In this document: piece by piece, positions 1-40,649 of the stretch
Layout of the letters: the number at the start of each line of letters is the position of its first letter
Numbering within the stretch: the stretch's first letter is position 1
Virus record (IMG/VR): IMGVR_UViG_3300037045_000370
Span: 1-40,649 of that record
From: a virus
Lineage: Duplodnaviria > Caudoviricetes
DNA: 40,649 bases
Strand: one strand, 5' to 3'
Made by a program: the position numbers and the translations under genes
Notes under the pieces: model-generated
Databases searched by the model: none
Told to the model about the DNA's origin: nothing
Seen by the model: the letters and a program-made list of their open reading frames with translations, nothing else

Positions 1-315
1 TTACTTATGAATAATTGTCGAATACAGTGATATCAAAAACATCCCAAAATAAAGACCTATCATTACCTTACTATATAAGGCAGATCCGATGTCTTTTTCC
101 TCTTTCTTTCTGGTATCAGAAATGGCTTGATATTGGGTTAGGTTATTTTTAACTTCGTTTATAGTTGCTCGAAGATTGTTGTAGTCCCGAATTAGAGTCT
201 GTGTTTCTGTAAGATCATTACGTAGTGCGGCCATATCACCTTTCATGTCTAGTAATATATTGATAACTTCCTTTTGTGAATACATATCATCATTTTTCTG
301 TTCTTTCATAAACAT
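1..315 (-). CDS. Coiled-coil protein with C-terminal transmembrane helix, holin-accessory-like
   Basis: 104-aa ORF with GGAGGT RBS; coiled-coil then hydrophobic C-terminus (VMIGLYFGMFLISLYSTII); follows the amidase gene. Confidence 0.55.
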   Translation of the reverse strand: MFMKEQKNDDMYSQKEVINILLDMKGDMAALRNDLTETQTLIRDYNNLRATINEVKNNLTQYQAISDTRKKEEKDIGSALYSKVMIGLYFGMFLISLYSTIIHK

Positions 316-416
316 TACCTCCGATCACTTTATAATATTCAAAACTAGGTAATGTTGTTAAATAAAGGTTATGAATATTTCATGTACCACCTTGCCCTCT
401 CCCGGCTAATTTCCCA

Positions 417-1226
417 TTACACTACGATAACCGTGTTACTAGGACCATCCCAACTTACCTGATGACCTAAAGCTTCTGCCAATGCACGAACCGGTGCATA
501 AGCCCTTTCTCCCAGGATAACCCCTGGGATAAGATTGCTTACCACGGCAAGGTTGACTGAAGACTCGCTGACCACCCCTTCAGGCAAAATAACGACCAGA
601 TTTTCTTCTGCCCACCATTTAACCTGTTTACCCAGCGCTTCCGCAAGAGCCCTGACCGGACCAAAGGAACTATTGCCGATTATCACTCCTTCAAATACTG
701 TGCTGCCTATCTGAATTTTTACTGTAGTTGTTTGTCCTGTACCGGATAAATCACTGAATAGTTTATCCCATGGAAACGCTGGCCCAGGATCATTCGCCCG
801 ATTTACCGAATCTAAGCGATAGTGGCCAATAATATGATCTCGGTCAACCGGTATACCCCATTTAACTATCAACTGCCGATGTAACCAGAGCGTTGCCTGA
901 TATTGAACTTCTGTAAGCTCTCCACCCTCTAAACATTCGTGCTCTATGCCTATCGTGTACCTATTGGGGTTGGTGCCATCATACAAAGGCCAATTGGGTT
1001 TATTAACTATGCCAGCATGCCAGGCGGTATTTTCATCCGCTACCAGTTGATAGATTTCCCCGGTTTTTGTTACCAGGTAATGCGAGCTAACCTGAGCTGA
1101 TGGATTCTGTAACCAGCTTAGAGTTCCTGGCATAAGCCCGGCAGTGATATGGTTTACAATTGCAATGATAGATTTACCATTTCGCCCCGCGCTGTAATTG
1201 GGACTAAGTGCCTGTTGAATTTGCAT
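417..1226 (-). CDS. N-acetylmuramoyl-L-alanine amidase (Amidase_2/AmpD type) with C-terminal Cu-amine-oxidase-N-like cell-surface repeats
   Basis: Motifs NHITAG, SSHYLV, AWHAG, IGIEH, IIGH, DPG; two copies of PVRALAEALG..V.W. Confidence 0.9.
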   Translation of the reverse strand: MQIQQALSPNYSAGRNGKSIIAIVNHITAGLMPGTLSWLQNPSAQVSSHYLVTKTGEIYQLVADENTAWHAGIVNKPNWPLYDGTNPNRYTIGIEHECLEGGELTEVQYQATLWLHRQLIVKWGIPVDRDHIIGHYRLDSVNRANDPGPAFPWDKLFSDLSGTGQTTTVKIQIGSTVFEGVIIGNSSFGPVRALAEALGKQVKWWAEENLVVILPEGVVSESSVNLAVVSNLIPGVILGERAYAPVRALAEALGHQVSWDGPSNTVIVV

Positions 1227-1241
1227 ATCCTATCTCCTTCC

Positions 1242-1505
1242 TTATTGTGGACCTGCAAGGTTTTTTTCGGAGTTATCACTACTTATTCGTGATTGGGGTT
1301 TGCCAAGAACCGAGTCCGCTACATTAGCAATAGACACCCCTACTACACCTGCGATTAGCCCCCCCATAACATTGACCAGGTTTGAGCTGATATCGCCCCG
1401 GCGCCAGTACATGAGCAAGCAAAAAACCAGTGTAACCAACATGCTAACCATAAGGGTTGAGACTCTCTTTTCCTCCAAGGAAACTAATTTTTTCAGCATA
1501 TCCAT
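1242..1505 (-). CDS. Small two-TM membrane protein, holin-like
   Basis: 87 aa, two hydrophobic helices, charged tail, directly upstream of the amidase. Confidence 0.6.
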   Translation of the reverse strand: MDMLKKLVSLEEKRVSTLMVSMLVTLVFCLLMYWRRGDISSNLVNVMGGLIAGVVGVSIANVADSVLGKPQSRISSDNSEKNLAGPQ

Positions 1506-1551
1506 TAGCTTTGCCTTTCCTTTCTCATTCCTATAGATTTCGCCCTATACC

Positions 1552-1579
1552 ATAATATGGTGGCTGAGTAGTATTGGTG
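1552..1579 (-). promoter_or_regulatory. SigK-type (mother-cell sporulation) promoter for the holin-amidase cassette
   Basis: Minus strand CACC (1579-1576), 16-nt spacer, CATATTAT (1559-1552); fits the mACm-N16-CATA---T consensus. Confidence 0.6.
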
Positions 1580-1691
1580 CCAGCACATCCTAAAAAGCTG
1601 GTATTTCTGCCGGCCCAACAAAAAAAGCTCCGACCTTATAGCCAGACCAGAGCATTTTTGACACCCAGCTCATTTTTAGCCTATAACGGAC

Positions 1692-1720
1692 AAAAATACC
1701 GGGGCCATTAAGCCCCGGTA
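1692..1720 (-). terminator. Rho-independent terminator downstream of the tRNA 3' end
   Basis: TACCGGGGC/GCCCCGGTA stem followed by TTTTT on the minus strand. Confidence 0.8.
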
Positions 1721-1734
1721 TCATTCATTTCATA

Positions 1735-1780
1735 TGGTGGGTCGTATTGGATTTGAACCAACGACTTCTTCCGTGTCAGG
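1735..1780 (-). tRNA. 3' half of tRNA-Val(GAC); prophage att core (partial, not a functional tRNA)
   Basis: Minus strand CCTGACACGGAAGAAGTCGTTGGTTCAAATCCAATACGACCCACCA: anticodon loop CU-GAC-AC, T-arm GGTTCAAATCC, CCA end; no 5' half upstream. Confidence 0.85.
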
Positions 1781-1794
1781 ACTAAAATGATCTT

Positions 1795-1828
1795 ATTGGG
1801 GGGTTGCTTGAGTTTGCAAACCCCCAAT
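1795..1828. terminator. Hairpin just inside the att site, possible terminator
   Basis: Imperfect inverted repeat ATTGGGGGGTTGC...GCAAACCCCCAAT. Confidence 0.45.
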
Positions 1829-1845
1829 GTATTAGGCTACTTCTT

Positions 1846-2034
1846 TTATGCTTTTGCATACAGTTGTGTGTGGTTAGTGCTTCTTTTATACTCTTTGTCG
1901 GCAACTTTGTCGGCAACTTTTTGTTGGAAATATTGTACTAGTATTTCTTCCGGTGGTACATTAAGATCAACATTATTTGTTTTTACCCATTCACATACTT
2001 CTGTCACAATTAGTTTATTAACGGTAGGAATCAT
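1846..2034 (-). CDS. Small hypothetical protein (62 aa from ATG 2034)
   Basis: AGGAGG RBS 5 nt before ATG 2034 (MIPTVNK...), preferred over the longer TTG start. Confidence 0.55.
   Translation of the reverse strand: MIPTVNKLIVTEVCEWVKTNNVDLNVPPEEILVQYFQQKVADKVADKEYKRSTNHTQLYAKA
1893..1920 (+). repeat. 12-bp tandem direct repeat CTTTGTCGGCAA x2, candidate integrase arm-type sites
   Basis: Copies at 1893-1904 and 1905-1916, about 115 bp from the att core. Confidence 0.5.
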
Positions 2035-2128
2035 TAATACCTCCTGACTACATACCAACAACAAGCAATAAGGCTGTTACTGTTACGAATCTCTGCACAA
2101 TAATTTTTCCTCCTGATTTATATTAGCA

Positions 2129-2142
2129 AGAACTGCCGTTCT
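2129..2142. promoter_or_regulatory. Firmicute LexA (SOS) box
   Basis: AGAAC-TGCC-GTTCT matches GAAC-N4-GTTC; just downstream of a minus-strand TATAAT (2159-2154). Confidence 0.65.
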
Positions 2143-2587
2143 ATTCTTTGTATATTATAAATTAATTTTAAACATAATTGGAAGCCTTGACATTTCTTGT
2201 TTTATAATATTTGTTTATAATCCCTAATATTTGTATACAAAGAACATAATTCATTTATACCATACTTTTGGAAAAAAGGAAGTGCTAATCTATTAGCTGA
2301 TTTGTCGAAATTAAGCGTTTTTTTAACCATTAGTTGACACGTATATATTTTTTTTACTAACGTATATATTTTTGTGTGTCGAAATACCAAATAATTTAGG
2401 TTAATTTTTAAAGCTTCTAACCTCCTCCTTTTTTATAATAAATACATCTAGAGCATTGCCCGGTCAAAGTATATATCCATCTTGCCCATATTGTACCATT
2501 AATTTTACTATTTGTTACCCATATCGACAATTATTTACTATTGAACTTCTTCTAGTGGTACTCTTTTCAAAGAAAGGAGAGTGCCAC

Positions 2588-2950
2588 ATGTTCGGGAATA
2601 GACTCAAGTTTCTACGTGAAAAAGAAGATTTAAGTCAAAAAGATCTATCAGTTAAATTAGGTGTTGGGCACTCAACGATTACAAAGTACGAACGAAACGA
2701 ACGACAACCGGACTTTGATATGCTTGTTCGCATTGCCGATTATTTTAATGTATCTACTGATTATTTGCTAGATCGGCATATTGCAGATCTACCAGAAGAA
2801 ATCCCAAAAATAATAACTATGATTTATGCCTTAGATAAAGTGTTAAAGACACCTCAGTCCCTACCTGAAACGATAATGGCTTATAAGGATTATAAAACTC
2901 TGATCGACAGGCTTTTCCTTGACCTCCTAAGTCACAGAGTATCTGATTAA
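2588..2950 (+). CDS. XRE-family HTH transcriptional regulator
   Basis: MFGNRLKFLR...SQKDLS..LGV..STITKYERNERQPD...IADYFNVSTDYLL; AAGGAG RBS before ATG 2588. Confidence 0.9.
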   Translation: MFGNRLKFLREKEDLSQKDLSVKLGVGHSTITKYERNERQPDFDMLVRIADYFNVSTDYLLDRHIADLPEEIPKIITMIYALDKVLKTPQSLPETIMAYKDYKTLIDRLFLDLLSHRVSD

Positions 2951-2954
2951 ATAA

Positions 2955-3755
2955 TCACCGCTTTCCTGAATAATGCCCTCTGATCACATCAACCCTATTA
3001 TGTCCCAAATCCCTTGATACATCTAATTCCTCCGCATCCACAAGCCGGGTCTGCGCATATTCAGATCTATAGCTATGCACATCCATCCTGGAAGGAATAT
3101 AAGAGAATATTGGTTGGCAAGGATATCTGCCTTGAATAATATCCAAAACTCTTTCCTCCATGCCAGCTACTACGGTTACCTCCCTGGCTTTTCCTCCTTT
3201 CCCCTGGCCTACAAAGGCTATAAGTTTACCATCTTTCCAATAAATATCATTAGAACGTATAGCTGCCAACTCGTGTCTCCGGAGTCCAAAAGCTTTTGAA
3301 AAGTCTACCAGTTCACAATATCTATCCGGATTAAAGGTTTTGTCCATAGCTACTGACAACCGGCTACGTTTAATATTTTTTATTCGACGCTTAGGTACTT
3401 TGATTTCGCTGGCCAGATTAGTATCCTTAAATATTTTTCGTAATGCTGATCTATCCCTCTGGATTGTCCAGGCTGATTTACCTTGGGCAATACGCTCCTT
3501 TATATAGATAGCTACATATGGCCTAGACTGCTGCATAGTACGCGCGTACCCACTTCTAGTGCACCAGGCCGCAAATTCGTGTGCAACTTGGCGATATGTT
3601 TTGAACGAAACTATACTAAATATTCCCTCCGGAGCTACCCCAAAGCCGCTTTTACCCTGGATATGTGCTTTATTAATTGCATCCTTTTTAGCTTGGTGTT
3701 TGCTCTGCCCAAATCGCTCCTGATCCCTCAAACTGCTAAGTAACTGGTGAAACAA
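2955..3755 (-). CDS. Compact tyrosine recombinase (resembles Integrase_1-type proteins)
   Basis: Catalytic residues present: GLRRHE (R), GKGGKAR (K), HSYR (HxxR), LGHNR (H), C-terminal HY (Y); true start may be ATA at 3773. Confidence 0.8.
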   Translation of the reverse strand: MFHQLLSSLRDQERFGQSKHQAKKDAINKAHIQGKSGFGVAPEGIFSIVSFKTYRQVAHEFAAWCTRSGYARTMQQSRPYVAIYIKERIAQGKSAWTIQRDRSALRKIFKDTNLASEIKVPKRRIKNIKRSRLSVAMDKTFNPDRYCELVDFSKAFGLRRHELAAIRSNDIYWKDGKLIAFVGQGKGGKAREVTVVAGMEERVLDIIQGRYPCQPIFSYIPSRMDVHSYRSEYAQTRLVDAEELDVSRDLGHNRVDVIRGHYSGKR

Positions 3756-3806
3756 TGAAGGTCTTTTGCTTATATATAATCGCCTCCTTAAAAATGGTTA
3801 TAATTA

Positions 3807-4160
3807 GCCTATTGACATATATTTGCTGTTTATATTTCGCCAATAAGCTCGTTTAGACATCGAGCCATTCAGAGCTGGCCCGGCACTCGGTAGGGTTACA
3901 ACACGCCAATAAGTAATAAAAACATTTGCAATAATAAATAATTTTGAAAGTCTCCCCGGGGACCCGGGATTTTGTGTGAAGAAATTTAGATGTGAAATAG
4001 ACAGACCGAACCTATAGTTAGGCTCGGTCATTTTTTCTCCCGCAGTGCGGATTTCAACATTTTTTCAAGTAGTCAATATAATAAAATATAATCCATTAAG
4101 CCAGTAAACTGGCAAACTAACTCCGTATAACGGAGCATATACCTCTCGGCAAAGCCAAGA
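3807..4160 (-). ncRNA. Putative structured RNA or folded ssDNA element of about eight hairpins
   Basis: GC-rich stems in AT-rich DNA at 4144-4160, 4120-4136, 4100-4113, 4039-4051, 4004-4029, 3954-3969, 3847-3865, 3807-3848; imperfect pairs read as G-U on the minus strand. Confidence 0.55.
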
Positions 4161-4215
4161 AAATATCTTTAATAAAATTAATATACAACTATTTTATTTT
4201 GATTGCAACTACTTT

Positions 4216-5220
4216 TTATTGTACTAAATGCTTACGGTACGCCTCCTGTTTTTTAGACTCGCTTACTTGGGCATATACCTGTGTGGTCGCAGGGTCAGCA
4301 TGTCCCAGTAGAGCCTGCACGGAGGATAGATCGGCACCGTTATTCAAAGTCAAGGTTGCAAACGTGTGTCTAAATGTATGCGGGTGTATATTTTTCTGCA
4401 CTCCTGATCTAGAAGCTATAGCGGAAATTACTCTCTGAATACCTCTAGTACTTAATCTCCGGCAAGGATGCCGTTCAGTGACAAAAAGAGATGGAACCTC
4501 ATCTAGCCGCAACATCAAATATTTCTTAAGATGATACAATGATTTAAACGATAAATAAACTTCCCGTTCTTTATTTCCCTTTCCGATCACGCGCGCGCTC
4601 ATGGCTTGGTAGTTTATATCCACTTTATTTAGTTGCTGGACCTCGCTTAGTCTGCCTCCTGTGGCGTAGAATACTTCCATCATGGCACGTTCTCTAGGAG
4701 ATATACACGCTTCCCTTACTTGTTCTAATTCCTCTATTGTGAGAGCCTTAGGCAGCCTCTGTTCTTTTTTGGGTGGCTTAATGCGTCTTACCGGATCTTT
4801 GATAATTATTTCCTCATCCAATAGCCATCCGAAAAAAGATTTAAGTACGGAGAGTTTTCTGCTGATAGAAGACATTTTTAAATGCTCGAACCGGCTTAGG
4901 TATTCACGAATATCTGATGTAATAATTTGGTCAGTCGGATCAGTAACGTGCTGGGCAAAAATACGGAGTTCGTCGGCATATCCATCAAGCGTAATCTCGG
5001 ATAAACCTTCAAGGCGTTTGGCTGCTAGGAACTGACCTACCTTGTCCCTTATATCAGGATGAGCCCCAGGCAGTTTTGCCGGTCGTATGTCATAGAGAGA
5101 TAGGATCCCAGCGACAGTCATATGGAGTTTGGGCAACTCAATGTCGAAACACAGGTCAGAAACGTTGGATACGAGCTGGTGAAGCAACTGCTCCCCAGCC
5201 TGTTGGGTAGAATTATTCAT
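4216..5220 (-). CDS. XerD/XerC-like tyrosine recombinase
   Basis: N-terminal core-binding region; TGGRLSE, GKGNKER, HPHTFRHTFAT, LLGH...TTQVY. Confidence 0.92.
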   Translation of the reverse strand: MNNSTQQAGEQLLHQLVSNVSDLCFDIELPKLHMTVAGILSLYDIRPAKLPGAHPDIRDKVGQFLAAKRLEGLSEITLDGYADELRIFAQHVTDPTDQIITSDIREYLSRFEHLKMSSISRKLSVLKSFFGWLLDEEIIIKDPVRRIKPPKKEQRLPKALTIEELEQVREACISPRERAMMEVFYATGGRLSEVQQLNKVDINYQAMSARVIGKGNKEREVYLSFKSLYHLKKYLMLRLDEVPSLFVTERHPCRRLSTRGIQRVISAIASRSGVQKNIHPHTFRHTFATLTLNNGADLSSVQALLGHADPATTQVYAQVSESKKQEAYRKHLVQ

Positions 5221-5263
5221 ATGATACCTCCCGTATGGTATTTATTGACCCCGTAGAAAGCGG

Positions 5264-5328
5264 TAAGCAGGCGGTGCCTACGGGAGCACCAAGCCGGGTT
5301 AATTACTCCCGACTTTTTTACCTGCTTA
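5264..5328 (-). ncRNA. Three-way-junction leader RNA with anti-RBS loop (C4/CI-like architecture)
   Basis: Closing stem UAAGCAGG/CCUGCUUA encloses GUCGGG/CCCGGC and GGUGC/GCACC hairpins; the CUCCCGUAG loop region complements two downstream sites. Confidence 0.6.
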
Positions 5329-5334
5329 TAGGTT

Positions 5335-5379
5335 AACATAACATCAATACAGAAACAAGTCAAAACCGAACATTTGTTT
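5335..5379 (-). promoter_or_regulatory. SigA promoter with adjacent LexA box for the XerD-like gene
   Basis: TTGACT (5363-5358), 17 nt, TATGTT (5340-5335) with extended TG; CGAAC-ATTT-GTTT at 5367-5379 (one mismatch). Confidence 0.65.
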
Positions 5380-5409
5380 TATTTTTTATTAATCAGAAAA
5401 TAAAACAAT

Positions 5410-5425
5410 GGAGGCCGAAGCCTCC
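5410..5425 (-). terminator. Hairpin at the end of the lysis cassette
   Basis: GGAGGC-TTCG-GCCTCC on the minus strand followed by ATTGTTTT. Confidence 0.6.
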
Positions 5426-5607
5426 TATTCTGATAATTTATCTTTGGTGGCCTTGTTCGCGAAGTAGAACGTAACTCCGGTTGTAGTCATAGTTGCCAGG
5501 GCCCCAAATTTAACATCTGAAACATTGGGTATAAAACACCCGGCAATAAATGCTCCTACTAGTAAATAAGCTAATACAGCCCTGGTTCCACCTAATTGTT
5601 TTAACAT
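5425..5607 (-). CDS. Small two-TM holin-like protein
   Basis: 60 aa, two hydrophobic segments, FYF motif and basic tail; after the endolysin; AGGAGG RBS. Confidence 0.7.
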   Translation of the reverse strand: MLKQLGGTRAVLAYLLVGAFIAGCFIPNVSDVKFGALATMTTTGVTFYFANKATKDKLSE

Positions 5608-5619
5608 GACAAACCCTCC

Positions 5620-6174
5620 TTATTTAATGTAATTAGCAACTGAAATTAACAGGTTATCCAGGTAACGCACACACTGAGCTGCAGACTTCCAGTATTCCGC
5701 AGCTGAAATAATACCTTTTTCTTTTAATACTTCCATGGCTTCATCAATATTCACAATAACACCCTCCTTCTTATCTACTTGGCTAATTAGATCCTCCCAG
5801 GGGAACATTGCCCCAGGGCAAGCCGTAGCGTCAACATCAGAATGACGAACTACTGGAATTTCACCGTATAGCTTGCGAAGTCGTTCAATTAAACTAACAA
5901 TCGACTCTATTTGTTCACTAGTTGGCAGGGAATCGGTAAAATCTCCAGCAAGACATATTCCAATGCTATCTTTATTAGCGGAAAGAGCGTGTGCTCCTAC
6001 CGCCCAATCAGGACGGCCTTTTTTTACTTCCCCGTCTTGTTCAATGAAATAGTGATAGCCAACCATCGCAAATCCCTGGTTACGGTGCCACTGATCTACC
6101 TGTTCTATTGTGGTGCTAGTGGGGCTAGCAGAATGGTGGATAACTATTCTGTTAGTTACAGTTCTGTTTTCCAT
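5620..6174 (-). CDS. Endolysin, T7-lysozyme/PGRP-type N-acetylmuramoyl-L-alanine amidase
   Basis: IVIHHS, GYHYFI, GAH, SIGICL.GDF, H.D..AT.CPG. Confidence 0.9.
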   Translation of the reverse strand: MENRTVTNRIVIHHSASPTSTTIEQVDQWHRNQGFAMVGYHYFIEQDGEVKKGRPDWAVGAHALSANKDSIGICLAGDFTDSLPTSEQIESIVSLIERLRKLYGEIPVVRHSDVDATACPGAMFPWEDLISQVDKKEGVIVNIDEAMEVLKEKGIISAAEYWKSAAQCVRYLDNLLISVANYIK

Positions 6175-6184
6175 ATCACACCCC

Positions 6185-7144
6185 CTATTTATAAAAATAT
6201 ACTTGCTGTAAAACTTGATTCCATTCCACTTTATAGCCCATATGTTCAGCCATAAACCTTAATGGAACCATTACACGATTATTTACGTTATCTACAAGCG
6301 GGGCACAGTCCATTTTCACTTCAACCCCGTCAACTTCTGCATATGCCTTATTAAGCCATATATACCCCTTTTTACAAGCAGCTGGCGGCAAGACAATATC
6401 CACACTTGACCATGATTCAAACCAGTAAGGCATACCATTGTCAAAAAAACGGCCTGTAAAAAATTCATAAGGAATATAGCAAAAACCTGCTTCCCCCCAT
6501 GATACTCCCCATGAATTGCGAACCTCAAAAAATCCTGTATATCCATTAGCCTTCATATTATCATCGTAGCCAGTAACACAAATAGCATGTCCACCCATCA
6601 TTTGACCGTTTGGCAATTCAACTATTCCATTACTGCCAGTATTAATAAAATTCTCACAGACTAAAATAGCACCCAAAACCGGACCATCTTTAACGATAGC
6701 CTGTTTCACTTCGTTTATTGTGCCTATCTTCGCATATGCCCCTATTTTGAATTGTAAGGCTGACTGATCTGCCCCAGCAGGAACACTTGGCATATTAGGC
6801 CAACTCATGCCAGAGTAAGGAAATAAACCCTCAGGGCACACTCCATAGTCAGACAGCACTTTCATAGCTACTCTTGGATATGTACCCTCTTGGTCTGGGA
6901 TACCGTCTAATTCCTTACATCGTTTATAAATATATAAAGGGCTGGATTTAATACCTTCCTGGCTATCCTTAACTCCGGAAGATGCAAAACCAACGCACGA
7001 GCCAAAAGAACCTTGATCTCGTACCGGACCTAAACTTAAGCGTCGACTGTATTTACTGGGTAAGGATTCAACTGTAAATATCGCCCGATATAGATAATCC
7101 CGGTGATCCGCCAAAGATTGAATAGCACCAAATTTATAACTCAT
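6185..7144 (-). CDS. Papain-family (C1A) cysteine peptidase with C-terminal Cu-amine-oxidase-N-like domain
   Basis: DQGSFGSCVGF (Cys), GGHAICVTGYDD (His), RNSWG (Asn); C-terminal RVMVPLRFMAEHMGYKVEWN. Confidence 0.9.
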   Translation of the reverse strand: MSYKFGAIQSLADHRDYLYRAIFTVESLPSKYSRRLSLGPVRDQGSFGSCVGFASSGVKDSQEGIKSSPLYIYKRCKELDGIPDQEGTYPRVAMKVLSDYGVCPEGLFPYSGMSWPNMPSVPAGADQSALQFKIGAYAKIGTINEVKQAIVKDGPVLGAILVCENFINTGSNGIVELPNGQMMGGHAICVTGYDDNMKANGYTGFFEVRNSWGVSWGEAGFCYIPYEFFTGRFFDNGMPYWFESWSSVDIVLPPAACKKGYIWLNKAYAEVDGVEVKMDCAPLVDNVNNRVMVPLRFMAEHMGYKVEWNQVLQQVYFYK

Positions 7145-7156
7145 ATTTACCTCCTT

Positions 7157-7456
7157 TTAAACCTCTTGCGTAATACGCCGCATATAATCGGCGAATTTAA
7201 TTTCAACTGTATGCACCCATCTTTCAGCGTCCTCAACATCGCCGTTTAATGTTTGGTTCCTTACTGCCTTTGCAGTGACCTTAGATAGTTTTAAAACAGC
7301 CTGTATCATTTCCAATTGGAGCAATGCGCCTTCTGCTCTCAATGATTCACATTTAGCGTTATGCTCTCTGTCTCTGCGCTGTTGAATACTAATATAGGCA
7401 ACCCCTATTGCCCCGATTGTAGTTATAGTTGTTTGAATAATTGAACCGTAATCCAA
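7157..7456 (-). CDS. Single-TM holin-like/lysis accessory protein
   Basis: N-terminal hydrophobic helix then coiled coil; first gene of the lysis cassette; GGAGG RBS. Confidence 0.55.
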   Translation of the reverse strand: MDYGSIIQTTITTIGAIGVAYISIQQRRDREHNAKCESLRAEGALLQLEMIQAVLKLSKVTAKAVRNQTLNGDVEDAERWVHTVEIKFADYMRRITQEV

Positions 7457-7482
7457 CTTAACCGCCTCCCCCCTTAAAATAT

Positions 7483-7507
7483 AAAAGCGGCCTAATTAGC
7501 CGCTTTT
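7483..7507. terminator. Bidirectional terminator-like hairpin
   Basis: AAAAGCGGC-CTAATTA-GCCGCTTTT overlapping the stop codon of the 1260-aa gene. Confidence 0.6.
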
Positions 7508-10500
7508 ACCTCATTTAATTCCCTTAATAATGGTGCTGCCTGTTTTTGCTTTTCCTCCTGGGTTATTTTCTGGTTCTTCCAGACAGCGTTTATTTTTTCT
7601 GTTAATGAGTCAATCATCCTGACTCTTATTATTTTGTTATATACTTGCTCCTGTGGCACTCCCTGTTTAGTTGCCTCCTGTACCTGCTGAGTCTGTTTTT
7701 CACTTAAGGGTCTTCTGTTATTCTCATAATAATCCTTAGCTTCACTATAAGCCGACGGCCCAAACAGTAAACCCTTGGCAGAATTAACGGGATCTGTTCC
7801 AACCGGGTATTTAAGCTGATCATCATCAGTGTAAACCCCTTGTTTCATTAATGCTCCCAACCCTCTCCTGGTCTTATCAAGCTGTAATCCACCCCAGGGA
7901 AGAATTAATTTACTGGCCGGATCATTTAGAGCCTTAGTTATTAATAAACCAGAGCCGAACCTGGTCGGGTCAGATCTGCCAAACAACTCTTTTCTGGTAG
8001 GTAAATCATCTGATCCAAACACTGAACCGCCGTATTCAGGATAAGTGGCTGCTATAGTCTGACCTAATGGAACATTTGATAATATTTCACCAGCTCCCCG
8101 GCCGGCAATTCTTAGAGCCTTTTCCTTGGTTGATAATTTATCATCCTGAGCAACATTAACTGAATCAATTATCGCCTGTATTGGGTCTAACGTGACCCCT
8201 GAGCCTCTTATGTTTTTCGCTCCCTGGTTAAACATATATAGTGTCATAAGTAAAATTATCCCGCCGGTTACGTCCTTAGCCTCTTTCATGTCCTTCATGA
8301 CATGTAAAAGATTCATTACTTCCAGCTGAAACGGAGCTACCAATTGAAATAACTTAGCCTTTTGCATCAGCGGCACTTCGCCTATTCCTCGACCAGCCAC
8401 CAGCCTCCTGGTTTCATAATCTGCATATCGTACTGGATCTTTAATAAGTTTATTCGCCAGCCCTTTTTCATAACACGAGTTCCAAATAAACTCAGTACCT
8501 ATACGGTCTGCTGTTTCCATCATCGCTACGGCACCATTCTTGGCCTTATCTAGTACCTTAGTATCAAATGGCCGATACATGGCATCTGCATAACGCTCTT
8601 GCAGGAATGTAGATCTAGCCATAGGATTATTTTTTGTAAATGAATCCGGCTTATAACTGCGTTCAATAATTGATTTATTAAACCTAACCAAACCCGGAAA
8701 AGAATACTGTTTCGCAAAAGCTATTCCCTGAGGAATATTTGCTACCTGAGCCACCATAGTTCCCGCATTACCAAGTATAGTATTAGATTTAACCCGATTA
8801 TTGACCCAGTTCACTGCCTTAAAGAACTTCCTGCTGGCTACCTTTTGGGCCCCCCTGTCAAAAGGATTAGTTTTCCCTGCCAGATCGTTAGCATAATCCT
8901 CCAGGAACTCTATAAAATGATTTATATTACCTTTAGCACCCGGGCCCTCCACCAGCTCATCCTTAAGCTGCCTGAAATTTTTTATTTGCGGATCAATATG
9001 AAGAGCATAGGCAGCATTAGGAAGATAGTTTAAAAAGCCACCTACAGCATCTATATCATAATCGCCTTTGTTTTGCTTTTGAAAGATGCTGCTCCATTTT
9101 GAGTTTGGTCTAGTAGTATCTGATATGCCAGCCAACCCAGGTGAAATCTGTGCTGGAGAATCAAAGATATTTTTCAGACCTTCCAGGCCCTCAAGCTCTC
9201 TAAAATGACGATAGTAATCCTTTCTCTTTGGCAGTCGTTTACCCCTTAATGCCCTCTCATATTCCGCTTCCAGACCGTCTATAAGGCCACGTCTGCCCTC
9301 GGCTGTATAAATTGGATCGTTCTTTATGCGCTCGATCCGATCAGTTATTTGCCTCATAGTTTCGGTGTCTTCAAGGTTAGTTTGGCGGCTTCCACGTAAT
9401 TCATCTAACTCAGACTGTATTCTATTTATAATATTCTGCCGATATTGAGGCACATAAAGAGTATCTTTCTTAACTGCATCGATTTTAGCCTGCAGCTCCT
9501 GAATTGTCTTGGTATCTTCGGTACCTCTCCGGCGTGGGTTATTGCGAATAGTATTTAGTTCCCAGGTAAGCTCCTGAAGTAACTTCTGTTGCTTTTCAGG
9601 TGAATACTTGACCGTATCGCTTAGATCATCTATTTTGGTCTGTAATTCCTTCATATAACCGGTTTCCCCTGTATTGGGACGGTTGGGACTGTTGCGCATC
9701 ATATTAATTTCCCATTCTAATTCCCGGATTTTCTCTGCCTGGGCATTCTTACTATACTTGTCGGGCATTTTAAGATCATCGATTTTACTGGTAATCTCAG
9801 TTAAGCGAGCATCGGCACCAGGGTATACTATTGTCCTGGCATCGTTAATATCATCAACCAGGCGATCATAAGACTGCCTAAACCATGCATCTGCCTTAAT
9901 AATATCCTGCGCCCTGGCTTCCCCCAGTTCATCAATAAGATCCTGCTTAGAAAAAGGTATCCATTCCTTAACTTTTTGTTTAGTAACTGGATCTGCTGCC
10001 CAACGCTCCCCGCCGCCTTCACCGTATAGCTGGACCAATTCACTTTCCCGGCTGCCTTTTTTAATACCCAGGCCCTTGACTACCTTTTCATTTAAATCAT
10101 TCAAATACTGTTGCTGTGTACCTACATAACTTCCTTTAGCATCATCCAGTTTATCCAGCACCTTAGACTTAACTTCTTCATATCGCGGTCCCAGTACTTG
10201 TTTAAAGTTGCGGTATATATCCCGCATATACGCCTGTAATCCAGTTATATCATTTAATTCCAGTTCGCTTATATCTTCGCTAAGAATGCGATCTGGATTT
10301 AACGGTATTTCCTCTTTTATATTACTAACGCTATCCTCAGCTCCCTGTCCGGAACGAGCACGCATAGGTCCGGGCTGTGTAGCACCGGTTAATCCGTTAC
10401 CCTTACCGGCTGCATCGGAAGCCCCATCTGCTTCTAGTCGGCCAAGACCAGTTGGAGTTGTATTGTTCTCAATCTTATTAGCCCTAAGTTTACCCAGCCC

Positions 10501-11274
10501 AGCCTTTACCCCTGCACCTATACCCTTCATAGCTAACTCAGACCCTGCCCACATAGCTGCCCATTCCAGAAAGGGTGTGCGTTTATATTCTGGTTTATTA
10601 CCTTCCATCATAAGCCAGGTGTTAACCATATCAGGGGATGATTTAACAACTGTATTAGCCGCCTTGCCCATCAACTTGCCACCTAGTGCCTTTTGTGCAG
10701 ATGCAGCGGCACTCTCTGCCATTGGGGCTAATCCTGCAGCTTTAGTTAAACCACCACTTACAGCCAATGAAGGTATAAATCCAGCTAATCCGCCAACAAT
10801 ATGCTCAGCAGTTGTATCTTTTAAACCTATCGCATCATGCATCGGCTGAGTTGTAGTATCCCATAGATTATCGAATTGCTTAGATCGAGGCATAGCTCCT
10901 TTAGTATAAGGATTGTTATTATAGCTCGGGTCAACTTTACCCATAACTAGATCATAAGGGGCCATAAGTAAGTCAGTGCCTAATGCTCCTATTCTTGATG
11001 CCTCTTTACCAATATTCATAGCAGCTGCTCCACCGAGTCTTCCCAATTTACCGAAAGTGGATTCTTTTACATTAGACAGGGCAGGATCAACCCCATTAAC
11101 TTCTTTCCTGCTCTGTCTGCCAGCTACGGTTGCATCCCATTCCGGATCTGGTTGTATTATTTGCGGAGCAGGAGCCAATGCTTGTTGAGCAGTTGGACCT
11201 AAAGCATCACGGCTGATTCTGCCTGCATCTATATCCTCTTGTAAGGATTTTAAGGCCCATGAAGGTATAGCCAT
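7492..11274 (-). CDS. Large internal virion/DNA ejection protein
   Basis: 1260 aa, Ala/Gly-rich N-terminal part, helical body; last structural gene of a podovirus-type module. Confidence 0.65.
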   Translation of the reverse strand: MAIPSWALKSLQEDIDAGRISRDALGPTAQQALAPAPQIIQPDPEWDATVAGRQSRKEVNGVDPALSNVKESTFGKLGRLGGAAAMNIGKEASRIGALGTDLLMAPYDLVMGKVDPSYNNNPYTKGAMPRSKQFDNLWDTTTQPMHDAIGLKDTTAEHIVGGLAGFIPSLAVSGGLTKAAGLAPMAESAAASAQKALGGKLMGKAANTVVKSSPDMVNTWLMMEGNKPEYKRTPFLEWAAMWAGSELAMKGIGAGVKAGLGKLRANKIENNTTPTGLGRLEADGASDAAGKGNGLTGATQPGPMRARSGQGAEDSVSNIKEEIPLNPDRILSEDISELELNDITGLQAYMRDIYRNFKQVLGPRYEEVKSKVLDKLDDAKGSYVGTQQQYLNDLNEKVVKGLGIKKGSRESELVQLYGEGGGERWAADPVTKQKVKEWIPFSKQDLIDELGEARAQDIIKADAWFRQSYDRLVDDINDARTIVYPGADARLTEITSKIDDLKMPDKYSKNAQAEKIRELEWEINMMRNSPNRPNTGETGYMKELQTKIDDLSDTVKYSPEKQQKLLQELTWELNTIRNNPRRRGTEDTKTIQELQAKIDAVKKDTLYVPQYRQNIINRIQSELDELRGSRQTNLEDTETMRQITDRIERIKNDPIYTAEGRRGLIDGLEAEYERALRGKRLPKRKDYYRHFRELEGLEGLKNIFDSPAQISPGLAGISDTTRPNSKWSSIFQKQNKGDYDIDAVGGFLNYLPNAAYALHIDPQIKNFRQLKDELVEGPGAKGNINHFIEFLEDYANDLAGKTNPFDRGAQKVASRKFFKAVNWVNNRVKSNTILGNAGTMVAQVANIPQGIAFAKQYSFPGLVRFNKSIIERSYKPDSFTKNNPMARSTFLQERYADAMYRPFDTKVLDKAKNGAVAMMETADRIGTEFIWNSCYEKGLANKLIKDPVRYADYETRRLVAGRGIGEVPLMQKAKLFQLVAPFQLEVMNLLHVMKDMKEAKDVTGGIILLMTLYMFNQGAKNIRGSGVTLDPIQAIIDSVNVAQDDKLSTKEKALRIAGRGAGEILSNVPLGQTIAATYPEYGGSVFGSDDLPTRKELFGRSDPTRFGSGLLITKALNDPASKLILPWGGLQLDKTRRGLGALMKQGVYTDDDQLKYPVGTDPVNSAKGLLFGPSAYSEAKDYYENNRRPLSEKQTQQVQEATKQGVPQEQVYNKIIRVRMIDSLTEKINAVWKNQKITQEEKQKQAAPLLRELNEVKAAN

Positions 11275-11275
11275 A

Positions 11276-12391
11276 TTACTGCCCTCCGTACATATCCTTT
11301 ATTATTTGCCTGCGCCATGCATCAACCAGATCCGGATAATTGAAATAATTTACACCGTCTGCTTGAGTTGTAGTTCCATTTGCTAGCCTCGGGTCACTCT
11401 TTGCTCTCGAAGCCGCTTCATTCATGACCCACTGCTGACTTTTTTCATCATCAGTTTGCTGAGTATGATCTATCTGATATTGCTGGTATGCTGATAAACT
11501 TCCCAATCCGTTGCCGCTGTTTTTAGCAGCCGCTATATCTAAGCTAGCATTTTTATAATTCGTATCAGCATCTAATTCTTTTTGTTTTAATTCGTATTCA
11601 GCCTGCCACTGCTTGTCCTTTTGAGCTTGTATTTGTGCTTCCAGTGCAGCTGCCGCCTTACTGCTCTCTAAAGCTGATTTTTGAGCTGCCGTTGTTTCAT
11701 AGTACGGAAGTATAGAGGATAGACTGCCTAATAATTGCATTTGTGCGCTGCTGTTAGCCTGATTTGTGTTGTAAGCCAATGTATCAGCCGCCTGTCTCTG
11801 CGAAGCAACCCTGTCATTATAGCTCTTGGTATTAACAAAATTGGTCTGAGACGGATCTGCAGTTATCGCCGATCTTTGAGATGGAGCGGAAATATTACTG
11901 TAATCCGGCTGTGTAGGTTGAATACTTTGGAAATTATTTATCATCTCCTGAACCTGTTGCAGCATAGATTGTTGCTGTGGCTGCGGGGTTACTGTTGGGG
12001 TTGTAGCAGCTGTTGGAAGTATACTTGTATTAGGACTCCAGACTCCTGTCTGTGAATTAAAAGTCTGCCCGGTTTGTCCCGCAAGAGCAATATTAGCTGC
12101 ATGCGCCGCCTCCATAGCAGCAGTATTTCCTATTTTATTAGCCGCTGCCCATGCAGCAGAGTTTGCTGCCATTTGATCAGCTATTGAGCTGCCGCTGCTT
12201 GATCCAGAACTTGAACCTGTCGGAATAATTGCAGATAAATTACTGCTTGAGCTTGAATTTGTTGTCGGACTTGAAGAAGATCCTGAGTTAGAATATTGAT
12301 AACCATAGGCATTGTTGTTCCCGCCCACAATAGTTCCGTTTGAATTAACCTCATAGGTATTATTCCCCACTGTATAAGTTGAGTTTGCCAT
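11276..12391 (-). CDS. Putative ejection (internal core) protein, Ser/Ala/Gln-rich
   Basis: 371 aa, low complexity with coiled coil; adjacent to the large ejection gene. Confidence 0.55.
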   Translation of the reverse strand: MANSTYTVGNNTYEVNSNGTIVGGNNNAYGYQYSNSGSSSSPTTNSSSSSNLSAIIPTGSSSGSSSGSSIADQMAANSAAWAAANKIGNTAAMEAAHAANIALAGQTGQTFNSQTGVWSPNTSILPTAATTPTVTPQPQQQSMLQQVQEMINNFQSIQPTQPDYSNISAPSQRSAITADPSQTNFVNTKSYNDRVASQRQAADTLAYNTNQANSSAQMQLLGSLSSILPYYETTAAQKSALESSKAAAALEAQIQAQKDKQWQAEYELKQKELDADTNYKNASLDIAAAKNSGNGLGSLSAYQQYQIDHTQQTDDEKSQQWVMNEAASRAKSDPRLANGTTTQADGVNYFNYPDLVDAWRRQIIKDMYGGQ

Positions 12392-12414
12392 TATTCCACA
12401 TCCTTCCTGGCAAT

Positions 12415-12443
12415 AAAAAAAGAGCCCTTATTAAAAGGCTCTT
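12415..12443 (-). terminator. Rho-independent terminator after the moron
   Basis: AAGAGCC/GGCTCTT stem plus a T run on the minus strand. Confidence 0.75.
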
Positions 12444-12464
12444 AGTAAGTAAGATTTACTTCTT

Positions 12465-13073
12465 TTATTTTACAACTTTTTGTCGCGTTAATTCGGTTCC
12501 AATTATTTCTTCTTGTGTTGCTCCGAGAATCTGTAAAGTTGCTATGCCTCGTAAATAAGCCATATTCTCATTTTGCCGTATATCACTAAAATAATACCTA
12601 ACATTACATAAATGTACTGCTTCATGCACTAAAACGCTTGCAATATATTCTGTTGATAAATTAGACCGGTTTAATAAACTAGTGCATATATTGATCTTGT
12701 CTGAACCCTCTGAATGCGCATATGCTTCATCATTATTAGGTGTAAATATAATTTGCTTTGTGTACGTACAAACAGTTTCATAATCCGGCGGATCTTTCTC
12801 TTTTAACAAATCCAACGCCTGAGTAATTAAAATTTTAAACTTATCATCCCCGACTATCTCCGGTCTTTTCACAGACTTTATAAATATAGCTTGGTTCCAG
12901 GTGACTTCTGCTCCCATAGCTTCAGCTAAAGAACGTAATGGAACAAATAAACGGTTATCTATTGTCATGGTTTCCATTGGCTTGATAGCGTTATCTACGA
13001 CAATAACTTCTTTAGCCATTACCGGACTAACCAACATCAGAATCATTATTACAGTAAGCAGAATCTTCTTCAT
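12465..13073 (-). CDS. Secreted protein (moron): signal peptide, Cu-amine-oxidase-N-like segment, HExxH metallopeptidase-like domain
   Basis: MKKILLTVIMILMLVSPVMA signal; RLFVPLRSLAEAMGAEVTWN; LVHEAVH. Confidence 0.75.
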   Translation of the reverse strand: MKKILLTVIMILMLVSPVMAKEVIVVDNAIKPMETMTIDNRLFVPLRSLAEAMGAEVTWNQAIFIKSVKRPEIVGDDKFKILITQALDLLKEKDPPDYETVCTYTKQIIFTPNNDEAYAHSEGSDKINICTSLLNRSNLSTEYIASVLVHEAVHLCNVRYYFSDIRQNENMAYLRGIATLQILGATQEEIIGTELTRQKVVK

Positions 13074-13098
13074 ACTATCACTCTCCTTCGAGAGTAGT

Positions 13099-13124
13099 AT
13101 TCACCATTAAATGTCAAATATCCT
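13099..13124 (-). promoter_or_regulatory. SigH-type promoter for the moron
   Basis: AGGA (13124-13121), 18 nt, GAAT (13102-13099). Confidence 0.5.
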
Positions 13125-13763
13125 CTAATTAACGCTTAATGATGCCAATAATTGTTTTAGCGTATCTCCATAGTTATAGCCCGATATATCAGTGAACTGG
13201 TCTGATACATACCCTGCGTTTACATTGTAATTCTGTAAAGCATTAAGCAAAGCTAATTGATTAGTATATTTTGTATTTGCGGTATCTGCCGCCTGCGCCT
13301 GACCTGCAAGAGTCTGCTCATTATTATAAGTACCCATGAGATTGGCCAGGCTTAGGTCTTGCGATCTTTGTGCTGCAGCTTCCTGTCCTTGGATTCCTGC
13401 TATTGCAGTAGACTCCTGAGAATTAAGCTGGTTAAGCTGATTCTGTAAGGCTGTAGAAGCTTGCGTTTGGGTGTTGTTAATATCATTTATCCCGCTGTCT
13501 CTTGTCGCTTGATTACGGGCTAAATCAGTACGAGCTGTGCCAGAATTATATAATCCCCTCTGAGCATTAGTTTCATCCAGTGCCCTCGCGGTCTGGTTGG
13601 CCTGAGATGAAACCTGGTTCTTTTGAGCCTGGTAGGTATAAGGCAAGGCTTGCTGTTGTTGGGTCAGGCTGTCTCTCTGAGTCTGATAGCTGTCTTTTAC
13701 AGTTCCTAGTGCAGACTCATATAACTTTTGATAATCCGCCGGGTAAGTGGTTGAGTATGCCAC
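13125..13763 (-). CDS. Putative ejection protein, Gln/Ala/Asn-rich
   Basis: 212 aa coiled-coil with AQRGL..SG motif; first gene after the tail genes. Confidence 0.55.
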   Translation of the reverse strand: MAYSTTYPADYQKLYESALGTVKDSYQTQRDSLTQQQQALPYTYQAQKNQVSSQANQTARALDETNAQRGLYNSGTARTDLARNQATRDSGINDINNTQTQASTALQNQLNQLNSQESTAIAGIQGQEAAAQRSQDLSLANLMGTYNNEQTLAGQAQAADTANTKYTNQLALLNALQNYNVNAGYVSDQFTDISGYNYGDTLKQLLASLSVN

Positions 13764-13908
13764 AAAATCACATCCTTTCGCTTGATGATTACTATTATTT
13801 TGTATAATTTACTTGATGAAATAACCCATATAGGTAAATTTACTTGAGAGACCATTCCTTAAATAAAATACCAAGCGCTTAGAAATATTCTTGCTGCGCT
13901 TAATTAGT

Positions 13909-14028
13909 CTACTGCGATATAATCTCTGTCTTTTGGGTTGCTGTAATCCAACCTTTTAATATAGCTACATCCAATTTCGCCTCGGTCAACTTTCCCTCCG
14001 TCCAGAGTCTTTTTAATGTTTCAAACAT
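13909..14028 (-). CDS. XkdX-like small phage protein (39 aa, absent from the ORF track)
   Basis: MFETLKRLWTEGKLTEAKLDVAILKGWITATQKTEIISQ; GWIT motif; typical position after tail-fibre genes. Confidence 0.75.
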   Translation of the reverse strand: MFETLKRLWTEGKLTEAKLDVAILKGWITATQKTEIISQ

Positions 14029-14030
14029 AT

Positions 14031-14282
14031 CTACACCCCCAGACTATCTAATATAAGCTGGTCAACGGTTTCTTGGAGAATATCTACTTGAGATTTTGGA
14101 ATAATTGGCTTGGGCTGAATTGCTATTACTGTTTGTCCTATTACTTCCTCAACCTGTTGTATTTCCACATCAATTAAGGCAAAGCTATAATTAACGGCGT
14201 TTTGCTCAATGGTTGCATCTTCCGTCACATCAGGATAACTGTCTATTAATAGTCCGGTGTTTTTATTTATTAACAATTTCAT
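14031..14282 (-). CDS. Tail-fibre-associated protein (XkdW-like position)
   Basis: C-terminal LQETVDQLILDSL coil; between the fibre and XkdX-like genes. Confidence 0.55.
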   Translation of the reverse strand: MKLLINKNTGLLIDSYPDVTEDATIEQNAVNYSFALIDVEIQQVEEVIGQTVIAIQPKPIIPKSQVDILQETVDQLILDSLGV

Positions 14283-14292
14283 ATATACCCTC

Positions 14293-15018
14293 CTATCTTA
14301 AAAACATAATAGCTAATGTTGCTGTTCCTGTTGGCGAACCACCTTTTATCCACGTAAGGGTACAACCATCACTGTCAAGCGTTACAGTCGTAACTTGAGC
14401 GAAAACTCCCGAACCAGTTACCAAATAAATAACAGCTCCATCGCCAAAAAGCCAATTAGTAGCACTTGTCGCATGACCGTTGGCAACACAATATTTAGTT
14501 GTTCCCATTGTTAACCCAATGGAAACGGCTGGCGACCCGTCAATGATAGCCTCTATTATTACCGCTCGTGGTGCAAAGCCCGCCCCAGTGATTGCTTGCG
14601 CCCCTGTAACGGATACGTCATGAGTAGCTTTTACCGGAGTAAAACCTCCGGGAGTATAAACGCCGCCAGCATCTATTGAGCCAGCGGAACCTATCTTAAT
14701 ATGTCCCAATGTTGTTAGTGTCGCTTTTTCAGCCAAATGCGTACTAACTGCAGTATCTAAAGCCTCGGCCTGAGCCTGTGCAGTTGCTGCGGCTGCAGAT
14801 CCATAATTGGTCAGTTTGGTCATGCCTATTTTATCGGCTCCGCTTGATCCGTCCGTAGTGCTTTCCAGTTCCGCTAAAAACGTATCTTCCAGCCAAGTTA
14901 ACAGCTCAGCAGTTCTGGTATTAAGCCAGGTCTTGAAATTTGTCGCCTGGCCGCTTATTTTAGTTGCTTTAGCTGTCCAGTCAATAGAAAAGCCTGTAAA
15001 TCTCGTAAAACCAGCCAA
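14293..15018 (-). CDS. Tail fibre/receptor-binding protein
   Basis: N-terminal anchor, SGADKIG, HLAEKAT...GHIK repeat, C-terminal beta-rich head (GFAPRAV). Confidence 0.7.
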   Translation of the reverse strand: MAGFTRFTGFSIDWTAKATKISGQATNFKTWLNTRTAELLTWLEDTFLAELESTTDGSSGADKIGMTKLTNYGSAAAATAQAQAEALDTAVSTHLAEKATLTTLGHIKIGSAGSIDAGGVYTPGGFTPVKATHDVSVTGAQAITGAGFAPRAVIIEAIIDGSPAVSIGLTMGTTKYCVANGHATSATNWLFGDGAVIYLVTGSGVFAQVTTVTLDSDGCTLTWIKGGSPTGTATLAIMFLR

Positions 15019-17103
15019 CTATTTCACCTTCTTTCCAATTTGGTAACTTAAGACCTGGGAGAATATTGTCATGCCCTGGTCTAATTGATTGTTCTGCCAT
15101 TTCCAGTATATATACCACCCGGTTATCTTGAGGCTTTCCACCACTGGTAAAGCATAAGGATTAGATCCAAAAGACCAATCATCAAAATCAATATCATCGA
15201 AATCAAAGGCCCTAGAATCCTCAAATACCTCTATATATTCATCCATATCCTCTTCAGTAAATACTGAAAGATTATGATTAGCCTCGGCTTCGGATCCAAA
15301 GGAACAAGATAATTCCAAAAACTTTTTATACCTGGTTCTATCTCCAAATATTATAGGACTGGTCCACCAGGCATCTATTGCCACCCCGGCATCGTTATAT
15401 GACTCATTGGACTTATATACCTTACCCGCATCATCACCAGCCCACAAAAGACCATCCTGACGTTTCAACAATTGGGTTATGGTTGCATATAACCCTGTAT
15501 ATGGATACCAGCAGTAAATGCCCTGGGCCAAAACCGAATAATCCAGATCCAGCACCCAGCATTTAGAGCCAACATGCAGGATGTATTTATTCTTATAAAT
15601 ATAAGCAAAAGCAGATTCTAACTCTGCCCGGGAAGCTGATAACAGCCCTGAAACCGGTATAGTGCCCCTATTATAATTAATAGCTTCACTTATAATCCTG
15701 GTCCCTAACTGACTTCTACTGGCTAGTGATGAAGGTACTGACCATGTAACTCCATCATAAGATAAACATAATAGCCCGTCTTGGGCTGGTTTAACTGTTC
15801 GCCATGACGTGCAGCCATGCTCATCATTAAGAGGATTAATTGAAAATACTACCGTAGTATCATTGGCGGTTACATCAGTCCAGAACCTAAAGTTTTCTGT
15901 CATTGTGATCAGGTAACTTCCTACCTTACCCATGCCGGTAACAGATTCTTCATCTGAGTTCGGCATGTTCTGATCACCATCATCAGGAAAATAAGTTACA
16001 TCCATTAGTCCGCTTTGAAAGCGGTAATTTTTATAATCCGGATTACCGGCAAAGAATACTCTGGTATCATTCTGACCGCCATAAAAGCAGTGGAATTTGC
16101 ATTTATTTATAATTGATGCATTTTTTATTCCCGCTTTAGTAGCCTGAATAAGCACATTGTCAGTTCCTTCTCCGGGTGCAGTATCGAAAGTTACCGTCCC
16201 GGCTGTCAGGTCCACGGTAAAATCATCCGGGTCAACCAGGGCACCGCTCACATATACGCTGTCTATCGAATCCAAATCTGTCAGGTTCATCTGATAGACT
16301 GTTGCAGAAGTTGTTCCGGAAAAAAATATCTTCCATGAGTCTCGTAACAGGTTATATGCTTCGTTTACCGTACCGCCTCCAGTTGGTGCACAGCCGGTTA
16401 AAACTGTCGGTATATAAGCAATAGCAGATACAAGTGCAACCGGATTAGTACCATCGTAATAACAAAACTCTGTACCGGTCAGAAAAAAGAATTTATCGTC
16501 AAACACAAAGCCATCAACCTGAGAATCGGCAAGACCGGATTTGAGACAAAGCATGCTATTAGCATACACATTGCCTGTAACCTGTATTATCGTACTAGCG
16601 GTTATTGCCAAGGTTGCATCACCTCCCACAAAGGCAGCCGCATTTATTTTGCCTTCTGTATTGAACCTTATCGCTGATTTCGACTGAATATAAGTGTTAC
16701 TATAAATATTACATTCTTCAAATACTTTAATAATACTATCTGTATTTATGTCTGCATGCCCTGACATACTGGTTTTAAATATCATTTTAAGCAAAGAATT
16801 AGATATAACTACTGCTCCTCCGGACAATTCCAATTGAGCGTAATTAATCAATTTTGAGTTGCTATCAATGTCGCATTTAGCTGCTATATCAACTTCACAA
16901 TATAAGATAGTTATTAATTGACTATCAATCGCCGCTATACTACTACCCAAAATGTCAATATCGCAGTACACGTAAGCGATTCTTTTGGCATTAGCTACAA
17001 TATTACCGGTAGATACACAGTCTGAATGACCTTCATGATAATCTTCGTAGGTTACAAAAGTCCAATCATCAAAATCTATATTGTCAAAATCGAAGTAATA
17101 CAC
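15019..17103 (-). CDS. Tail nozzle (P22 gp10/T7 gp12-like) main body fused to an N-terminal beta-repeat region
   Basis: After about aa 187: beta-propeller-like blades, RVFFAGNP, YFPD, G.AIDAWWTS, KKF; first ~185 aa are ~20-aa repeats. Confidence 0.65.
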   Translation of the reverse strand: MYYFDFDNIDFDDWTFVTYEDYHEGHSDCVSTGNIVANAKRIAYVYCDIDILGSSIAAIDSQLITILYCEVDIAAKCDIDSNSKLINYAQLELSGGAVVISNSLLKMIFKTSMSGHADINTDSIIKVFEECNIYSNTYIQSKSAIRFNTEGKINAAAFVGGDATLAITASTIIQVTGNVYANSMLCLKSGLADSQVDGFVFDDKFFFLTGTEFCYYDGTNPVALVSAIAYIPTVLTGCAPTGGGTVNEAYNLLRDSWKIFFSGTTSATVYQMNLTDLDSIDSVYVSGALVDPDDFTVDLTAGTVTFDTAPGEGTDNVLIQATKAGIKNASIINKCKFHCFYGGQNDTRVFFAGNPDYKNYRFQSGLMDVTYFPDDGDQNMPNSDEESVTGMGKVGSYLITMTENFRFWTDVTANDTTVVFSINPLNDEHGCTSWRTVKPAQDGLLCLSYDGVTWSVPSSLASRSQLGTRIISEAINYNRGTIPVSGLLSASRAELESAFAYIYKNKYILHVGSKCWVLDLDYSVLAQGIYCWYPYTGLYATITQLLKRQDGLLWAGDDAGKVYKSNESYNDAGVAIDAWWTSPIIFGDRTRYKKFLELSCSFGSEAEANHNLSVFTEEDMDEYIEVFEDSRAFDFDDIDFDDWSFGSNPYALPVVESLKITGWYIYWKWQNNQLDQGMTIFSQVLSYQIGKKVK

Positions 17104-17128
17104 ACGTAATCCCCCTTTTTAACTGGGG

Positions 17129-17515
17129 TTAATCGAACGTGACTGTAATCTCACCAGCTAGAAATACAATCTGATTGTCGATATTAATAGTCCTTGCTGT
17201 GTTTAATGCCCCATGTAATAAAAGATTTCCGCTTGTAGCAGCATCAAAAAGCCCTAAATGCGTAATAGTTCCCCATGAAGCCGTTGCCACTGGAAACGCC
17301 ACATCAGAACTATTTGCCGTTACTCCATTTGAGGGAGCATCAAAGCTTAAAGATTGGCGTGCATAAGATCCACCTGATGCCTCAGAACCGCTATTAGCAT
17401 CAGTTGGATCAGAGGTAAAAAGACCTACGTAAATTGTCACAGAGGGTGAGTATGCGGTGTTACGCAGAACTTGATTAATCAACTTATCTTCCAAATAATT
17501 GCTCATTTTACTCAT
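17129..17515 (-). CDS. Small virion appendage/minor tail protein
   Basis: MSNYLE..L...LR....YVGLFT.DP......E.SGGSYARQ...F..AT..WGTITH.GLFDA...GNLL pattern common in phage structural regions. Confidence 0.7.
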   Translation of the reverse strand: MSKMSNYLEDKLINQVLRNTAYSPSVTIYVGLFTSDPTDANSGSEASGGSYARQSLSFDAPSNGVTANSSDVAFPVATASWGTITHLGLFDAATSGNLLLHGALNTARTINIDNQIVFLAGEITVTFD

Positions 17516-17530
17516 TTAAGATCCTCCTTT

Positions 17531-17839
17531 TTAATCTATTGCCCAAAGTTTACCGTCGCAAAATAACAATAATAACGGATTGCTGCCTGATTTTTCGTAT
17601 TCAAACAGTCCTCTTATGTCCTGGGTTCCATATGCTGTATCGTTTATCTGGTCAAATCCATATCGCTTACATGGTACAGCTCCTGCGTCATAATTTGCAT
17701 TACACATATCAGGGCTTTTATTCTGGCTTATCAGGTCAGCACTCTGGGAAATATCAATACCCCCGGCATAGCCATTAGGAAAGGAATAATATTCTGGCGT
17801 TGCCGATTTAGGAGCTTTAAATTGTATTATTCCGGACAT
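17531..17839 (-). CDS. N-terminal portion of the tail nozzle as a separate 102-aa ORF
   Basis: GGID......I..NKSPDM.N....G...KRYG signature of nozzle N-termini; ends after one blade (CDGKLW). Confidence 0.6.
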   Translation of the reverse strand: MSGIIQFKAPKSATPEYYSFPNGYAGGIDISQSADLISQNKSPDMCNANYDAGAVPCKRYGFDQINDTAYGTQDIRGLFEYEKSGSNPLLLLFCDGKLWAID

Positions 17840-17841
17840 AA

Positions 17842-18465
17842 TTATAACCCCCCGTAAACATCAACAATGGTTTCAATCGCTGCTCCTGACTTTCTTAGTC
17901 TTAGCGCATATTTACGCGCCTCATAATAATTAAATAACTCAGCACTGCCACTAGGGTTATCTACCATTAATATCTTACCGGCCACACCAGCAGGAACAAT
18001 GTAGGTTGCCTCCGCTATTACATCTATTACCTGAGCCAGTTCAGCAACAGTAGGATTAGATGTATCTGCTACTGCTATTGCCGTTGGTATGCGATTATAG
18101 GTAATAATTATAGTCCCAGCTTGTCTGCTGTTATAAACAAAAGATGTTGGTGTAATCCTATAATAAGTGAACGGTACCCAGTACACGCTGTATATTTGCT
18201 GCATAACCCTTGCTTCATTAAGCCAATCTGCCGGTAATGCTATCGTTGTTTCTGTTGGATAGGTAGCAGTAGTATTAGTTATAGATAACTCTTTCTCCAG
18301 CTTGCCCTTATCGTTAGCCAGATCCTGCTGGATCTCATTCACAGCATCAGGTATTTTCAGCCGATAATCTGCTGTCTTGGATACCGGGTTCGCTGTACCT
18401 TTTTTACTATATTCATCGATTAGTCTTAAGACTTGATCTGTTAATTGCTCATATGTTAAAGACAT
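17842..18465 (-). CDS. Head-tail adaptor (P22 gp4/T7 gp11-like)
   Basis: 207 aa; .N..Q.D, LPADW, ITY...P, terminal DVYG; directly upstream of the nozzle. Confidence 0.65.
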   Translation of the reverse strand: MSLTYEQLTDQVLRLIDEYSKKGTANPVSKTADYRLKIPDAVNEIQQDLANDKGKLEKELSITNTTATYPTETTIALPADWLNEARVMQQIYSVYWVPFTYYRITPTSFVYNSRQAGTIIITYNRIPTAIAVADTSNPTVAELAQVIDVIAEATYIVPAGVAGKILMVDNPSGSAELFNYYEARKYALRLRKSGAAIETIVDVYGGL

Positions 18466-18488
18466 AAATTATCCCCCCCTTTAAGGGT

Positions 18489-18821
18489 TTAATCACTCAC
18501 TGTACCTTCTGTTACGAGCACCTTTTTAGTGGCAGCTGACGATATACCATTTATTTCCCCGGCATAAAGATTACCAACTGCAGGAGACATTTCATAAATC
18601 CCACCATTGGCATTAAGCCTTATTCCACTATTTACAACAGCAGCTGTACCTTCGGCCAGATATATAGCAGTATCACTGTCATTGATAAAACAGGCATATT
18701 TCCTGTCAGTATTAGCAGCTAATACTGTACCGCTGGTTGTTCCCATAGTTGCCACTAAATGAGAGGGGGTCACAGAGGCTAGTGATTTCAGTACAATGTT
18801 CTCAAATCTGCTTGACACCAT
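18489..18821 (-). CDS. Small beta-rich virion protein (head spike/decoration-like)
   Basis: 110 aa; AN..RK...F.NDS...IYL......GI.L...G; within the head module. Confidence 0.5.
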   Translation of the reverse strand: MVSSRFENIVLKSLASVTPSHLVATMGTTSGTVLAANTDRKYACFINDSDTAIYLAEGTAAVVNSGIRLNANGGIYEMSPAVGNLYAGEINGISSAATKKVLVTEGTVSD

Positions 18822-18859
18822 TATTCCTCCTTAAAACGATATACACGTTAATAATTTTA

Positions 18860-19075
18860 TTACTTAACTTTAGGCTTCGTTTTCGGTTTTAACTCTTCGC
18901 ATTCAGCTTCGACTTCTTCCATATCTTCGTACTGGTAATGAGTTTTCATGCGTTCAATGGCCGGATTATCATCGTTTAATATCATCTCACCTTTATCATC
19001 AAAATTGAGGACAAAACGATCAATATTAACAGTGATCTGCAAGTTTGGTTCTCCATAAAACTTAGTTTTTGCCAT
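18860..19075 (-). CDS. Hypothetical phage protein
   Basis: 71-aa ORF collinear in the structural operon. Confidence 0.5.
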   Translation of the reverse strand: MAKTKFYGEPNLQITVNIDRFVLNFDDKGEMILNDDNPAIERMKTHYQYEDMEEVEAECEELKPKTKPKVK

Positions 19076-19100
19076 ATTGGCACCGTCCCTTCATATAATG

Positions 19101-19122
19101 AAGGGGGCGTGTAGCCCCCTTC
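19101..19122 (-). terminator. Hairpin after the capsid/decoration genes (weak terminator or RNA stabiliser)
   Basis: AAGGGGGC/GCCCCCTT stem without a strong U tract. Confidence 0.45.
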
Positions 19123-19143
19123 TCACATTAATTCATTAAATAA

Positions 19144-19524
19144 TTATGGTAAATTAATTACACCCAGCTGGACGCTGGAAACAGTCCCCGATTGGGTAAC
19201 AGCTACATTTATTGTGACGTTGCCGGATGTACCTTTAAACCTGGCAGAATCCAGGGGCCCGATCTGTGCCATAGAATTAGCGTCAGCTATTTCTATAGTA
19301 AGGGTTCCTAGATCTTTTCTCCATGCCAGACCAGCATCACCTGGGGATATGGTTATAGTAGCGGTTTCAACTGCCACGGCATCATTGGTATTTTTTGCGA
19401 TAATGACAATCTTTTCATTCTGAATATCAGAAAAGTCTACATAATTGACGTCCTGCGCAGCATAAAGTGCAAAGGCCACAGATCCGTCACGGGTTGAGGT
19501 TGATGCAGTTATACTCTGTCCCAT
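19144..19524 (-). CDS. Putative capsid decoration protein
   Basis: 126 aa beta-rich, IGPLDSARF motif, immediately after the capsid gene. Confidence 0.55.
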   Translation of the reverse strand: MGQSITASTSTRDGSVAFALYAAQDVNYVDFSDIQNEKIVIIAKNTNDAVAVETATITISPGDAGLAWRKDLGTLTIEIADANSMAQIGPLDSARFKGTSGNVTINVAVTQSGTVSSVQLGVINLP

Positions 19525-19558
19525 ATTATTGTGATCTCCCTTCGTTAGATTAATTAGA

Positions 19559-20395
19559 TTAGATGGCTGATTCTGAACCTGCAGTCAGATCCAGACGTAC
19601 TATTTCTTTTGGTTTTACAGTCTTAGCACCATAAAGCATTAGGCCTTTTACCGCATCACCAAAACCCTCAGATGTCAGCGTATATGCCTTAGTCTCGGTC
19701 AACTGTTCAGCATAGCTTATTGCCTGTTTAGTTCTGAGCATGCAATGACTCAGGGTTCCTGACTGAACGACATTATTGGACATGCAAATATCGGCTCCCA
19801 AGAAAGTACCAATCTTGCCGTTTACCAGTGTTTTACTGTCATAGTCCCGAATAATCTTTGCCAGAATTAACTTGGTTGCTATCTGGGGAGATACTTCCAG
19901 AACCATAAATTCACCATCTGGCACATCGTTCTCATATAGCTTTTGGATTGCTGAAGCTATTGTGGAAACAATGTTTGCACTTGTAACAGTAGCCGTTACG
20001 GTGCTTCCGGCATCAACGTACTTAGCAAAAATAAACTGGTCAGCTATATTGTTAAGAGCCAGACCGGATTTTCTCATGCCCTCATTCATTAGCTTTTGAT
20101 TACTCTGAGCCTTGTCCACATCGTCAATAGCAAAGTTATAGTATTTGGATTGGGTTATTTCCAGCATAGTGCTGGCATCATCCAGAGTTTGAAGAGTTAG
20201 TCCGGTAGAAAAGTTGTTCTTGGTGTAATCGCTTATATTGATATCACCAATGGCATTGATCTTGACCTTGTCACCCTTGCCTTTAATGTCGCCCTCATAA
20301 TCTGTGTTACAGTTCTTTATGGCGACGAATTTACGTTCACGCTCTTTAAGCATGGTGGCAGTCCATACAGTTGGTATAAAATTATTTACAGACAT
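19559..20395 (-). CDS. Major capsid protein (HK97 fold, P22-coat-like)
   Basis: NFIPTVW, N.DYEG.I...GD.VKI, F.IDDVD..Q, F.DAVKGL.LYGAK; follows the scaffold gene. Confidence 0.88.
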   Translation of the reverse strand: MSVNNFIPTVWTATMLKERERKFVAIKNCNTDYEGDIKGKGDKVKINAIGDINISDYTKNNFSTGLTLQTLDDASTMLEITQSKYYNFAIDDVDKAQSNQKLMNEGMRKSGLALNNIADQFIFAKYVDAGSTVTATVTSANIVSTIASAIQKLYENDVPDGEFMVLEVSPQIATKLILAKIIRDYDSKTLVNGKIGTFLGADICMSNNVVQSGTLSHCMLRTKQAISYAEQLTETKAYTLTSEGFGDAVKGLMLYGAKTVKPKEIVRLDLTAGSESAI

Positions 20396-20413
20396 ACTTC
20401 TTTCTCCCTTCGA

Positions 20414-21370
20414 TTATTTCCATGATTTCATTGATTCCGTTATTGCATCGAGATTATTAGTTACCTCTGCCTGACTCATTTTTTGCACCTGTTCGCGAGT
20501 AAAATGCCCAGAAGGTACATTTCCATTGCCAGTAACTGAGCCAGGACTATTAGTTGCATTATTTTGATTAGTTTCCTTAACTTTATTAGCTTTTTCTTGT
20601 GCGGCAATTGTCTCTTTTAATACCTTATTTTCATGGATTTGGTACGAGTCCATTAAGGAATATCCTCGGTTACATCTGTCCCATACTTCTTGAGGTATAG
20701 TTGCATAGTCCAGTTTAGGATAAGCCGCTTTAAATTCTACTGCTTCCCGGTTGATTCTTGCTTGTATCTCTTGCTGGGTTTTGATCTGACCATTCTCCTG
20801 CTCTAATTGGTTAGCCTGTTTAACCTTGGGATGGTGCCCAATCAGGTTATTAATGACTTCCATTAACCTATCAGGGTCTGCTCCGTATTTAACTGCTTCC
20901 TGTTCAACTGCAGTTTTAAACTGCTGGTCAATCATTTGTGATTGCTGCCTTTGCTGGGTAGTGTCCCAGCCCTTTACAAGATCATCCCAGGTTTTAATCC
21001 CTTGTTCAGCAAATCGACGGGCCACTTCTTCATCTCTTGCTTTTAACGCAGCCTCAACTTCACTGTAGTTACCATGTACCTTGTCATAGTTCATGCCCTT
21101 CTGAATCAGTGTGATAGCTTCTTCAAAAGGTATTTCCTTTTCCTCGTGGTTGAATTTAACCTTAATAGGGCTAGGTGTTGGAGCCGGATCATTAGGAACC
21201 GGTTCAGTAGGTTTATTAGGGTCTGTTGACTCCGGTGGATCTGTTGGTGCCAGATCACTAGGAGCTGGGTCTGTCGGTGTTGGGTCAACCGGTGCTGGAT
21301 CTACCGGATCACCTTCTGCAAATCTTTGCAAATCAATTATAAATAGTTCTGTTTGGCTCTGGTTTGCCAT
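20414..21370 (-). CDS. Capsid scaffolding protein
   Basis: ATG 21370 with AAAGGA RBS; DLQRFA motif, Pro/Asp-rich linker, coiled coil; upstream of the capsid gene. Confidence 0.8.
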   Translation of the reverse strand: MANQSQTELFIIDLQRFAEGDPVDPAPVDPTPTDPAPSDLAPTDPPESTDPNKPTEPVPNDPAPTPSPIKVKFNHEEKEIPFEEAITLIQKGMNYDKVHGNYSEVEAALKARDEEVARRFAEQGIKTWDDLVKGWDTTQQRQQSQMIDQQFKTAVEQEAVKYGADPDRLMEVINNLIGHHPKVKQANQLEQENGQIKTQQEIQARINREAVEFKAAYPKLDYATIPQEVWDRCNRGYSLMDSYQIHENKVLKETIAAQEKANKVKETNQNNATNSPGSVTGNGNVPSGHFTREQVQKMSQAEVTNNLDAITESMKSWK

Positions 21371-21403
21371 ATTATCAATCCTTTCTGCCCTTGGTACGGG
21401 CAT

Positions 21404-21425
21404 TAAAAAAACACCTTACGGTGCG
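21404..21425 (-). terminator. Terminator-like hairpin between the GT cluster and scaffold gene
   Basis: GCACC-GTAA-GGTGT followed by TTTTTT on the minus strand. Confidence 0.5.
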
Positions 21426-21491
21426 GTTATGGGATTATTTAATACCGTTTACTCCTGATTATCTCAATTATCTTTTATTGCCCCATGATCT

Positions 21492-22223
21492 TCATAGGGT
21501 ATCACCTGCCTTCCACTTCTCATACTCACTATCCCGGTATAAATGTATACAGGGGTAATGAGTGTCTAGCCATATTCCGAAGTCGTGGGCGGCTGCTCTA
21601 ACGCAGAAATGCCTATCTTCACCCCAGAAGTTGACATTATAAACATTATTGAAGTCTACTCCTGCCTGTATTACCTGCTTTTTAATCAAGGTACAGGCTC
21701 CAGTCATACCAACTGCATAAACACCCGGGGTTTTCCATTCCTCCAACCTTCTGTCATGGTTGAAGTCATACGTATTATAGTCCCATGCATTAGGCATTTC
21801 CGGTTCACCTGGTCCCCAACTTGTCCAAAACACTTCAGCAATAATATCCTTATTAGCCTTCAACAGCTGTATCAGGGTCATTGGGTGCAGGATTAAGTCA
21901 GAATCAACAAAAAATAGATAATCATAGTTATTATCCTTGGCAAATTTAAGAATACTGTTTTTCATACCCGCGACATACGCCACCAGTTTGTCTGTCCAGT
22001 GGTGAGTAACTTCATCCACCCTATATTTATCATCTGTGTTGTAAACTGCATAGAGCGAGTTATATTGTATCAGCGGTAGCAATTCCTCGCAATTATGCAA
22101 AATAAAAAACCTGTCAACTTCACAGTTAGCAGGTATCATTAATTTACCCAAGCTTTCGAGGTATGCTTTAAATATATGCTCCTTCTGGTGAACAGGAGCT
22201 GCTATTAATATTCTCACAGACAA
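21492..22223 (-). CDS. GT-A fold glycosyltransferase
   Basis: ILIAAPV, YDYLFFVDSD (DxD), GACTLI, GED..FC. Confidence 0.85.
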   Translation of the reverse strand: MSVRILIAAPVHQKEHIFKAYLESLGKLMIPANCEVDRFFILHNCEELLPLIQYNSLYAVYNTDDKYRVDEVTHHWTDKLVAYVAGMKNSILKFAKDNNYDYLFFVDSDLILHPMTLIQLLKANKDIIAEVFWTSWGPGEPEMPNAWDYNTYDFNHDRRLEEWKTPGVYAVGMTGACTLIKKQVIQAGVDFNNVYNVNFWGEDRHFCVRAAAHDFGIWLDTHYPCIHLYRDSEYEKWKAGDTL

Positions 22224-22909
22224 AACTCCTTTAATACAGGGTTCTTATCAAGAATGCTCTGATATTGTTGAATTAAACCGTTTTTACCTTTCGGATCGGC
22301 ATCCATATACCGCTTATATTTGGCTTCCCTGTCAGGTGCCCGGCTCCATCCCCAATGTTGAATAACCATTCTTTTATGACCGGCAATCTTATCATAATTA
22401 GTGTTAACTGGAAAACGTCCGCAATGTAGAGCTTGTTCGCGCCACACATACTTTTTCTTAGAGAAATACTTCACGCACATTACCCAAGACCTTTTATGAG
22501 CATTCCAGTATTTATCATCCCTATAATGGGTCTCATCCCACATATCATAAAGTGGAAAACCTATACTATTTATACCCTGCTGTTCTGCATAGGTAATTAA
22601 ATCTGGTAATAGGTTGATATTAGTTATGGTCTCATCAGCATCCATACATAAAATCCAATCACCGGCCCGGGCATGTTGGGTAGCTATTTCCCATAATTTT
22701 TTTCTCTGCTTCAGTTCATCTATTCCCCAGTAAGATTGGTGACTTATTACAACTAAATCAGCATATTCAGCACAAATTACAGGAGTATCATCATCACTGG
22801 CATCATCTAACACAATTAGCCTATTGCATACTGACCACATCTGTTCCAATACACTTTTTAAATACCTGTCCTGCTCATTTCTGACCAGCATCATTCCTAT
22901 TACTTCCAT
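22214..22909 (-). CDS. GT2-like glycosyltransferase
   Basis: M.VRNE, IVLDDASDD.T, DWILCMDADE, H.GW. Confidence 0.88.
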   Translation of the reverse strand: MEVIGMMLVRNEQDRYLKSVLEQMWSVCNRLIVLDDASDDDTPVICAEYADLVVISHQSYWGIDELKQRKKLWEIATQHARAGDWILCMDADETITNINLLPDLITYAEQQGINSIGFPLYDMWDETHYRDDKYWNAHKRSWVMCVKYFSKKKYVWREQALHCGRFPVNTNYDKIAGHKRMVIQHWGWSRAPDREAKYKRYMDADPKGKNGLIQQYQSILDKNPVLKEFCL

Positions 22910-23519
22910 AAAGCCTCCTATATTCCTGATAATGTTTATCGGTAATTACATCAGTTCCTACATGACCGCAGTAGAACGATGTATCAACATAAACCTTAAA
23001 CCCTGCTTCTCTGGCCCGTTTGCAAAAACCTAAATCCTCTGCTAAAACAGGCATAGGAAAGAACCATGGCTGAGGTGTTTGTTTAAATACCTCATTTTTT
23101 ATAAGACAACAGGCCATTCCCACCCCTTCAACCTCTGCCAGTCCCTCTGTCCAATCGTCAGCGGTTCTCAGTTCTGCCTTTTCACCATCAAATTTAACCT
23201 CAGGATAAAAACAGGGCGAATAGGGTTGCGTCCTCTTAAATGCCATAGCTGACACGATAGGCACATCCCAAGCCAACAGTCTTTGTATAGTGTCAGGCCT
23301 CGGCTCCATATCACTATCCAAAAAGAAAAGCCAGTCATAACCCTCTTTAAGCATGTATTTTGCGGCTTGCTCCCTGGCATCATATATAAGGCTGCTTCCA
23401 ACCAGGCGAAAATCCAGAGCCTCGCATAATGGTTTGGTATTGAATAGCAACTGAGGCCATGCCGCTACAAACTGGTAAGGAAAATGGCCTGTATGAGGTA
23501 CGCAGATTAAACCCCTCAT
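22875..23519 (-). CDS. GT-A fold glycosyltransferase
   Basis: AR, YDWLFFLDSD, GMACCLI, PWF, ED..FC, CGHVG. Confidence 0.82.
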   Translation of the reverse strand: MRGLICVPHTGHFPYQFVAAWPQLLFNTKPLCEALDFRLVGSSLIYDAREQAAKYMLKEGYDWLFFLDSDMEPRPDTIQRLLAWDVPIVSAMAFKRTQPYSPCFYPEVKFDGEKAELRTADDWTEGLAEVEGVGMACCLIKNEVFKQTPQPWFFPMPVLAEDLGFCKRAREAGFKVYVDTSFYCGHVGTDVITDKHYQEYRRLYGSNRNDAGQK

Positions 23520-25342
23520 ATAGCTACCCCTCCCAACGGATTAGGCGGTGTCTGTTGTTGTGCCTGGGCCAAAACTTGCTGCATCTGTTGATTCTGCTCT
23601 ATTATGGCCGTTGCCTGTTTAATAATCTCATAATCTTGCTCAGTCAACTCTATACCCATTTGCTGAGCCAACTGTATTTGTCCGGCTATTGGTATATCCT
23701 TAAATGCCACGCTAACATTTGGCGGTGGCGGTGGAGTCGGCTGCTGGTTTGCCATAGATGCTTTAATTTCTTCTATAAGATCGTCTTTCTTCGGTATCAT
23801 TCCATCTGGAACACGCTCAAGATACTGTATAAAATCGATCTTGGCATCTTTAAGCAGGTTGTCCAGCGTCTGCATTGCAGTAATCTCTGACCAGTAACTA
23901 GATGGCCCAACGTCTACCTTAAGATTAAACTTGATACCTTTTAGCGAACTGAAATCAAAGGGTATTACCTGTTTTTTACCCTTAACGTCAATAGTAATAC
24001 TCCGTTCTCCATATTTAGCAATCATCATATCCAGCCATATATAACCCAAGTCCTCTACCCACTGATATAGATTAGCTTTAATTGTTTCCAGGGGCTGAAA
24101 ACTGGCTTGTTGTACTGCTATAATAGCCGCATGGTTATCCGGCTTAATATTACCCGTTGCCGCATCTGTTACCCCCAGAAGATCCTTGGTGTATGCAATA
24201 GCTGCGTCAATAGATGGCATGATCTGGTTAGACATATTACCAGGCTGTAAATAGCCGGCAACCTTATTGATATCAAGATCACCGTCATAGGGTATCGCCT
24301 GGCCTATCTGATTGCTCCATTTGGTTATATAAGTTGAGTTATATATCGCCTTAGGAAATGCAACATTCATAAGGTTTAGCATAACCATAGCGAACATCTT
24401 ATTTATATATATCTGGTTCGGAACCAGCCCAGTTCCTACTGCCTGGCCGTGATATGAGTTTTTGCGTTTATCCCAATTCATGTGAGCTAAAGGATAACGA
24501 GTTGTCTCCATATCCTTTTCGGGAATAATCACCACTGCTTTAGTGGACTTTTTATATTTAATGGTTTTGGTATCAGGATCTTTCCAGAACTTAATTAATG
24601 TTGTAGTTTTACCATCCTCTCCGGATGCATCCAATTCTATTTTAGCCCTGTCACCAGATTGCTCTTGATAATCGGTGTCGCTGCTGATCCTGTTTATTTC
24701 TTCATCGTTAACCTTATTCTTTTTAGCTTCTTCTTTTAGTTTAGACACCAATTCTCTAAAAGAGATTAGTATATAAGGCTGAGTTTCAACCCTATAATCG
24801 TTGGGATTACCAAAAAATACATTTACATTGTCAGGCAGTTCAAAATCAATATCTCCTTTAATAGGAGTAACTGTAGGTTCAGCCCCTTCTTCAGTTGCCG
24901 GCACCTGAACTTTCTGTCCTGTATCTATACTTTGGTTCCAGAATACATATCCCTCTGCATCTCCACTTATAGCGGAGTCTAGTAATGCATCTCTCATACG
25001 AGTATCCATTTTAAGCTTTTCCCAGAGAGTTTCACTGTATTTACTAATCAGTTCAGCAACTTTACTTATGGCTTGCTCTTCCGGATTTATAGAATCATCA
25101 GCTATGTTCTCGGGCGTGAACTTCATTTTTATTTTCTGGCTCATTATCGCGCTGATAAAATAATTTATACATCTTTTAAAAACGTTAAATACCGGAGTTG
25201 GAAGGCCGTTTGATACTACCCCATACCATTGGTCACCAGAATAAAAGCGCTCATTTTTATCAACTGTTTCATAAAGGTCAATTCTGCGCTTATAATTCTT
25301 GCCTTTTTCATACAGCTCCCATTCGTGCGTATTGTCAGCCAT
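23516..25342 (-). CDS. Portal protein, P22-like
   Basis: 608 aa after TerL; FY.GDQW....P.PVFN; Gln-rich C-terminal tail. Confidence 0.85.
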   Translation of the reverse strand: MADNTHEWELYEKGKNYKRRIDLYETVDKNERFYSGDQWYGVVSNGLPTPVFNVFKRCINYFISAIMSQKIKMKFTPENIADDSINPEEQAISKVAELISKYSETLWEKLKMDTRMRDALLDSAISGDAEGYVFWNQSIDTGQKVQVPATEEGAEPTVTPIKGDIDFELPDNVNVFFGNPNDYRVETQPYILISFRELVSKLKEEAKKNKVNDEEINRISSDTDYQEQSGDRAKIELDASGEDGKTTTLIKFWKDPDTKTIKYKKSTKAVVIIPEKDMETTRYPLAHMNWDKRKNSYHGQAVGTGLVPNQIYINKMFAMVMLNLMNVAFPKAIYNSTYITKWSNQIGQAIPYDGDLDINKVAGYLQPGNMSNQIMPSIDAAIAYTKDLLGVTDAATGNIKPDNHAAIIAVQQASFQPLETIKANLYQWVEDLGYIWLDMMIAKYGERSITIDVKGKKQVIPFDFSSLKGIKFNLKVDVGPSSYWSEITAMQTLDNLLKDAKIDFIQYLERVPDGMIPKKDDLIEEIKASMANQQPTPPPPPNVSVAFKDIPIAGQIQLAQQMGIELTEQDYEIIKQATAIIEQNQQMQQVLAQAQQQTPPNPLGGVAI

Positions 25343-25599
25343 TAACCTTCACTTCCCTCCTGCTTTGATCCATCATAGCTAAGTAGGTTCTGTAATCCTT
25401 CTAACATTTTATCCTGTTGAATTTTAGCGGCTTTAACCTCTTTTTGTTGCTTCATAATCTGTATTGGTGAGCGAATAGGTTCTATATTTCCTGCTCCCCT
25501 ATTAATTGCCAAGCCATCTTTCAAGCCCTTACGATATGCCCATAAAGGAACCATAAAAAAACACAATCCTAAGATTGCGTCACAATAAGTAAAAGGCAT
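25342..25599 (-). CDS. Small membrane-anchored protein between TerL and portal
   Basis: N-terminal hydrophobic helix; C-terminal NLLSYDG; GGAGG RBS. Confidence 0.6.
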   Translation of the reverse strand: MPFTYCDAILGLCFFMVPLWAYRKGLKDGLAINRGAGNIEPIRSPIQIMKQQKEVKAAKIQQDKMLEGLQNLLSYDGSKQEGSEG

Positions 25600-25611
25600 T
25601 TACTATACCTC

Positions 25612-26955
25612 CTATAATTTTATATAGTTTTCAGTTGGTTCAGCCCCTCGGAACGGATCCGGCTTTGGTTTCTCATGTTCCCAATTATAAGACTCTTTTT
25701 TCTTGGCCTTTTCTTCTTCCCGATGTAATCTAACTTCATTGTTTAGACTATAGCGAACCGCATCGATGGTATGGTTATTTTTGTCGGGAAATCCAGCTTT
25801 GAAATTACCGTTAGCATCTTTTTCAAGCTCATAATTTAAAAACTCCCTTGCTGTTTCAGGACATCGCATATCATCAATAATAATCGCATCTAAATCCTGT
25901 AGGAACTTAATGCCGTATTCTATACTGTCAGGTCCTTTCTTAACTCCGGTAACTCTTAAGCCGTATTGGTTTAATTCGCTTATACTCTTAGGCTCTGCTG
26001 AGTCAGCTAATACAAGCTCGTTCTTTTTATTCTCCTCACTAATATGCTGATATGCTGCATGATTTGATAGATTGACTTTATACAGCTCGTGGAATATAAA
26101 AAGCCGCTTATATTTGCGATTATAAGCACTAACATCGTATGCCAGTGGATCTATAGCAAATCCAAAGTCTAATCCTCTCCGTATTACTTCAAATTCTTCT
26201 ATTTCTGCATCAGATATCCGTCTGCATTGGACATTGCCAAATACCTCACCACCAGTACCGGTAATCTCGCCCATATATTCATGATTATATGCCGTTTCAT
26301 TAACTTCTTTTAAAAGCTCAGCTTCAAGTATGAATTGTTCACCAAGCCATTCCCGGGGTACTGATAAATAGTTACTGTGATGAGTTAATCTGTCCGGCCT
26401 GGTTAACTGTGCTTCTGCATTCACCCAATTGGCTTTGCTTTTTGGTGGATTATATGAGTAAAAAACTATAAACTCTTGACCACCACGCATGAGAGACTGA
26501 TTAATCATGCGGATTTCTTCCATACCGTTAAATTCGTCTAACTCTTCAAACCATATATATTTGCAATATCCTTTGGCAAATTTAATGGATTTTATTTTTT
26601 TAGGCTTATCAGCTCCACGGAATAATATTTTTTGCCCAGTTGGTAAATAAGTCAACACTAATTGAGCTTGCGGAATATGCCAATATTGAGCAACTCCCAG
26701 CGCATGTATCGCCCATACCAACTGCTCAAATACAGAATCCTTTAATGTATCCTTAACTTTTCTTAAGGCCACAGCATTTGCTTCGGGGTCTTTCATTATA
26801 CCCAGGATTATTTGTATAGCTATAAAGGTAGATTTTGTACTGCCGCGCCCACCTTTTAACCAATAATGAGTATGGTTTTTTTGCTTTACGTCGGCATGCA
26901 CTGACCTGAAAGACGGGGCTATTAAATTAGACAACTTAACTATCATCGACATCAT
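25612..26955 (-). CDS. terL: Terminase large subunit, PBSX/SPP1-type
   Basis: Walker A GGRGSTKS, Walker B IWFEE, SYNPP, GLDFGF..DP, ADSAEPKSI, NH.IDA.RY. Confidence 0.95.
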   Translation of the reverse strand: MMSMIVKLSNLIAPSFRSVHADVKQKNHTHYWLKGGRGSTKSTFIAIQIILGIMKDPEANAVALRKVKDTLKDSVFEQLVWAIHALGVAQYWHIPQAQLVLTYLPTGQKILFRGADKPKKIKSIKFAKGYCKYIWFEELDEFNGMEEIRMINQSLMRGGQEFIVFYSYNPPKSKANWVNAEAQLTRPDRLTHHSNYLSVPREWLGEQFILEAELLKEVNETAYNHEYMGEITGTGGEVFGNVQCRRISDAEIEEFEVIRRGLDFGFAIDPLAYDVSAYNRKYKRLFIFHELYKVNLSNHAAYQHISEENKKNELVLADSAEPKSISELNQYGLRVTGVKKGPDSIEYGIKFLQDLDAIIIDDMRCPETAREFLNYELEKDANGNFKAGFPDKNNHTIDAVRYSLNNEVRLHREEEKAKKKESYNWEHEKPKPDPFRGAEPTENYIKL

Positions 26956-27628
26956 CTACAATCTGTACTGAAGCTCCATCCTCACCGGTGCTCCCCAGTT
27001 TAACCAACTGCGCTTTAAGAGTATCAATCTTAAGTTTCTGCTCCTCTGTAACCATATCCCAGTTAGCATGAAGCATCTCATCATATTTTTTGATCATATT
27101 GGTCAGCTGGGCCATAGCTGCCGATTGAGCTTTTAAGAAAGTAGCTTGTTTATCCCATGCCTGTTGTACCTCCCATTTTTCACCGATTATTTTACCTTTC
27201 TGATCGGCAACCTTCTCAATCGTTTTATCATTCTTATCTTTAACAAACATGATCTTCTGGCTTCTAATAATAGCCGCGAACTTTATTCGTATGTTCAAAT
27301 ATAAGATATCTATAGGATCCATTCCCTCTGTATCTTTTAATACGTCTACTGAAGCCCTGGGCAGATATTTGGAAAATAGACCATGTATATAATGGTTTTT
27401 GTTGAGTTCCGGAGCTCCACCGCCGCTATTACCACTACCATTTTGATTACCATAAGGAGCCCCTACTTTACACAGCTTATCCTTCCATTTATCCTGAGTG
27501 CGCCAGGTATTTATATTATTTATTTTTTCGCCTAACTGAACAGCAATTTCAGCTGAACTTATACTGCCGTTGCTTTCTTTGTAAATATTAAAAGCTGCAT
27601 CTCTGTTAGGACTTTTTTGTCTGCCCAC
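26936..27628 (-). CDS. terS: Terminase small subunit
   Basis: Probable GTG start at 27628 (MGRQKSPNRD); HTH ending W...DKW, GAP.GN.N, HGLFSKYLP, QQAWDKQA. Confidence 0.88.
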   Translation of the reverse strand: MGRQKSPNRDAAFNIYKESNGSISSAEIAVQLGEKINNINTWRTQDKWKDKLCKVGAPYGNQNGSGNSGGGAPELNKNHYIHGLFSKYLPRASVDVLKDTEGMDPIDILYLNIRIKFAAIIRSQKIMFVKDKNDKTIEKVADQKGKIIGEKWEVQQAWDKQATFLKAQSAAMAQLTNMIKKYDEMLHANWDMVTEEQKLKIDTLKAQLVKLGSTGEDGASVQIVDDVDDS

Positions 27629-27870
27629 TTTTTTGCCCCCCAAAAGAAAAAGTAAGATTTATTTTTTATCTTACTCACCCTTTTAAAATATTGAATTGAT
27701 ATTGATTCGCGGTTTTTATTGAGTTTAAACCGTTCGAAAATTCATCTTATTTTCTTTCGGTTTCTTAAATTTAAAAATAATTTATTGTTATTATCTGTAA
27801 GGTATTTTTTATAAAAATAGATTTAAACACTGGTATTATCGAACATAGAGCCTATTTTTTACCCTCTTTT

Positions 27871-27980
27871 TGAATGTGTGGTTTATATAGGGAATCAGAC
27901 ATTCAGAATATTTTATTTCTTCTTTATATACCTTTTTTTTATCTCTTGAATGTTAATATATTAAAATATAAGACATTCAA
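27871..27980. repeat. Two spaced palindromes, candidate recombination sites of the adjacent recombinase
   Basis: TGAATGT-N21-ACATTCA (27871-27905) and TTGAATGT-N19-ACATTCAA (27946-27980). Confidence 0.65.
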
Positions 27981-27997
27981 AGATAAATAAAAAAGAA

Positions 27998-28621
27998 TCA
28001 TACCCTGATTAGATTATTTAAAGAATCACTATATTTGTCATAAGTATCTCTGTCCAGTCCAATATATGCTTTAGTTTCCGCTTCACTTCTGTGTCCCAGC
28101 ATCTCCTTAACTAAACTAATGTTATACTCGCTTTCCACATATATCTTATATGCAAAAGTTTTCCTCAATGAATGGGCAGAAATATGTGTAAGACCAAACT
28201 GACGACCGGCATCTTTTAAGATACGGCTCACATGACTAACTGCGATGTGTTTATTATTTCCTTTCCTGGATTGGAATAAATATTCATAATCTTTCTTATT
28301 CTTAATATATTGCACCAGGAGCACATCTAAATTAGTTATTACTTTTACAATTCTAGGCTTAATATTTTCTTTTCTTATATTTTTACTGTTTACCTTTTTC
28401 CCCTCGAGGATCTCAAAATATCCGTTTTTTAAAGCAATCTTGATATCCCTGACCTTTAGACTCACCAGATCGCCGGCCCTGTATCCTGTAGATATACCTA
28501 AAATGAATAATATATAGTCTCGTTCATTTTTACATTTCAAGTAATCTTGTATGTCTAATACCGTTTCTCTGTCTTTTATGGGTCTTGCAGGTTTCTTTTT
28601 AGCCATAACTCCAGGCTCCAA
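27998..28621 (-). CDS. Small catalytic-domain-only tyrosine recombinase
   Basis: TGYRAGD, K, HSLRKTF, LGH....T..YIG; lacks an N-terminal binding domain. Confidence 0.9.
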   Translation of the reverse strand: MEPGVMAKKKPARPIKDRETVLDIQDYLKCKNERDYILFILGISTGYRAGDLVSLKVRDIKIALKNGYFEILEGKKVNSKNIRKENIKPRIVKVITNLDVLLVQYIKNKKDYEYLFQSRKGNNKHIAVSHVSRILKDAGRQFGLTHISAHSLRKTFAYKIYVESEYNISLVKEMLGHRSEAETKAYIGLDRDTYDKYSDSLNNLIRV

Positions 28622-28682
28622 TCTTTTTAATCATCACGATCACCTCCACGAGTGGGAATAATAAACAGTATAATAATAAATA

Positions 28683-28719
28683 GAAAAGAGCCCCTGCTTT
28701 TTTCCGCAAAGGCTCTTTT
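28683..28719. terminator. Terminator-like hairpin upstream of the small recombinase
   Basis: AAAAGAGCC...GGCTCTTTT. Confidence 0.55.
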
Positions 28720-28802
28720 AATAATATTTGCAGTTTAAATAATAACATGATCTTATTGATTATTTACTAGGTTTTTTTGTCCGTAATTAAAAAATAATAT
28801 TT

Positions 28803-29387
28803 TTATCCCATTATGTTTACTGCTTGATCTTTTTCATCATCCACCGGATAACCCCAAATATTGGCCAACCTAACGTATATTTTCTTTCGATAGTCGTAAA
28901 AAGGTTCCCATCCACTGGGTTGTTTTTTTAAAAACTGCATATGCCCGATCACTACATCTTTTCTAATTTTAATCGATGTCCTAGGGAAAGCCCACCAATA
29001 CAATTCAATAAATTTTATTATTTCATGATAATTGGAGGCCCCCTGAAAAGCATAGGCGATATCATCTAATATCGAATCAACATAATTTCGGTTGGCCTGC
29101 AGTATAGCCTCTGCCCGTTCAATCCTTCGAACATCGGCCTCGGCTGATGCGCTACTAATCATATGCTGTCCGCCGGCAGGCTCATAAGAACTGGTTAACC
29201 TAAAAAAATATTTAGAATCTGCAAATGCAGCATGAACTATAACTGATTTTTGGTGCTCAATTGCCTTTAAAGCATCTGGGTAAGCAAATAAATCTTTATC
29301 TACGTCTATTTCGTATCCCGGTCTTGGCTTTCTATCTCCGGACAACTGCACCCCTCCTAAATTTCCAAGCGCTTGGCTTTTTCTCAT
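28803..29387 (-). CDS. RinA/ArpU-like late transcription regulator (putative)
   Basis: Last early gene before packaging; C-terminal IELYWW...FYDYRKKI...LA..WG; start may be TTG 29345 after AGGAGG. Confidence 0.5.
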   Translation of the reverse strand: MRKSQALGNLGGVQLSGDRKPRPGYEIDVDKDLFAYPDALKAIEHQKSVIVHAAFADSKYFFRLTSSYEPAGGQHMISSASAEADVRRIERAEAILQANRNYVDSILDDIAYAFQGASNYHEIIKFIELYWWAFPRTSIKIRKDVVIGHMQFLKKQPSGWEPFYDYRKKIYVRLANIWGYPVDDEKDQAVNIMG

Positions 29388-29418
29388 CGTTGCTGCACTT
29401 AATATTTGTAATGCGACG

Positions 29419-29805
29419 TTAAGCAGTTAAAGCTATTAAAGCGTCAAACAAAGGTTTGTGCTCATCTATAATTTCTTTTAACCGGCTCTCGTCATAAGTA
29501 ATTACCCCGTGATAATCAACTTCAAAGGCTCTTTTGCTTAGCCTCTCAATAATCAAGTAATCTCCAGACCTTTTCCTTAATACAATCAATAGATCTTCCG
29601 ATGCATATTTTTCATTGTCCTTATGGTAGTAACATTGAACCCTGTTCCATGCTGTACTCTTACCATCAATCATGTATGAATTGGAGTTGTCCTTTCTTTT
29701 CCCGTCCCGCTTTCTTACTCCAATACTTTTCATATAATCTTCAAATATTTTGGCTAACTGCTTTGTTTCACACGATTTCCATACCTCTGTCAGCTTTTCT
29801 TTCAC
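29419..29805 (-). CDS. Hypothetical protein
   Basis: 128 aa with GGAGG RBS. Confidence 0.6.
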   Translation of the reverse strand: MKEKLTEVWKSCETKQLAKIFEDYMKSIGVRKRDGKRKDNSNSYMIDGKSTAWNRVQCYYHKDNEKYASEDLLIVLRKRSGDYLIIERLSKRAFEVDYHGVITYDESRLKEIIDEHKPLFDALIALTA

Positions 29806-29845
29806 AATTTATTCCTCCTTCCCCGCCAGGCGGGATCTCTTTCAA

Positions 29846-30262
29846 TTACGCAGTAAGCGGTTCATGAATATTACCGATTACTTTTATAGCCCGATTTACT
29901 ACAAAACATTTAATATAAAGCCGATGCCTTTGGCACTTTAGACCTATATCATAAACTGGCTGGGAAAATTCAACCTCATAACAACCATCTACGAAATCCA
30001 CAACTCCGCGAATAAGTTTATTTTCATAGTTAATTCCAAGAGTGCTTATCTCAACGATATCTCCAACATAAATCTCTTTGCCTTTTCTTCCCATTTGCTC
30101 ATGCTCTCCGGTGAATTGACTGACAGTTGCGGGATCAACTTGTTCCCATTCTCCTTTGTGAAAATGCCTGCTTATCCATGCGGTTCCGTTATTTTCAATA
30201 ACCAACCAGCCATATGTCCAATCGCCATCCGCTACCCGCTTACCTCGGAATTTAATATTCAA
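29846..30262 (-). CDS. YopX-family protein
   Basis: IKFRGK...W.YG, TV.QFTG, GKEIY.GDIV, VIGNIHE. Confidence 0.88.
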   Translation of the reverse strand: MNIKFRGKRVADGDWTYGWLVIENNGTAWISRHFHKGEWEQVDPATVSQFTGEHEQMGRKGKEIYVGDIVEISTLGINYENKLIRGVVDFVDGCYEVEFSQPVYDIGLKCQRHRLYIKCFVVNRAIKVIGNIHEPLTA

Positions 30263-30264
30263 AA

Positions 30265-30783
30265 CTACTCCTCCTTCACCGGCCGCAGCTCGTTTGCTAA
30301 GAAATATCCTTCTCCCATACAGTCGTCACATGGGCCCTCAAAATCTCCGTCATTCACGATGTACCCAATCCCATGGCATACATCACATCTAATCCACGAG
30401 ATCATTTCAAACCCCTTGAATTTCTTTCCTTCCAGTGCCTTAATGATGTTATCCGCGGTTAGCTCTATATCTGTCTTGCCAGCTATATACCTAAAGGCAT
30501 CACAATTTTCTGTCCTGCATTTTTTCTTATCCCAATCCTCATTTGATTCCTTACAAAGCCAATCGCAGAGGAAATGTTGCGTTGTCCAATATCTATCGCT
30601 GCAAGGCAACATCCACGGATTGACAAAAAATATTTGCTTGCATGGTTTTGGAGGCTTATTAAAAGGGAATCCCTTAAGATTCTGGATATACATATCTTTG
30701 CCGCATATAGGCCAACTATAATAATCAAAGTCACCTCCATTACTATCGCTGCTAAGGTACCCGCAATATTTACACAAATTCAT
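30265..30783 (-). CDS. Cys-rich putative Zn-binding protein
   Basis: CKYC, further Cys, and two CxxCxGxG motifs (CDVCHGIG, CDDCMGEG). Confidence 0.6.
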   Translation of the reverse strand: MNLCKYCGYLSSDSNGGDFDYYSWPICGKDMYIQNLKGFPFNKPPKPCKQIFFVNPWMLPCSDRYWTTQHFLCDWLCKESNEDWDKKKCRTENCDAFRYIAGKTDIELTADNIIKALEGKKFKGFEMISWIRCDVCHGIGYIVNDGDFEGPCDDCMGEGYFLANELRPVKEE

Positions 30784-30832
30784 AGCCTCCCTTCGTGCTG
30801 CGCAGTTTTAACAGACTGCGCACTAAACCTAA

Positions 30833-31036
30833 TCACTTATTAAGCCTATACCCCGCAATAAAAGCGATATCTTTTTCTATCGATTTAGCTTTATAAGCGT
30901 TCATTCGAGCAAAACAGCTCCCCCGGTGCTTATAGATATATGCAGGCTCTGTTATAACCTCGCATTTATTACGCTGATCCCTGTAGCAGCCGCTACACAT
31001 CTCCGGTACCGGTCTGTTAATTCCACTTTTTGTCAT
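30833..31036 (-). CDS. Small Cys-containing hypothetical protein
   Basis: 67 aa, CSGC...C...C; GGAGG RBS. Confidence 0.5.
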   Translation of the reverse strand: MTKSGINRPVPEMCSGCYRDQRNKCEVITEPAYIYKHRGSCFARMNAYKAKSIEKDIAFIAGYRLNK

Positions 31037-31258
31037 CTAAACTGCCTCCAGAATTACGACTTTTTTTGTTTCTGCCTGAATCATAGTCTTTAATATTTCC
31101 CACTGTTCCCAGCTAAGAGATATTGTTAATGACTTCTCACTCCATTCCCCTCGATCCTCAGCAAAGATAAGCAATGGCCCTTCATTCAGGTCTATTTTTA
31201 AGAAATCGCACTTCTTTTCAGTTAAATTTACTGAAACATGTTTTTTATCACCAATCAC
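31037..31258 (-). CDS. Hypothetical protein
   Basis: 73 aa, overlaps the helicase stop codon (GTGA). Confidence 0.5.
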   Translation of the reverse strand: MIGDKKHVSVNLTEKKCDFLKIDLNEGPLLIFAEDRGEWSEKSLTISLSWEQWEILKTMIQAETKKVVILEAV

Positions 31259-32631
31259 CTTCTCTGACCTCCTTTTCGACTAATATCATCCCAGTGATCT
31301 GACTCAATTAATCTAGCAGACTCGATTCTCTGTACTTGTTTGTCATAATGCAGTGCAATATTTTTGTCGTTCTCACCATCCCGGTTTTTATCAAGATATA
31401 AGCGAAAATTAGCGTTGGCATATTTTGAATAGTCCTCTTTTTCATTATTCGGGATAGGATATAATTTCAAGAGCATATCACATTCGTTTTTAATCCTCTT
31501 AGCCCCTTGTAATGATCCGTTTTCATTAAGCTGGGCCAAAACCATAATAGGTATCTGCAGTTCCTGAGCTAATATTTTATTAGTCTTAGCTATTTGCTCC
31601 AATACCTGCCATTCATTGAGATTCTTATCTATCTTGTCCATCCGGCCAATATAATCAATGACCATCACCTGGATATGCTTCTGCACTTTAGCCTGGCGAC
31701 CAAGCATAATACACTGGGAAGGGGTAAGGCCTGGACAAAACCGGTGAATAAAATTAGACTTAGCAATCTTCTGTATTGCAGCATTTACCTTAGGCCTGTC
31801 ATTTCCAGAAGGACCGTCATAATTACCCCGCTTTATATCGTACAGTGGAACATTAGATACATTGCTCCATAATCGTTGATAGATTTGTTCCCTCGACATT
31901 TCAGTGTTGATGTATAGGGTTGAAATATTCTGGTCAATGCCAATTGTCTTGGCAGTCTGTAAACCTAATGCCGTTTTACCTACACCAGTTTCTGCAGCCA
32001 GGATAATAAGATCACCTTGTTTTAGCCCTAAGGTAAGCTCATCAAGTTTATTAAAACCCGTTGATAATCCCTCCAGAATAACTTCTCCCAGGGACATCTT
32101 CTCCCGGAATTTGCGCTCTTTTTCAGCCATAATTTTTGTTAGAAATTTAGCTATTTGGTCACCGGTTTCGAAGGTCTCTTTGGAGCGAAATATATTTATT
32201 TTAGCCAAATCACCTATACAATCAGCCAGCGTATTATCTATGTCCCGCTTGCCCAAATCCTCCAGATAAGCCTGATATTTTTTTAGGACCGATGAACATT
32301 CACGGGCCTTGGCATTTGATATTATTTCGTCTATCCAGTATTGAATTTCCTGATCATCGATATATTCACCAACAACATCGTTAATCTCTTTAAATTTATT
32401 AGGGTTGTCCTTACTAATAAATCCATAATTCATAGCCTCTTTCAGAAATACTGCATAACTAGGATAAATGCCGCCACTGTAAATACTTAAAATTAAACTA
32501 AACATATCCCGGGTAAGATCATGGGCAAAGTAATCCATGTCCAGCTGCGTAATTGCTTCTAAACACGCTGATTCCGAATGCACCATTGCAGATAATACCC
32601 TGCATTCACTGCGATAATCCGTAAAAGCCAT
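31255..32631 (-). CDS. Replicative DnaB-like helicase
   Basis: TGF..LD....GL..GDLIILAA.TGVGKT (Walker A), TEM, VIDY (Walker B), LAQLN, KNRDG. Confidence 0.93.
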   Translation of the reverse strand: MAFTDYRSECRVLSAMVHSESACLEAITQLDMDYFAHDLTRDMFSLILSIYSGGIYPSYAVFLKEAMNYGFISKDNPNKFKEINDVVGEYIDDQEIQYWIDEIISNAKARECSSVLKKYQAYLEDLGKRDIDNTLADCIGDLAKINIFRSKETFETGDQIAKFLTKIMAEKERKFREKMSLGEVILEGLSTGFNKLDELTLGLKQGDLIILAAETGVGKTALGLQTAKTIGIDQNISTLYINTEMSREQIYQRLWSNVSNVPLYDIKRGNYDGPSGNDRPKVNAAIQKIAKSNFIHRFCPGLTPSQCIMLGRQAKVQKHIQVMVIDYIGRMDKIDKNLNEWQVLEQIAKTNKILAQELQIPIMVLAQLNENGSLQGAKRIKNECDMLLKLYPIPNNEKEDYSKYANANFRLYLDKNRDGENDKNIALHYDKQVQRIESARLIESDHWDDISRKGGQRR

Positions 32632-32640
32632 AGTAACCCC

Positions 32641-33600
32641 CTACATAACCGGCGCATTTCGGCCGGAATAATCATTTTTTGTATCAGGTGGCTTATTTGT
32701 TGGGCTAGCCCGTGATTTAATGTGATCCTGATAATTAACCCATTTATCGCCCTCATCAAGGAAATCAGGAATACAATTGCGCTGCGTTAAAAACTTAACT
32801 AGGGACCACTTATGTTTAAAATAATAGCTTTTGTCGTGGTATATTTCGGAGTACCTCTTAATACTCAACATAATATTTTCGAGACTATTTTTAGTTAATG
32901 ATTTTTCTGTGTTTTTAATAATATCTTCGGTTAGGTATTTGTGGACAGTAATTTTTTGAGCATTCCAATGGTTGAAGATGACAATATAATTATTTAAAGG
33001 ATTATTTAATAGATTATTTAAAGTATTATTTAGGAGTGGTTCTAAGACCAATATTTCGGGGGATTCAACCGCATAACTGTTATCTATCCTCATAACTTGC
33101 TGTTCGCTATCCTCATAACACTTGTTATCTATCCTCATAACTCCTTGTTTACTATCCTCATAACTATTATCTGTTTGCATAACTGTTATTTGTTCACATA
33201 ACTCGGTATCATCTGGCCGTGCAACGGATGCTCCTCTAAATATTTTAGGATCCCACTGATCAGCATTTACATTAAAAGAATAGGTATAAGGATTAGTATT
33301 TTTATCTCGTAATATTACTCCCCAATTTATTAATTCATTTACCCTGCAACTAATATTCGTTTTACCAATGTATGTTTCATTAATAAAAGTTTGATATGGT
33401 ATTCGGGCAGAAGTCTTTCTTTTCTTAAGTTTTGGTTCATACTGGCTGGATTCATCATACCATCCGTAGGTTTCCAACCAGATAACATCAATAATGGCCC
33501 TGTGCGCTCCAGATAACTTGGTTTTAGCCAAGGTCCTAAGAGCATCTTTAGCCAGAGGGAAACTTCCATTGTCCATATCTATTTTTGAAATAGCAGCCAT
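32641..33600 (-). CDS. Replication initiator, lambda O-like
   Basis: N-terminal winged helix (TYGW), central iteron-coded repeats, C-terminal IFNHWN domain; upstream of the helicase. Confidence 0.8.
   Translation of the reverse strand: MAAISKIDMDNGSFPLAKDALRTLAKTKLSGAHRAIIDVIWLETYGWYDESSQYEPKLKKRKTSARIPYQTFINETYIGKTNISCRVNELINWGVILRDKNTNPYTYSFNVNADQWDPKIFRGASVARPDDTELCEQITVMQTDNSYEDSKQGVMRIDNKCYEDSEQQVMRIDNSYAVESPEILVLEPLLNNTLNNLLNNPLNNYIVIFNHWNAQKITVHKYLTEDIIKNTEKSLTKNSLENIMLSIKRYSEIYHDKSYYFKHKWSLVKFLTQRNCIPDFLDEGDKWVNYQDHIKSRASPTNKPPDTKNDYSGRNAPVM
32989..33202. repeat. Phage replication origin: iterons plus AT-rich repeats
   Basis: CTATCCTCATAAC at 33084, 33107, 33129, 33152 plus degenerate CATAAC copies; four 12-bp ATTATTTA-N4 units at 32989-33036. 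Confidence 0.85.
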
Positions 33601-33630
33601 ATTTATTGTCCATCTCCCTCGGAATAAAAA

Positions 33631-33846
33631 TTAATATTTAATGGCCTGGTTGATCATGTTAAAAGCCAAAATAATTATTGCCAGCCGGGTAAGAACAAAT
33701 GTAATCGGGTCCTCTTTTGTCTGCCTTTTTAAAACAGATATAAAACTCCTAGACATATGCCCATTGCGTGTCTTGTCTGCTTTTTTAACTGGCTGTACCC
33801 GTGAGTATTGAGTTTCAAAATAATGCTGATTTATTACTTTATTCAT
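33631..33846 (-). CDS. Small protein with C-terminal hydrophobic helix
   Basis: 71-aa ORF in the early operon. Confidence 0.45.
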   Translation of the reverse strand: MNKVINQHYFETQYSRVQPVKKADKTRNGHMSRSFISVLKRQTKEDPITFVLTRLAIIILAFNMINQAIKY

Positions 33847-33857
33847 TTAAATAACCC

Positions 33858-34397
33858 CTATCCATTGGACTGATCCGCCTCATTACTTTTAGCGAACATC
33901 AACCTAGCTTCTAAATATTCAGATTCAGTAATTTGCTTTAAAAATTCAGCTTTTGGAAGTTCATTTTTTCCTTCCAAATAATAATCATCGTCTATCCTCA
34001 TAATAGTTTTAAGTTTTGAACTTATGGCATAAGGGGAGTGTACCAACATCTCATCGAACAGAATACTGCCCATATCTCGAACTGTAGTTAATCCTGTCTC
34101 CATACAAATATTTATCCATTTTTTATTAAGAGGCGAATTAGCTTTAGCAACAAAACTGTCATGTTCACGGTATTTTTTAAACTCATTTCGCAGGTTTACA
34201 GGCGGCTCTTCTGGATAATATAATTGCGTGGCAGACATTACCAAAAGGTCCGTAATCGGCAAATCTACACCAGGATATAATTGTGGCCTACTATCGTTCC
34301 ATTTATTTTTCATTGATTCGGCCTCGTTTAGTTTTGAATATAAATCGCTTTCACATTTCACCTTAAAATAAAACATAATTATTACCTCCATACACAT
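33858..34397 (-). CDS. Hypothetical protein
   Basis: 179-aa ORF; probable start at MFYFK after GGAGG. Confidence 0.6.
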   Translation of the reverse strand: MCMEVIIMFYFKVKCESDLYSKLNEAESMKNKWNDSRPQLYPGVDLPITDLLVMSATQLYYPEEPPVNLRNEFKKYREHDSFVAKANSPLNKKWINICMETGLTTVRDMGSILFDEMLVHSPYAISSKLKTIMRIDDDYYLEGKNELPKAEFLKQITESEYLEARLMFAKSNEADQSNG

Positions 34398-34404
34398 TTA
34401 TGAG

Positions 34405-34776
34405 TTACCGCCTCCGCATAACAAATATAAAGTCAAGAAAGTCACTATAAACCTGATTAGCAAGCAAGTTATAATAACCAATTAGCTTAGGTTCATCGTC
34501 AAATATCGTAGAAACTAATTTAAGAAACGTTCCTATTTTCCCGACGCTGTTTAGTTCCACAGCCATGTAACACATAATGTCCTTTCGGTACTTGTTAGGG
34601 CATTCCATCGCCACGACAAAACTGTTGGATTGAGTTATATATACAGACAACTTGACATCAAAATTGATTTCCTGAGAATCATACCAAGCCGATCCATGGC
34701 TTATCATCTCCCCGATGAAGCTAAGCGGTAGTTTCTCAGTACGCCTCAGACACACTATCTGTTTTGCGTTATTCAT
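34405..34776 (-). CDS. Hypothetical protein
   Basis: 123 aa with AGGAGG RBS. Confidence 0.55.
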   Translation of the reverse strand: MNNAKQIVCLRRTEKLPLSFIGEMISHGSAWYDSQEINFDVKLSVYITQSNSFVVAMECPNKYRKDIMCYMAVELNSVGKIGTFLKLVSTIFDDEPKLIGYYNLLANQVYSDFLDFIFVMRRR

Positions 34777-34791
34777 AGGGTCTGCCCTCCT

Positions 34792-35127
34792 TTAATTGAT
34801 CAGTGACTGCAGAATCATCTTAACCCCATCAGAAAAACCGTTACGATAGAACAGCATACTATTAATAGACTTCATATCATTGCATGCATCAATTAGACGG
34901 TTAAACTCAATGTGCAATTCCGTTGGTAGGTTTCCTTTAATTTTTTCCTCCAGATATTTAAATTGATCATTAGCGTCTCTATAATCGGAAGATTCCATGT
35001 CAAAATTGGAGTTATTGTATAACTTAAACATTCTTTCTTCGAATAATTGGGTCATATCAGCACCAAATGTACCTGCCATAAATACACCGATTCCTTTATC
35101 GGTTAATAATTTTCTCCCCATTTGCAT
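34792..35127 (-). CDS. Hypothetical helical protein
   Basis: 111 aa; FY..GF.DG motif common in Firmicute mobile elements. Confidence 0.6.
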   Translation of the reverse strand: MQMGRKLLTDKGIGVFMAGTFGADMTQLFEERMFKLYNNSNFDMESSDYRDANDQFKYLEEKIKGNLPTELHIEFNRLIDACNDMKSINSMLFYRNGFSDGVKMILQSLIN

Positions 35128-35149
35128 TCCCCTCTCAATCGTGATAAAG

Positions 35150-35428
35150 TTAATTAAGTGATTTTTTATGCCCGCTTTTTATAAGCGGTCTTTTTTTGTC
35201 CTCTTTTCGAATCCATTTTCTATACTCTAGGGTTCCCAAACATGTAAAAACCGTTATAATTCCAATCTCTTCCCTAACAAGAATACATAGGCCATGGTGC
35301 TCAATCTCATGAGCCGGGTAATGCTTACTCTTTACTACCTTCCCTGGCTGCCTCCTCCAGCCTCTCCTTAATCTGCTCATCCGACGAAATAAAATCGAAA
35401 CACCTGGCCCGGTACCTACGTATGGCAT
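35150..35428 (-). CDS. Basic hypothetical protein
   Basis: 92 aa, AAGGGG RBS. Confidence 0.45.
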   Translation of the reverse strand: MPYVGTGPGVSILFRRMSRLRRGWRRQPGKVVKSKHYPAHEIEHHGLCILVREEIGIITVFTCLGTLEYRKWIRKEDKKRPLIKSGHKKSLN

Positions 35429-35451
35429 GTCCCCTTATAATTACCTGCATG

Positions 35452-36108
35452 CTAATCACCTTTTTCCGCTATGCTGTTGAAAATGTTTAAGATATCCATG
35501 TCATCCTTAATAAATTTTCTATATGTCTGCTCTATCCATTTAATAGCTTGCTTTTTCCCCATCTTGCGAACCTCGTTTTTAATTGCGGATGCTGTTTTTC
35601 CGTATCTATTCATTGCTAAAAGCTTGTAATATTCCTCCATAACTCGGATTGCGTTTAGAGCATGGTCCTCAACCATTGTTAAATATGCCATTTTAAGAGT
35701 TCCACGGACTGAGAGCAGCGGACCAGTCTCTTCGCTTCCATCTTTAAAATCTTGGCCTTTTTCCATAAGCGGTTTACTGACATTACCTTTTTTCAGCCTT
35801 CGCATCGTAACATCTGGCGCGTCCATTTGTGCCTGAAAGGACATAAGTCGAACGTCCTTTTCGTAATCAACTGAGACCCCTATTTTCTTAAATTCCTCTA
35901 AAAGAGTTAGCACTCCGGCAGCTGCTATCGATATATCGGTTGCTTGTGGATAAACAAAATATGAACCGGCCCTATATACAACAATCGCGTAAGCCGAAAA
36001 TGGATTATCTTCTTCAACCGGGAAAGCAAATATTGTTCCACCAAGGCTTTCCCGGAAACCTTTTGCTTTTAATTTGAGTTGTTCTTCCACATTAATCAAT
36101 TCGCACAT
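35452..36108 (-). CDS. Hypothetical protein
   Basis: 218 aa with GGAGG RBS, collinear early gene. Confidence 0.65.
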   Translation of the reverse strand: MCELINVEEQLKLKAKGFRESLGGTIFAFPVEEDNPFSAYAIVVYRAGSYFVYPQATDISIAAAGVLTLLEEFKKIGVSVDYEKDVRLMSFQAQMDAPDVTMRRLKKGNVSKPLMEKGQDFKDGSEETGPLLSVRGTLKMAYLTMVEDHALNAIRVMEEYYKLLAMNRYGKTASAIKNEVRKMGKKQAIKWIEQTYRKFIKDDMDILNIFNSIAEKGD

Positions 36109-36123
36109 AATCCAGTGCCCTCC

Positions 36124-36960
36124 CTACATAACTACGTATTCACTGGCTGGGTGAAGCATTTTGTTTGCAACTCTTAAACCATCTTTGATCTTCCCAACTG
36201 CTTCTAGGTACTCGGGAACGGTCATGTTTTTTTTACCGTTTTTCTTTATATGGTTGTTAATCAGGGTTTTAATATTGGTGTGATAGGCAATGTTATAAGC
36301 TTCGCGGAATTTACGCCAACCTTCAGCGTATAGTAAACCGTTTTTCTCGGAATAGCGGTTAATGGCCTTAATTAACTGCTGGCGTGAGGTTCCATTAGGG
36401 TCAACAGCATCAAGTTCATTGATTCTCTTATGGGCTAATTTAGCTTGCTCTTGGGCGGTAGCTGCCTGTACTTTTATATCATCAGTGCCCACTTCAACCT
36501 GGGTAAGCCGCTGCTCCATTTCGATCTGCTTATATCTCATGGCAATTATTGGATCGTTTAGAAGCTCAGTCGGCAAGTTGCTTTTCGAAGTTATGAAAGC
36601 TTCCGCCAAAACATCCTTAGCCTTAAGTTGATATTCAATCACCAGTTCTTGTACCTGAGTGTTTCCAATGATGCCAGCGTTAATTTTGGCTAACCACAGA
36701 GGCAAAAAGTTAATATCAATACAAAGAATCTCCTGCTGTCCACCGTTTGTAGGGAGGATGATTTTCCGTCCCCCTCTTAAGAGAACCGGATCAGCTTGAA
36801 TCTTCTGCATCTCGTTTTTACGTTGCCCTTCCGTTAACCCTATTCCTTCACATATCCAGCGAACTCCAGCATAGATATTTCTATCACTGCACTTAACCGC
36901 TATTAATTCTGTACCATTAAAATCAACTGACTTTTGCTCAATTGGGGTTAAATCGTTCAT
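36124..36960 (-). CDS. Antirepressor with P22 Ant N-terminal-like domain
   Basis: VDFNG..L, IY.GVRWICEGIGL, LPTNGG.QE, LPLWLAKI, EYQLKAKDVLA.AF. Confidence 0.85.
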   Translation of the reverse strand: MNDLTPIEQKSVDFNGTELIAVKCSDRNIYAGVRWICEGIGLTEGQRKNEMQKIQADPVLLRGGRKIILPTNGGQQEILCIDINFLPLWLAKINAGIIGNTQVQELVIEYQLKAKDVLAEAFITSKSNLPTELLNDPIIAMRYKQIEMEQRLTQVEVGTDDIKVQAATAQEQAKLAHKRINELDAVDPNGTSRQQLIKAINRYSEKNGLLYAEGWRKFREAYNIAYHTNIKTLINNHIKKNGKKNMTVPEYLEAVGKIKDGLRVANKMLHPASEYVVM

Positions 36961-37045
36961 CTGTGTTGTTTCTCCTCTCTTTTACAGGATTTTCCTCTTT
37001 TGTGTCGAAATGTTTAGCAAACTTATATTGAAAGAAGGAATACTT

Positions 37046-37294
37046 ATGCGTATTGGCTATTCAGGTGACGAACTTGCAAAATTAGGGTTACTTAACTACT
37101 CAGCAGCTCTGGGCGAATCATCCAAGGAAATCATGAAGGATCCTGCCCTGAACTGGTTAATGGATCAGGCTTTTCTCCAGAAGTTCTCAGAAATTGAAGC
37201 TCTTGTTTTAGCCGCTGCAGCGATGATTGAACAGAACAATCAGCTTGTGCAAAAGCAGCTTGAAGATCTGGGCGTTCTTCCCCGTCAGGAATAA
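37046..37294 (+). CDS. Counter-oriented hypothetical protein (82 aa)
   Basis: AAGGA RBS before ATG 37046; upstream AGGA-N17-GAAAT SigH-like site. Confidence 0.55.
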   Translation: MRIGYSGDELAKLGLLNYSAALGESSKEIMKDPALNWLMDQAFLQKFSEIEALVLAAAAMIEQNNQLVQKQLEDLGVLPRQE

Positions 37295-37655
37295 TTTGCT
37301 TGGCTCTGGCCTGAGCCATTTCAATCATTTGTATCCGTGCTTTGATTGCCTTTTCGCGGATTTTATCTGGGTGGACTGGGTATATTCTCTCTAACTCGGC
37401 CACCCTTGCTTCCAACTGGACAAATCTCTCATCTATTGTCATATCTCGCTCCTCTGAGCAATTGCCTGTAGAACAAGCAGTACCGCTAGCGTTAACAACC
37501 TGACCATCTTTCCCACAACAACTACCGATAGAAGCATCCGTCTTCTCCTCTCTTTTATATATTGGAAACTTGTCCTGATAATCCTCATAAATCCCACAAT
37601 GTTTGCAATGCCGCCTCTGATCAAATTCGCTTGGTACCCAAATGTGTTCTGACAT
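37131..37655 (-). CDS. Hypothetical Cys-containing protein
   Basis: AGGAGG RBS; H.W...CKHCG zinc-ribbon-like N-terminus; 3' part overlaps the plus-strand ORF. Confidence 0.5.
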   Translation of the reverse strand: MSEHIWVPSEFDQRRHCKHCGIYEDYQDKFPIYKREEKTDASIGSCCGKDGQVVNASGTACSTGNCSEERDMTIDERFVQLEARVAELERIYPVHPDKIREKAIKARIQMIEMAQARAKQIIPDGEERPDLQAAFAQADCSVQSSLQRLKQELQFLRTSGEKPDPLTSSGQDPS

Positions 37656-37667
37656 AGTTACATCCTC

Positions 37668-37895
37668 CTATCCTTGTATTTTCCTTAGTTTGCCGTACTG
37701 CGGCTCTGGTTCACGGTGTATACTTTGGGCTTCCTGTTTATCAACCCAAGCGTCCAGCCCTTCTTGACTAAATAGCACCCTACGACCTACTTTTACACAA
37801 GGAATGAGGCCTTTCTTGGCTTTCTCTAGTAATGTCCAGTAAGAAATATGTAGGTAGCCGGCAGCCTCTTGAGCTTCCATCATATGACGTGACAT
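37668..37895 (-). CDS. Excisionase-like HTH DNA-binding protein
   Basis: EAAGYL.IS..TL......G.IP..KVGRRVLF....LD.W. Confidence 0.8.
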   Translation of the reverse strand: MSRHMMEAQEAAGYLHISYWTLLEKAKKGLIPCVKVGRRVLFSQEGLDAWVDKQEAQSIHREPEPQYGKLRKIQG

Positions 37896-37970
37896 TTATT
37901 CATCTCCTTTCAAGCTAATCAATAACCGTCAGGCTTGGCACATAATAATTAGTTAAAATATATTACATAC

Positions 37971-38216
37971 TTATATCGCTTGCTTCTCATGGGGTTCCCC
38001 AAATATATCTTCCATAGAAACCTTAAAAGCTATCGCAATGGCACGTTTACTATTAAATCTAGGTATGGTACGACCCATTTCCCAAAGCCAATAATTTTTC
38101 TTAGTTGTACCGCATTCTCGCGCGGCTACTTCTTGAGACCAATCTTTTGCAATCCTTAATACTTCCAGTTTTTTATTCCATGGCAAGGCCCTTACTAAAT
38201 CTAATATTGCAGTCAT
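37971..38216 (-). CDS. Cro-like XRE regulator
   Basis: LR....WSQ..AA..CG......WE.G...P; divergent from the repressor. Confidence 0.85.
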   Translation of the reverse strand: MTAILDLVRALPWNKKLEVLRIAKDWSQEVAARECGTTKKNYWLWEMGRTIPRFNSKRAIAIAFKVSMEDIFGEPHEKQAI

Positions 38217-38242
38217 TTCACCACCTCCACCGTCGCCGTTTA

Positions 38243-38412
38243 TTTACGTCATTCATTGTTCTTGACGTTATATTACGTCAGCTCATTCGAAACGGCAACC
38301 ATTAAATGTCGTTTATTTGCGTCGCATTAGGTCGTTATATGTAATTTTAACCATCATGCTTCACCAGACTTGTATTTACGTCTATTTAATATTATAATGA
38401 CGTTAATAACGT
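38243..38412. promoter_or_regulatory. Lysis/lysogeny switch: divergent SigA promoters and operator half-sites
   Basis: Minus TTGCCG(38298)-N17-TAATAT(38270); plus TTGTAT(38370)-N17-TATAAT(38398); repeated TTACGTC/GACGTTA motifs overlap both. Confidence 0.75.
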
Positions 38413-38434
38413 ATTTATAAAGGGGGAATTTTAA

Positions 38435-39400
38435 GTGCCGTTAGGCAGAAAAGAGCTGGGTAATCGCATTAAGCTTGCCCGTGATGAAAGAGAGCGGAGG
38501 ACAGGAAATAAGTTTTCTCAAAAAGATTTAGCTTTATCTGTCAATAAATCTCGAAGCTATATTGGAGACCTGGAATCCGGGCGTACATATCCCAGTTACG
38601 CTCTTCTTAGCCGAATATCTGAAGCTTGTGACGTTCCGCTAAATTTTTTTGATACTGAGCAATCAGGGTTATGGGTAAAACAAAATCGAGAAAGGCAGAA
38701 TATGTCTATAGAAGATATCTCTCTAGAAGCGACTATACCCGTCGATGTACTTCAGCAGATTGAGGCAGGCCATGTTATAAATGGTGTGACATTAGTACAG
38801 TGGATGAAGATTGGTGAAGTATTGGGACTTACTAATGAAGAAACTATGAAGTATATATTTGAAGACACAATATATCAATCCTTTTTTAAAAACGATGGAA
38901 ATAATAAGAATTTAAACAATATTAAAAATATACTTCTAAATGACTTTAATAACGATTCACATATTCTGCACAAAAAGGTAGGGGCTATTCCATTTGACCC
39001 GGAATCCATAATTATGCTTCCTGTTTATGGCAAAATAGCAGCTGGTATTCCTATAACAGCTAATCAAGAAAACGATTTCTATCCACTAGACACTCGGTTT
39101 ATTAGTCTTAATGGATATTCACAAGATGACTTTTTTTTCCTTCGAGTCCAGGGAGATAGTATGGAACCTGGTATATTTAATAAAGATCTAGTTTTAGTAA
39201 GGTCACAGCCAGCAGTTGAAACTAATGAAGTAGCTGTCATTCTTTATAACGGAGAAGATGCCACGATAAAAAGAGTTACCGTGGCCGGAGATAAAATTGT
39301 TCTTAACTCAGACAACAAGAATTATCCCCCGCAAATATACAATGCAGTTGATTGTCGGATCTTAGGCAAAGTATTGCAACGTATTGGGAAGGTGGTGTGA
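38435..39400 (+). CDS. CI-like repressor: two XRE HTH domains plus S24 autopeptidase
   Basis: HTH1 SQKDLA...SRSYIGDLESG; HTH2 MSIEDIS......LQQIEAG; IAAG cleavage site, GDSM (Ser), ATIK (Lys). Confidence 0.9.
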   Translation: MPLGRKELGNRIKLARDERERRTGNKFSQKDLALSVNKSRSYIGDLESGRTYPSYALLSRISEACDVPLNFFDTEQSGLWVKQNRERQNMSIEDISLEATIPVDVLQQIEAGHVINGVTLVQWMKIGEVLGLTNEETMKYIFEDTIYQSFFKNDGNNKNLNNIKNILLNDFNNDSHILHKKVGAIPFDPESIIMLPVYGKIAAGIPITANQENDFYPLDTRFISLNGYSQDDFFFLRVQGDSMEPGIFNKDLVLVRSQPAVETNEVAVILYNGEDATIKRVTVAGDKIVLNSDNKNYPPQIYNAVDCRILGKVLQRIGKVV

Positions 39401-39404
39401 TGGT

Positions 39405-40649
39405 ATGGAAGAATCAAAACAAAAACAAACAATAGGTTATTATCGGAAACGTGGTAAAGATTCTTATGAATTAGATTATCGACGGAATCGAAAAACCGTT
39501 AAGGCCAAAAATGATACTGAAGCTGCGCGATTACTCGCAAGGTTTATTTCCGAAATAGATTCAGGTAAGTTCCGGAAGCCTTCTAAAATGACCTTAAAGC
39601 AACTATCAGACCGTTTTTTGCGTGACAATCCTGAGCTATCCACAGCCACCAAGAATAACTATGAAATACACCTAAAAGAACGGATACTTCCTTCTTTAGG
39701 GGATAACAAAATTGATAAAATTAAACCAACTCATATTTATGATTTTCTGAATAATCTCAAAGAAGATGGCATAAGGAAAGACGGGAAGCCAGGTGGTTTA
39801 GGAGCAGCAACTATAAAAAAGAATTACAATATTCTTTCGTCAATGTTCTCTTTTGCGGTTGAATTGGGAGAATTAGAAGATAACCCATGCGTAAAGGTTA
39901 AACCTCCTAAGATACCTAAAAGGAAACCGGTAAGTCTTGAAAAAGACCTAGCTATTCAATTGCTTCAAGCCCTAGCTAACGAATCGTTAAAATATAAAGT
40001 AATGGTGTTACTTGCTGCCTGCACAGGTATGCGCCGGGGTGAAATTCTAGGTATTGGAGACAGTACTCTAAATATAGATAATTGTGCAGTTATAATCGAC
40101 CAAGCAACCAGGCATATCGCAGGAGTAGGAATATACTTAAAAGATCCTAAAACAGATGGTAGTATAAGAGCTATTCCACTTCCCCCCAGTATTATGCCGC
40201 TAATTTCAGAGATGATAAATGCTAGGGATCTACAACGCAAAAAATGCGGAGATAAATGGGTTGCTAAAATATTAAAAGAAAGTGAATTGGTTGAAAACGA
40301 TTTACTTTTCACGCAGTGGAATGGAAAACCAATGCATCCCAATACAGTTGATGGATGGTTTAAAAAGTTTAAAGAAGATAATAACTTGCCGGAAAACCTG
40401 ACATTTCATGGGCTTAGACATACTAATATCACCCTATTATTGAAGTCCGGGATAGACGTAGGAACTGTTGCTGACAATTCTGGGCACACAAAGAAATCAA
40501 CAACATTAGATTATGATGATCCTTCTCCTGAAGCTTTGCGTGAAGTTGCCAATAAAATAAATACCGTTCTAAACCTTCAAGAAACTGTGCCCGGCCTATT
40601 AAATTTCCCTGTAAATATCTATCGATTAAAAAAGAAAAAATCTATGTGA
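39405..40649 (+). CDS. int: Prophage integrase (tyrosine recombinase)
   Basis: Arm and core-binding regions; TGMRRGE, PKT, FHGLRHT, GH....TT.DY; probable start ATG 39405. Confidence 0.93.
   Translation: MEESKQKQTIGYYRKRGKDSYELDYRRNRKTVKAKNDTEAARLLARFISEIDSGKFRKPSKMTLKQLSDRFLRDNPELSTATKNNYEIHLKERILPSLGDNKIDKIKPTHIYDFLNNLKEDGIRKDGKPGGLGAATIKKNYNILSSMFSFAVELGELEDNPCVKVKPPKIPKRKPVSLEKDLAIQLLQALANESLKYKVMVLLAACTGMRRGEILGIGDSTLNIDNCAVIIDQATRHIAGVGIYLKDPKTDGSIRAIPLPPSIMPLISEMINARDLQRKKCGDKWVAKILKESELVENDLLFTQWNGKPMHPNTVDGWFKKFKEDNNLPENLTFHGLRHTNITLLLKSGIDVGTVADNSGHTKKSTTLDYDDPSPEALREVANKINTVLNLQETVPGLLNFPVNIYRLKKKKSM

Follow-up and report, generated by a model that had tools for sequence, protein, structure and literature searches.

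An uncatalogued, conserved and structured element of about 385 nt lies upstream of the genes for a family of compact tyrosine-recombinase-fold proteins that is itself uncharacterised, and is tied to that family. It was analysed in a window of 40,649 nt (the whole stretch of DNA under study), a provirus record with terminase, portal, replication, repressor and integrase genes. That the element is real and linked to the small recombinase is held with high confidence. At the lysis end of the prophage the genes stand in the order amidase, XerD-like recombinase, small recombinase (behind a gap of 440 nt) and HTH, the last of these convergent, and the features of this region are as follows.

2955–3773, minus strand: compact tyrosine-recombinase-fold protein with a core-binding domain, a short catalytic domain and the nucleophilic tyrosine 4 residues from the C-terminus.
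3783–3789, minus strand: ribosome-binding site AAGGAGG, 9 nt before an ATA codon.
3804–4031, minus strand: 75-aa open reading frame overlapping the element, not conserved and probably not a gene.
3826–3833, minus strand: box 1, TAAACAG, the family-wide motif, which forms the 3′ arm of a stem interrupted by a mismatch or internal loop.
3851–3857, minus strand: box 2, UCU[A/G]AAC in the window clade, a few bases behind the pseudoknot.
3861–3888, minus strand: predicted H-type pseudoknot (stem 1 GAGU/GCUC, 2-nt loop 1, stem 2 CGGGCC/GGCUCG, 1-nt loop 2).
3900–3903, minus strand: 5′ arm YGUU of the stem closing the proximal domain, paired with box 1.
3954–4160, minus strand: distal cluster of six short hairpins, H1–H6 (4160–4144, 4136–4120, 4113–4100, 4051–4039, 4029–4004 and 3969–3954).
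4180–4208, minus strand: putative sigma-A-type promoter TTGCAA-17-TATATT, just behind the XerD-like stop codon, with a predicted leader start near 4173.
4216–5220, minus strand: XerD-like recombinase, the upstream neighbour, syntenic in the related loci L001 and L003 and outside the module.

A sequence-only reading of this DNA had noted that the phage already has an integrase. Another recombinase is indeed present, but there are three further tyrosine recombinase genes and not one (4216–5220, 27998–28621 and 39384–40649), which makes four in the prophage altogether. The XerD-like gene is common near the lysis genes of Bacillota phages (43 loci). The recombinase module stands between two lysis-type cassettes (1–1505 and 5425–6174), which have two Amidase_2 genes and small membrane proteins; L001 is arranged differently, its homologue of the 417–1226 amidase being upstream of the XerD-like gene. 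Positions 1690–1776 (88 nt), which include a palindromic hairpin, are 78% identical to non-coding positions 7777–7863 of L001, which also holds a weaker second copy. Among the late genes, 6185–7144 encodes a papain-family cysteine protease with a domain resembling the N-terminal domain of copper amine oxidases.

The compact recombinase had been read as 266 aa, which is its length from the TTG at 3755. The proteins of relatives begin MSKRPSLF, with ATG or GTG at the position where the window has ATA. The gene most likely starts six codons before that TTG, at ATA 3773–3771, to give a 272-aa protein like those of the relatives. Given its ATA start, the window gene may be an attenuated or silent copy. 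The database protein from the window (P0003, 193 aa) was called from an internal start.

The R-K-HxxR-H-Y set that had been described as intact is present in the window protein as R159, K186/K189, H227-x-x-R230, H252 and Y262. R159, H227, R230, H252 and Y262 are invariant among 42 aligned proteins, and all six positions (R, K, H, R, H and Y) are conserved at 96–100% in 232 family proteins. Further features of the family are the invariant RSR and N-terminal basic motifs. The family profile gathers 801 clusters at 50% identity, with E-values up to 1e-30. The core-binding (SAM-like) model PF02899 was matched at E ≤ 0.05 by 37 of the 42 members, the window protein falling just under the cut-off, and PF12835 gave no match in the window and weak matches in 4/42 members. 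Scores against the curated XerC/XerD models (24.8 bits, cut-off 335) and the integron-integrase model (15.6 bits, cut-off 265) were far below threshold. The chain usually stops soon after the nucleophilic tyrosine: in 200 of 230 proteins no more than six residues separate it from the C-terminus, the median being 3. The catalytic domain is short, with 41 residues between the lysine and H-x-x-R vs about 67 in the XerD-like neighbour.

Upstream of this gene, all five stems quoted in the sequence-only reading were found in place on the minus strand, and a sixth stem and the pseudoknot stem pair were added. The element (about 4173–3790) is the most stem-dense stretch of the prophage: a 435-nt stretch holds six GC-rich stems, the highest count for any sliding window in the 40.6 kb (mean 0.75). 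Folding z-scores are −4.12 (minus strand) and −3.03 (plus strand), and none of 100 shuffles was as stable on either strand. A promoter scan of the window was by itself no better than chance (8 sites vs 4.8 ± 2.4). The element is single-copy, with no cassette array beside it. As a DNA query against phages and plasmids it returned chance-level pieces only, and among the 20 stretches found by a motif scan of viral contigs the gene was present only at the already known L001 locus.

The closest relatives for which DNA was available are three Syntrophomonadaceae loci, L001 (65%), L002 (63%) and L003 (58%); L061, L141, L147 and L204 are the L001 locus returned again. No annotated phage matched the small-recombinase protein, and family-wide and class-wide genome searches yielded only four carriers in 107 and 125 genomes; in the fourth, L150, pattern searches found no element. 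The proximal motifs are kept in 4/4 close loci and the distal hairpins in 3/4. L001 and L003 share the window's gene order (XerD-like gene, gap, small recombinase) and six hairpins that could be matched by hand in the same order, with changed arm sequences. L002 has no XerD-like gene within 580 nt upstream and has only the proximal ∼ 130 nt in common with the window. A TTG-17-TAnnnT promoter-like site at the 5′ end of the gap occurs in all four close loci vs 1 of 21 controls (search range 60 nt, or 150 nt for L002); L001 and L003 have it at the same position as the window, L002 at ∼ 560 nt ahead of the gene.

The controls were the 21 closest non-redundant of the 43 phage loci with an XerD-like gene, in none of which nine family queries found the small recombinase. 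Two distal and two proximal element patterns were found in 0/21 control loci, one 7-letter box pattern was seen once, and the H4 and H6 patterns were missing from the controls and from L002. Since elsewhere the XerD-like gene occurs without either element or small recombinase, and since the 75-aa frame is not conserved, the element is to be assigned to the small recombinase. The earlier proposal that the two form a pair is supported: the structure is conserved upstream of homologues and follows the small recombinase rather than its XerD-like neighbour.

In all four close loci the proximal domain has the same plan, in which a YGUU/AACR stem encloses an H-type pseudoknot followed by box 2, with box 1 as the 3′ arm. 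The four pairs of the closing stem form in all four sequences, one of them changing from U-A to C-G in L003. In the four-sequence alignment 51 of 52 cells pair, double-sided changes occur at two of the 13 pairs, and pairing in slid controls does not exceed 60%; the covariation score was matched by 27 of 500 shuffles, which with four sequences is weak when taken alone. One G-U pair, in pseudoknot stem 2, is unchanged in all four loci. A GCC-GCCA-GGC hairpin is also seen upstream of the gene in three distant loci (L001, L087 and L146).

It is scarcely credible that the stems are terminators, operators, chance structures or a by-product of the 75-aa frame or the XerD-like gene. H5 is indeed terminator-like by score; in the relatives, nevertheless, stem order is kept while sequence changes, the element is missing behind the XerD-like gene elsewhere, and strand-specific boxes occur in other phyla. 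The 75-aa frame has no Pfam match, the aligned L001 frame holds a stop codon, and the longest sense frames from an ATG in the relatives are 66, 31 and 11 aa, so that conservation is not explained by this frame. This reading is largely refuted by the controls, the unconserved frame and the boxes.

Those boxes were followed across the wider family. The pattern RTAAACR[GC], picked from the same data, occurs on the sense strand of 14 of 41 non-redundant upstream regions (antisense 1, shuffle mean 1.4), and box 1 in these first loci mostly makes up the 3′ side of a stem that is interrupted, at the box itself, by a mismatch or an internal loop. Ktedonobacteria, the class of G513, were fetched afterwards; the gene is present in 23/151 genomes, and 28 new loci were reduced to 20. 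The predefined pattern was found in 10/20 of these (antisense 0, shuffles 0.3), and TAAACAG, a pattern fixed after the loci had been viewed, in 18/20 (antisense 0). Box 1 is followed by box 2, which in distant loci has the form YU[U/G/C]A[A/C]C, at 40–110 nt in 17 of the 20; the two boxes are direct repeats with a variable spacing of 66–100 nt. In 15/15 Ktedonobacteria cases box 2 lies behind a stem with a G-U, with one compensated pair, and a T-loop-like UGAGA hairpin is present in 5/20 loci (antisense 0). Alignment of ten long Ktedonobacteria leaders with MAFFT and RNAalifold recovered one hairpin only, because subtypes misalign. These leaders (L241–L270) are 300–700 nt long and hold further conserved hairpins, GGTGAGAGTC in 5/20 and GGTTGAGY in 7/20 (antisense none); L261 has an additional stem-plus-box-2 domain ahead of box 1.

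The pseudoknot was sought with a tight descriptor, which asks for a loop 1 of 2 nt with A as its first base, a loop 2 with A as its last base and a loop 3 rich in A. This matched 10 of the 32 first Bacillota loci (antisense 0, shuffles 0.72), five of six Oscillospirales loci fetched later (antisense 1, shuffles 0.02) and 0/20 Ktedonobacteria loci; its features had been noted before the six loci were fetched and its code was written after they had been viewed. The window clade fails the tight descriptor because its loop 3 is not A-rich. A looser descriptor requiring box 2 catches the window clade (18/36, antisense 5, shuffles 4.5; later loci 4/6, antisense 2), and a loose pseudoknot descriptor is not strand-specific (31 vs 21 of 48). 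Both pseudoknot stems vary freely between loci, and the distant L068 and L213 have the stem-2 sequence and topology of the window. Most loci place box 1 before the pseudoknot and box 2, the order being reversed in the window clade and L272, and about half of the distant loci show neither box nor pseudoknot under the patterns used. The element is always 5′ of the gene, on the sense strand and within about 250 nt; the pseudoknot lies 75–300 nt from the start codon and leaves the ribosome-binding site uncovered. Two tandem pseudoknots are seen upstream of the gene in L012, L145 and L218 and, by eye, in L215 and L220.

Up to four copies of the gene occur in a Ktedonobacteria genome, and in G540 two of them lie within 2.5 kb of each other. 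This copy number, a constant scaffold with variable inserts and a likeness between copies that often stops at the stop codon would suit a guide RNA that, like a bridge RNA, programs a tyrosine recombinase for its targets. We regard such a guide as very improbable: no conserved end motif was seen by eye behind the stop codon or at the 5′ limits, the copies are 78–94% alike and so not recent duplicates, and selection on the gene alone would also end similarity at the stop codon.

H-type pseudoknots with an A-rich loop 3 and T-loop-like motifs are typical of RNA tertiary structure. The conserved promoter-like site, the invariant G-U pairs, the pseudoknot geometry with its A-rich loop and the T-loop-like hairpin favour RNA for the proximal domain, and on these sequence features the domain probably acts as RNA. 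The distal hairpins, with their short loops and near-perfect symmetry, could act equally well in DNA. The strand bias of G-U pairs, on which the earlier argument for a folded single strand was built, holds in part: internal non-canonical pairs in the window stems comprise three G-U and no A-C, but the other quoted G-U pairs are terminal and the relatives show no bias (G-U/A-C of 0/1 in L001, 0/0 in L003 and 1/2 in L002). The gap between sense and antisense folding energies is likewise 1–6 kcal/mol in relatives vs 18 in the window. The G-U bias, present in the window and not in its relatives, cannot carry the argument.

It is rather improbable that the element works only as folded single-stranded DNA, whether as a nicking or recombination substrate or as a lagging-strand priming signal, with any transcript incidental. 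The AAC/TAA triads of the boxes resemble Xer and attC cores, box 1 lies within a stem next to a mismatch or internal loop, and the distal hairpins have 3–4-nt loops and are nearly palindromic in relatives, all of which would fit such a role. Against it stand the features just listed for RNA and the lack of a consistent strand preference in DNA folding energies. Comparative methods, according to one study, cannot reliably separate single-stranded DNA from RNA structure (PMC5737381), a point in favour of the DNA reading.

The analogy with integron attC sites extends to a folded single strand, an AAC triad and mismatches inside a stem. It does not extend to membership, since the element is single-copy without a cassette array and the K-to-H spacing is 41 residues. 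In IntI this spacing is larger than the ∼ 67 of the Xer-type neighbour, and with a catalytic domain shorter than that of Xer there is no room for the integron-integrase insertion.

In its build the protein itself may be nearer to a MOB_M-type relaxase than to a recombinase; the chances that it is a relaxase-type nickase are put at about even. Canonical tyrosine recombinases build a four-subunit synapse through the C-terminal segment behind the tyrosine. This family is without that segment, which makes a nicking role plausible; seven residues follow the tyrosine in TcpM (pCW3), and 18 (XerD-like) and 21 in other recombinases of the window. With a 232-sequence profile TcpM scored 41.8 bits, ahead of the three other recombinases of the window at 21.5, 9.4 and 5.5 (four proteins compared), and with a narrower 42-sequence profile in hhalign the order was reversed, the XerD-like neighbour (85.7%) ranking above TcpM (78.4%). 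No MobM/TcpM model of NCBIfam was matched by any family member at E ≤ 0.05. TcpM is like the family in its 266-aa size, its compact catalytic domain and its H-x-R before a near-terminal tyrosine (RH-T-R, the counterpart of the GH-x-R present in 225/232 members), but its identity to the family is about 15% over 91 columns. Both TcpM and MobK have, like the family, a long non-coding region directly upstream; the sequence comparison itself covered TcpM. The MobK (pIGRK) report describes Tyr-dependent nicking of an oriT upstream of its own gene, and also the absence from MOB_M proteins of the core-binding domain that is present in this family (PMC8152469); TcpM residues 17–39 give a weak match to a helix of that domain. 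In a further difference, the accessible accounts describe no RNA for either TcpM or MobK.

Among the carriers of the gene are theta and rolling-circle plasmids that encode a Rep themselves, islands with an adjacent serine or tyrosine integrase, and prophage ends, as found in a neighbourhood scan covering 138 of 261 flanking ORFs from 29 loci and three plasmids. A separate integrase lies directly downstream in the island loci L006, L011, L068, L213 and L007, and no conjugation operon lies beside the gene in annotated loci. In L007 and L087 the gene adjoins a tRNA gene at the end of the integrated element. MOB-suite typed pCW3 as MOBM and none of the 18 plasmid records carrying the gene, which represent few independent lineages (12 are from Streptococcus); all 18 were typed non-mobilizable, which is the default label, with no known relaxase. 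MOB_M relaxases are described, in a recent report, as common, often annotated as integrases and in 96% of cases near an integrase (10.64898/2026.01.13.699239). Also counting against a relaxase, a MobA/MobL relaxase gene lies near the family gene in L213, and at a prophage end a relaxase has no obvious use. Upstream of tcpM in pCW3 (L279:4990–5010), GTATAAAC stands behind a short hairpin ∼ 35 nt before the gene and resembles box 1; it is outside the predefined box-1 pattern and may be chance.

A self-encoded dimer resolvase or excisionase, with the element as an autoregulatory 5′ leader bound by the protein in mRNA or DNA, is unlikely but deserves some weight. The constant sense-strand position of the element close upstream of the gene would fit a leader, the best solved-structure matches are to Xer, IntI4 and Cre, and a stability function would suit both theta and rolling-circle plasmids. 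Moreover, Cbes2777 of the Caldicellulosiruptor plasmid pBAS2 truly belongs to the family (36% identity over 86%), and a long non-coding region precedes its gene; the accessible parts of two papers describe it as a Xer-like resolvase, report no direct test of this and mention no RNA structure (PMC5779722, PMC3643907), the former proposing that it resolves multimers. What speaks against a resolvase is the missing segment behind the tyrosine and the form of the boxes, which are direct repeats 66–100 nt apart with no palindromic core site. An autoregulatory leader is in turn disfavoured by the distance of the pseudoknot from the start codon, off the ribosome-binding site.

The hairpin array directly 5′ of the gene also recalls a filamentous-phage intergenic region, in which the element would be a double- and single-strand origin and the protein a rolling-circle replication initiator. 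In one report, pBAS2 derivatives without Cbes2777 and other ORFs failed to transform (PMC3643907); these deletions do not single out Cbes2777 because three ORFs were removed at once. A Rep3, Rep_trans, RepL or primase is already encoded by many carriers, and no single-stranded intermediate is recorded for pBAS2 in the accessible account, which leaves an initiator quite improbable.

Rfam was scanned with the first 8 kb of the window and 38 loci and gave no relevant family, STAXI and xerDC included. STAXI (RF01728; PMC2864571) resembles the element in having pseudoknot units near a XerDC-type integrase and other DNA-handling genes. It repeats the pseudoknot two or three times, whereas the window has one and tandem copies occur in a few distant loci, and this element differs in being tied to one protein family and in having AAC boxes. 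No STAXI match was found at the element in five genomes, one sub-threshold match (16.5 bits) lying on another contig of G002. The xerDC RNA (RF03062), likewise a candidate structured RNA whose link to Xer-type genes is taken from its name alone, was not matched in the window or four related genomes (0/5).

The nearest published parallel in layout is SGI1. Its sgm-sRNA gene lies between mpsA and oriT, transfer cannot take place without this RNA, and its direct participation in the transfer complex is left as a possibility (PMC9299015). The likeness, judged from layout and description rather than from MpsA or sgm-sRNA sequence, lies in a tyrosine-recombinase-fold mobilization protein behind a transcribed non-coding region with inverted repeats (PMC9299015, PMC6414798), in the essential small RNA of that upstream region and in a separate integrase on the element. 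The present system has one protein, which includes a core-binding domain, where SGI1 has MpsA and MpsB, and there is no second small gene; it also differs in its distribution in Bacillota and Chloroflexota, and in an RNA with a predicted pseudoknot and AAC boxes. By this analogy the module most likely works like the SGI1 mobilization module. Profile and covariance-model tests did not place the family in MOB_M, STAXI, xerDC or the integron system. The earlier view of an undescribed system stands for the motif and the RNA of the family, of which no description was found in the literature searched (a set that leaves out most subscription journals); it does not stand for the kind, which is not wholly undescribed given the SGI1 account. 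As a whole, that interpretation is partly supported.

A model combining these observations is as follows. The element and the small tyrosine-recombinase-fold gene form one conserved module, in which the promoter at 4208–4180 is inferred to drive a ∼ 385-nt leader through to the gene. The protein would likely be a strand-nicking relaxase of the TcpM/MobK/MpsA type. The pseudoknot domain would fold as RNA and serve as its partner, as sgm-sRNA is needed for SGI1 transfer, the protein being predicted to bind the pseudoknot and AAC boxes of this RNA. The nicked origin would be held in the same DNA, probably in the distal hairpins or a box, and the carrying element (a plasmid, an island or, here, a prophage end) would be passed on by a helper conjugation system. 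In the window the ATA start may lower or silence expression. The model in full, a structured-RNA leader and a MOB_M-like nickase as one conserved module, draws on analogy and is put forward tentatively, at somewhat below an even chance. A wider proposal is doubtful, namely that the whole family consists of ribonucleoproteins in which the enzyme needs a cis-encoded pseudoknot RNA to nick, deliver or target DNA, with two scaffold domains that can be permuted.

Overall, the family offers a one-gene, one-RNA version of the MOB_M/sgm-sRNA arrangement; its motif is defined and its natural variants number in the hundreds, which opens the question of mechanism to direct tests. Should the protein be a relaxase, mobilization would extend to many Gram-positive plasmids and islands whose present typing is non-mobilizable. 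A cofactor role of the RNA would represent a new RNA-dependent activity on the tyrosine-recombinase fold, and the wider proposal, if true, would define a class of RNA-dependent relaxases or recombinases across Bacillota and Chloroflexota.

Follow-up and report, generated by a model that had tools for sequence, protein, structure and literature searches.

What controls a Xer-like recombinase gene that is carried in a provirus, and does the leader of its own message take part in that control? The gene lies on the minus strand of a window of 40,649 nucleotides, the whole of a provirus record (IMGVR_UViG_3300037045_000370) that encodes an integrase (39384-40649) and an S24-type repressor and also carries genes for replication, packaging, and lysis. 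An earlier note on this DNA had proposed that the recombinase is controlled by LexA and, as a second layer, by a leader RNA analogous to the C4 and CI RNAs of phages P1/P7 and P4. The features of the locus are collected in Table 1.

Table 1. Predicted features of the recombinase cassette, in window positions
Feature	Positions	Strand	Details
Xer-like tyrosine recombinase, 334-aa	4216..5220	-	ATG 5220; profile scores, alignment
Ribosome-binding-site hairpin AUACC/GGUAU	5224..5241	-	T2 UACGGGAG 5235-5228 over Shine-Dalgarno GGAGGU 5231-5226
Target T1 (putative decoy)	5249..5256	-	CUACGGG 5256-5250, 3' of pyrimidine-rich linker
Three-way-junction RNA	5264..5328	-	folding, covariation; P1 = 5327-5320 with 5272-5265
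P3 hairpin	5273..5290	-	guide CUCCCGUAG at 5286-5278
P2 hairpin	5291..5315	-	9-nt loop 5307-5299, palindrome UAAUUA 5305-5300; predicted to dock on a second copy
Second extended -10-like element TATG-N-TANNNT	5330..5340	-	overlaps first -10, five bases downstream; in 35/46 homologues
Sigma-A type promoter TTGACT-17-TATGTT	5335..5363	-	-35 5363-5358, -10 5340-5335
LexA-like operator	5368..5379	-	one mismatch to Bacillota consensus
Intrinsic terminator	5410..5425	-	terminator prediction

The residues that we take to be the catalytic set of tyrosine recombinases (R190, K214, H281, R284, H307, and Y316) were all found to be intact in the protein, and they are invariant among 33 aligned homologues. 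The protein scores just over the cut-off of the XerA-like model NF040815 and below those of the NCBIfam models for XerC (228.6 against 335.15 bits) and XerD (217.1 against 329.6 bits); the nearest named proteins, which are 80% identical, come from Syntrophomonadaceae. Upstream of the gene are an amidase gene and then the terminator, which closes the upstream lysis genes and insulates the recombinase cassette. The homologous cassettes described below are placed after endolysins, between tail fibre and holin genes, or before major tail, baseplate, or head-tail genes, and a terminator-like hairpin, judged by eye, follows most of their recombinases. The cassette looks mobile. A search with a dif pattern found no dif-like site adjoining the gene in the window, and no shared att or dif-like site stood out at the cassette ends when the flanks were compared across members.

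Several other elements of the window were recorded. A tRNA-like 3' half ending in CCA (1791-1733, minus strand), with a second amidase gene beyond it, is likely an attachment-site remnant that marks the prophage end. Downstream of the recombinase are a 266-aa open reading frame with a weak integrase N-terminal match (2955-3755, minus strand) and, convergent with it, an HTH regulator (2456-2950, plus strand); a similar integrase-like reading frame may come after the recombinase in L208. An additional tyrosine recombinase of 207 aa (27998-28621, minus strand) is located upstream of the terminase genes.

The promoter TTGACT-N17-TATGTT and the LexA-like box beside it were found on the minus strand exactly where the earlier note had placed them. 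From the spacing of the -35 and -10 elements, the start is predicted at the first bases of P1; the second -10-like element could provide a possible second start within P1. The LexA operators of the Bacillota follow a GAAC-N4-GTTC-like consensus. A promoter scan by itself was at chance level (9 found, 7.4 expected), and a LexA-like box that departs from the consensus at no more than one base was found 52-56 nt before P1 in 28 of the 46 homologous leaders, against 0.76 expected from shuffles. The other 18 are without such a box, and seven of these (L459, L465, L471, L474, L475, L467, and L420) have an ATCG-N6-CGAT-like inverted repeat at a similar position, possibly the operator of a phage repressor. 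The recombinase promoter is probably controlled by DNA damage. Another GAAC-N4-GTTC match, a perfect one, is intergenic at 2130 (plus strand), close to the prophage end.

Homologous leaders were collected from the loci of recombinase relatives, by DNA patterns, and with a covariance model that was built from 10 hand-picked leaders and included no loop-target pairs. The analyzed set consists of 46 distinct leaders, one of which (L239) was added by eye; duplicates, three weak matches without the fold (L415, L416, and L423), and L422 were left out. L422 holds, at 537-629 on the minus strand, a cloverleaf of this type that has a promoter and lacks both the targets and a downstream gene; it could be a free-standing form. 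Xer-like recombinases of two subfamilies, from Bacillota phages, follow 45 of the 46 leaders, and an HNH gene follows L414. In the copy L112/L208 the leader is intact and an early stop breaks the recombinase gene. Searches of Bacilli with the covariance model returned solely the known member (1/136 and 1/151), loose DNA patterns gave mostly chance matches, and a metagenome scan (2 of 64 parts) gave few close relatives.

The three-way junction that had been claimed at 5328-5264 was confirmed by folding and by covariation. The fold is computed at -32.2 kcal/mol (z -5.46), and none of 200 shuffled sequences was as stable. Among 42 model-aligned rows, with a mean identity of 62% and only one of 861 pairs above 90%, 96% of the cells pair and double changes are found in 19 of the 21 pairs. 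None of 500 shuffles and none of the slid controls reached this covariation, in an alignment that was itself fitted to the model, and the G-U pairs agree with transcription of this strand. A further conserved leader, unlike the first, was observed about 140 nt before the recombinase start in one clade of the same recombinases (L002, L003, L005, L006, L013, L015-L017, L022, L051, L226, L230, L232-L234, and L242). It consists of a closed stem with internal loops and then a long hairpin, the CGCUCC-like 3' arm of which could pair with its own 5' arm or with the Shine-Dalgarno sequence; no Rfam match was found for it in the 12 of these loci that were scanned, and the recombinase-leader model did not detect it.

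The loop of P3, hereafter the guide, was demonstrated to be complementary to 5256-5250 and 5235-5228, as previously claimed. The sequences CTACGGG (T1) and TACGGGA (T2) each occur once on the minus strand of the 40.6-kb window, and their single plus-strand copies are the guide. Counting by alignment column gave 81.8% paired for loop and T2, with two of five measures not above shuffles; register slips weaken such counts, and tests were therefore made per sequence. The energies of a guide with its own targets were -12.3 kcal/mol for T1 and -13.2 kcal/mol for T2, against -8.0 and -8.8 kcal/mol with the targets of others. None of 20,000 permutations reached the cognate energy, and the same was true when each distinct guide was represented by a single member (n = 29). 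Strict runs of at least 6 were found in 41 of 46 leaders for T1 and in 41 of 46 for T2 (12% and 15% for non-cognate combinations). The covariation of loop and targets in homologous leaders, which the earlier note had named as its check, is borne out in that 39 of the 46 form at least 6 Watson-Crick pairs with both targets, the remainder being L129, L251, L283, L228, L239, L475, and L414. The hairpin that holds T2 over the Shine-Dalgarno sequence, also described previously, is predicted in 46 of 46 leaders.

As naked duplexes, T2 is slightly favoured over T1. A pseudoknot with T1 in cis must cross a helix of about 12 nt with a linker that has a median length of 9 and a minimum of 4 nt; the linker is 4-6 nt long in L489, L239, and L482. 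Three leaders without T1 (L129, L251, and L283) retain T2 and the P2 palindrome. If the 5' strand of P1 is kept unpaired in the computation, each can adopt an alternative fold in which P2 is intact and the guide is buried, at an energy 2-5 kcal/mol higher than that of the cloverleaf; the tails after P1 are U-rich (8, 7, and 7 of 9). These folds and tails indicate that a downstream segment would silence the guide in cis and that T2 is the constant target, which suggests self-silencing of the guide in the long message and a short RNA as the intended partner of T2. Most members have weak tails after P1, and a strong intrinsic terminator there is not the rule. The tail in the window has 4 U of 9 and is a poor terminator, and thus a short form would need trimming.

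Two features had no part in the earlier note: a self-complementary P2 loop and a kinship to the int-alpA RNA. In the P2 loop, 45 of the 46 leaders have a palindrome of 4 nt and 36 have one of 6 nt; the counts for the P3 loop are 5 and 2. There are six cores (AAUU, AGCU, GAUC, CAUG, CGCG, and GGCC), all of them palindromic (0.00055 by shuffling), and the two inner positions have 20 and 19 double changes. A layout of two bases, six, and one (2+6+1) is found in 35 of the 42 aligned rows. The palindrome cannot pair within its own loop, and the simplest reading is therefore pairing with a second copy; it also lies off the hairpin axis and hence did not arise as a side effect of inverted-repeat correction. 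Copies of the RNA thus likely dock on each other through the P2 loop. In the window, the extended P2 duplex is computed at -26.4 kcal/mol against 2 x -10.2 kcal/mol for the separate hairpins. The palindrome and guide form 34 distinct key combinations among the 46 leaders, and on a tree with 44 RNA-bearing rows the guide changes 30 times and the P2 core 22 times. The two copies in genome G329 (L419 and L424) have nearly the same promoter and different keys of both kinds, with weak cross-pairing.

At gathering level, no Rfam family matched in the window or at the leaders of 34 related loci; the link to int-alpA (RF02996) surfaced when further homologues were scanned. L462 scores 35.9 bits (cut-off 35.8) and L455 scores 27.2 bits. 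The window copy does not reach the gathering score of 35.8 and has no match at E<=10, and no int-alpA match was found among the members in G880, G881, G001, G002, G004, G329, and G525 or in 20 loci. A model from the recombinase leaders alone recovers 12 of 34 int-alpA-like loci at the motif, weakly, with E from 7e-5 to 0.6. As in int-alpA, the leader RNA is a three-way junction with a pyrimidine tail, and part of the set has the CUAG and CGAAAAGCG junction words (CUAG in 20 and CGAAAAG in 17 of the 46 members; both are absent in the window copy).

Using an int-alpA consensus pattern, at least 121 loci were obtained from 36 of 64 parts scanned, and 17 of 20 tested pattern loci passed the Rfam cut-off. 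From 93 distinct matches, 86 were kept as a canonical int-alpA-like set and 7 were dropped because of a weak P1. The P2 loops of this set are GACG in 29, a centred palindrome in 50, and other in 7, and two downstream guide sites were found for 44 of 55 distinct guides, against 9.5 by permutation. The genes that follow encode replication initiators, Rha, methylases, and nucleases (a family was found for 14 of 33). Tandem int-alpA RNAs were observed in L553 (853-920 and 1194-1261), beside tRNA genes and before a replication initiator. From the score of L462, the reciprocal detection, and the shared targets and loops, the window RNA is, as far as sequence comparison can tell, a divergent relative of int-alpA, and its wiring of a guide loop with two downstream sites and a self-complementary P2 loop is family-wide. 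It differs from int-alpA in its longer P2 with a 9-nt loop, its LexA-like box, and the Xer-like recombinase gene downstream in place of replication, Rha, methylase, or nuclease genes; the box and the recombinase setting are new relative to the catalogued int-alpA.

Rfam types int-alpA (RF02996) as "Gene; sRNA". The motif reportedly originates in a survey of 224 motifs, which may already note a pairing of its loop with the ribosome-binding site. The name int-alpA was not found in the available part of the main text of that survey (PMC5737381), and no mechanism for it was found in print within a coverage that excludes subscription journals. One paper, as excerpted, lists the int-alpA RNA in E. 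coli genomes, and in the excerpt of another the term denotes a gene order and not an RNA. The xerDC motif (RF03062), likewise an orphan motif named after Xer-like recombinase genes, had no match at E<=10 in the window or in four member-bearing genomes. A match to AS-pc01 (E 0.06, opposite strand, 22.7 against 79 bits) was taken as chance.

C4 antisense RNA is known for its leader-targeting scheme. Like C4 of P1/P7 (RF01695) and the CI RNA of P4, as the accessible parts of PMC4825925 and PMC3632133 describe them, the present RNA is a small multi-stem leader with two-site loop-target pairing on its own transcript. The analogy drawn in the earlier note stands with respect to this loop, which is complementary to and covaries with two own-transcript targets; a kinship does not, since the C4 model had no match at E<=10 in five records (the window and four leader-bearing records) and the related family is int-alpA. 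To our knowledge, no self-complementary docking loop has been described for C4 or CI. The C4 and CI RNAs are RNase P substrates according to the part of PMC5499578 that is accessible, whereas the window RNA is predicted to begin at +1, so that an RNase P cut is not needed, and has both of its targets downstream. IsrK of Gifsy-1, which had no match in the Rfam search of the window, resembles the present RNA in that a short 5' form sets the translation of its own read-through message in trans (PMC4825925, in excerpt). IsrK activates through strand invasion over about 30 nt, whereas the 7-9 nt loop of the window RNA is predicted to target the Shine-Dalgarno sequence.

The dimerization loop of HIV-1 has a 2+6+1 layout. 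The P2 loop recalls this layout, and the HIV-1 DIS and Moloney GACG kissing loops, as presented in the available sections of PMC7357161, are alike in having a six-nucleotide apical palindrome or a GACG tetraloop that is capable of homodimer formation; GACG is described there as a homodimer kissing loop. They differ in being retroviral packaging signals of unrelated sequence, and the palindromes of the window family are A/U-rich with flanks that are not strictly purine. Functional natural RNA oligomers are rarely reported, to go by the accessible portions of PMC7357161 and PMC12990946.

Relatives of the recombinase that lack the RNA were compared on a FastTree tree of 125 recombinases, on which presence of the RNA changes 17 times. 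A divergent small regulator gene is found in 40 of 78 RNA-less relatives, and a short divergent open reading frame, counted without a Pfam scan, in 2 of 43 RNA-bearing relatives. Among the 40 genes, 27 are of the Cro/C1 type (HTH_26) and 13 are alike, two of them with weak ribbon-helix-helix matches. The exclusion is strong by the Fisher test (p 7e-8) and borderline by a kinship-aware sign test (median p 0.06), in which the RNA and the divergent gene never change in the same direction. The leader RNA would take the place of probable repressor genes in relatives, which fits negative control.

A structured leader, a covarying loop that covers the ribosome-binding site, and a LexA-like box at a conserved position together support the earlier proposal of a second layer of control over the recombinase. 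We give about an even chance to a self-contained cassette in which the leader acts as a translation brake, with a short RNA copy docking on the message and blocking ribosome binding. LexA likely holds the promoter low in the lysogen, and transcription likely begins at P1. On the full message, the guide would likely pair first with the decoy T1, which is made earlier and is single-stranded, and the weak hairpin at the ribosome-binding site would stay usable. The guide would stay free in a stable cloverleaf without T1, the product of partial termination or of trimming at the 3' end, and this cloverleaf would dock on the message through kissing of the palindromic P2 loops and pair its guide with T2. 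SOS induction, or entry into a cell that lacks the short RNA, would then give a pulse of recombinase that would be shut off as the short RNA accumulates; the variable palindrome and guide would be two keys against cross-talk between co-resident phages. Against this brake stand the slight preference of naked duplexes for T2, the few short T1 linkers, the poor terminator of the window tail, the 18 of 46 leaders without a LexA-like box, the borderline exclusion after kinship, and the L422 cloverleaf, which lacks both targets and a gene downstream. IsrK, the nearest precedent that has been tested, activates in trans and does not repress, in the excerpt of PMC4825925.

The same covarying parts would also explain a switch of the opposite sign, in which the guide of a lone leader pairs T2 in cis and keeps the gene off until abundant transcripts let two full leaders dock through P2, the T1 of each captures the guide of its partner, and both ribosome-binding sites open. 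The slightly stronger T2 duplex, the linkers of L489, L239, and L482 that are short for a cis pseudoknot, and the trans activation by IsrK of its own long message (PMC4825925, in part) point this way, and such a device, if true, would impose a threshold that filters out leaky SOS transcription. However, the guide of the three T1-less leaders is buried by a nested fold, most simply in cis, and the position of the RNA where relatives have probable repressor genes fits negative control; we consider activation by dimers unlikely. We doubt to the same degree a purely cis switch, in which a single molecule pairs its guide with either T1 (on) or T2 (off), as decided by folding kinetics, a second start that shortens P1, or a protein, the palindrome serving another purpose such as a nuclease or protein site. 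Both targets are reachable on one RNA, and the second -10-like element of 35 of 46 leaders would start transcription within P1. However, self-complementarity is the sole constant of the P2 loop across six forms and GACG, which is hard to reconcile with a protein that reads sequence, and the off-axis position removes inverted-repeat correction as a source of the palindrome.

Attenuation of the C4/CI type, in which the short RNA would pair with nascent T1 and T2 to cause premature termination and the translation block would be secondary, seems quite improbable to us: pairing of the P4 CI RNA with seqA and seqC ends transcription (PMC4825925, accessible part) and some members have U-rich tails, but T2 is always on the Shine-Dalgarno sequence, no target lies upstream of the RNA, and the tails are weak in most members. 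That the structure acts as DNA, as an operator or recombination site, or is functionless is scarcely credible, because although it adjoins a recombinase and palindromes suit dimeric DNA-binding proteins, its G-U pairs agree with the transcribed strand, its start coincides with the predicted +1, loop and targets covary over long range, the same RNA family precedes unrelated genes, and few members have a dif-like site nearby (1 of 46 upstream and 3 of 41 downstream, 0.8 expected for each).

Returning to the brake, the comparison yields a wiring diagram of docking loop, guide, decoy, and ribosome site, and an RNA of 65 nt stands where relatives have a repressor gene. Orthogonal riboregulators may be at hand in the 34 natural key combinations of the 46 leaders. 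On a broader reading, which in our judgement falls somewhat short of an even chance, int-alpA would be a widespread, protein-free device by which an RNA counts its own copies, a palindromic or GACG kissing loop acting before a keyed loop shuts the ribosome-binding site; in the present prophages it would be a drop-in repressor, wired to LexA and swapping with Cro- or ribbon-helix-helix-type genes, that pulses a recombinase. If this self-counting reading is true, it would be a natural case of bacterial translational control by RNA homodimerization.
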